Origin: Ministeria vibrans ATCC 50519
Lineage: Eukaryota; Protista; Filasterea
Direction of reading: 5' to 3'
Length of the DNA: 64,000 nt
NCBI GenBank assembly: GCA_943704425.1
Contig: CALSCP010000945.1
Span: 1-64,000, forward strand
The position numbers and the translations under genes are program-made. A model generated the notes under the pieces. It worked only from the letters and a program-made list of their open reading frames with translations, was not told the origin of the DNA and did no database searches. This document shows, piece by piece, positions 1-64,000 of the stretch (positions are counted from its first letter, which is position 1; every line of letters starts with the position of its first letter).

Positions 1-24
1 TTTTTTTTTTTTTTTTTTGCATAG

Positions 25-1479
25 TCTGTACGCAACGGCGGTTCGTCCATTCCCCATTCCCTCTCAGTGCTGACTGTCACACACGAAATTGGGCACAACT
101 TTGGCTCTCCGCACGACTCCACGGCTGAATGCACTCCGTCCGCTGCCAGCGGCGGCAAGTACGTCATGTACTCTTTCGCCACCAGTGGCAATGAGCCGAA
201 CAACGACGTATTTTCAGACTGCTCCATCGAAGTAATACGGCGTTATTTATTTTCACTTTTTATAATAATAATACGTCTTATAATACTAATAATATTAATA
301 TTATTACTATTATTATTTCATTATTATTTTATTGTTTATTAGAGCATCTGTGAAGTATTAAATGCGCGTGCGACATGCTTTACGGCCAATCCAGGGCAGG
401 TGTGCGGCAACACCGTGACGGAGTCGCCGGAGTCGTGTGACTGTGGTGTGCCTGTCGGTGGTTCCGCCAGCACTTGCTCGTCGTTTGACGCGTGTTGCGT
501 GCCCGGCTGTGACTTGGCGGTGGGCGCTCAGTGCAGTCCCAAGGCGGATGCGTGTTGCACCAGCACCGGCTGTGCTATTGCGTCTGCTGGCACCGAATGT
601 GCGCCTGCAACTGAGTGTCGTGAGGCAGCTGTCTGCTCCGGCAGCGACAAGTCATGTGCCGAGGGCACCGCACGTGCCAATGGTACTGGATGCGAGTGTG
701 GCTCGGCCAACGGCGGCGGGCTCTGTCCCATGGTGTGCGCCGCAGGCGTCTGCGGTGTGTCGCAGTGCGTCCACTCGCTTGGTCTGCAAGAGTGCACCTG
801 TGACGCGGGCGCCAACGCCTGTAAACTGTGCTGTCTCTCGGGCGGCGGTGTGTGCCAGCCCTTTGATGAGCTCGGTGGTAGCTCTACAGTGTGGCGTGCG
901 CCCAGTGAGACGTGTTCCGGTTCGAACGACCGTACCGGCTACTGCTCTGACTCGACCACAGCACCCACATGCAATGTGCCTAACTCGCAGGAGCTGCTTG
1001 ACAGTCTGGTGTCTTTTCTGAGTGCCGTCACCGACTGGATCCAAGATAACTGGTGGTGGGTCCTCCTTGCCGTTCTGGGCATCATTTTGGGCATTGTGCT
1101 CCTGCGTTTCTTCTGTCGTCAGCGCGACGAGCGTCGCGAGTACGAAAAGCGTCGTCGTCGCGCACTCAAGCGTCACCGCAAGCGCGGTCATCACGTACCC
1201 GACGAAGCTCTTGCCGAGTCAATCCCCATGACTAACGTGCGTCCCTTCTCGGCGTCGTCGACCATGAGCGCCTCGCAGACGCCTGTCATCCTTTCGCCCA
1301 AGAGCACACGGACCGCCAGCCGATCGCGTGCCTCCATGTCCTCCCTCTCCAAAGCCTTTCCACTCCTACCCAAGGAAACCCTCGAGCAGGCCCTTATTGC
1401 TGCCGACGGCAACGCCAACGCAGCCTATCAGGACCTTGTCTCCTCCGGCTTCTCGCCCTCCATGGAAATTCGTGTTTAA
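25..1479 (+). CDS. ADAM10/17-like membrane metalloprotease, 5' partial (metalloprotease end, disintegrin, Cys-rich, TM, cytoplasmic tail with CUE-like domain)
   Basis: Zinc motif HEIGHNFGSPHD with Met-turn GKYVMY; disintegrin start CGNTVTESPESCDCG; TM WWWVLLAVLGIILGIVLL; GT-AG intron 232-342 joins the two ORFs in frame. Confidence 0.9.
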
Positions 1480-1717
1480 AATAAATAAAAACTTACTCTG
1501 TACACAAAAGCTCTTTCGGTTGGTTTACCCTTCACAATGATACACAGCTGCGAGTGGGTCTTAAAGTCGAGGGCCGAGTCAAAAAAAAACTATTGAAAAC
1601 ACTCTTGTCAAAGACTTGTATACACACAGTATCCTCCCCTCCCAAAAAAAAAAAAAAAAGATCGGAAGTATCGGAAAACAGCAGATAGTATCAGTTCAAT
1701 GATGATGAACATATCAG

Positions 1718-3983
1718 TTAAAGACTGGATTTGATGAGGGGCGCAATAGACTCGATGTAGCCCGGAGCCACCTGAGAGCGGTTGAGAGGAGATTGCTGGG
1801 CCCAGTCGTAGAGGGTCTCGTAGACACGGCCGTCGGAGCGACCGAGCGCCGAGTTGAGATAGTAGTCGGTGAGGTCAAAGGCATCGACAAGGGCAACGGC
1901 GTCGGGGCGGACAGTGGCGACAGCAGAACGCACTGCAGCGTGAATCAGCTCGGCCTGAGTTGGAGTGGCAAAGTGCGAGAGAACCAGATCACCAAGGGCG
2001 CCCTCGAGCACACTGACGCCGTAGAGTACACATAGATGCCGCAGCACGGTGAGTACAGGGGGAGGCAGTGCGCGTGAAGCACTTGCCGTGAGAGTATCAT
2101 GGAAAAAGGTGAGCACAAGCAGGCGAGAGTGGGCCTTGGTGATGCGCACCATGTCCACCTTGACTTTTTCCTGTGCCTCCTCCAGCGACACTCCTCCTTG
2201 CTGCATCTCCTGCTTGAGACGCGCAGCGGCACCGTTCACCAAATACGCACTAATGCATTGAAATGCTGCGCGAGCAACGAATGTCTCAGAAATGGTTCAA
2301 TATGCATTGGTTAAGCTTTACCTTCCAAGAGCACAGCGGGATTAAGCCAGTCCTGCACAGACCGAACAGCACAGGGTTTGGATGGGTGCGATGTAAGGTA
2401 CGCCAGAGTGCCCTTGAGCGGCTGTCGACTGCTCACTGCTTTGAGGAGAAAACGTGCAGTCTGGAAACACTGTATAGGCACAACAAAACAAAACGCCATC
2501 AATTAATTAATTTTAATTCTTGAATGATTGTCTTGCTCCCACTCTATATATATGATGTGAATCGTTTTTTTTTTTGGTACCATGACGGTGTTGTCACCCT
2601 CGTAGGTAGTTGCGGGGGCATAGTCGACGTAGAGGGTTGGCAGGCCCGAATAGGCGCTGTAGCCGTGGCCGCCACACGCCTGGCGACACGCGTCAATGGC
2701 GCCAATGGCATCCCAGGTGGTGAGCGCCTTAAGACCCGCACTGGCTGCGTGCAGTTCGGGGAGCATGGCAAAGTTGGGGGTGGGCTTGTCGAGCTCGGCC
2801 GAGAAGCGACGGTAAAGAGTCATGAGGTGTTTGCCGGCGAAGGTGAAAGCGTAGCTGGTGGCGACCAGGGGCATGAGGGTGTGCAGCTGTGTCTGGTAGT
2901 TGAGGATGGGCTGCTCGGGCTCGCCATCACGCACCGAAAACTGTGCACGCACTGCCGAGTAGCGCACCGCAATGGTGGTTGCCTTTGCAATCTTGAGGCC
3001 CGAGTCGTTGACAATGTGCGCACGCACATACACCATTGTGGCATACGTGACCTTGGGATGGGTGTTGGGCGTACGCGTGTACCGCCCATCCGGGTGCACC
3101 TGCGAAAAGCGCATGAGCATGTGCTCACGAGGGATGCGCACGCGGTCCAGGCGCAAGAAGCCATTGTCCATGGGATTGTAGCCGAGCTTGGGCCCAATGT
3201 CGCCGACGGTGATGCCGCGCAGGGGCTGGTGGTCGTCGAGACTGCGCAGCTGCACAATGAACGCGTGGACGCCGTGGCACTGGCCGCGTGTGTGAAGCTG
3301 TGCCATGACCACCGCGTGTGTCGATGTTTTTCCCACTAAGAAGGAGAGAAGAGTCAAGTCAGGCTGGGAGTGTGAGCACGGCTGAGTGGCGTACGGCCTC
3401 CAGGCCACCATTTGGTGGAGGTGAGTGTTGGCGAAGTAAGAACAAACTCGCGCGTGGACGCGTCGTAGTCTGCGCGTGTCTCTAGCCCGCGCACATAGCT
3501 GCCGTGGCCCATTTCCGTCTGCGCATACGTCCCAATGATTCTGCTCGAGAGGAATGGAAAATGAATGAAAACCCCCCACAGGAACGCCTCAAGGCCTTAC
3601 CTGTACGACTGGGCGCCCATGGTGTTCAGCCAGTACTCCTGCTGCTCGGGCGACCCCTGTCCGCGGATGGTCGGCGTGAACATGCCGTCGTGCAGACCAA
3701 AGGGCAGGTCCGTGTCCAGCTCCTTGCGCACCACCGCCTTGTCCGCCACGTCGGGCAGGTGCCGCGACAGCTCCACGATGTGTGCCGACTGCTCCACCGC
3801 TAGCTTGTATTGTTCCATACGAGTCGCATGGCGGCGTCGGCGGCGACAGAAGATCGGATCGTTTGCAACGAGCCGCTTGAGCTCGCGCACTCGCGCCAGC
3901 CGTTGCGGGCCGTCAAAGAGAAATTCCGTCAGCGCTTCGACGGGAAAGGTTGCACGAGAGCGTTCTTCAACAAGCTGAGACAT
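1718..3983 (-). CDS. ACOX1: Peroxisomal acyl-CoA oxidase (5 exons)
   Basis: Motifs [72 protein letters not shown]; PTS1-like C-terminal SSL; four GT-AG introns. Confidence 0.93.
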
Positions 3984-4276
3984 TGTACGAAGAGATGACG
4001 GGACAAGTATTGAAATCACTGACTTGACACTCACTTGAGACTTCTATTTACTGAGTGATCAAGGAAAAAAACGTCAACTAAGCAGGATCCAAAAGCAAGA
4101 GAGCACGCAAAAGAGCACGCAAGAGAACAAGCAAGAGAGAATAAGAGAGAGAGAGATACAACATGAAACAATGAACAATTATTAGTAAGTTTAACGCAGT
4201 AGTGTACAGATGGTTTATTAAGATGAGAATGTGTGTGTGTGTGTGTGTGTGTGAACGTGGGTGATGGGTTTGCCTC

Positions 4277-4895
4277 TTAGGATGCTTGAGGCTTGAGAGG
4301 AAGGTTCGCAGGCACGTCGGGAAGGTCGGGACGAACAGGACGGGTGCTTTCGGCGTTCATACGCGTCATCGCAATACCTGCAAGAAGAGAGAAGAGTTAA
4401 AAACAAGACAGCTTTGGGGCAAATTAGTACCAAGTCCCTCAATGAGAGCCAAGATGGCACCGCCCAGAAGCGCCGAGCGGAAGGACGCGGCCAACCCCGC
4501 ACGCGCTGCTAATGTCCCGCCAGTCAAGGCGCCCGACGTGATTGCGTTCCACGGGTCCTCCTTCAGGCGCGACATGAGATCAACACGCCACACAATACAG
4601 TTCATATTCATCAATGGATACCTTTTGACGCAGCGCTGAAAGAGAGCACTCGAATGTAGAAAAGAGACCACCCCAGGTGGCAAAGCTACCGCCAAGCACG
4701 GGCGCGCGGCGCTTCACAGCGGTGAGTGTGCCGAGGAATCGGTGGCCTGCCAACGGAGCACAGCAAAGGAGGGTTAGCGAGAGGCCTGCAGCACACGGCG
4801 GCGCGTGCACGCCACCACACGGCATCGTCCGCGATGCGTGCGCACCCAATGGTGCCATTTCAACATGCAAGAGAGAGCGAAAAGTCGCACTCGCG

Positions 4896-4927
<32 letters not shown>

Positions 4928-5313
4928 GCGACACTTTTGCGTGTTCTCTTGCTGTACCTGCTGGTGAGTTTCTGTAGCCTTTGTAGGTGCTGCCGACTGT
5001 GCCGAATATGAGGCCCATGGAGAAGGCGCCGCCAAAGTCGTCGAGAATGCGCCAGGGGCTGTGGAAGAGAGGGGGACAAGGAGCGCAGGTGAGTATGACT
5101 CGTCCGCATGTGTCAGACGCTGGTGCGGCCCGCACGCACTGCCGTTGCCGCCCACACCCCCGCGCGCGGGGGGATCATGCACCCCGTGCGGAGGAGCAAG
5201 GCAGACAGGGCGCCGAGCATGTCGTTTGAAGTCGAGTGGGAATGGCAAAAAAAAGAGCATTGGCCATGGCTCAGGACGTACCAGGGGTCACGAGCGTATT
5301 CTGCGCCTTCCAT
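4277..5313 (-). CDS. TIM17: Mitochondrial inner membrane translocase Tim17 (5 exons)
   Basis: Spliced product [26 protein letters not shown]...[35 protein letters not shown]...[12 protein letters not shown]. Confidence 0.93.
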
Positions 5314-5531
5314 AGTGTAGCTGCTGGATTACGGTCTATTTAGAGGGTTGATGTCAAATGAAGTGTATGTAGAAATTGCAGATTGTAGAGTGTAGGATGA
5401 TCAATCAAAAGGTTCAGCTCAAATCACTCGACTCATCACTCAGCAGAGTCTGCAGTCATCAACTTTTTTTATCAGTTCTTAACCCTTCCATTATTTCCAT
5501 ACCCCCGACCAGTGACTCGTGAGTGTCCACC

Positions 5532-7260
<1,729 letters not shown>

Positions 7261-7685
7261 CCCCATCTTATCTCTTTTGTATATAAGAATATTACACTGA
7301 TCTTTACTCTTCTCGCTGTGAGCAGACGTTGTCACTACTGTGGTTGGTCGTGTGGTCCAATCCAGTAATTGTGACGTGCTGAGTTTTAACGTGTATGAAG
7401 TATTTCCATCTAAGGGTTTTGGGAATTGCCAATCAGCATTAGACTCGTTGACGAAATAACATAAATCGAATTAATAACGAATATAATTATTATAATAATA
7501 ATAATAATAATAATAAAATTTATTATATATTTTTATTATTATTAATTTAATTTTTAATATTAATATTATTATTCTTTTTTAGCTACGGCCAACAGATTTT
7601 CTCCTTGCCCTTTCACCCTTCACCTTTGCCTCCCCTTTTCTTCTCCCTGTCGATTTCTATCTCTCCCATTTTGACCGTTTTTGCA

Positions 7686-10433
7686 ATGGAGTTCTCCGAC
7701 AGATTCAAAATGTCGCCCGACCTTTGCGCCTTCTCGCCAGGTATGCGTTTTCCCTGCTCCACACAGTGTTGCACACATTGCTGTCCACCCTCTGCTATAA
7801 GAAAAACTCTTAAAGCTTCAATTAAACACTCAACTACGAACACCTCAAAATTCAAAATTCGCGGTCGACTTTACAACGCTCGTTTTGCGTCTGCTGCATC
7901 GCCATACGCACTGGCATCTGTCCCCCTCGGTGTTTACAGTTGTCTTACACCCGTGCCAATGCCACTCGCACCTACAGGTGCGAGTCAAAGTGCCGAATTT
8001 GAGACGACCTGTCAAACAAGAAACGTTTCCAACTGTCAAACTTGAAATCCTCTCTGAAACAACTCATGCAAACACACATACCCTGCTGATCTGGGCAGTA
8101 TCACACTCCAAACCTCGCCGCAGCCAACCCCGACACGATATCATTATTCACTCATTTCCCATTTTGCACACTACCGGTCGACGACCACCGTTCCATTTCA
8201 TACTCACCGACTTACCTGCCCACTATTCAACCTTTTTTATCATCATCCTGTGAATCTGTAGTTTCAAAAGGGATTTCATTTTTCGTGATTAATTCCCTCT
8301 TGAATTGAAAACTTGGAAAAATAATCAACCAAAATTCAAATAAATCTTCATTCCTCCACCTGTAGATGGCGTCTTTGTTGCATCGGCGTCGCAGAACCGC
8401 CTTTGCATTCGCAATGTTGCCTCGCTGCAGATTGAGCGCATTTGCACGTGTCTCGATGTGATCAGCGCTGTCTCGTGGAGTGCCGACAGCGCCTTCGTCA
8501 TGTGTCCACAGTACAAGCGTGCCATCGTACAGGTGCGTCCGCGCATCCCCATCCCCTGCTCGCCCCTTCCCACTCTCACACCATCGCTATGCAAATGGTC
8601 TTTTTTTTTTTTCATAGGTCTTTTCGTTGGATGAACCAGAGTGGAACTGCAAAATCGACGAAGGCGCCGCCGGTCTTACCGCCGCCATCTGGTCTCCAAA
8701 TGGTCGTAACATCCTCACCACTGCCGAATTTCAGGTTCGTAGTCAATCTGAGTGTTACTCGTGCGATCTTTTTTTCTTTTTTTTTCTTTAATGGTCTCTG
8801 AAAACCGGTTCGCTTTCCTTGTCTCCGAACTAACGTTTGGAAGCGTCTGATGGTGCGTTCTGCACTATCTCCTGTCGCTCTTGGCGCGTGGAATGTTGTT
8901 GACTTTCAATTGGGACCTAAATCGTTGTGATAAGATTAGGCGTCTACATCGTTTATATATACCGTCGATTGTTGACACTGTCCGCTTCTCCGACATCCCT
9001 CTTCTCATTTGCCTTCTTTCTACTCTCTCATGTAGCTCCGCATTACCATCTGGTCGCTTGTCGACAAGTCCGTTGCATACATCAAATACCCCAAATACTC
9101 TCAAGCAGGTAACATCAATCACAACGATTATAATGATGTTAATATTTGTCTTATGATTTGTAGGAATCGCTTTTACACACAATGGGTCGTACCTTGCAGT
9201 GGCAGAACGACGCAACGGACACGACTTTGTCGGCGTGTACGACACACAGACATGGGAAATGGTCAAAGTATGTTGTTTTCGACGTATCCTTCTTTTGCAA
9301 GTGTTCACTCTCCGTTTTGGCATGTAGCGTTTTGAAGTGGATACGCAGGATCTGGCAAACGTTTCCTTTTCGCCTGACGACCGTGTACTCTGTGTGTGGG
9401 ACTCCTCGGTTGATGTAAGAGCACACATAACACACAAAAAGAGGAATGAACATCGACTCATTTCTCATGTTGTTTCGTTATTATTGTGTAGTTCAAAGTG
9501 AGTCTGTACGGACTGGACGGTCATCGCTTAGGCGGGTTGGAGACACCGTATTCACATGCGCTCGGGATCAAGTCAGTATCATGGGCGCCGTCAGGACGAC
9601 TGCTGGCGGTGGGCTCTTACGATCAGCACTGCCGACTGCTGAACAATGTGACGTGGAGTGTGGTGATGGAGTTGGCCCACACGACGCGTGTGGCGGCGCC
9701 CGGTGTTGTCGTGTACGAGGAAACATATGATCCGGAGGAGGAGGAGCAAGGCGGCGAGAATGCCATCACTTCAAATGGTTTAACTGAAAGTGCACGTACA
9801 GACTGTGAGGAGGTGGCCACGCCTGCCTGTGCACACTATGCGGTGCGTCCACTGCCCTTTACTGTGCCGGGTGAGGACGAGTCGCGCAGCAAAAAGAGTC
9901 TTTTGAGCAAGAGCAAGGAGGCTGCGGGCGCACCGCGTATCGGAGTCGGTCTCTGCGTGTTCAGCAGCAACAGCCGTTTGTTGGCAACGCGCAACGACAA
10001 TATGTCGCGTGTCGTCTGGGTGTGGGATGTCAGTCGTCTGGCTCTGGTCGCTGTTCTTGTCCACACCACTCCCGTGCGTTCTATTTCCTGGCAGCCTCGC
10101 AGCGACGTCACTGCCCTCGAACCCGACCGTCTCATCATTGCCACCGGCACCACCGCCCTTCACATGTGGTCGCCTAACGGTTGCACCATTGTCGACGTCC
10201 CTTCAGTGCCTACCGCCACCGACAAGTCCAAGTCAGTCGCTGGCACCGTCTCCACCGTCCGTTGGCACCCCGACGGCTCTGCCTTCGCCTGCCTCGATCG
10301 CTCCTCCTTTTGCATTGGCTTCTTCGACGATCAAGAAGACACAAATGAGCACCAAGACAACCTCTCCAGTGTCGAAAGTTCTTCTCTTCTAGCCGAGCAC
10401 GACCAAATGTGTGAAATTAAAATTGCGACATAA
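7686..10433 (+). CDS. WRAP73: WD40 centriolar/ciliary protein WRAP73 (WDR8), 7 exons
   Basis: Spliced [75 protein letters not shown]; six GT-AG introns in frame. Confidence 0.88.
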
Positions 10434-10537
10434 AAAAACATGAAATTATTTTAAATTATTACTGAGATCATATTCGATCATTTTTTATTTTATTTTTTAC
10501 AAAAAAAAATATTATTATTAATTAATATCATTTTACC

Positions 10538-11325
10538 ATGGCACACTACTTACCAGCAGGATGGGAGGTGAGCCCTTACCTCTTCTGTTTCTTTTTTTTT
10601 TCCCTATCTTTTCGTCCTCGACCCAAAAAAGACTACTCGTCCTCGCACTTCCTCTGGGCGCAGTCGCTCAATCACCCATCGTCGTCCTTCCCCCTTCTCC
10701 ATGCGACTTTCACCTCCCTTTTCTCCATTTCACCGGCCGCCTTGCTCTCGTTCCGTAGGTTCGTCTCGATCAATCGTCCGGCCGACATTTCTACGTCGAC
10801 CACAATACGCGCACGACTCACTGGGACCCTCCCGTCCCTGCTGCCTCCCACCACCACCACCACCGCCACCATCCGCAGCAACACGAGCCAACGCAGCATC
10901 CGTCTCAACGTCCGCCACAGCCGCAGCAGCCACCATTGGTTCCCGAACCGACTCAAAACGCAACGTCCGCTGCTTCTGCGTCGACCTCCGCTGCCCCGTC
11001 GCCTGCCGATGAGGTTGCACAAGCACTGAGCAAGGTAGACGCCATTGGTCAGAAGGCGACGGCGGCCCATCAGCGTCTCCAGGCGCTGGCATCGACAGCG
11101 CCTGCCGCAGCAACAGACGCAAGCGCCGCCGCCGCCTTTGCCGAGACCAATCGACGCGCCATTCTCGAAATCGAAGAAAATCTCACGGTGGCGCTGCTCT
11201 CCCTTGATGCAATCGAATCGGGCGGACACGATCAAGTGAGATCAGCGCGCAAGAGCGCCGTCCTCTCAGTCAATGCGATGGTCACTGATGTGGACAATCT
11301 CAAGCAACGTTTGGCATTTTCATGA
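10538..11325 (+). CDS. WW-domain + BAG-domain co-chaperone (BAG3-like architecture), 2 exons
   Basis: Spliced WW domain LPAGWE|VRLDQSSGRHFYVDHNTRTTHWDPP; C-terminal BAG helices EENLTVALLSLDAIESGGHDQVRSARKSAV. Confidence 0.85.
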
Positions 11326-11430
11326 GTTGGATTGTCCACCATCACATACAACTTAAAAATACCACACCTCTTGTATATTATATCATACAGTCTCGTGAAA
11401 CTTGACAGCAATAAATAATAATTAATTTTG

Positions 11431-12812
11431 TTATTTTATCAGCTTCTTGTTGCTCATCCTTCGGCGTCCATGCATCGACTCACTTGTCACCTGCGTCGCC
11501 TCTGCCACAGCGCCCTTCTAAAATAGAAAAGAATATAATTATTAAATATAATTGATAAGTATACAATAAATAAAGATGATAGGATTGTTGTGGTGGTGGT
11601 GGTGGAGTCGTACACGTTGACGGGGCTCGCCTGTTCGCCAGGCGGACCAGGCAAAGCCCGTGGGGAGCACACCGGCACGCAGGAAGCGCAGTGCTCGTTG
11701 CATGCCACGGCTCTTGAGAACTGTGTGGTCCGTGGCAGCGAGTGTCGTAAAGGGCTTTCGCGTCTCGTCGAGCACGGTACAACTGCTAAGGGGCACCGTT
11801 GCGTAACTAAGATCCTCAAAGAAGCGCACAACAGCCGACGCAGGGTTATCGCACTCGGGCATGCTCGCATCGACTTCCTCGCAAGGTACAAGCATCCCGG
11901 GCCACAGGTCCCCACCTGCACTGACATTTGTCGTCCCGCTGCTCACCCGCGCATCTACCACCACCACCCGCTGTCGCATAGCCTCCAGTCGCCGCTTGTC
12001 CGTCCCCAACCGAAGCAAACCTCCTCGCTCATTCTGACGTTGTCTATCCCGCTCCTGCTCCCGCTCCCTCTCCTCCTTCTTCTCTCGCTTCACCCGCTTC
12101 TTCCTCTCCTCCTCCCCTTCACTCTCTCCTTCCAGCATCTTCCGCTTGCGCCCCCTTCGCTCTACCTTCTTCCGTCGCTTTCCAAACTCCACCACAGGCC
12201 CCGCTACACCAACAGCATCGTCACCGTTGACAACACACAGTTCATCACTCGACCGTCGCAAATACGTCCCACCAGCACTTTCTCGCGCGCGCGAGCTCTG
12301 ACGTCTTTCGCGCTTGCTCACCCGTGACGACGACGAGCTCACCGCAAACATTCGCGTGGTGGTTGTCGTCGTGGTGGTCGTCGTGGTCGTCGTTGTCGTC
12401 ATCAGAAGTACTCCCTTCTTCTTCTTCTCCATCTTCGCCTCCTTCTTCTTTCGCTTAGCCTCTGCCGCCGCCTCTGCCCGCCTCTGTTTTTCCTCTTCAC
12501 TCAGGCGCGGCCGTCCCCTCCCTCTTTTCACCACAACCAATGGCATATCATCCAGATCGTCCTCTTCTTCTTCTTCTTCGTCTTCTGCTTCGTCTTCTGC
12601 TTCGTCTTCTGCTTCGTCTTCTGCTTCGTCTTCTTCCTCCTCTTCGTCTTCATCCTCGTCTACAAGTCCACCCAGCAGCAACGCCGCAACGGGCGATGGC
12701 ACACGCGACACGGGAGTCGATAGCGAGTCCCCTGCCGCGTACCGTCGTGGTCGTCGAAACGAATACGACTCTTCGCCGTCGTCTACGTTGTTGTTGTCGT
12801 CGTCATCATCAA

Positions 12813-12866
<54 letters not shown>

Positions 12867-13710
12867 TATCGTCATCATTATCATCATCTTCTTTTCCTTC
12901 CCCATCCTCACCTTCATCATTGTCTTCCGCGCCACTTTCGCTCTCATTTACTCCCCTCCGTCTCGTCTGCTTCTTCTTTTTCTTCTTGCCCCTATGGGCC
13001 TTTGCATAGGCACCCTCTCCACGCTCCTCACACGACCGACACAGACACGCCTCATTCTTGGGTCCAAAAAACGACGAGCCATAGTAGCAAGTGATCTCAT
13101 CGCCAGGCGCCAAATCGCGCACGGCCACCACCACAGCAGAGGTGCGGCCGGTCGACACAAACTTACACGACGGTCGGCAGTCGTGGTTCAGGTAGGCAGC
13201 GGGTCCCAGCCACAGCTGCGCACAGTCCTTGCGTACGCTGTACATCACACTATACCAAAGAAAAGAGACATATTTTCAGACGACGCTGCAACTGTCTGTC
13301 TGTCTGTCTGTCTGTCTCCCTTTCCACTCACCTAAAGTCATTCTTGCCCGGCACAAGTGCCAGACTCTCTTCGTCGCGTGGAATCTCCGCAATAGTGCCC
13401 ACAAGCTTGGCAACCTTCTCTCCACGACTCCATGCTCGAGTTGTCACAACCTATGGTACAAGGAAAGAGAGAGAAAGAGGGAGAGAGAGAGACAGAGAGA
13501 GAAACAAAGTGATAGACATTCAATTGGCAAATCCATCATAGTATATCAATCGCAACTCACTTGAGCTTCGTTGCGCTCGCTCGTCGAGTACCGCTCACTT
13601 CGACAGATCGCAATACCAGAGTCCCGCGAAAACACGTCAAGGTACCGCATCATGTGTGCCTTGAGCTGATCAGGACATTTCTAGACGCAACACAACGATT
13701 TAAAAAAATT

Positions 13711-13744
<34 letters not shown>

Positions 13745-14143
13745 ACACACGATGAACGGACAAATGTGGGCTCCCTGGTGCAATGGGTGTCGCGAGTGGA
13801 CACGATGGAGGCGTAGGGCGGACATGTGGCGGGCTTGGACGGCGTACCTTGTACAGCAACTGGAGATATTCGCAACTTCGGAGGATTTGCGCAAAAGCTT
13901 GTGCGACGGAAATGCTTCCCGATTGCAGACGTCTGACGGCACTACGCACCACGTTGTCGCGCACCGACCTTGGCCGTCGATAGTGGACCGCCATCTTGTG
14001 CGTCGTAAACCGCAACACCGTGTCCAGAATGCAACCTGAGAGCGAATGGTGAGCGGCCCAAGATCCCCTTCGTGTTTTCGTTTCGCTGTACCTGTCCCAG
14101 CATCATCGCAATCCGACAACTCTCTCCACGTGTATTCCACCAT
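11431..14143 (-). CDS. SUV4-20/Set9 (KMT5B/C-like) histone H4K20 methyltransferase with AT-hook and C-terminal PWWP-like domain, 6 exons
   Basis: [20 protein letters not shown]-terminal motif; [50 protein letters not shown]; KRGRGRPR; [10 protein letters not shown]...VVRFFED. Confidence 0.9.
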
Positions 14144-14300
14144 TACCCGTCTTCAATACTCAAGACTGTCGCCTCGCTGTGAAGACAAAAGAACGAATTG
14201 GCATTTGGCAACCGGCAACGCGGAAGGATCAGGTTTGTTTTTTGTCTACGAGTAGGTAATGACTAATCTGACTAATGATAAAATTCATTTTTTTTTCTTC
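14144..14300. promoter_or_regulatory. Putative bidirectional promoter between the SUV4-20 gene and FANCM
   Basis: Divergent start codons only 157 nt apart. Confidence 0.55.
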
Positions 14301-15804
14301 ATGTCGGACGACGACGACGACGACGACGCGTATGCGTTCTTGGGTGCCATTGATGTTGATGCGTTGGCTGCGGGAACGCTAGCAGAGATCGAGAAAAAAG
14401 CAGAGGTCAGACGTGAATCGTGCGCGTTTGCAGCCGCAGACGCAACGTTCACCTCGGCATCGTCCCTCATGCCCAATCGGCTCTCTTGCAACAAACAACA
14501 TGCCTCGTCCACGAGCGCTGCCGCGCCGATGTCTTCTTCAGCGAGCAATCCCATCGAAAAGTCAACACCTGCAATTCGTTCTGCCGTCGACACCCGTACC
14601 GCCTCGTCTGGGTTCTTTGCGAAACGCACGCCCGCCACGACAGCACCATCTGCATCATCATCATTATTATCATCATCAGTGACACCTTCATCCTTATCAC
14701 GTGCACCAGCGGTCGCAGTACCCGCAGCGGCAGCATCGGCCACCGCCACCACCGCTCCCTTTATTCCTGCCTCGTCGACTGCATCGCCCTTTCCATCAGT
14801 GCCACGTCGCGAATTTAGCACGGTAGTCCATCACGACAACACATCGACACCTACGTTTGACCGCGAAGCGGGTGCCACCTGGGTGTATCCCACCAACTTC
14901 CCAGTGCGCGACTACCAACGAAACATTGTCCAGGCGGCACTCCTCAACAACGTCTTTGTGTGTCTCCCCACTGGTCTCGGTAAAACTTTCATTGCCGCCG
15001 TCGTCATGTACAACTACTACCGTTGGTTCCCCACCGGCAAAGTTATCTTCATGGCTCCCACAAAACCTCTGGTCACACAACAAATCGAGGCTTGCTACAA
15101 CATCACTGGCATCTCCCAAGAAGACGTACAACAAATTATTAATATAATATTATTGTTATTACTATTACTATTATTCTAATATTGTTTTTTCATTATTTCT
15201 TCCCTTTGGTTTTGCTATGTGTGTTTTGTATTTTGTATCAATTTTTTACAACATAAAATAATTCGATTTGTAGTCTGTTGTGCTCACTGGTGCCAAGGCG
15301 CAGCCCGCAGAACGTCCTCGATTGTGGCGCGAGAAGCGCGTCTTCTACATCACACCACAAGTATGCAATATGATTCCAAACCAAACTTTGAATTGCTTGT
15401 TTGTAGGTCATCCAAAATGACCTCCACGCCGACAAGTGCCCTGCCTCGGATATTGTTTTGCTGGTGATTGACGAGGCTCATCGTGCCGTGGGCCAGGCCG
15501 CCTATTGTCAGGTTGTGCAAGCACTTCAGCGTCGCAACCCACGCTTTCGTGTGCTCTGCCTTTCGGCTACGCCAGGCGACGACGCCAGCACCATCCAGTC
15601 GGTCATTACCAACACTCTCACTTCACGCATCGAATTGCGCACCGAACAATCGCTGGACATTCGCGAATACATTCACCGTCGCCGCGTCGACGTCATTCCT
15701 ATTGCACCCGACGATCCACTCCGTCACGCAACCGCTCTTCTTTCCGACTTTCTCCGAACGGTACCAAACAAATCAAAAGCATACATTATTATTATTATTA
15801 ATAA

Positions 15805-15837
<33 letters not shown>

Positions 15838-15944
15838 CATTATTATTATTATTACTATTGTTATCATTATTATTATTATTATTAATATTATTATTATTAT
15901 CAGTATTATTATCAGTATTATTATCATTATTATTACCTTTTTTC

Positions 15945-16024
<80 letters not shown>

Positions 16025-18970
16025 TATTATTATTAATCATCTTTTTTTAGACTCTTCAATCCCTATGCAACGTGGGTGCCGTGTTTAGCAGCGACCCCGA
16101 GAGCGCCTCGGCCTTTGGCATGGTCGAAGCGTCGCGTCGAATCCGCCAGCGACCTCCACCACAGCTTGCTGGCAAGGCTCAGGCAATTGGCGCATGCATT
16201 GCGCAGCTGGGTATGGCCGGATCATTTGGTCATGCACTCGAGCTGCTGCAGTTCTACGGCTCGGGCGCATGTCTCCGCTACCTGTCCTGCATCGGCGCCG
16301 GCACCAAGGGCGGTCACATGGCCAAGGCGGAACTCCGCTCCAATGCCAAACTTGTCGAGCTCATGCGCGTGCTTCAAGACATGAGCCGTGCCAATGCTCG
16401 TGCACCCATCTGCAAAGGCAATCCCAAGCTTGCGCGTCTCTCGTCGCTTCTTGACGAACACTTCACGCGTCACGGTGACAACACTCGCGTCATGATATTC
16501 TCCAACTTTCGTGACTCTGTCGGCGACATTGTCCACCTGCTTGGCATGCTGCGTCCCAAGGTGAAGCCCGTCGCGTTTGTTGGTCAGAGCAGTAGCGCCA
16601 GCTCAAGTGGTCCCAAACAGTCCAAGAAGGGCAAGAACAAGGGCGACAAGGGCGCGGACACAGACACCCCTCTGGTCACGACTGGCGAAAACGACGTGGA
16701 CGACGGTGCGGTCAACGACAACGACAACGGCGACGTGGCTCTGGCGCCTGTCACTGCGCTATCGCAACGTCAGCAGGTGGCCGTCATCAAGGACTTCAAA
16801 GAAGGCATCTACAACACTATTGTGGCGACGTGCGTCGGCGAAGAGGGCCTCGACATTGGCGAGGTCGATCTCATTGTGTGTTTTGACGCCAACGGCTCGG
16901 CAACTCGTCTCATTCAGCGCATGGGACGCACCGGTCGCAAACGTGATGGTCGCATTGTCATGTTGCTCAGCAAGGGTCGGGAAGAGGCCGTCTACCAGCG
17001 ATCCCAGTCAAAGTGCCGTTCCATCAACAATGTTGTGGCCAAGGCCAAGAGTTCCCTCAAATTTTACGATGCCACGCCTCGCATGGTGCCCGACGACATC
17101 AAGCCCGTCATTGACTTTGTCAAAATCGACGTGGGTCTGTTCCAGACCTCGCCCAGTCCACGCACGAAACGCGCCCAGAAAAAGGCTTCGGCTGCCGAAG
17201 CCAAGGCGGCCGCGCGCGACGCTAAAGCCTCGGCCAAACTGGCCGCATCCTCCTCCTCCTCCACTGTCACTACGGCGGCAACCAACTCGCTCCTGACCAT
17301 GGCACAACAGCAAAAGTACGATCAGTGCTACCGTGATGTACCGCGCACCAATGTGTACGCGTCGCTCGAGTCCGGTCGTTGGTCCAAGCTCTTTGCCATT
17401 CCCTCGTCCGTTCACTTTGTCGAGCACTCCAACGACTCCGTTGCACTCATGACCGTTGCCAGCGACTGCGTTCAGCTTTCCAATTGTGACACCCTCGACG
17501 ACGTGTCGCTCATTCTCTTTGACTATGACATTGATCAGGCTCGACGTGACGTCTCCATCGTACCCGCCGTCAAACCTCGGCAAAAGGAGGCCGCCAACCG
17601 CGACAACAATGGTGGCGCACCCATCGACCTGACTGAGACGTCGCCCGTAACAACGAAAAAGCCCTTTGGATTGCACATCGACTCATCCGACGACGACGAT
17701 GACGAGGAGGAGGAGGAGGAGGAGGTGGGGGACTTCTTTCAACGTGATGATGGTGATGAGCGCAGCGACAACGATGACACCGATTTGCTCAAGAGTGCCT
17801 TTAACACGCTGACGACAACGACAACGACAACGACGGTCGCAGCAAAAACACTCCCAGTGCGTCGGCGAGTGGATTTCTCCTTGGACATTGACACTACGTT
17901 GTCGCCCAAGCCCACACACCCCTTGAAACTTTTCGTCGCTGCCAACAACAACAAAGCCGATAACGACAACCTTTATGATGACTCTGACGACTTTGAACCT
18001 GTACAATCCCAACCTGTTCTCAACGACACTGGCCTCACCACCACCACCACCACCGCCATCACAACATCAACTACAAATACGACACGCACTTCGTGCTCAT
18101 TGTCATCACGCATGCCTTCACTGTCGCCATCGCCCTGGGACGACGCTCCCTGCATCAACGAACCCCATGCGGGACTTGTTCCCTCACCGCCCCGACTTCC
18201 ACAGTCTGCCTGGCTCGATGACCACACCTCTTCCTCGCAGGTCCCCACAGACGCTCAGCTCTCAACGACAATCACCGTGCCTCCAGCTCCCATCATCACC
18301 GCCAATTCACCCCCCGCGTCCCTTGAGAGCAATCTCCTCTTGCAAGACGCCGTCGAGGACGACGCCCTTCTAAATCTCGACTTGGACAACCTCGTGTCTC
18401 CCGTGCCCAACCTCGACGCAACGATTGCACCGCCTCCCATCTCAACACAGCCTTTTGTTGCTGCACCTACCACGCCGTCGCCTTTCAAGAAACGCTCGCT
18501 CTCTCTCAAGCGGCGCTCCTCTTCTGCCTCCTCCACAACCTCGTCGCCTGTCGCAGTCAAAGCGACACTTGCGTCCGCTGTCGACGACTCCAAGCATCAT
18601 TTCACAGTCGATCCTCACACGCTTACATTGCCTTCACCACCTGCCCCCCATATGCATGCCTCCTTCTCACCGGCGACTCCCTCGCCTGGGCCCGCCGTGC
18701 GTGGCCATCGTCGTCGCGTAGTCATTGATTCCTCCGTCGAGAGTTGTGCGTCAGCCAAGAGCCTGTTGGCGCTCCACCACAACAATAACGAGGTGCCCGA
18801 TGAAGAGGACGACGACCAGCAGACGCCGACACCCGTCGTGATGCGCAAACGCTCACGCCGCACTGTTGTCGTGTCCTCTTCCGAAGAACCTGCAACACCC
18901 ACCAGTGTGAGAGGCCCACCGTCCAAGAGACGCGCCACTGAAGCCGCGACAGCAACAACAACAACAACAA

Positions 18971-19027
<57 letters not shown>

Positions 19028-20793
19028 GTGCTGGTGCTGGTGGTTCTCCCGTTCGTACCAAGACGATGGCTGATTTGGTCGAAGATGATGACGACGACGA
19101 TTTCGAAAGCGCGCCGCCGCCTCTTCGATCTGTTCCCCTGTTGTCGACGCGCGTCGAGGCGTCGTCTTCGCCTGCATCACCTGTTGCGGTCACGCGTGTG
19201 ACCAAGCGAAAGAAACGACGCTTACGCAATGCCTTTCTTGACGAAGAGGCTAGCGAGGTGGATGAGGAGGATGAAATTGAGCTAACTGGTGGGGAAAGCA
19301 GCGTTAATGACGATGATGGTCCGAAGAAGAAAAAGGCCCGTCGTTCACGTCGTGTTAAGGATGCGGATGATGATGATGAGGAGGAGGAGGAGGAAGAGGA
19401 CGATGCATATGAGAGTTCGTTTGTCGATGATCAGAGTGGCGTGTCGTCGTCGGCCAAGACGGACCGTTCAGCGGTGGACATGCCGGCGCTGTACCAACGG
19501 TCGCTCCTGTTGGACGACTTGCCCTTTCGCAAGGGGGTCAGCATGGCCCCCCAACGACGTTCAGCTGGGGCAGGAGTGCGTCGTCGTGTGGCTGTGGTGG
19601 ATGATTCGGATGACGATCTGGAAGGCGACGATGGCGATGACGATGAGTATGAGTGCGGGAGCTTTGTGGTCGACGATGAGGAGGAGGAAGACGATGGAGA
19701 GGAGGTAGAGGATGAGGATGGTGGTGGCACTGATAATGGAGAGGATGATGCGAATGAGGATGGAGATGATATTGAAGCGATTGTTCAAGCTGCTCTTTTG
19801 GCGAGCGATCATGTGCCTTCCAAAAAGAATGACAGCGTGACAAATCATGTGAAGAAGAAACGTCCCTTTCAACTCGTACTCGATGATGATGATGACGACG
19901 ACGACGATGACGATGACGATGGTGATGATGTTGCTGTGGAGGTTATTGAGCAGGTCGAGAGCACTCTTCTAGTGGGATCGTCGTCGCCAAAGCGACACAA
20001 GGCGACTTTGCCGCTCTCACCTTCTTCCCATGGACCACGGCAGACGGTGGTAGCCGTGGCGCCCGTTGGGAGTCTTACGGTTGTGGTGGATACGCGTGAG
20101 CCGGCACGCGGCAAAGTTGGCTCGTTGTTGCGTGTGCGTGCCGACGTTACGGCGGTGTCGTACTCGTTGCCGTCGGCCGTTGATTTCGCAGTGAGTGCTC
20201 GTATGGCGGTGAAACGTGCGAGTCAAGAGGAGCTGGCAATGTGCGGCGCAGGGAAGCTCCTTGAGTCCCTGGCGCCGGTGCAAGCAGTCTTTGACACGGT
20301 TTGGATCATTCTGGAGGCACCTTTGTCACCAGCGCTCACAGGTGGCGCGGCGCGCAAGAAACAAGGACCAGCCTTTGCGGGTGCGGCGGGTGTGACAAGC
20401 GATGAGACCCCCGCACGCCAGACGCAGGCCATTGCGGCACTGCGTCAGCGCGGCTTTCGTCTCCTTTTCAGCGCATCTCCGGAAAAGTCTGCGCTTTTGG
20501 TGTACACCCTTGGTGATGCTGAACGCTCAAACGGCCGTCAACTATCGGCGGCCGCCCTCACTGTTCTTGAGCGTGCCTCTTCCGCCCCCTCGCCTCTTTT
20601 TCTTGCCCTTTTACCCACGCCTGGCGTCAACGCACTGAGCGCAGCCATTGTCGCCTCGTCCTTTGACTCCATGGGCGCTCTTACATCTGCTGTGTCCGCC
20701 GATGCGATCCGCACTCGCTGCGGCGTCTCCCTCTCGCGTCGCGCCGCCTCCCATGTGTATTCCTTTGTGCACCATGGAGTTGTACAACAATAA
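14301..20793 (+). CDS. FANCM: FANCM/Mph1 DEAH translocase with C-terminal degenerate ERCC4 and HhH domains, 4 exons
   Basis: WVYPTNFPVRDYQ, LPTGLGKTFIAAVVMYNYYRWFP, VIDEAHRA, LSATPG, ATCVGEEGLDIGEVDLI, QRMGRTGRKR, FLDEEASE, VVVDTRE; three GT-AG introns. Confidence 0.95.
15785..16035. repeat. (ATT)n microsatellite filling FANCM intron 3
   Basis: Seen directly; it explains the spurious poly-Ile/Leu/Tyr ORFs. Confidence 0.95.
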
Positions 20794-20917
20794 AGAACGT
20801 GTAGACTGACTGTAGTAAATATTGTCTTTTGAGTTCATAAACTTCATATTGTTCAGATTGTTATTCTCCTTTCTTTTATTCAGATTATTGTTCTCGTTGA
20901 GACTAAAACGTCACTGC

Positions 20918-23869
20918 ATGGCGCATGGACGACGACGCACAGTCGTCATCGCCGCGGCGTTGCTCATAGCAACTGCCTTAATGATGTTTGGGGGTTACTC
21001 GGCACGCTGGGCAGTCCGCTCGCGCCCATTCTCCCCCACCATTCGCAAGGGTCCTTTGCAAACGTGTACACAGACAACAGTTGGGTCGAGTGAATTCTCG
21101 TGTGCCTGGGAGCTGCCTCACGCAAGTGACGACTCTGCATTGTTTACCGTCTCCATCCTATTTCTGCTCGGTCTCTTCAATACGTGCCTTCTCTTTGTCA
21201 GGTATGCCTTGTCCATAGGAAAACGTCTCATGCTACGCTCGAATCGTGTTTTTCTATTGTCAGTTTTGGGCATTGAGTGATTTGCAGAAGTGTTTTACAC
21301 ACACACACAGTTTTTTGGTATTTGCTTACGTAATGATTTGTTTTTTTTCCTTCATCACACCTTGTGAATGGCACCATTTACCCTGCCATGGGTGTGCAGC
21401 TTTCTTGTATGGGTTTTTCATGGGTTGTGTCGAGCTCGCCGGCCGCTGTGGCTGTTTGGATGGGCGGCGGGGACAGCGCTAGTGCTGGTGGCTGCGCTCT
21501 TTGTGTACCCTGTGTCGTTTGCGACGCTCACGGGCACGGACGGACGCATGGGCGCGCCCTACAGCCTGCCCTTGTCCTGGGCATTGTCGTATGGACTCGC
21601 CGTGGCCGCCATTGGCGTTGCTCTTGTCGTCTTTGTGGCGGCACTGCTGTTCCGTCTGCCTCCGCCAGGGCACGTGCGCAGTGCGGCCGACCGCTACACG
21701 GAGCGCCTCGAGTCGCGGCGGGAACTTCCGTTCGCCGACGACATTGACGATAGCCTTGTGGACACCGTTTTGAGCCTGCCGGATCGCTCGCTGCCGCTGG
21801 CCATTGCGGAACATGGCCAACAGGACGAGTCGCCGCCCATGCGCCCCACCAAACAGACCAAAGCCAAAACAAAGGCTGGGCGGATGCTCTCCGACCAGGC
21901 TAATCTGGCGCTGATGGCGGCAACAGGCGTCGTCAATGGCGACACTGTAGACCCTTTGACAGGCGTTGGACGTGTGCTCGGGGCTGCCGACAGTGCAATC
22001 GGATCCAACCAGGAACACGACTACGACAAGGTCATCGACGACCACGTCGACGTCGAACGCCGGAAGGTCCGATCGTCCACATCACCGGCTCTGTCGCCCA
22101 TGTCGGAGGCGCGTCGTCGTCGTCAACTGTGGCAGAGTGTGGTTGACACAGATATTGATGGAAAAAGAGGACGAGGTGCGCAGGAGACGGGGGCGGATGT
22201 GGACGCCACAATGCAGGCGGTGCTCAGTGACATCTACCACATTCCGGCGGACGTCGTGTACGATACGCTTGAGCTGAGTAGTCACCAACTCATAGAAATG
22301 CAACGCAAAGAGGTGAGTCGCTCGGGACGCGAGGCGACATGTCGACGGCTCTCCGCGCGCGGCATTGATCCGCCACTCAGTCCCGAGCCGATTTATCTTG
22401 AGCCAGACTTGACGCCAACCTCATCGCTTGCTGCCGGTGCGACGTCGGCGCCGTCGTCCTCGCGCGCGAAGGCGAAGGCGGGGCCTCGCCACAGCATGCC
22501 CGAGTGCATCCCGATGGAGTCTCTGGCGCACCGACAGCAGATGATCATGACGACAGCGCACCTGCGTGGCAAAGCACGCCATTCCCTCGCCGGTAACTTT
22601 CTCCAGCGCACCACACCCAGTGCCCCGTCGTTTGGATCCGCCAACAACATTAGCGGCAGCAGCAACAGCAGTGGCCCTGGCGTTAGCTACGGCAACGCCA
22701 CGTCGACACAGCGTGTCACGCCCCCCGAGCCCATCTACGCCACCATCGATCCGTTTCAGCATGCGCAGGAGCAGCCCCGACGAGCCAGCGACAGCAGACC
22801 TGGCGCTCTCCTTGCCGACCAGACCGCCTATCTGGCCAAGCAGGCGGCTCGCACGCGCCCCGACAGCTATGCGGCAGCTCAGCGCCAGCCTATTGTGCTC
22901 AACGATGACGACACCGAAGACGACGATGCCCCGCCAGGCCCATACGGCCATGTCCGTATTCTCGGTGCATTTGTCAGCGAGTTTGAGCACGACTCGTACA
23001 TCTTCGCCCCAACACCGAGTACACTGACTAGTGCACTCTCTCACCATGTGCACCAACACCCTGACCATCATCCTTCTGCTCCTGCTCTGCCCCCTTCAAA
23101 CTCAAATGCGAGTTTCCACCGTCGTCGCAGCAGTGGCGGCAGTGTCAGTGGTCATGGGGCGATTGTGGTCACACACTCACGTCCAGCTGACGATCACAAC
23201 CCTCGTCGTCGATCCCGTCTCCACCACAGCAGCGATAGCGCTTCCTTTGCTGCTGCTACCACTAGTACCGGTGCCGGTACGCCATCTTGCATGTCAATGA
23301 TGTCCGCAGCAGCAGTCTCGTCGCCCTATCACTCCGAATCCAACAGCAGCGCGTCAGGAGAGAGGACTAGGCCGCCCGTCGCGGCACCGGCTATCACCAC
23401 TCCACCCGACTCGCCCTACGCCTCTATTGATCGCACACCAAAACAGGCACGACGGCGTCTTTCTCGCGATCTTGCTCTCGAAGCGGCACCCCCACCCGGC
23501 GAGGACCACGTCTACGGCGAGGAGACGCTGGCGCGTCAAGAGGCACGGCGCATGCGCTATGAGCAGCCCCAGCCACAGGCACACGCGCCCATCCAGCGAC
23601 GTCCCAGCAGTGCACTGTCGTCACGCTCTTCACTAGGTCCCAATGTTCCGTTACTACAATGGCCCTTCAGATCGCAGTCGACAGACGGCGCCGAGCCCAC
23701 AGCACGTCCCTCAAGCAGTGGCAGTGCGCGAGACGACACTGTGTCTGTGGCGTCCGTCGTCACCGACCTCTCCAGTCCTCCTGCCTCTCCAGTCGCCACC
23801 CCCATACAATATTCTCGTGCTGGCTCTCGCATCGCGCGCATTCCATCCCACGTACAAGAGGAGTTCTAA
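20918..23869 (+). CDS. Four-TM claudin/PMP22/LHFPL-like protein with a very long Tyr-motif-rich cytoplasmic tail (2 exons, intron 21202-21399)
   Basis: Four hydrophobic segments; first loop W..KGPLQTC-x11-C resembles the claudin W-GLW-C-C signature; about 730 aa low-complexity tail with EPIYA and other Tyr motifs. Confidence 0.65.
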
Positions 23870-23967
23870 ATTATTATTGTTATTATTATTATTCTTATTA
23901 TTATTCAAAGAGGAATCTCGCTGTAAAATTAAAAATGAGTATTCAGCATATTTTACGCAATCACCCG

Positions 23968-26900
23968 ATGGGAAACTCAGAATCAATCGTGGCAGATGGC
24001 AACATCGCGGCGACGGATGCCAGCGTGCCCTCTGTGACCAATCTCGTTGAAGCCAATGCTGAAATTCAGCGACTGGTCGACCAGACGGGATTCAAGGTCG
24101 ACCAGGACGGCTGCTACCAAGTGAGCCCTGCACTGACTGCTCGCGACGCCAACACGACTCTCGCCGTGCTTAGAGGAATTCTCCAGCAAGTTCGTCAAAA
24201 AAAAAAAAAAATGAAGCAACGTTTTTCTTTCTTGTGCTGACACGACACTTTGCGACAGCTTAAAGTACTCGCGCCTGCACCCACTGCCGCGGACAACAAA
24301 GAGGCGAGCAGTAGTCGCGAAGAGCTGCTCAATGCTTACCGTCGATCGTTTGTGGACGCACAGCACTTGGGCGGCGTCCTCTACCTGCGAATCGTCAAGC
24401 GTGTGCCGGTACGGTGCACTATCCGAGCACACGCACACACACTCAGCAGTGGCACACACCACAGTCACACACACACACACACATACACGGCAATGTCACA
24501 CACACACACACACACACATACACAGCAATGTCACAACAGCAATGTCACACACACACACATACACGGCAATGTCACACACACACACACACACACATACACA
24601 GCAATGTCACAACAGCAATGTCACACACACCACAGTCACACACACACACACACACAAGTCACAAAGACACATACATACACACAAATTTGCTCTCATTCCT
24701 TTCCCTTCTCAATCTATCCCCCTCAAAATAAGTAGGCAGCTCAGAAGAAGAAGGCGAGCTTCTCGGCAATGCAGGTGCTGCAGCGTGCCTTCACTATGGC
24801 CAACCGAAACGCATCTCTGTCAGCCTCGATTCCTTCAGAGGTGATGCTCTCCATCGCTTCAGGCCTTTCATACGCTACCCATGTGGTGGCCATGACCACG
24901 CCGGCAACCGACCCAGAGATGCGTCGCGAGTACTTCTCCAAGGCCCTCGAGTACGCTCGTCTGGCTCTGTCACTCGCCTCCTCCATTGCACCCACCTGTG
25001 TCGCCCATGCCCATTTGTACCTTGGAGACCTCCTTCAAAGCTACGTGGTGCCCGTTGAATTGATACCCGATGCACTCAGCGACGCGCTCGGCCACTACCA
25101 GCGAGCACTCGACTACTTTACGCGACGCAATGATATCGCCACCTGGCTCAACATCCACTTGGCCATGGCGGCCATCTACATTCGTGATCAGCTTGCAGGC
25201 GATCTTGAAGAGAAACTCGCGCTGTCGCATGGTCATCTGACTGTCGGGCTGGCCACGGCGCAGCGCCATGGTTTCCTGCGCACCTACGCCGACCTGCAAA
25301 ACAACATTGCGACCAACCACCTGCAGTCGCACATGAACGAGCCGAACCTCGAACGCCGCCTGGCACTCGTCGAAGAGGCCATCGAGCGCATGCAAGAGAG
25401 TCTCAAGGCCGATCTGGCCGCCGACGAGGCGCCCCGCGAAGCCGTCACCGACACATCTCAGGCGCCCGCCACGTTCACTTCAGTCGGCATCAACGCGTCG
25501 CCAGGCGTCCGCGTAGGCTTCACCTACTCCAACCTGGGCGTCGCCATGGTCATGCTTGCCGAGGCTCTCAGGCTCGTCGGTCGTGTTACCGATCACCGCA
25601 TCTTCTTTCGCGCCGCCTTGTACCAGCAGCGGGCTCTCGCCGTGCACATTGCCGAACGTCACTCACCGACAACCACGCTCAACAACCTCACAAATGCACT
25701 CCTTCCCGTTCCCCGCGCTCCCTTTGTTGCCGAGCGTGCCCTGCTCTTCTCGCAGGCCGCCAATGTTTGCTGTCACGGCTCTTTCCTCAGTGTCGGCGGC
25801 GACATTACCGCCAGCCCCGGTCGCGTTGCTCTCCTCGCCGCCGGTGGCGCAGGCATGCCCGCGCCATGCTCTCCCGCCCTTCTCACCGCCGCTCTTCGCT
25901 ATTGGGTTGACGACTCCTCTGAAGACTCCACCACCACTGCCACGACGACTACTAAAACTTCAACTTCTCATACTCTTCCTTCCACCCCGCGTCTCGTTCA
26001 TTGCTCCGCCTCATCGTACACCTACGACATTCCCAATGTCGGTCTGCTCCGTCTCACCCCCCTCTCGCGACAGTTTCCACTTCAAATCGACGAAGAACTT
26101 CAATTCCGTTTGTTCTTGGCCGCCCAGTCTCCCTCCTCCTCCGTCACACCCGTCATTCCACCGCGCTTCTCTAGACAGGGCGACAATCTCTACGTTGTCA
26201 TTGCGCACGATCCATCCGAAGACAGCTGCAACGAAGACAGCGACGAAGGTTCGCTCGAGAGTGACCAAGAAGAGGAGGATGATGATGAAGAAGAAGAAGA
26301 AGGGAATGAAGATGATGAGAAAGTCGGAGAAGAAGGAGAAGAAGAAGGGAATGAGGATGATGGAAAAGTCGGGGAGGAAGAGGGTGCGAATGGAAGCAAG
26401 AGACAGTCCCACGAGGTGTTTGTGGTGGGCCCTCGACCGCCGCCTATGTCTCAGCCCATGGAGGCTGCTAAACAGTTTGCGCGTCATTTGCGATGTGATC
26501 CGGGCTCCCACGTGGTTCTGGCGAGCGCCATCGAAGTAGCTCTGCGCGACGAGTACAAGAGCGTACTCAATGCCGACGGTGACGCAACGTCCGCGAGTCA
26601 ACGACTTCTTGGTTCGCCTCTGCAAGTGTGGACCGCGTGCATGTTTGAGCACCCACCGGCCAGCCACCATCACGTTCAGGTGTTGTCTCAGGCGACAAGC
26701 AGTAGCGACGTGATTGGCCTGTGGGCCGGTGCGCTGGCCCGTCTCCACGCCGCCTCTGCCTCCGCCACGGTACATGTCACTCCAGCCATTGGTAATGGTT
26801 CGCAATTCTCCCCAAGGAATCTACCCCCTGCCGCTGACGATGTCACCACTCCATCAACCGAAACACCACCACCCCTTTTCGACACATCGACCGACATTGG

Positions 26901-27624
26901 CACGGACGATTGTCCTCCCTCGCTGACACTCGTCGACAGTCCCGTGATTTACCTTCCGTCTGGCTCGACCGACAATAGCGCGTCGACAAAGACCATTCCG
27001 CCCATTGTGGACTTTGTGGAGACTGTGACGCGCTTTCGCAACGTGTGGTACACAGCGCACGAGCCACTCTTGCGTCGTGCACCCAGCAAATCGCCTAACG
27101 GCTCCTTCACCGCCGGCGACTGGCTCATTCTTGCCGCACCTGCTGCGCTGCAGAGACTTTCTGTGGAAGCACGCGAGTCGCTGTTGGACTCTCTCCGCTG
27201 GGGTCTATCGCTCCAGCCAACGCGCGCCACCTGTGGTCTCATCCACGGCAACCCACTGCCTCACGCCTTCACTCTCTCCGAGACGGACCACACACTCTGT
27301 TGGGGCTCGCTCGAAGATCTCCATGTTGGCTTCTACCTCTACGACATCTCCATTGTTCTTTTCGACGCCATCTACCTTCTCGACGAGGCGGAAGCCGCCG
27401 AATTTCGCACATCCTTTTTGGCCGCCTACTCGGCGGTCTCCGGCCAACAGATCAACACGGAACTTCTCGAGCGCTTTCTTCGTCTCCGCCGCTCCGTCCT
27501 TCTTCTCTACGCCCTCTACGTCCTGAGTTTCCCCGATTCCTTTGACGACGCTACTCAACACGCCTGCGATCAACTCGTCACCACCACCAGCAAATCCACA
27601 GAATTGACTGTGTCTGTCCCCTGA
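23968..27624 (+). CDS. Predicted N-myristoylated protein with helical (TPR-like) region, acidic tract and C-terminal APH/choline-kinase-like pseudo-phosphotransferase (3 exons)
   Basis: MGNSES start; TPR-like helices (AHLYLGDLL, TYSNLGVAMV); WAGALARLH, GLIHGNP, GFYLYDISIVL, FLAAYSAVS; introns 24190-24258 and 24409-24735. Confidence 0.65.
24425..24685. repeat. Compound (CA)n / GCAATGTCACA minisatellite in an intron
   Basis: Repeated CAATGTCACA units embedded in CA runs. Confidence 0.9.
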
Positions 27625-27861
27625 AGAATTAAACTCGAACATCCAAAAAGAATTTGGTCCACCTTATGGACCACTTGAACTCATTTGTACACCAACCACC
27701 GTTATAAACCCCCTCGTTATATACACTCAGCTCAGTTGTCACAATGACCGCCACTCAGTGTCACAATGGCTTATTACTTTTTTAAAAATAGAGGAAAATT
27801 TAAAAAAAATTTAAATTTTTAAACACTTTTATTCATCGTATCCATCCTTTGTAGTAGCACT

Positions 27862-30800
27862 ATGCGACGAGAGATTTTGTCTCTTGCCCTCGTGGCGTGC
27901 TGCCTCATCTCGTGGACACAGGGAGCAGTTCTCCCCAACGCTGCGACTTTGTTTCGCGATTCTCCTACCGCTCATCAGGTACCCTCTCCTCCTCGCTTTC
28001 ACCAGCTTAGCCCATTGTCTGTATCTTCCCGCCCCTCTCGTTTGCCTCTGACCCCAAGCGGCTCCACGCTCTCTCTTTTTTTTGCCGTCGGACGCTTTTT
28101 TTTTTCTGTTCAAATCTCCCTCTCATCGACAGTCGCAAATCATGCGCCTATGGCCTCTTGCCAAGAGCCCAGTCGCCTTTGCTTGAACTCAATAGAAGCA
28201 CCACACGCGTGTCAGCTTGCATTCCTACAAAGATATTCTTTCTTTTTCTTTTTTTTTTTTTTTATGAATCCATCTCACTTGTTCGCTTCGCTTCTGCTTC
28301 CCTCTCCACGTGCCTCCCATGTCCTGTTGTTGCTTGCCTCCGTGCCTTTCCACCCGGCGCACCCTGTTCCATCGTCTTGGTCGCATCCCCTCGCATGATT
28401 CATGCCGTGGAAGCCGTCTCTGCCGTTTGGCCGTGTCTTTTTTTCACAACACGAGCAGAAAAAAAAAAAAAAAAAAAAAAAGACACTGATGAGCGTAACT
28501 GCGAAAATCCGCTCGATCGTGTCGCCCATATGCTGCCCTTGTCCACCGACCTTGCAATTGTGTGGATGGTATTGTATTTGAGTTGGGAATATGCTGAGAG
28601 GTTCTTTTTTTTTTGAAAAGGGAAAGAAAAAAAAAACGGTCTCTGCTTTTTTTTTTTCTCTCCCTCTCTCCTCGAGCCTTGTGTTGCCTCAATCTCACAA
28701 CCCTTCCATGTTTGCCGGTTACATTTCAATGATTCAGTGTTCATTTGATTTGCTTGTTGATTGACAGCCCTTTTTTCCCTCTAATTTTTTTTTCTAACGT
28801 CCTTTGCGTCTCCTCTCCTCTCCTCTCCTCTCCTCTCCTCTTCTCTGCGACTCACACCCACTTTCGCCGTCCTTTACAGCGTCAACGCCGCGACAATACG
28901 TGTCCCGGCACAGGGTGCGCCAACGGCGGAACATGCAATGGCAACACTTGCGAGTGTTCCGTTGGGTACGGTGGCAACGTGTGCGACACCTTTGTAGGCT
29001 CGTGCAACGCGTCGCCATGCCAGAATGGCGGTACCTGCAGTGGTTCGGACGCGGCAGTCCTCTTCCAGAATGACGCTACGGATTTCTCCGACTTTAACGA
29101 GGTTCGTGGTGTGAGCTGTGGCGTCGAGTCACACACATTTGCCAACCGTCTCTTCCGCATCTACGAGCCCTGTGGCGACGCCAGCTACTCCGGCTCCTCG
29201 ATTGATATTTCTCATATCGAATTTGGAATCCAAAGCATGGATGGTGACGTGTCCGGCAAGTCGCTCACGCTGCGCCTTTCGTCCATTTCCTCTGGCAACG
29301 TCGCCAGCCCAGCCTTGTCACACCTCTCGACCCTTGCGACCACCACCGTGTCGCTGAGTACGCTTCAGACTGCCTACAACGTCGGTAAACAGTACCACTC
29401 GACGGCTTTTACCACTCCCGTGACAGTCACATGTGGCGATTATGTTGTGGCCGAGCTGAGCAGCCCCACGCTTGCCGGCAAGAATGCCCACGTTTTCTTT
29501 TCCATCAACGGTGCGGCGAACAGCGAGAGCGGTGTGTCCTACATCTCCGCCGAACCGTGCACGCAGACCGGAAAGGACCTGCTCACTCCCATCACCTCCA
29601 CCTTCCCCAACCTTGGTGACGCCATTGTCATCAATCTTCGCCTCGACATCGACTCCGCCACCGACTGTACCTGCACCACAGGTCTCACTGGTGATCGATG
29701 CGAGACTAACATTGACGACTGTGCCTCGAACCCGTGCGAGAACGGCGCCACGTGCAACGACGGTGTCACCTCGTACACTTGTAATTGTGCCGCCGGCTTT
29801 ACTGGCACTCATTGCGAGAACGATATTGACGACTGTGCCTCAAACCCTTGCGAGAGCGGTGCCACCTGCAACGACGGTGTCACCTCGTACACTTGTGACT
29901 GTGCCGCTGGATACAACGGCGACAACTGCGAGAACAACATTGACGACTGTGCCTCGAACCCGTGCGAGAGCGGTGCGACCTGCAACGACGGTATTACCTC
30001 GTACACTTGTGATTGTGCCGCTGGATACAACGGCGACAACTGCGAGAACAACATTGACGACTGCGCCTCGAACCCGTGCGAGAGCGGCGGCACCTGCAAC
30101 GACGGTGTCACCTCGTACACTTGTGATTGTGTTGCCGGATACAACGGCGACAACTGCGAGAACAACATTGACGACTGTGCCTCGAACCCGTGCGAGAGCG
30201 GTGCGACCTGCAACGACGGTATCACCTCGTACACTTGTGATTGTGCCGCTGGATACAACGGCGACAACTGCGAGAACAACATTGACGACTGTGCCTCGAA
30301 CCCGTGCGAGAGCGGCGGCACCTGCAACGACGGTGTCACCTCGTACACTTGTGACTGTGCCGCTGGATACAACGGCGACAACTGCGAGAACAACATTGAC
30401 GACTGTGCCTCGAACCCGTGCGAGAACGGTGCCACCTGCAACGACGGTGTCACCTCGTACACGTGCGACTGCATGGCTGGATACAACGGTGACAACTGCG
30501 AGAACAACATTGACGACTGTGCTTCGAACCCGTGCGAGAACGGTGCCACCTGCAACGACGGTATCACTTCGTACACGTGCGACTGCATGGCTGGATACAA
30601 CGGCGACAACTGCGAGAACGACATTGACGACTGTGCCTCGAACCCGTGCGAGAACGGTGGTACCTGCAACGACGGTATCACCTCGTACACGTGTGACTGT
30701 GTTGCNNNNNNNNNNNNNNNNNNNNNNNNNNNNNNNNNNNNNNNNNNNNNNNNNNNNNNNNNNNNNNNNNNNNNNNNNNNNNNNNNNNNNNNNNNNNNNN

Positions 30801-33800
30801 NNNNNNNNNNNNNNNNNNNNNNNNNNNNNNNNNNNNNNNNNNNNNNNNNNNNNNNNNNNNNNNNNNNNNNNNNNNNNNNNNNNNNNNNNNNNNNNNNNNN
30901 NNNNNNNNNNNNNNNNNNNNNNNNNNNNNNNNNNNNNNNNNNNNNNNNNNNNNNNNNNNNNNNNNNNNNNNNNNNNNNNNNNNNNNNNNNNNNNNNNNNN
31001 NNNNNNNNNNNNNNNNNNNNNNNNNNNNNNNNNNNNNNNNNNNNNNNNNNNNNNNNNNNNNNNNNNNNNNNNNNNNNNNNNNNNNNNNNNNNNNNNNNNN
31101 NNNNNNNNNNNNNNNNNNNNNNNNNNNNNNNNNNNNNNNNNNNNNNNNNNNNNNNNNNNNNNNNNNGATACAACGGCGACAACTGCGAGAACGACATTGA
31201 CGACTGTGCCTCGAACCCGTGCGAGAACGGTGGTACCTGCAACGACGGTATCACCTCGTACACGTGTGACTGTGTTGTCGGCTTCAACGGCGACAACTGC
31301 GAGAACGACATTGACGAGGTATTCTATTAATAACAGTTTTTCTCTTACCTCCTTAACTTTTGTTTGTTTGTAATAGTGCGCCTCTAATCCTTGCCAAAAC
31401 GGAGGCACGTGCGGCCAAGGCAAGCAGGTCACACTGACGGCTCGCCAGGACCTCGCGTCGTCATTGACTTTGTTGGTTCCTATCTCCGGCGCTCCTGGCG
31501 TCGGCGGCGGCACCATCGAAATTACCACGCGAGGCGACATCAGCCAGCTTAACGAATTCTTCACCGTCAGCGGCGGTAGCTCCTACTCGCAAAAATTCTT
31601 CAACTCGGTGTTCACTCAGGACTGCCTTGTTGAGACCGAGAAGTACTCTTTTACCCAGGCCAACTTTTTGGACGTTCTCAACAACGGCAACCTCGACTTT
31701 ACCGTCACACTCTCAGCTGATTTTGATCTGACTGTCTTCTGCGGCACCCAAGGCGACTTGATTGACTATGTTATCAAGTACGACGCTGTCGTGCCCGACC
31801 ATTACATGTGTACTTGTCCCGCAGGCTTCACTGGCACGCACTGCGAGCAAAACATCAACGAGGTATGCTTGTTCTGTTATTTTAATAATAATATTAATTA
31901 ATATGTGTGTAGTGCGCTTCGCAACCGTGCATGAATGGTGCGACCTGCAACGACGGGAGTGCCCAGTATTCTTGCACGTGTGTGGACGGCTTTGTTGGAG
32001 ATAACTGTGAGAGTGAAGTGGACGAGGTACGAATCCAAACAGGTTAATGCAACATAAAAAATTCAACCGTGCTGTTGTTGTTTTTTTTTTTCCTCTTGTT
32101 TATAGTGCGCCTCAAATCCCTGCGAGAATGGCGGTACTTGCAAAGATCTTGTCAATGCCTTTGAGTGCATCTGCTCCAACCCCTACGGTGGTGAGACGTG
32201 CGAGCTTCAGCGTGGACCTGATCCCTGCTTGTCGAGCCCATGCTCCAACGCCGCCACTTGCCATGTTCCGCGCCTTCCCACTGGCATGATGGCCATTGAG
32301 GAGTTTAACGAGTTTGCCATCAGCAACCCCAACATCAACGTCGGCATGCAGCAGATTGGCTGGCGCTTTCAAGTGCTCCAGACCATCTCCATCACGTCGC
32401 TTGGCTTCCTCGATATCGCTGCTATGCTAGGCCAAGGCGTCCTCCAGGACACACACCGCGTTGCCATCTACGACCACTCGGGTAACACGCCGACGCTTCA
32501 CGCCGAAGGGATTATCGACTCGACTACACCACTCGACCAGACTAACTGGGTCCGCTACACCGACCTGGTCTTTGGCACGCTCGTGCTCACCCCGGGAATT
32601 TACGTCCTTCAGGGCTTCATTCCTAGTCCTCGTGACCGCTACTTCGTCAGTGGCTACAACCTCACCACAAGTGCGGGTATTAACTGGACTGGTCGCTGTC
32701 AGTGTGTCGATTCCTACGGTACGGACGCCTGCAACGACTGCTCCACCGAGACTGTTGGTCGCTACGGCCCCGACTTTACTTACCAAATGGGTGATGCTTT
32801 CTCGTTCGAGTGTTCCTGCCACGCCGGCTTCGAAGGAACTCAATGTGAGACTGATACCAACGAGGTATGTGGGGAAAAAACAAAACAAAAAGAGTTCATA
32901 CTTTGCCTCATTCTCTTCCCCCTTCTTTTTTTTTAAAGTGTGACTCAATCCCGTGCCAAAACAGCGGTACATGCGACCAAGGCAACTCGCCCGACTTTGT
33001 TCAGTGCACTTGCGTGACGGGCTTCACCGGTCAGTGGTGCGAGACCAACATGGACGACTGTGTCTCCAACCCGTGCGAGAACGCGGGCACCTGCAACGAC
33101 GGTGTCGCTTCGTACACTTGTTCGTGTGTGACCGGTTTTACCGGCGCCCATTGCGAGACGGACATCAACGAAGTACCGCGAAAGAAAGAAAAAAAAGCAC
33201 AAACACACTCTCACACGCCGCACGTGTTCTTTTTCTATAGTGTCTCTCGTTCCCTTGCGCGAACGGTGCCACATGCGTCGAAGATTCGTCGCCTGATCTG
33301 TACAGCTGCTCGTGTATGGCCGGCTACACCGGTGACCATTGCGAGTCGGACATTGATGAGTGCGCTTCGGTCCCCTGCGAAAACGGCGGCACCTGCGTCA
33401 CCAACATTTTCATTAGTCAGAACAACATCATCGTCAACCTGGATCAGTTCACTTGCCTGTGCCCCCTTGGCTACACTGGCGATCAGTGTGAGACAGATAT
33501 TGACGAGTGTGCGTCGAGTCCGTGCCAGAACGGTGGTGTGTGCAGCGAGGGAAACCAGGCCAACTTCTACATGTGCGACTGCCCCGTTGGCTGGACCGGT
33601 ACCCAGTGTGAATCCGTCTACGGTACGGACACGTGCCTCTCGTCCCCCTGTACCAACGGAGGTACCTGCAACGTGCCCGGCCCCAACCCGCCGCCGGAGT
33701 ACGAGGCCGTCACCAGCTTTGGCAACTCGCTTCTGAGCAGCGACACGGGAGACCGTGTCATCGGCTACAAGTTTACCGTCAGCCAGACTGTCTCCATCAC

Positions 33801-36800
33801 CAAGCTGGGTCTGTTCAAGAGCCAGGCTGCCTTCAACCAGGATCACGTCGTCCAGGTGTACTCGTCGAGTGGCACACTCTACGCGCGTGCCCTCGTCACC
33901 GAGTCAAACTCGCAGCACAACGGTGACAACTTCTACTACACCGAACTCATCTGGGGCACGCTTGTGTTGCAGCCCGGCTCGTACCATGTGACTGCCTTCT
34001 TCGCCGATGCTTCCATCGATAACTACTGGGTGCAAGTGCTTAATATTCAGACGCACCCGCTCATCACTTGGGACGCCCGTTGCTACTGCGCCACCACCGA
34101 CCCGGAACACATGTGCACCAATTGCAACGCCGAGGAGATTGGCCGCTTTGGCCCCAACATCATTTTCGAGCTGGCCGATGTTTTCGACTTTACCTGCGAC
34201 TGTAGCGAGACCTTCACTGGACACATGTGCGAGACTGAGCTTATTCCATGCGATTCGCAACCGTGCACCAATGGTGGTACCTGCTCCAGCTCGGGCCTCG
34301 ACATCTCGTGCACCTGTGTCACGGGCTTTACTGGCTACCTGTGTGAGTCGGACATCGACGAGTGTGCTTCCAGCCCGTGCGAGAACGGCGGTTCCTGCAC
34401 CGAGGAGCTCTTCATTGGCAACGGTCAGACCATCTTGAATGCCAACTTCTTCGTGTGTCTGTGCCCCGACGGCTACTCAGGAGATCAATGCGAAAGTGAC
34501 ATTAACGAGTGTGCCTCGAACCCATGCCAGAACGGCGCCACCTGCAACAACCTTCTTGCCGCGTACTCATGTGCCTGTAGCAGCGGCTGGACTGGCGTCG
34601 ACTGCGAGAACAACTTTGACGAGTGCGCCTCGACACCGTGCGAGAACGGCGCCACCTGCAACGACCAAGTTGATGGCTACGCGTGCTCGTGCGCCGCCGG
34701 CTGGACCGACACTCACTGCGAGACCAACATTGACGAGTGCGTTTCGACACCGTGCGAGAACGGCGCCACCTGCAACGACCAAGTTGACGGCTACACGTGC
34801 TCGTGCGCCGCCGGCTGGACCAACACCCACTGTGAGACCAACATTGACGAGTGTGCTTCGAATCCTTGCGAGAACGGCGCCACCTGCAACGACCAGGTTG
34901 ACGGCTACACCTGCACCTGTGTCGTCGGGTGGACCGGCGCACGCTGTGAAAGTGATATTGACGAGTGTGCTTCCAGCCCGTGCGAGAACGGCGGTACCTG
35001 CACCGAGGAGCTCTTCATTGGCAACGGTCAGACCATCTTGAACATCAACTTTTTCGTGTGCCTGTGCCCCGACGGCTACTCAGGAGATCAATGCGAAAGT
35101 GACATTAACGAGTGTGCCTCAAACCCATGCCAGAACGGCGCCACCTGCAACAACCTTCTTGCCGCGTACTCATGTGCCTGTAGCAGCGGCTGGACTGGCG
35201 TCGACTGCGAGAACAACTTTGACGAGTGCGCCTCGACACCGTGCGAGAACGGCGCCACCTGCAACGACCAAGTTGATGGCTACGCGTGCTCGTGCGCCGC
35301 CGGCTGGACCGACACTCACTGCGAGACCAACATTGACGAGTGCGTTTCGACACCGTGCGAGAACGGCGCCACCTGCAACGACCAAGTTGACGGCTACACG
35401 TGCTCGTGCGCCGCCGGCTGGACCAACACCCACTGTGAGACCAACATTGACGAGTGTGCTTCGAACCCTTGCGAGAACGGCGCCACCTGCAACGACCAGG
35501 TTGACGGCTACACCTGCACCTGTGTCGTCGGGTGGACCGGCGCACGCTGTGAAAGTGATATTGACGAGTGTGCTTCCAGCCCGTGCGAGAACGGCGGTAC
35601 CTGCACCGAGGAGCTCTTCATTGGCAACGGCCAGTCCATCTTGAACATCAACTTTTTCGTGTGTCTGTGCCCCCAAGGCTACTCTGGAGATCAATGCGAG
35701 CAAGATATTGACGAGTGTGCCTCGAACCCATGCCAGAACGGGGCCACCTGCAACGACCACATTGCAATGTTCACATGCGACTGCGTGGTTGGATTCACCA
35801 GCGCTGATTGTGCCGTCAACATTGATGAGTGCGTTTCGACACCGTGCGAGAACGGCGCCACCTGCAACGACCAAGTTGACGGCTACACGTGCTCGTGCGC
35901 CGCCGGCTGGACCGACACTCACTGCGAGACCAACATTGACGAGTGCGTTTCGACACCGTGCGAGAACGGCGCCACCTGCAACGACCAAGTTGACGGCTTC
36001 ACGTGCTCGTGTGTCGCTGGGTTTATGGGAACGCACTGCGAGACCAACATTGACGAGTGTGCTTCAAACCCTTGCGAGAATGGTGGCACTTGCTCCGATC
36101 AGATCAATGGCTACACCTGCACGTGTGTGGCTGGCTGGACTGGCGGCGACTGTGAGACAGACTTTGACGAGTGTGTGTCGAAGCCGTGCCAGAATGGCGG
36201 TACCTGCACCGAGGAGCTCTTCATTGGCAACGGCCAGTCCATCATGAACATTGACTTCTTTGTGTGTGTCTGCCCCGCCGGCTTTGCTGGTGATCTGTGT
36301 GAGACGGACGTTGACGAGTGTGCTTCGAACCCGTGCCACACTGCGGCCACATGTACCGATGCCACCAATGGCTACTCGTGTGACTGCCCCGCAGGCTTCA
36401 CCGGCAGTGACTGCGCCACCGACATTGTCGAGTGCGCCTCAAACCCGTGTGAGAACGGCGCCACCTGCAACGAGGAGACGAACGGCTACACGTGCTCGTG
36501 CGCCGCCGGCTGGACCGACACTCACTGCGAGACCAACATTGACGAGTGCGTTTCGACACCGTGCGAGAACGGCGCCACCTGCAACGACCAAGTTGACGGC
36601 TACACGTGCTCGTGCGCCGCCGGCTGGACCGACACTCACTGCGAGACCAACATTGACGAGTGCGCCTCGACACCGTGCGAGAACGGCGCCACCTGCAACG
36701 ACCAAGTTGACGGCTACACGTGCTCGTGCGCTGCCGGCTGGACCAGCACCCACTGTGAGACGGACATAAACGAGTGTGCCTCGATTCCGTGCCAGAACGG

Positions 36801-39084
36801 TGGTACCTGCACCGAAGAGCTCTTCATTGGCAACGGTCAGTCTATCCCGAAACAAGACTTCTTTGTTTGCGTGTGCGCCGACGGCTTCAGCGGTGACCTG
36901 TGCGAGACCAACGAGGATGAGTGTGCCTCTAACCCATGCGCCGACGGAGAGTCGTGCGTGGACGGTGCGAATGGCTACTTGTGTGAGATGGCCGGCATCA
37001 CGACGGCGTGGCTTCTGGATTCCGCCATGAGCATCGCGGATGGCACGGACGCCGCCGTGGGTGCCACCGATCCATTTGACGAGCTCTTTGCGTACTCCTT
37101 TGACGGCACCGACCGTCGCGTGGTGGCCGCTGCAAACACTCCTACGGTCTTCAACAGCGGTATGTACCTGGGCTCGTGGGTGAAGCAGGCGGAGAATAAC
37201 CGTGGCTGGATTGCCATCAAGGCAGCAACCGCGCGCTACTTTGGTCTCTTCTCTTCGGGCACCAACGATCAGATTTGGTTCGAGCACTCGGCCGGCACGC
37301 TCAAGTTTTCGGGTGCGGTTGTCGACGATGATGAGTGGCACTATGTTGCCGCCACCTACAGCGTGTCGACATTGACGGTGCGCGTCTTTGTGGACGGTGT
37401 CGAGCTATCGCTTGTCAGCGGCACCAATCCGCTGACGGCTGCCCTTGACTTTGGTGGTTCCAGCGTGGACATTTTTGTTGGCCAGCGTCCTCCGGCCAAC
37501 TTTGGTCTGTCGGGCTCACTCTTTAGCACGGTTGTTTCGTCAAACCCCTCGCCTTCCATGTGTGCCTTTGCCGCACGCAAGCGTGACGCGGCCCAGCCCG
37601 CTGGTGGCGTGTGTGCCAACGGTGGCACCTGTGCCGACTCCAACGGTGGCTTCGTCTGCACTTGCTCGGGCAACTTTGATGGCCCGCTCTGTCGTGAGAG
37701 CACCCTCGTCGAAACTGTCTGGGCAATGGACACGGGCAAGAGCACTCAGGTGGGCAGCGTGACGGCCGGCGCGAGCGATCCCTTCTCCGGCACTAACGCC
37801 TTTGCATTTGGTGGCGCGGGTCATCTTGCCATTTCGGGCGCGGCCATGCCGACCGCTCCCATGTCCGGCTTTACCATTGGTTCGTGGGCCATGCAAACGA
37901 GCGGCACTTCTGGCTACATCATCGAGCACGGTCAGAGCTCAGATCTCCGTTACTACGGTATTTTCTCGCGTGGCTCCTCGGACACGCTCGAGTTCTACTA
38001 CCTTGTGTCGGGTGCCTCCAAGTACTCTGTCATCGCATTCACTGGTGCAACCATTGACGATGGCGAGTGGCATCACGTGGCCGCGACCTACGATGCCACC
38101 AATGACGCTGCTCACATGTTTGTTGATGGTGTCTCGCTGACGGCGACGGGTTCGAACAGCGTTGACGTGGCCGGCATTGACGAGGGCACTGGTGGTGCTC
38201 TTGTGGGCCGCCGTGTGCACAACAACGGTGCCTTCTCCTTTGGCTTCAGCGGCAGCCTCTTTGGATCGTTCATCACGAGCAAGGATTCGCGCAGCCTGTG
38301 CTCCATGGCCTCGCGCGGTTTTGACGGCGCCTCAACCGACGGTGTGTGCGGCGTGGGCGGTACATGCAGCGACAGCGTCGACATGGGCTTCACGTGCTCG
38401 TGTGGCTCGGGTCTGTCGGGCGTCACCTGCCGCGATGGTGCTTCCACGCCAGTGCAACTCATTGAGGCGGCAACCGCCGTGAACGGTGCCATAATCAATG
38501 GCAATATTGCCACCCTCGACGGTGGCATCCAGTACGTGCAGGTGCCATTTTCGTCGCTCCCGGCGCCCCAGCCCAACATGGGCAGCTTTGTCTTTGGTGC
38601 CACCGTGGCCGCGCAGACTGGAAACTTCTACGTGTTCTTCAACGGCATCAATGGCCTCGGGGCGAATCGCGAGTACGCGCTGTTTGTGGGCACCGATGGT
38701 TCCATCCGCTTCTTCTACAAGACGGTGTCGGGCGCCTTCAGCGCCAGCAACTTGGGTTCGTTCCCCATCGACGGCACTCTTGCACACATTGCGATCCGCT
38801 ACAACCAGGCCACAACAAGCGTGACTGTGTATGTTGATGGCGTCCAGACTGGTTCGGCGACACTCTCAGGTGCTCTTGCCTTTAGCCACAGTGGACCCCT
38901 GGTTCTCGGTGCGCGTCTGAGCACAAGCGGCACTGCCTCGAGTTTCGAGCTCGACGGTACCATCACAGGTGCTGTTCTGTCCACCGATGGCTCTTCCTCC
39001 ATGTGCCAGATGACTGGCGGAAGCGTGTGCTCAGGCGGCCTGTCTAACTGTAGCGACAACAACGGAGGCTACCAATGCCTTTGA
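27862..39084 (+). CDS. Giant secreted cbEGF-repeat protein, paralog 1 (signal peptide, EGF arrays with 4 inserted domains, 3 LamG-like domains, no TM); 7 exons, one internal gap
   Basis: Signal peptide [21 protein letters not shown]; introns 27979-28879, 31319-31376, 31863-31912, 32027-32105, 32865-32938, 33173-33240; dozens of DIDECxSxPCxNGxTC repeats; LamG-like [16 protein letters not shown]. Confidence 0.9.
29707..31318 (+). repeat. Near-perfect 114-nt coding tandem repeat (one cbEGF per unit), spanning gap 30706-31166
   Basis: Unit encodes [11 protein letters not shown](S/N)G(A/G)TCNDG(V/I)[18 protein letters not shown]. Confidence 0.95.
34340..36920 (+). repeat. 603-nt super-repeat (4 standard EGFs + 1 extended-loop EGF)
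   Basis: [11 protein letters not shown] begins at 34396, 34999, 35602, 36205 and 36808. Confidence 0.92.
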
Positions 39085-39832
39085 TTGCCACCATCAATTT
39101 TTTTTTTCGTTTATGCAGAGGAGAGAATGAGAGAGCGTTTTTAGAGTGGGCATTTTTTTTGAGAGTGCAGAGAGAGGAATATAAAAGAATACAAAAAGTC
39201 ACGTCTTTTTCATGAAGTGTTTATGTCTTGACAGCACAGAGCGTCGTTTTGTACTACCCGTGAAACCTTTCAAATAAACCAAAGAAAGAGCTGTACTCAA
39301 TGTCAAAACAAACAAGGATTTTACACAATAAAACTATTAGAAAAAAATTGACCACAAAAAGTAGTACAATGCTTCCGCTATTAGCTATAGGTAAGACAAT
39401 TGAGCGAGTGGGCTCATTGGGCGTTAGGCTAAGTGATGGCTAACCCTAAAAGTTTGTGTGTTCATAGATCCACTACAATTATAAAAACATGATTGTATTG
39501 ATGTTTGTTTAATACTTGAGATTTGAGACTTGAGAACTAACTGCTTAGAGCTATTTTGAGCTATTTCTATTTTCCAATTCGATTTACTATTTAGAGCTTA
39601 TTCAGTTATTCTTAGGCGATACGCCCTCGCGGGACTGAAAACGGACTAATTATTTTTCCTCGATCAACAAACCAAAAAAAAAATTAAAAATAATTATTAA
39701 AAATTAAAAAATCATTTTTATTTTATTCGTTTAGTGCAAACGGCTCAGTCGGACCCTTGTTTGATTTGAGTTGCGCTACTTGTTGTTCTTTTTACAACCC
39801 TTTTCAGCGTTGTCAAGAGAGAAACATCGAAA

Positions 39833-42800
39833 ATGCGTTTGGCACTGATAGGCACGGCATGCCTGCTCCTTGCTGGACTTTCTGCGGTCCATGGTACCGC
39901 CCTTGATACGCCTGTCATGATGACCACTCGTGGCATGCCTGAGTTTCGGCATCTCGTAAGCCATTTTGCACCGTTTCGCCGTGTCGTTTTTTTTTATCGT
40001 TGGCGCTCCCTTCCAAAATCGTCCTTGAGACATCCCCAACATCCCTGCTTGCCCCCTCCCCTGTGTCATACATCACTTTTGAATGCTACACGCCCCTCAT
40101 TCCCCCACTCCCTGACGTCGGCACGTCAATTTATGCCATCTCTTTAAGCCGAGACGTCTTTTTTTTATACATATTCAAAAAAAAAAGTCGCCGCCCATCG
40201 CGCCTCGTGACCCTCAACCTCGCCGAGAACCCTGGAGGCTCCATTTACTCTTTATTGGACACCACTCGCACTGTTTGGGCGTCGTTTTGAATAGCGTGTG
40301 CGGCGCAGTTCGAGATGCCGTGTGTGCGATTGCACAAAAAAAAAAAAAAAAAAAAAACGAACTCGTGCTAAGAACCATAATCCAACTCGTCAGGCGCATC
40401 ATTGGTATTGCGCCTTGCTCTTTGCGTGCTGCTCTTTAAGCGATCCAATATTCTAACACGTTGGCAACGACTTTTTTTTTTCTTTTCTTCTTTTTTCTCG
40501 TAACGCTCTCTTGAAAATCAACACTATCCACGCTTCATTCCATTGGCCATGTTACACCATCTCTTAACAATCTTTCCTCCCCTCCTCCCCTCTCTTCCGC
40601 ATGGGCTCACTTTCTCACCCCCTTTTCTTTTTTGTTTCCTCCCATTTTTTTTTCTACGAGTGTCATTCGCTGTCCTCCCAAAAGCACCGTCTCTGATCCA
40701 ATTCAGGCCCTGTTAGCATTCCACGCTTTATCATATTCCCTTGATTGGCAATGCTCTCCCGCAGAATCATTCATTAGTTTTTTTTTTTTTTTTTTTTTTT
40801 TTTGACGCTGATGTCCTTTTTTTCTCGCCATCTCACGTACTGTCGTAGGCACGCCGTGGCTTTACATGCGGCTCGGAAGAGTGTCTCAATGGCGCCTCTT
40901 GTTCCGCCAACCTGTGCGTCTGCTCCGAAGGCTACACTGGAGCGGATTGCTCCGTGAACATTGGCGGTTGCAGCGGAGGCTCTGCCTGCGAGAACTCCGG
41001 CACCTGCACTGGCGTCGACTCGCTTGTGCAGTCGCAAAACACCGCCAATGACTTCTCGGCCTTTGACGAGGGAGTTGGTTGTGCGTCGACGGACCGCTCG
41101 TTCGCCAACCAGTTCTACCGTTTCTACGACGTGTGCAGCGAAGCCAACTTTGAAGGCCAGTCGCTCACCATCACCCACGTCGAATTTGTGGCAGCCAGTG
41201 CGACTGGATCACCCAACAACGGTGACCAACTCACCGTGTCTCTTCACGAGTTCGAGCAACAAGGAAACTCACCGGCGCTTAGCGACCTCGGCAACATTCT
41301 CGCGTCAAAGAACGTCCCTTTCACCACCCTTGTTCCGCTCTCGACCTCGGCCGAGACTCAGTATGTGAGCGTTGCTTTGACCACGCCCGTGGTGGTCAAC
41401 TGCGGTGACAGCATTGCCGTCAAGCTGAGTCACCCTCAGCTGTCATTCCGCTTTTTCTTTGGCTCCAACACCGCTGGCGACGAGTCTTCGCCTGCCTACC
41501 ATCTCTCACCGTGCACCAGCAACCAGCTGGTCGACTACTCCAACTTTGTGGAATCCCTCAACGTCGAGCCGCACGCCACCCACTTCCCTATCAACATTCG
41601 CCTCGACAGCAGCCAGGCCCTCGAGTGTGCCTGTACCGCTGGCTTCGAGGGTGACCGCTGCCAGAGCGACATCAACGAGTGCGACTCGAACCCCTGCGAG
41701 AATGGCGGCACATGTCACGACGGCGCCGCCTCGTACTCTTGCAGCTGTGCTGCTGGCTTCACTGGCGACATCTGCGAGACCAACATCGACGACTGTGTCT
41801 CGGACCCCTGTGACAACGCTGGCACCTGCACCGACGGTGTCAACTCGCACACTTGCTCGTGTGTCTCGGGCTACACCGGTGACAACTGCGAAACGAACAT
41901 TGATGACTGCACCGCGAACAGCTGCCAAAACAGCGGCACTTGCTACGACGGTGTTGATTCGGTCACGTGCGACTGCGCGTCAGGCTTCACTGGCGACATC
42001 TGCGAGACCAACATTGACGACTGTGTCTCGGGCCCCTGTGACAACGGTGCCACATGCAATGACGGTGTTGATTCGTACACGTGTGATTGTGCCACGGGCT
42101 TTGAGGGTCTTGATTGCGAGACCAACATTGATGACTGCGCCGGGAGCCCGTGCAACAACGGTGGTAGCTGTACAGACGGTACTGCCACGTTCTTTTGTGA
42201 CTGTCCCGCAGGCTTGACTGGCAACACTTGTGACGACGACGTTGCCGAGTGCGACTCGAACCCTTGCGAGAATGGCGGCACATGTCACGACGGTACCAAC
42301 TCGTTCTCTTGCAGCTGTGCTGCTGGCTTCACTGGCGACATCTGCGAGACCAACATCGACGACTGTGTCTCGGACCCCTGTGACAACGCTGGCACCTGCA
42401 CCGACGGTGTCAACTCGTACGCTTGCTCGTGTGTCTCGGGCTACACCGGTGACAACTGCGAAACGAACATTGATGACTGCACCGCGAACAGCTGCCAAAA
42501 CAGCGGCACTTGCTACGACGGTGTTGATTCGGTCACGTGCGACTGCGCGTCAGGCTTCACTGGCGACATCTGCGAGACCAACATCNNNNNNNNNNNNNNN
42601 NNNNNNNNNNNNNNNNNNNNNNNNNNNNNNNNNNNNNNNNNNNNNNNNNNNNNNNNNNNNNNNNNNNNNNNNNNNNNNNNNNTGACTGCACCGCGAACAG
42701 CTGCCAAAACAGCGGCACTTGCTACGACGGTGTTGATTCGGTCACGTGCGACTGCGCGTCAGGCTTCACTGGCGACATCTGCGAGACCAACATCGACGAC

Positions 42801-45800
42801 TGTGTCTCGGGCCCCTGTGACAACGCTGGCACCTGCACCGACGGTGTTGATTCGTACACGTGTGATTGCGTCTCGGGCTACACCGGTGACGACTGCGAGA
42901 CGAACATTGATGACTGCACCGCGAACAGCTGCCAAAACAGCGGCACTTGCTACGACGGTGTCAATTCGGTCACGTGCGTCTGCGCGTCAGGCTTTACTGG
43001 CGACATCTGCCAGACCAATATCGACGACTGTGTCTCGGGCCCCTGTGACAACGGTGCCACGTGCAATGACGGTGTTGATTCGTACACGTGTGATTGTCCC
43101 GCGGGCTTCACCGGCGAAAGCTGCGAGACCAACATTGACGATTGCGACCCTAACCCTTGTCAGAACTCGGGTACCTGCAGCGACGCCGTCAACAACTTCG
43201 TGTGCAGCTGCATTGCGGGCTATACGGACACGACGTGCACGACCAACATTGACGACTGTGTGCCCAACCCTTGCAAGAACGGCGCCCCCTGTACCGACGG
43301 AGTCACCTCGTATGTCTGTAATTGTCCCTCTGGCTTCACGGGAGACGATTGTGAGACCAACATTGATGATTGTGTCTCGGGCCCTTGCGATAACGGTGCC
43401 ACTTGCACTGACGGTGTCGATTCGTACACGTGCAACTGTGCCGCAGGTTTTGAGGGTAGCGATTGCGAGACAGACATTGACGATTGTGCAACGGATCCCT
43501 GTCAAAACGGCGGTTCTTGCACCGACCAGGTCAACGACTACACTTGCGTGTGCGCTACTGGCTACGCGGGTAGCGATTGCGAGACTAACATCAATGACTG
43601 TGCCACGTCACCCTGCGACAATGGCGCTACCTGCAACGATGGCGTTGCCACGTACACTTGCGACTGTGTTGCTGGCTACACAGGGAGCGACTGTGAGACC
43701 AACATTGATGACTGTGCTCACTCACCGTGCCAAAATAGTGGCAGTTGCATTGATCAAGTGGATGGCTATTTTTGCAAGTGTGCTCCCGGGTTCGAAGGAG
43801 ACGACTGTGAGACCAACATTGACGAGTGCCAAGGTGGCCCGTGTGACAATGGCGGTACCTGCTACGACGGAGTGAATAGCTATTCTTGCATGTGCTCAAT
43901 GGGTTGGACTGGCAGTAGCTGCGATACCAGTGTGGACGAGGTAAAGAAAATTAAATGACATGAAAATGCCTAAAATAATCATCATAATTTTTCGATATAG
44001 TGTGCCTCGAACCCTTGTGAGAACGGTGGTACCTGCTACGATCGGCACCTGGCCTACTCTTGCGATTGTCACTTCCCGTACGGCGGACAGAACTGCCACC
44101 TGCACCATGGACCCGAACTGTGCGACTCATCGCCCTGTGTCAACGATGCGCCTTGCAACGTCGAGCTGCCCGACGTCCAGTCGCATCCGGCTGTTCTATC
44201 GTTCACCTCAGTTATCGAGAGTTCCACCACCAACACCCCCAGCCAGTCGCTCATTGGCTGGCGCTTTGACGTCGACCAAACCATCTCAATCAGCCGCATT
44301 GGTCTGCTCGATCTTGATTCACCCGGTCTCCAGGAATGGCACGAGGTCACAATTTTCCGAAACGACTCAACCATTCTCGGTGTGGCCTGGCTCGGTCCCA
44401 CCGCGTCGGCACCCGAGGGCCAGACTGTCGACACGGACTCGTCCTCCGTGAAGACTTGGCACACTTTTGGTGACCTCACGCTTACTCCCGGCTCCTACTA
44501 CATCCAGGCCACACTTGGCGGGGGTTTGGACCGCTACCACATTTCGTCGACTGAACTCAAAAGCTCGACGGGTGTCACTTTCCGCAGCCGTTGCCAGTGC
44601 GTTAACGCCAGTCCTACGACCCTCTGCACCACGTGCAACGAAGAGGCTTTTGGTCGCTATGGCCCCAACTTTGATTTTGTCCTGGGCGACCTTTGGTCTC
44701 CCGAGTGCAACTGCTCGTACGGTTTCACTGGCGAGCGCTGCGAGACGGACATTGATGAGTGCAGTTCGGACCCCTGCATGAACGGCGGCTCCTGCATCGA
44801 AGGATTTGACATTGCCTCGTTTGGCACCTACGAGTGCTTCTGCATTGCGGGCTACACCGGCGATCACTGCGAGACCAACATTGACGACTGTGTCTCGGAC
44901 CCTTGCGAGAACGATGGAACTTGCCTCGACTCTGCCGACGCGCCCAACCTGTTCACATGTACTTGTGCCAACGGCTACACCGGTGATAGCTGCCAGTCGG
45001 AGGTTGACGAGTGTGCCCCAGCGCCCTGTCAAAACGGCGGTACCTGCGCGGACGATGTGGGTTTCTACACCTGCACCTGTGTCAGCGGCTTTGTTGGCCC
45101 CGATTGCGAGACGGAGGTTGACGAGTGTCTGTCAAATCCATGCAAGAACGGTGGATCTTGCATGGATATGCCAAGTGGTTTCACCTGCTCCTGTGCTAGC
45201 GGCTTTACCGGTGAAACTTGCCAGACCAACATTGACGATTGTCCGTCCAACCCGTGTGAGAACGGTGGCACTTGCATCGATGGCGTCAACAGCTACACGT
45301 GCTCGTGTGGCTGCGGCTACACTGGAGAGATTTGCACTGAAATCTTTGGCGCTGACACGTGCGCATCGGACCCGTGCGAGAACTCGGGAACGTGCTCCTC
45401 TTGTGTCTCCCTTCCCACCGGCAACCTGGCCGTCACGTCGTTTGGCTTCACCTTTAAGAGCAGTGACACTGGTTCGCGAACCATCGGCTCCAAGTTCTCC
45501 ATCTCCGAGACAGTCACTGTGACAGGTCTGGCCCTGGTTCGAACCGAATCGTCCTTCGACTCGAGCCACTTCATCCAAGTCGTGAACGCTGACAATGTTA
45601 ATGCTGGTCCCATTGTCTGGGGCGCCCTCACCGAGGACAATTCCAAGGAAGAGTCGAACGGTTTTTACTCGACATCTGAAATTGCAGGCACGCTTGTTCT
45701 CAGCCCTGGTTCTTACATTGTATCGGCGCACTTCCCTTCGGGCACCGCCGATAACTACTATGTCGAGGCAGCCTCAATTGGCTTCGCTAGCCAACATTTC

Positions 45801-48800
45801 ACCCAAAACGAGCGTTGCTTCTGCTCCGGTACCAACACGACTGATGTGTGCACTACGTGCAACAACGAAGCCATTGGTCGCTTTGGCCCGCACATTATGT
45901 ACGTCTCAGGTGACAGCTTTTCCTACTCCTGTGATTGCCCCGCCTCTTTCACGGGCGATTCGTGCGAAACCGAGATTGGCGCCTGCGACTCCAATCCGTG
46001 TCTCAACGGCGCCACTTGCAACAATGCATTCCCTGGCTACACGTGTACTTGTATTGCTGGATACACCGGTATCGATTGTGGGCAAGACATCAACGAGGTA
46101 CACTGACTGGAGTAGTTATTTTTCGTTTGACTGTAATTATTTTTTTCTTAGTGTGCCTCGTCCCCGTGCGAGAATGGTGGATCCTGCAAGAACGAGCTCG
46201 ACAAGTTTTCGTGCGACTGCGAAACCGGCTACACTGGTGACGTCTGCGAGACAAACATTGATGACTGTGTTAGCAACCCATGTGAGAATGGTGGCACATG
46301 CTCTGATGGCTTGGCCAGCTATCTTTGCCAATGCGTCTCAGGTAAGACAGGCACAGACTGCTCGCAGGAAGTCGACGACTGCTCGTCCAACCCGTGTGAG
46401 AACAGTGGCACGTGCATCGACGGCGCGAACAGCTACACTTGCTCTTGCCCCGCCGGCTTCAGCGGTGTCCACTGTGAGACAAACATCGACGAGTGCGCCG
46501 GAAACCCATGCCTGAACAGCGGTACATGTACCGATGGCATCAACCAGGCGATCTGCGATTGCCATGAAGGCTTCGCTGGACTCACTTGTGAGACAGAAAT
46601 CATGCCCTGCTCCTCGAACCCTTGCCAGAACGCTGGTACTTGCGATTCCACTTTGGCCACGCACGTGTGCTACTGTGTCGCTGGTTACACTGGTCCATTC
46701 TGTGAGTCTAACATTGATGAGGTAAAAAAAATTTATTATAAAAATAATTATAAGCAATCATATCAAAATAATCATTGTTGATATTAATTAAAATCTCCTT
46801 TTTAGTGTGTCTCGAACCCTTGTGAGAATGGTGGTACCTGTGTGGACGGTGTTAATGAGTTCGTTTGCGACTGTCCGCTTGGATGGTCGGACGAGCACTG
46901 CGAGTTCAACTTGAACGAATGCCTGTCGAACCCGTGCAAGAACGGCGGTACTTGCATGGACGGTCTCGCGTCTTACACATGCTCGTGCGCACTTGGATTC
47001 ACGGGTGACGATTGCGCGACTAACATTGACGACTGCACCTCAAACCCATGCGAGAATGGTGCCACTTGCAACGACGGTGTCAACTCATACACGTGCGACT
47101 GTATGGCTGGATACAACGGCGACAGCTGCGAGAACAACATTGATGACTGTGCCTCGAACCCGTGCGAGAGCGGCGCCACGTGCAACGACGGTGTTACCTC
47201 GTACACGTGCGACTGTATGGCTGGATACAACGGCGACAACTGCGAGAACAACATTGACGACTGCGCCTCGAACCCGTGCGAGAGCGGCGGCACCTGCAAC
47301 GACGGTGTCACCTCGCACACTTGTGACTGTGTTGCCGGATACAACGGCGACAACTGCGAGAACAACATCGACGAGTGCGCTTCGAACCCGTGCGAGAACG
47401 GCGCCACCTGCAACGACGGTATCAACTCATACACGTGCGACTGCATGGCTGGATACAACGGCGACAACTGCGAGAACAACATTGACGACTGCGCCTCGAA
47501 CCCGTGCGAGAGCGGCGCGACCTGCAACGACGGTGTCACCTCGTACACTTGTGATTGTGCNNNNNNNNTGGATACAACGGCGACAACTGCGAGAACAACA
47601 TTGACGACTGCGCCTCGAACCCGTGCGAGAGCGGCGCGACCTGCAACGACGGTGTCACCTCGTACACTTGTGATTGTGCCGACGGATACAGCGGCGACAA
47701 CTGCGAGAACAACATTGACGACTGTGCCTCGAACCCGTGCGAGAACGGTGCCACCTGCAACGACGGTATCACCTCGTACACTTGTGATTGTGCCGCTGGA
47801 TACAACGGCGACAACTGCGAGAACAACATTGACGACTGTGCCTCGAACCCGTGCGAGAGCGGCGCCACGTGCAACGACGGTGTCACATCGTACACTTGTG
47901 ACTGTGCTGCCGGATACAACGGCGACAACTGCGAGAACAACATTGACGACTGCGCTTCGAACCCGTGCGAGAACGGCGCCACCTGCAACGACGGTGTCAC
48001 ATCGTACACTTGTGACTGTGCTGCCGGATACAACGGCGACAATTGCGAGAACAACATTGACGAGTGCGCTTCGAACCCGTGCGAGAACGGCGCCACGTGC
48101 AACGACGGTATCAACTCGTACACATGCGACTGCATGGCTGGATTCAACGGCGACAACTGCGAGAACAACATTGACGAGTGCGCTTCGAACCCGTGCGAGA
48201 ACGGCGCCACCTGCAACGACGGTGTCACCTCGTACACTTGCAACTGTGCTGTGGGCTTCTCGGGCGACGCGTGCGCCACCAACGACGACGACTGCGCCTC
48301 GAACCCGTGCGAGAACGGCGCCACCTGCAACGATGGTGTCACCTCGTACACTTGCGACTGTGCTGTGGGCTTCTCGGGCGACGCGTGCGCCACCAACGAC
48401 GACGACTGCGCCTCGAACCCGTGCGAGAACGGCGCTACCTGCAACGACGGCATGAACTCGTACACTTGCGACTGTGCTGTGGGCTTCTCGGGCGACACAT
48501 GCGCCACCGAAGACGATGAGTGTCTCTCGAACCCTTGTGAGAATGGCGGTACCTGTAGCGACCAGGTCAATTCATTCTCGTGCGTCTGCGCCGATGGTTT
48601 CCTGGGTGACACCTGTGCCGACCAGCTTACGGCTCTGTGCAATTCATCGCCCTGCCACAACGGAGGTACTTGCACCGGTGTGGGCCAGGTTTTCACTTGC
48701 GTGTGTGCAAGTGGTTTCACCGGCACGCTTTGCAACCAGGATGTGGACGAGTGTGACTCTTCACCCTGTATGAACGGCGGTGAGTGCTCGCAGGGAGCCG

Positions 48801-51502
48801 CAATCAATGCCCGAGTTGTCGACATCACGACTGCCGGCTCGGAGAACGTCCTCGACGAAGGCGACCTCATTCCCTTCTCAACCAAGTCGTTTGCCCAGCG
48901 TCAGCAGATTCTTGTTCTCGCCCATGAGTTTGCGGATCAGGCCATCGAGGCCGGTTCCGTCATCTCTTCGCTTGAGCTGGAAATCACCACTCCGGACACA
49001 CGCACGTACAAGAATGTCCAGATTCAGCTGCTCGCCTCATCGCTGACTACCATCGCCACGCTCCAAGATATGAGCAGTGCCACCACCGTGTTTACCGCTT
49101 CTTCATTTGATATCCAACAATCGGGCCGCGTCACCTTCACCTTCAACACCAACTTTGTCTACGACGGTTCCTCGGCAGTCATTGTGCAGTTTTGCCACCA
49201 GGCCGACGCGGCCAGTGAGGTGGGCTTAAGCGAAGTGCTCTCCATGCCTGTGCGTCTCCACGCCACCATTATCACCAACCTCTTTGTCAGCACCAAAGCG
49301 GACAGCACACTTGTGGGCTCCATCTGCGACCAGTCGACCCCTGCCAACGCCAAGCCCGTGCGCCCCGTCATTTACTTTGGTATTGCATCGAGCTTCACGC
49401 CCAACTTCTATGAGTGCGAGTGTCCCTCCTCGTTCACGGGTGCACAGTGCGAGACGGACATGACCTTTACGCCCATCACGACCATCTGGCCCTTCGACGA
49501 CGGCAAGAACACCGGTCTGCCCTCGGTCAACGTCGTCGATCCCTTCGGCACCTCGACCGCGCTTGACTTTGATGGCTCCTCCACCACCGTCGTCGCTGAG
49601 GTCACCGCAATGCCAACGTCGCCCTTCGACGGCTTCTCGTTTGGTGCTTGGGTCAAGTCGGACGCCACCAAGAACGGCTGGATCATGATCCAGGACCAGT
49701 CTGGTCAACGCGACTACGGTCTGTACCACTTACTCTCAGCAAACCAGCTGTGGGTGCAGTTTACTGTGGGCACCTCGCAAACGACACTCAAATATGAGGC
49801 TGAGCTGGGCATCAACTGGCACCACATTGTCGTGACCATTGGTTCATCTGTGACCGTCACCCTTGACGGTGTGCAGCTTAGCGTTGCTGCAGGCGACGAC
49901 ACCAACGTGGGTTCTGTCAACGAGGGCTCAGGTGGCGTGCGGATTGGTACACGCGCCGGCTCCAGCAGCTTCTTCTTTGACGGTTCCATCTTCAGCGCGT
50001 TCGTCACCAGGTCCGATAGCTTCTCGCACTGCGCATTTGCCTCGCGCGGCCTCAACGGCGACTCCACCAGCGGCGTGTGCTCGGGTCAGGGAACGTGTAA
50101 CGACGAGGCGGTCGGCTTCACGTGCTCGTGCAACACAGGCTTCACCGGCGCTCGCTGCGAGGAGACTCTTGCTCCCGTCACCACCATTTGGCCGTTTGAT
50201 ACTGGCAAGAACACGGGTCTGCCCTCGTCGCTCACTACCGATCCATTTGGCAGCTCAAACGCCCTCGTCTTTGATGGCGCCTCCTCGGTGGTTGCTCTTG
50301 CGTCGGAAATGCCCGAGCAGCCGTTTGGCGGCTTTGCCTTTGGCCTGTGGGTGCAGAGCACCTCCAAGGACGCGTGGCTCCTTATCAATGACAACGGCGG
50401 CAGTCGCCACTACGGTGTCCTCTCCAAGGCGTCCATCGGTCAGCTGTGGGTGCAGTACACCAACAGCGGTGGATCGCGCGTCACCATCAAGTACCCGGCC
50501 ATTGTGGACGACGGCGACTGGCACCACATTGTGGTTGTGTATGACGAGTCAAGTATCTCTCTTTTCCTCGACGGTGTCAAACTGTCGCCGAGCAGTGGGA
50601 CGGAGACAGGCATTGCGTTTGTCAGCGAGGGCAGTGGTGCTGTGCGCATGGGCACACGTGCCGGTTCCAGCAGCTTCTTCCTCAATGGTGCGATGTTTGG
50701 TGCCTTTGTCACAAGCAACGACGAGTCCCTGTCGCTGTGCGCCATGGCGTCGCGTGGCCTCAACGGCGAGTCAACTGCCGGCGTGTGCGGTGTGGGTACC
50801 TGCCAGGAGACGGCCAACGGTTACACGTGCGACTGTCCCTCGAACGCGTCGGGTGACCGCTGTGAGCTTACTAGCGGCGTTGAGCTGGTGTCTCAGGTGA
50901 CCCAGTCCACCGGTGCTACCATCAACGGTGACACCGTTGTCTTTGACAGCGCCACCTCGTTTGCAATTGTGCCGTCGTCGGCTCTGCCTGCGCCCCAGCC
51001 CAACATGGGAAACTTTGTCTTTGGCACTTTTATCACTGCGCCCAACACTGGCTACCTCTTCTTCAAGGGGCCCACCGGCCTTCAGCGTCGCGTCGCGCTT
51101 TTCTTGAAATCCACGGGCGACCTTGACTTCTACTACCGCGCCGTGGGTCTGTCGGGCAACAAGGTGGCGCGGATCGGCACAATCTCGTTGAGCACCAAAC
51201 ACCACGTTGCCATTCGCTATGACTCGGCCTCCGCAACCGTCACTGGCTTTATTGACGGTGTAGCCCAGTCGCCGAAGACGCTGTTGGCGGCTATTGACTT
51301 TGGTGTCACGGAGGACTATGTCCTGGGTGCGCGTCGCAACAACGCTGGCACCGCCTACCAGTTTGGTCTGTTGAGCGGCACTCTGCAGCGCGCTGTGCTC
51401 GCGACTGGTGCCCCCAGCCTCTGTTCCATTGCGTCCGACGACCTCGCCTGCCCCGGTAGCTCCATCTGCACTGACAATGGTCTCGGCTACACCTGTGTCT
51501 AA
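39833..51502 (+). CDS. Giant secreted cbEGF-repeat protein, paralog 2 (signal peptide, EGF arrays with 4 inserted domains, 3 LamG-like domains, no TM); 5 exons, two internal gaps
   Basis: Signal peptide [21 protein letters not shown]; introns 39956-40848, 43941-44000, 46098-46151, 46722-46805; shares the N-terminal insert and the LamG motif [13 protein letters not shown] with paralog 1. Confidence 0.9.
41680..43100 (+). repeat. Internal EGF block duplications in paralog 2 (570-nt and 228-nt offsets)
   Basis: [16 protein letters not shown] recurs 570 nt apart; [18 protein letters not shown] occurs at least four times. Confidence 0.85.
47025..48500 (+). repeat. 114-nt coding tandem repeat, near-identical to the 29707-31318 array
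   Basis: Same nucleotide unit (ggatacaacggcgacaactgcgagaacaacattgacgactg...). Confidence 0.93.
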
Positions 51503-52013
51503 AATGGCTTTTGTTTTCTTCAGAGAGAGAGAGAGAAAGAGTCAAGTTGAGAGGGAGAGAGAGAAAAGAATAACTACAGAGAGAGGAAAATACAAACAAA
51601 AATGTGATGTTTTTGTTATGATCGTTGCTGCAGAAATGACGTTTACAGGAAGCAGAAAATAAATAGAGAATAGAGAGCTCAGAGTTGTACTCAATGTCAA
51701 AACAAGAAAATCATTATACAAAACGAAGGGCAGCACATTACCGAGTACTTCCACCGTAGACTTCCCAGACAGAAGAGACCACCTTCACCTTGCAATCTCA
51801 ACCGGAAGTCTAAAGACATAGAAAAGTGGCAGATCAAAACTCAGCACTCATCAGTGCTTGGGTCGACGCTATCCTTCCGTTATCCATTGAGGCAATGGAA
51901 AAATACAACGAATTATTATTATTATCATTCTAATTCTCTATTAATTACCTTTCTTATTCTCACAAATGAAAATAATCAAAAAAAAAATTAATAATATTTT
52001 CACACTTTGCGCC

Positions 52014-55000
52014 ATGTCAAGTGTGGCTCAGCCTGTGAATGATGCAGCGTTAATATCGTGGCTGGCTCACCGATTGAAAGATGCGTAAGTAACACAAAAA
52101 AGGTGTCACATTTTGAGAGAGAAATGAGCGCAAAAGATACACAACTGTGTCCCTACGCACCGCATGCTATGCTGCGTACACGTCTCTGGAACTGTGTGGG
52201 GGGTTGAGCGGGTGTTTGGCGAATCAGTTGCGCTTTGACAAAATGTCAACTTTAAGCGACGTTTTTTGACTCTTCTCTTTTTTTCTCAACACGAAAAAAA
52301 AAATGAATGACAGGGAAAACATCGACGACAAGGTCCTGGGAGTGCTGGGGGAGTATGTCATTGCGCTTTTGAAGCACAAAAGCAAGGACCAGCGAGCGTA
52401 CGCGACGAAGAAGCTCGATGTGTTTCTGGGTCAGCACACGGGGGCGTTTGTCGACGAACTGTTTGAAGCGATCGAAAGCGGCTCGTACATGCGCCCTGCG
52501 CCGCAGTCGCGCGGGTTCGAGAGCGCGCCGAGTGTCCCGGTGGCACATGGAAGGCGGGCAACCGACGAGCGCGACGACGATCACGAGGACGACGCGGACC
52601 GTCAACGACGACGCGCGCATGCCGATCACAGTGGCGCTCGCGACGCCGCCGACGCCGACGCCGACGATGGGTCGCGCAAGCGCACACGCCCTCATGACAG
52701 CCCGGGCGACTTGGATGACGATGATGATGACGACGACGACAGTGGACGACGAAGACGACGAAGGCGGCGAAGCAGCGACGAGGGGGACTCTCATCGACGC
52801 GGCAGCTTCAATCGGGACGAACAGAACCGCGTCATGCTCGGCGGTGGTGGTGAACCGAGCAGCAGCAGTAGCACAACCGCCGCCGCCCCTAGCAGTAGCA
52901 GTGCCAATACCTCTGGCTATGGACGTCACTATCGCGACCATGACTACAGTTCGCGCCGTTCTGATTCGTCGGCGCAAGGCAGTCGCGGTGCACGCACGTC
53001 GCGCTACCAACCGCATCAACAGCAGCAGCAGCAGTCGCATGCACAGAGCCTGGTAGGCATGCCAACGACGATGGGGTTCCCGTACCCTACAGGCATGCCC
53101 ATGGCAGCAGGAAACGTGGTGTATCCAAGTATGGGTGCAGTGCCCGAGTACGACCCTGACCAGGTGCTCGCAGCGGGCGTTCCTTCCACGATGCACGCCT
53201 GGGGTCAACCACAGCAACAGCAGCAACAGCAGTCGTACGGCGTTCACTCTCGACTGTCTGATCCGTCACGTCGCGTGGTGCGCGACGTCACTCTCATTTC
53301 CACGAGCCCACAAGGGTATCAGAGCCAGCGCAATGACGACACCGGATCGTCCATGACGATGTCGATGGACCCACGTGACCGTGACTACTCGAACAACGTG
53401 GGCCGGGGAAGGGGACGTGGACGGGGAGGAGGACGCGGTGGGTTCCGTGGGGGTTACAATGGTGGTGGAGGGGGAGGGGCAAGCGGAGGTGGGGGAGCTC
53501 GCTCGCGCACCGTGTTGCGTCTGGTGAATATTGCGCCGGAGGAGAACACCATTGGTGCGGTCAACGACTACTTCAAACGTTTTGGTGAGATTGTGAATCT
53601 GCGTGTGGCACTGGGAGTCGATCGTCGCGAAGCGGAGGTGGAGTTTAAGACGGCGGATGCGGCACGCGAGGCCATCCGTTGTCCCGAGGCAGTGCTCAAC
53701 AACCGCTTCATCAAAGTGTTCTTCAAGACCATGACAGACGAGACGGATGCAATGTCGACGTCCTCTGCGGCGCCTCCATCGTCGCACGCAGCAACGGCAG
53801 CGACAGGGGGTGGTCGCGGGGGAGGAGGAGGAGTTGCGACTGGTGCGGGTGAGCCGAGCGCGCCTGTGCCGCCTGCAGAGAATCTTGAAGACCGACGGCT
53901 GGCGTTGGAGGCCAAGGCGACGGCGGCACGCGAGGCACGCGAGGAACGACAGAAGACGGAACTGGAGCGCAAGGAGAAGCTGAAGAAGTACTTGGATTTG
54001 CAGAAGCAGAAGATGTCGCTGTTGGAGCAGCAGCAGAAGTTGATTGTGGCGCGTGTGAGCGAAGGGAGTGTGGACGGGGCGGTCCGAGCGCTGCTCATGA
54101 CACAACTGTCGGACATCCAGAAGCAGATTGGGGACACGACGCGCGCGACCAAACAAGCGCTGCTAAGTGCGAAGAATGCGACGAATCGTGCTGCAACGAC
54201 ACCCACTCAGTCTCCAATGCGCAGCGGTGTTACTTCTAGTAGTAGTAGTAGTGGTGGTGGTGGTGGTGGTGGTGTGACGGCTACAGGGGCTGCACCACAG
54301 ACACAGGCAGCGCTTGAGGCGCGATTGGAGGCGTTGAAGAAGCAAGCGGCTGCTGCTGGTGTGTCGACGGATGTGAGCAGTGGTAGTGGACGGGGCGGAG
54401 CCCGAGGGGGAGGCGGCCGCGGCAGAGGGGGTCGGGGAGGAGGACGGGGAGCGAGTGCAGGGGCAGCGCGGGTGCTGGACATGCGGCCGTCGCGGGTGCT
54501 TGTGCGAGGGTTTGACGAGGCGCAACGCGACGCAGTTGTGGAGCATTTGGGCAAGTTCGGCACACTGACGAGTGTCGCAGCCAACGCAAGTGGTGGAGAC
54601 GGTCTTGTCGTGCAGTATGAGCAGCGCTATCAGGCCCAAGCGGTACGGAGTCAACTTGATGGCTGTGTGAGTATCTAACCTTTGTATATATATAATTATG
54701 TGTGTGTTGTGTGGGGAGTAGGCGATTGAGAAAGGGAGTGCGTGGAGTGGCGGAGAGCGACTGATCATGGGATGGGAGCACCTGGCGACCCCCACAAGTG
54801 CCCCTGCTGCTGCAGCTGTGGCTGTTGTTGCAACGCCTGTCACAGTGGACACTGAAAGCGCATTGGATGAAAGTGCTGTCGAGAATGTGACACAGCACAA
54901 CGAACGCCATGTACGCAACGTTTTTATCTTCTTCCAAGAATCTATGTGTATCTGACGCGTGTGTGTTTTGTAGTTTGATGATGATGATGATGATGAAGAC

Positions 55001-55033
55001 GACGAAGATCGCGAGCGCAGTTGGAAGCGCTGA
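52014..55033 (+). CDS. RBM26/RBM27-like RNA-binding protein (PWI, RRM, coiled coil, second RRM), 4 exons
   Basis: PWI-like LGEYVIALLK..KLDVFLGQHTGAFVDELF; RRM NTIGAVNDYFKRFGEIVN..EAVLNNRFIKVF; LDMRP second RRM; C-terminal ERSWKR. Confidence 0.85.
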
Positions 55034-55193
55034 GTGAGCACTATAGGTCTTTTTTTCCGACTTTTTTCACACACACATACCCACACATGTCTTTCTCACT
55101 TAATGAATTTTAAATGCTATTCCTATCATACATTATTACTTTGCGTGCTTTATTGAGAGTATGTATAAAATAGAGCTGATGCACGGTGGGGGG

Positions 55194-56008
55194 TTAGAGA
55201 AACTTGACACCAAGATCGTCCTTTGATGCGCCTGTGAAGACCTGCGCCTTGCCCTGCGCCTCAAGACAGCGCAGGGCCTTGAGCAGCAGTGTCTCGTCCA
55301 TGCCATGCAGTTCTAGAATAAGAAGGAGGAAGGGGAGGTGAGAATGCATGATTGAGGATGGGAATGAAAGGGGGCCACCTGATCCTTCAGACTGCTCGCC
55401 GTGTATGAGTTCGTAGACGGTGCACACTGTCTGGTTCATTCCATTGGCATTGACCCACTGTTCGACGAGCGATGCCCACTCGTCGGGCGTCCGCCACATT
55501 AGCATGCCGCGTGACCGTGATGAGCCTTGCTCCCACTCAATGTGGCCCTGAGCGTCCAGTTCGGCGAGGACAAGACGAATGCCACTTTCGTCGAGTGAAC
55601 CTAATCAAGAATGAGAATGACAGTAACGGTTGTTTTTGTGCTTTGCGAGAAGACTCGCGTACGTTTGATCGTGGTGTTGTTGAACACTTCGGACGAGGTG
55701 AGTTCACGCACGTCAAACTGCGAGAGACGATGAGAGCGAAAGTAATCGAGAACAAGTGAAGTCCACGCCTAAACAAACGGAAGGACGGCACGGATAGGGC
55801 CGTGTGAGGGAGGAGGAGGGGGAGTGGGGGAGGGGCGTGCCTCAAGCTGCTTTCGTTTGGTGTCGGCATTGGGTTGGATGCTGAGGAGAGAGAGAGATCA
55901 GGAAACAGATCAGATTTCATTCAATCCAATTGAGTTGCTTGCGGTGGATGTGGAGTACGTGAAGAACGGGGGAAAGCGGTAAACTTCGGGCCATTCAAAC
56001 GAGTTCAT
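55194..56008 (-). CDS. VPS25: ESCRT-II subunit VPS25 (5 exons, one GC-AG intron)
   Basis: MNSFEWPEVYRFPPFFTIQPN..RKQLEAW; WRTPDEWA; TVCTVYEL; C-terminal GVKFL. Confidence 0.93.
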
Positions 56009-56215
56009 TGTGATGGAGCCCGAAAATGTGAGTATCAAGTACAATAATGATTAACTAAAAAGTTGAATAAGTCTTATTCTACGATTAATTTGGTCTTCGT
56101 GTGGTGACTGTTGTATCATTAATAAATGCATTAATTAATGGGTTGTACTAATTATTATTATTATTTCTATTTTATGTTGTTGCTGTTGTTAATCATTATA
56201 CAATTAGTGGAGAAA

Positions 56216-57354
56216 CTATTGAACTGAAGCCCCATGTTCCTCCGAGACAGTGGGGCAATCAGAAACACCCGAGCAGGGAGAATGCGTATCTATGAGAGAT
56301 TTGGCGAGACTAGCCATGCTGGTGCGATGGGTAAGATCTCGTGGAGCGGCCACAGTACCTTTGGCAGCAGCATTGAGATCCTGAGAGAGAATAAAAGAGA
56401 CAAAGTTATATAATAATGTGTGTTTGACATAGGGGCAAGTGTGTTGTATACTTCGCTTGCGTCTAGCAGACTCCACACGGGCTCGGTGGCATGGAGTCCA
56501 CCTGTACGTTCAAGATCATCACAATGCGCAAAAAGAAGACCGTCAAGAAGCGCAGTGAAGACAGAGCAAAGAATGACTCCCATAAAAGCAGACTGGAGCA
56601 TCATGATGAAAATCGGGGCAACCGGAAAAGACAAGCGAGGGTTGGATCCAAGCAAAACAAATCCAACGGTGGTCGACAGAGTTGTCACAGAGTGAACAGC
56701 GACGGCAAGCACAAGCATAAGCGCACGCATGACAGGGCGTGCGCGCGCCTGGTGAGGCGAGGACGGACGCAAAACGTGCGTCGCCACGACCGTCGCATGG
56801 CCTATGTCACGCCCGAGCACGGCCACTACCGTCAATGCACTTCCTGTGCACCCCCTCATCATTCGCTCCCTCCTGCTCACTCGTCTCTCTCCGTCTTCCT
56901 CCCTATCTTCTTCTTCGTTTTCTTCTTCTTCTTCTTGTGCTCTTCCAGTGATCTTTGCGTACAGTCCCATTGCAATTCGAACAGGTATCATTCCCAACAC
57001 CATTGGTGCTCCTAATCCAAATTCCTAAGGGTGAGTCTTCTCTCTCACTCTTTCCTTCTTTTTTGTTTTCTTTCTCCCTCGAATCTCCCTCCACCCTATT
57101 TCACTCCCCCAGGAATAAGAAATCGCCCTCTACTCTTCCCTCTCCTTCTTTCGTGTGTGCGAGTGTCACTCTTTCTTTCACCTTTTGTCACCTCCTGTTT
57201 CTTTCGCCCTCTATTCTCTCTATCACTTTGTTTCTTTCTCTCTCCTTCTTTCGTGTGTGCGTGTGTCACTCTTTCTTTCACCTTTTGTCACCTCTTGTTT
57301 CTTTCGCCCTCTTTTCTCTCTATCAGAACTCTATCACTTTGTTTCTTTCCCTCT

Positions 57355-57395
<41 letters not shown>

Positions 57396-58609
57396 CTTAG
57401 TTTTCTCTTCGTGTGATTTACTAACCGAGTGCGTATGATCAATGTGATAGCGCAGATTAATCCAGAGCGATTGTTTGACGGGACTCTTTACAAATTGGTC
57501 GGGCGTGAGACTGGCAAAGTAGAATTGCGCAGAGGCGAGAGCTAACACTCCACTTGAGAAGGTTCTAAGCACTTGGGAACCCCACACAAGAGAGATAACT
57601 AAAAACGTGTAGAATGAAGGAGTTACAGGTGTGTTTGTAACTTGTAAGTGATTGAGAGCGTAACATGACAGACTTAACTGAGAAATGGCGGGAAATACTT
57701 TAGTACACTACAAAAAACACAAAAAAAAGGTCCGAGTGTGAGCAAATAAAAAGACAGACAGACGATGAGTCGAATAATAATAATGGCAGTTACGATGATT
57801 GATTGAAGTGGAGGAGAGGCGGGGGAAGGACAGAGGGAGAGGAATGTATGTGTGTGCCGTTGAGTGATGTTGTGGTGTGTCCGGCAGAGGCAAGTTCAGC
57901 AATGGCGACTATATTGTAGGCAAAGGAAGCGGCAAAGAGGGTCGCAATGGCAATGGGGAGGGCAAACAGGAGAGACGGAGCACGGCGGATGTACGGTCGG
58001 GTGTGTGAAAGGGCGAGGGAGGCAAGGAGGAGCGTCTTGCGGAAGTGCACTGTAAGGGCGAACAATGCAAGGGTGATGGTAAGTGATGCAAGTGCCATGG
58101 CAAGAAGCAGCCACACGTTGACCATGGCTGCGTGGATGCGCTCGGTGCGGCTCGTTGCAAAAGTGTACTCGCTCCACCAGGCGTAGAAGAAGACGCCGTT
58201 GCTGAGCAGCGCAACCAGGAGACCCGTCAGTGTGATGCGCAGAACGTGCTCGCGCTGCACCAAGAAAAGCAGTAAACACCACAGTGCTGAAACCATGAGA
58301 GCTGCCGCAGCACAGCACAGAATCCATTGGTAGGAGATGCTCATGTCGCCAACGATGCGTGTGCCGACACTCACATCGTTGAAGAGTGCATACACCACGC
58401 GACTGACGGCTAAGGAGGTAAAATTGTGACGCTCCACTGCTGACCAGAACCAATCTGCGTCGCTGTCGGGTACACAGTGATTCAGGCTATCGCTGCTGGC
58501 AAACGTGCCGGGTGCACAGAGTCCCTTTCGGATGGCCACGATGAGCTCTGCGTCCGATTCGACCTGAACGCCCGCCAGACACACCGCAGTCGCAAGAGTC
58601 GCCGTCTGC

Positions 58610-58697
<88 letters not shown>

Positions 58698-58779
58698 GGA
58701 GAAAGAAACAAAGTGATAGAGNNNNNNNNNAGAGAGAGGAGGGAGAAAGAAACAAAGTGATAGAGAGAGAGAGAGAGAG

Positions 58780-58871
<92 letters not shown>

Positions 58872-59377
58872 AAGGGGATGCAACAAGCCATACGGCGTGT
58901 GCGCGAGAGTCTCTGCGCAGTGCCAACCTCAGTGGAGGTCGGACAGGCGGCGACGCACACTGACACAGTGACGTTTGCGGCCGTCACAAAGGAGAAGAGA
59001 GCCTGGCGCTCGCTGAAGTTGGGCAGAGACGGGTCGAAGACAGCGTTGTCGTAGCCACACACAAGTCCGCGTGAGTCTGTACCGTAGTAGAGTCGCTCGG
59101 GAGCGCCAAACTGAAAAAGACAACAAACACACTAAAAACGCGACTCATTCTCACCGCAAACCTGAAAAGCAAACACGCCAAGCGCCGTAAAGCACACCCA
59201 CAAGGTCATAAAGAGCAACAAACAGAGTCTGTCGGTCGTGCGGCGGCCCTCAAGCAGCCGCTGGGCCCCAATGTGTTCCGCGAGAGACGCACCGTGTGTG
59301 GCCCCTGTGGTGCGCTCCAGGAGCGGCTCTCTCTCGCGCCCCTCGCTATCAACGACTACGTCGAGACTTGCATCCAT
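56216..59377 (-). CDS. Choline transporter-like (CTL/SLC44) multi-pass protein, about 7 exons
   Basis: RRTTDRLCLLLF, RLYYGTDSRGLVCG, VCVAACP, LRYH, LDGLLFAHCDD; multiple TM segments. Some internal exon boundaries are uncertain. Confidence 0.8.
57140..57395. repeat. Intronic ~100-nt direct duplication plus (CT)n tract
   Basis: ctccttctttcgtgtgtgcg.gtgtcactctttctttcaccttttgtcacctc occurs at about 57142 and 57242. Confidence 0.85.
58612..58868. repeat. (GA)n/(GT)n compound microsatellite in a CTL intron
   Basis: Seen directly. Confidence 0.95.
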
Positions 59378-59494
59378 GAAAGGGGTGGGGCTTGGAGAAT
59401 CGAAATAAATCAATCAAAATGTTATATTGTATAACAATAATAATAATAATAATTATTATTATTATTATTATTATTATTGCTCCCATTAAAGTGA

Positions 59495-62465
<2,971 letters not shown>

Positions 62466-62930
62466 ACACCGTTCTCAAAAGATAAAAAAAAATCTGTGAG
62501 TGAATTATAATAATTATTATGAAATTTTTATAAATTGCTTGAGTTTTTTTTACACAATCCGAAATCAAAATAATATGTCAAAAAACAACAAGTCGCGTCT
62601 TCTCTGATCTCAAACAATAATCAGTTGATCTGTCTAAAGACAATAAAGACACAAATCACAATTATCATATCTGTAATCTGATAACTTCAGGCTTCTCATT
62701 AATAATTGTGGTGTTGTCACTTTTCGTATCACTTTCGTATTGGATCTTTGTGACTTGTTCGATAAAATCGAACTTCCTTCAACTGACATAATATTTGATA
62801 CACATCGGAAGTCGATCCGATCTGCCATTGGATCCTAACCACGCTGTTGGGGCCTTGATCTTGCAGTATCGTTTGCAACCCACTCCTTCTCTCCAACCTG
62901 GGGTCCAAACAATCGAAAGCCAATCGCTCC

Positions 62931-64000
62931 ATGGCGGCTGTAGCGAAAGCGGAGCCTCCTCCGCCCTTGCACATTGAAGAATCCAACCACTCCGTACGCC
63001 CCATCCGCCTTCTCCCTCCTCGCCCCCCCCTTTTCCCTTTTGGTTTGTCGTTTTTTTTTTTNNNNNNNNNNCTCCCTCTCTCTTCCCCCCTCCTCCTCTG
63101 CGGCGCCTCCCTTCCCGTCTTCTTCCCCGCAGCGCTCCACGGCGTGTTGGTCGCCGATCGCCACTGTCTTCGTCGTGATGAGACACACTCCAAAGACCCA
63201 AAAAAAAAAAAAAAAAAAAAAAAAACGAAAGAAGTGTCTCTCTCTCTCGTTGCTTATGGGTGCCCTGTGTACGCGCCCAGCGTCTGCGCTGCATGCGTCC
63301 CGCCTGTATTCAGCCTGTCGTGCCGCATTTGGGTTTGAGCGATATCACTCACAATGCTGACGTATCACCAACACCCCCCTCATAACTCTCCTGCGCTCCC
63401 CTCGCCCACCGCCCGCCCTCGTGGAGTCGCAGGGATGGGGGTAGAGTGCTGTACCGCTCATTCGTGTGGTCACCTACGCGATGGTTGTTCTGCCGTTCGC
63501 GTTTACATTTTGTCTGTGGTCCACTTTGCATCTGTGCCGTCGATGCGTTGCTCTCTGGCCCTTCCACCGTTCGCCTGTGCGTCGTTCTCTTCTTCTATAC
63601 CTGTGTACTTGCCTGGCCGTGTGGACCATGCTCTTGATTTCATATCGAACTTGCGCTCACCTTTTTTCTTTCTTGTGGGGGGTTTTTTATTTTTGAAATC
63701 ATTCTAGACACAACAAACCAATGGGTGTGCCAACGGCACTGCGGCCTCTGCAGCGCCTGCTGCTGCTGCTGCTGCTGCTGCTGAGACTACCTCGATACCC
63801 ACCATCACCACCCCACCCGAGCCAGAGCCATCTGCGTCCCCTGTGGCGTCAGAACCGCTCACGTCCCTCTCGGGTGCCGCTTGGCTTGTCGAGCCCGCCG
63901 CGTCCGGTACTGCGTCACAGCCCGTGACGCCTCCGCGTTCGCCGCTCCAGGAGAAGGCCCGGATCTCGTGGCAGAAGGTCCGAGACATGTCCAAAGTCAT
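62931..64000 (+). CDS. Unknown protein, 3' partial; exon structure uncertain
   Basis: ATG at 62931 followed by a GTACGC donor; AG at 63706-63707 precedes an open Ala/Pro/Thr-rich frame running off the window (..RSPLQEKARISWQKVRDMSKV). Confidence 0.4.

Follow-up and report, generated by a model that had tools for sequence, protein, structure and literature searches.

How can an EGF module hold a whole globular domain within itself, and does the rod of which it is part continue past the insertion? This question is raised by a window of 64,000 nucleotides (the whole stretch of DNA analysed here) from Ministeria vibrans, a marine protist, in which two adjacent EGF-rich genes, paralog 1 and paralog 2, were found. 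We suggest that these tandem paralogs encode secreted EGF rods with LamG domains, in which eight modules each house a globular domain between Cys3 and Cys4, on the tip of the major beta-hairpin, the rod remaining continuous and the inserts standing out sideways as knobs of a multivalent adhesion or matrix scaffold. We put the probability of this reading at roughly three in four.

Two paralogous genes with eight split modules

Paralog 1 occupies 27862..39084 on the plus strand and ends with TGA; its seven translated exons (27862-27978, encoding the signal peptide, 28880-31318, 31377-31862, 31913-32026, 32106-32864, 32939-33172 and 33241-39084) amount to ~3,330 codons, including the gap. All introns of this gene are of the GT..AG type and in phase 0 (we infer the first). 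Paralog 2 (39833..51502, plus strand, stop TAA, ~3,490 codons) has five translated exons (39833-39955, encoding the signal peptide, 40849-43940, 44001-46097, 46152-46721 and 46806-51502), whose introns we infer from GT..AG ends, phase 0 and a Glu/Cys junction by analogy with paralog 1. This second gene begins at 39833 and not at ~40954; its signal-peptide exon is followed by an 893-nt GT..AG intron.

Each protein of ~3,300-3,500 residues comprises a signal peptide, ~45 or more EGF modules of the Notch/fibrillin type, which are mostly calcium-binding, and three C-terminal LamG domains, and no membrane anchor was seen in either. The EGF modules matched Pfam EGF, hEGF and EGF_CA (Pfam EGF E 7.5e-150 and 2.1e-84). 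The LamG/ConA-like domains matched Pfam Laminin_G_3 in three stretches per gene, all on the plus strand, at 36990..39000 in paralog 1 (E 5.6e-29) and at 49451..51400 in paralog 2 (E 9.1e-26), with scores of 101.7 and 91.2 bits at a cut-off of 27.6. We considered whether the LamG domains are also nested in EGFs and rejected this, since a truncated EGF with four cysteines precedes them and a complete EGF follows; they are thus placed conventionally between modules. Both proteins also have a truncated four-cysteine EGF at their C-terminal end. Paralog 1 additionally contains a 603-nt super-repeat with five EGFs per unit (34340..36920, plus strand), the first two copies of which are identical at 587/603 positions.

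The host modules have six cysteines with the EGF spacing C-x4-C-x5-C-x8-C-x-C-x8-C. A Cys3-Cys4 spacing of 8, taken as normal in a preliminary description of the window, was indeed found in 62 modules among the readable EGFs of both genes, while 10-13 residues occur in a few modules, 19 in 7, and 132-209 in the eight insert-bearing ones. The 19-residue hairpin is found in every fifth EGF of the super-repeat and is an extension of intermediate size at the position that the inserts occupy. All eight inserts reported earlier do lie in frame and stop-free between Cys3 and Cys4, and each of them (8/8) is directly preceded by C-x4(5)-C-x5-C and directly followed by C-x-C-x8-C. In paralog 1, these are a type A insert at 29039-29665 (module 29003..29701; 209 aa, 4 Cys), a type B insert at 31413-31808 (module 31377..31844; 132 aa, 2 Cys), a DUF4082-like type C insert at 32262-32810 (module 32226..32846; 183 aa, 4 Cys) and a DUF4082-like type C' insert at 33670-34194 (module 33634..34230; 175 aa, 4 Cys). 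Paralog 2 carries type A at 41008-41625 (module 40969..41661; 206 aa, 4 Cys), type C at 44157-44705 (module 44121..44741; 183 aa), type C' at 45396-45929 (module 45360..45965; 178 aa) and type D at 48788-49414 (module 48752..49450; 209 aa, 2 Cys), all modules of both genes being on the plus strand.

Insert families and their modelled folds

The inserts had been described as four apparently unrelated types. This stands as far as sequences are concerned, as similarity between types was not detectable and profile-profile comparisons (A/C, D/C, A/D and B/D) revealed nothing significant beyond the common EGF C-half; it does not fully stand for the folds, since types B and C were both modelled as jelly-roll beta-sandwiches. 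Within types, identity is 39% between the two copies of type A (E 1e-43) and 30-42% among the four of type C (C and C').

The spliced gene models were searched exon by exon. For type C, a link to bacterial proteins emerged. The type C' insert of paralog 1 matched Pfam DUF4082 (PF13313) with E 2.6e-6 and 27.9 bits at a cut-off of 28.4, and the remaining type C copies matched this model more weakly or not at all. A search with a type C profile retrieved 1,001 proteins, most of them bacterial, ~210 residues long and combining DUF4082 with a signal peptide and a tail of PEP-CTERM-like type; P0005, P0006 and P0020, with PF13313 scores of 33-57 bits, are among its matches. Judged by these profile matches, the type C insert is homologous to bacterial DUF4082 proteins. 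The type C copies of the window possess an additional internal cluster of four cysteines, C-x-C-x8-C-x2-C.

P0151 and plain EGF fragments were all that a type B profile retrieved, P0151 being 100% identical to a contig of the same genome (C904); PDB profile searches with B and D matched only EGFs. No relative of type A was found in a scan of bacterial and archaeal genomes, and a metagenome scan with type D, EGF halves included, yielded 12 loci, all of them plain EGF arrays with zero nested modules. Word-based searches with the type D region of a 1,310-residue exon product and with the type C' region of a 1,947-residue exon product returned nothing. Types A and D are thus families for which these searches detected no relatives, the ESM Atlas providing leads only (type A 0.94 to unnamed phage and bacterial clusters, type D 0.81), and that they are binding domains is our assumption. 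No insert had a Pfam match to Laminin_B (PF00052), and a PF00052 search of the genome gave no match, as was also the case for the control genomes. Literature searches on split or interrupted EGF modules and on DUF4082 found nothing relevant.

That the inserts are complete folded domains, as claimed at the outset, is borne out by AF2 models of types B and C'. The type C' insert was modelled with pLDDT >90 between EGF flanks of pLDDT 37-58. The type B module reached pLDDT 83 and pTM 0.72, with 85-92 for the insert and 70-81 for the half-EGFs, and its strands 11-15 and 142-146 flank the sandwich. In VIA comparisons, type C' gave Z values of 11.4 and 11.2 to PHR domains, and type B gave 9.3 and 8.9 to a BcsB domain and the furin P domain and 6.9 to CBM35. 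As modelled, at least types B and C would be jelly-roll beta-sandwiches of the lectin/CBM/PHR type.

Proposed closure of the split modules and continuity of the rod

Do the two halves of a split module make one EGF? We propose that the N-half (C1-C3) and the C-half (C4-C6) would close around the base of the insert via the C2-C4 disulfide, and that the sandwich would project sideways from a continuous rod on two connectors of 3-7 residues each, an arrangement that would mirror the L4 domains of laminin and perlecan on their LE rods. Profiles of the half-EGFs aligned with single 40-residue Notch EGF chains, positions 1-20 falling on residues 1-20 and the last 18 on residues 20-37, and the aromatic residue two positions before Cys4 (aromatic-x-Cys4) is conserved in the split modules. 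Together with the even number of insert cysteines, the pLDDT of the type B half-EGFs and the laminin precedent, this aromatic residue lends indirect support to a single EGF in an uninterrupted rod.

A first alternative holds that the cysteine-rich pieces cap the N- and C-terminal ends of every inserted domain and build a composite domain with it, which resembles EGF halves and interrupts the rod at every insert. The poorly predicted EGF parts of the type C' model speak in its favour. A split-chain complex test of that module (EGF(n-1) plus N-half versus C-half plus EGF(n+1)) scored 0.12 with a mark of 0.34, which lends the closure of the halves no support and counts neither way. The loss of the calcium-binding hairpin residues from the split modules is also on the side of the caps. 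Against this, the same two caps would have to occur on four unrelated insert families, they align with the first and the second half of individual Notch EGF chains, each cap alone would be left with one unpaired cysteine, and their spacing and consensus motifs for O-glucose and O-fucose equal those of neighbouring intact EGFs. We thus regard independent caps as improbable and keep to the single EGF closed around its insert. A D/N-x-D/N-E/Q motif precedes Cys1 in 70/96 readable N-halves, but not in the split modules of types A and C. As the calcium motif before C1 is missing in several split modules and Asp/Asn after C3 in all of them, local stiffening of the rod may be lost at the knobs. Laminin arms kink at L4.

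A second alternative concerns type C only and takes its host for a laminin-type LE module with eight cysteines, in which the internal C-x-C-x8-C-x2-C cluster supplies Cys4-Cys8, which would make these modules true LE/L4 relatives. The spacing of the cluster is LE-like and the cluster gave a weak Pfam EGF_laminin match (E 0.003, below the cut-off). However, in other members of the type C family from this genome, the internal cysteines number only two and form no C-x-C, while the C-x-C-x8-C at the end is retained; the G-R-[FY]-G-P-N-F motif after the cluster belongs to the bacterial DUF4082-type domain, the cluster lies inside the sandwich modelled with high confidence, and a Laminin_B match is absent. 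On these grounds, we rejected an LE host as very improbable and retain the six-cysteine EGF as host of type C.

That the inserts are exonic, as the preliminary description presumed, is confirmed by spliced transcript contigs for types B, C and C' of paralog 1. A spliced contig covers the type B module at 31375-31831, RNA-type contigs cover the type C module at 32104-32291 and 32450-32862, and another covers the type C' module at 33502-34260. The introns spliced out around the retained inserts measure 50-79 nt, and those absent from the RNA-type contigs are 31319-31376, 31863-31912, 32027-32105, 32865-32938 and 33173-33240. The assembly contains three runs of N, each adjoining or within a 114-nt tandem EGF array: 30706..31166, with flanks in repeat register, 42586..42682 and the short 47561..47568, the latter two with an apparent frame change. 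At all three, the right flank matched the repeat unit at 40/40 positions, 2-3 nt past the left break; the right flanks being in register, only complete 38-codon units can be missing, and the apparent shift of frame at the latter two gaps results from arbitrary N lengths. Although type C resembles bacterial proteins and the region has these gaps, retained introns, assembly chimeras or contaminating bacterial DNA outside the proteins are effectively refuted as an explanation of the inserts, since the inserts all stay open over their 132-209 codons, inserts are joined to EGF exons in spliced contigs of two different studies, the paralogs are conserved at the protein level, no gap lies within 240 nt of an insert, and the same junctions recur on >20 contigs.

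The four insert families have at least 85 matches in this genome, spread over >20 contigs (type D 16, type C 23, type A 4 and type B at least 44 full-length). Nesting is not due to chance, as the inserts are conserved families and all distinct modules read from other contigs (52/52) hold them between Cys3 and Cys4. Insert cysteines are even in number in nearly all 52 (B 2, D 2, A 4, C 2 or 4). The type B module of paralog 1 is a single phase-0 exon (31377-31862), and the composite of split EGF and insert, with phase-0 introns at both ends, is the unit that has been duplicated through the genome. The encoded proteins may serve as secreted, multivalent extracellular adhesion, lectin or matrix scaffolds, whose sandwich knobs would have glycans or other surface ligands as their targets and whose putative LamG anchorage would tie them to a cell-surface or matrix partner. 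A wider reading, offered tentatively and somewhat doubtful, is that the Cys3-Cys4 hairpin of ordinary EGFs became a general mounting site in this protist lineage: at least four unrelated families would have settled there, including the bacterial DUF4082 type, perhaps through gene transfer, and exon duplication would have amplified the composite modules to about a hundred across many giant secreted or surface proteins. The result would be a combinatorial display of lectins or adhesins, for which laminin and perlecan, with their single insert family, would be the only described parallel.

Relation to laminin and other known systems

The preliminary description knew of no family with this design, a statement that has to be withdrawn: L4 (laminin IV type A) of the laminin alpha and gamma chains sits between Cys3 and Cys4 of an LE module, leaves its disulfide pattern undisturbed and lies peripheral to a continuous rod (PMC5338690, PMC6744579). 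Both systems thus place a globular domain at the same site of an EGF-type module and have LamG in the same kind of protein. They differ in the host, which is a six-cysteine Notch/fibrillin-type EGF here and an eight-cysteine LE with a 7-8 loop in laminin, in the inserts, which lack Laminin_B similarity and fall into at least four sequence-unrelated families, and in number, with as many as four nested modules in one protein and 85 or more matches in the genome here, compared to one or two per laminin chain. Domain III of perlecan also has an L4 nested in an LE module. The LF domain of laminin beta, located between LE5 and LE6, is a CBM35-like sandwich beside an uninterrupted EGF-type rod (PMC5338690). 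Unlike the inserts described here, LF is preceded by a truncated LE and has its place between modules, outside the Cys3-Cys4 hairpin.

Laminin's way of fixing globular domains to an EGF-type rod is hence not peculiar to LE modules or to the basement membranes of animals, and ordinary EGFs tolerate hairpin insertion with several insert folds. Domain-insertion engineering in small disulfide-rich scaffolds could use the split modules as test cases provided by nature. They could also help to clarify the function of laminin L4 and LF domains, and they point to extracellular proteins of a large family, as yet unexplored, in a protist that has animal-type genes. The DUF4082-type sandwich, otherwise bacterial, may bear on prey or surface recognition.

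The calcium-binding EGF arrays of Notch, Crumbs and fibrillin share with our proteins the EGF family, the calcium-binding motif, the O-glucose and O-fucose sites and LamG between EGFs; other domains are placed between EGFs there, and to our knowledge none of the three has a whole domain inside the hairpin. Bacterial DUF4082 proteins are homologous to the type C insert and share its modelled beta-sandwich, but have the domain alone or in tandem, with EGF nesting in none of the 150 best matches, and differ by the four-cysteine cluster added in the window copies. Domain-in-domain nesting within a small disulfide-rich extracellular module also occurs in the integrin beta subunit (beta-I in hybrid in PSI), with another host fold, other inserts and no repeated rod. 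The design itself is thus already known from laminin; new are the ordinary EGF hosts, the several insert families and the dozens of copies in one genome.

Two tandem genes with domains nested in EGF modules

Paralog 1 (27862-39084, plus strand, seven exons) and paralog 2 (39833-51502, plus strand, five exons) are eukaryotic genes, in each of which the first exon encodes a signal peptide and is followed by an intron of ~900 nt. The preliminary description had placed the start of paralog 2 too late, as this gene has its own signal-peptide exon at 39833-39955 (plus strand), 1 kb upstream of its first EGF exon. The remaining introns of both genes are 50-84 nt long (GT..AG, phase 0), and each separates a Glu codon from the codon for Cys1 in the EGF that follows. 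Pfam searches of the large last exons yielded EGF (E 7.5e-150 and 2.1e-84), hEGF, EGF_CA and three Laminin_G_3 (LamG) domains. Both proteins terminate at the same point in a truncated EGF of four cysteines, with the stop one residue past the fourth Cys (39060-39084 and 51475-51502), and no membrane anchor was seen in either of them. Paralog 1 has the same kind of four-Cys truncated EGF ahead of its first LamG. Past each LamG, the leading Cys of the following EGF sits at the LamG end; for the first LamG of paralog 1, this is 16 residues before Cys2.

Among the readable EGFs of the window, 62 modules have 8 residues between Cys3 and Cys4 and 7 modules have 19; in eight further modules this spacing amounts to 132-209. 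These inserts had been proposed to be whole domains, four per gene, and we found all of them exactly where predicted (29039-29665, 31413-31808, 32262-32810 and 33670-34194 in paralog 1; 41008-41625, 44157-44705, 45396-45929 and 48788-49414 in paralog 2), each between intact C1-C3 (C-x4(5)-C-x5-C) and C-x-C-x8-C patterns. Spliced contigs from the sequencing runs X1, X2 and X3 lack the introns 31863-31912, 32027-32105, 32865-32938 and 33173-33240, and one contig from these runs joins the upstream exon at 31377. The same contigs are continuous through insert B (31375-31831); they also span the greater part of insert C (32104-32291, 32450-32862) and its variant C' in full (33502-34260). Run X10 retains the introns and is thus DNA. 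The transcript coverage comprises inserts B, C and C' of paralog 1; for these three, the expectation that inserts are exonic was borne out, as they are kept while introns are removed. That the nested inserts are a real feature is well supported.

All three N runs lie at or within tandem arrays of 114-nt EGF units. At each gap, the sequence to the right fits the repeat unit at 40/40 positions, 2-3 nt beyond the left break. Complete 38-codon units are thus missing, and the second and third gaps change the frame because N lengths are arbitrary. The total EGF number of both paralogs is uncertain across the gaps; the inserts are unaffected. Units of paralog 1 (29699-30701) and paralog 2 (46897-48479) are up to 111/114 identical, whereas the inserts of the paralogs share only ~39% protein identity. 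This near-identity points to gene conversion or homogenisation in the recent past, and the likeness of the repeats accounts for the assembly gaps. A 603-nt super-repeat of five EGFs occupies 34340-36920 (successive copies 587/603, 517/603 and 474/603), and the seven modules with a spacing of 19 are its fifth EGFs, in which a hydrophobic 19-residue Cys3-Cys4 hairpin forms an extension of intermediate size where other modules hold the large inserts.

Insert families and their use across the genome

The four type C copies of the window are 30-42% identical, and their profile matched 1,001 proteins at E < 0.001. The best 150 of these are mostly bacterial proteins ~210 residues long, which combine a signal peptide with DUF4082 and a PEP-CTERM-like tail, plus a few long low-cysteine proteins; EGF-nested among these 150 are only P0001 and P0008, both from this genome. 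In the AF2 model of type C', the insert reached pLDDT > 90, and structurally type C comes closest to PHR domains (Z 11.4 and 11.2), followed by lectin and CBM sandwiches. The type B module, folded with 22 paralogs (pLDDT 83, pTM 0.72), resembles jelly-roll sandwiches over residues 16-138 (BcsB domain, Z 9.3; furin P domain, 8.9; CBM35, 6.9). For types A and D, no relatives emerged from Pfam, PDB or database searches. The earlier view of four unrelated types agrees with profile comparison, which detected no kinship among them, but the models of B and C are both beta-sandwiches.

Six-frame searches of the 29.7-Mb assembly gave 16 matches for type D, 23 for type C and 4 for type A. For the type B module, no fewer than 44 full-length matches were obtained, and a tandem array on contig C904 accounts for ~20 of these. 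At every locus read (52 distinct modules), two half-EGFs flank the domain; their cysteines are invariant, in contrast to the inserts, which retain 22-32% identity. In the window, one phase-0 exon holds the entire type B module, so exon duplication may plausibly have had the split EGF plus insert as its unit. The stretch C904:49454-67593 holds ~20 tandem units, in each of which a split EGF with its type B insert stands between two EGFs; many are separate exons of ~290 codons. This stretch has the appearance of one very large gene, or a cluster of genes, made almost entirely of nested modules.

Secreted rods bearing several lectin-like knobs in addition to the three LamG domains would fit putative multivalent adhesion or matrix proteins. 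Notch-type consensus sites for O-glucose (C-x-S-x-P/A-C) and O-fucose (C-x4-S/T-C) occur in 80/96 and 92/96 readable EGF N-halves of the window, respectively, and the genome contains O-FucT (PF10250) and GT90 (PF05686) family genes (contigs C498, C372, C2228 and C2085), so that animal-like O-glycosylation of these EGFs is possible.

Proposed closure of the split EGFs and comparison with laminin

Indirect support from sequence and models suggests that the N-half (C1-C3) and C-half (C4-C6) close into one EGF. The half-EGF profiles align with residues 1-20 and 20-37, respectively, of single Notch EGF chains 40 residues long, either half alone would leave one Cys unpaired while the insert Cys count is nearly always even, and the second hairpin strand retains its aromatic-x-Cys4 motif. 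In the type B model, the halves reached pLDDT 70-81, with strands 11-15 and 142-146 as the way into and out of the sandwich. In the models of types B and C', the sandwich starts 4-6 residues past Cys3 and ends 4-7 residues ahead of Cys4. Against closure, the EGF parts of the type C' model are of low confidence. A split-chain complex test of the type C' module (score 0.12, mark 0.34) is evidence neither way.

The window's type C copies carry an extra C-x-C-x8-C-x2-C cluster (~32676-32720, ~34081-34125, ~44571-44615 and ~45807-45851) just before a conserved G-R-[FY]-G-P motif; at this position, other type C members of this genome have just two Cys and most bacterial relatives none. Reading the type C hosts as laminin EGF-type (LE) modules from this LE-like cluster was rejected, because other type C members without it still keep the terminal half-EGF. 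Laminin_B had no Pfam match in any insert, and a search for it gave none in this genome's assembly, nor in control genomes.

The initial impression that no described family has this design does not hold, since a domain within an EGF module is already established for laminin: laminin IV (L4) domains lie between Cys3 and Cys4 of LE modules (PMC5338690, PMC6744579), leaving the disulfide pattern undisturbed and taking a peripheral position on the continuous LE array (PMC6744579). L4 and the laminin beta LF domain are CBM35-like sandwiches (LF: PMC5338690). Both systems have a globular domain nested at Cys3-Cys4 and probably work alike, but the hosts here are six-Cys EGFs and not LE. The Ministeria modules thus resemble the laminin design without being members of the laminin family; what is new is a variant of laminin's known nested design, built in six-Cys EGFs.
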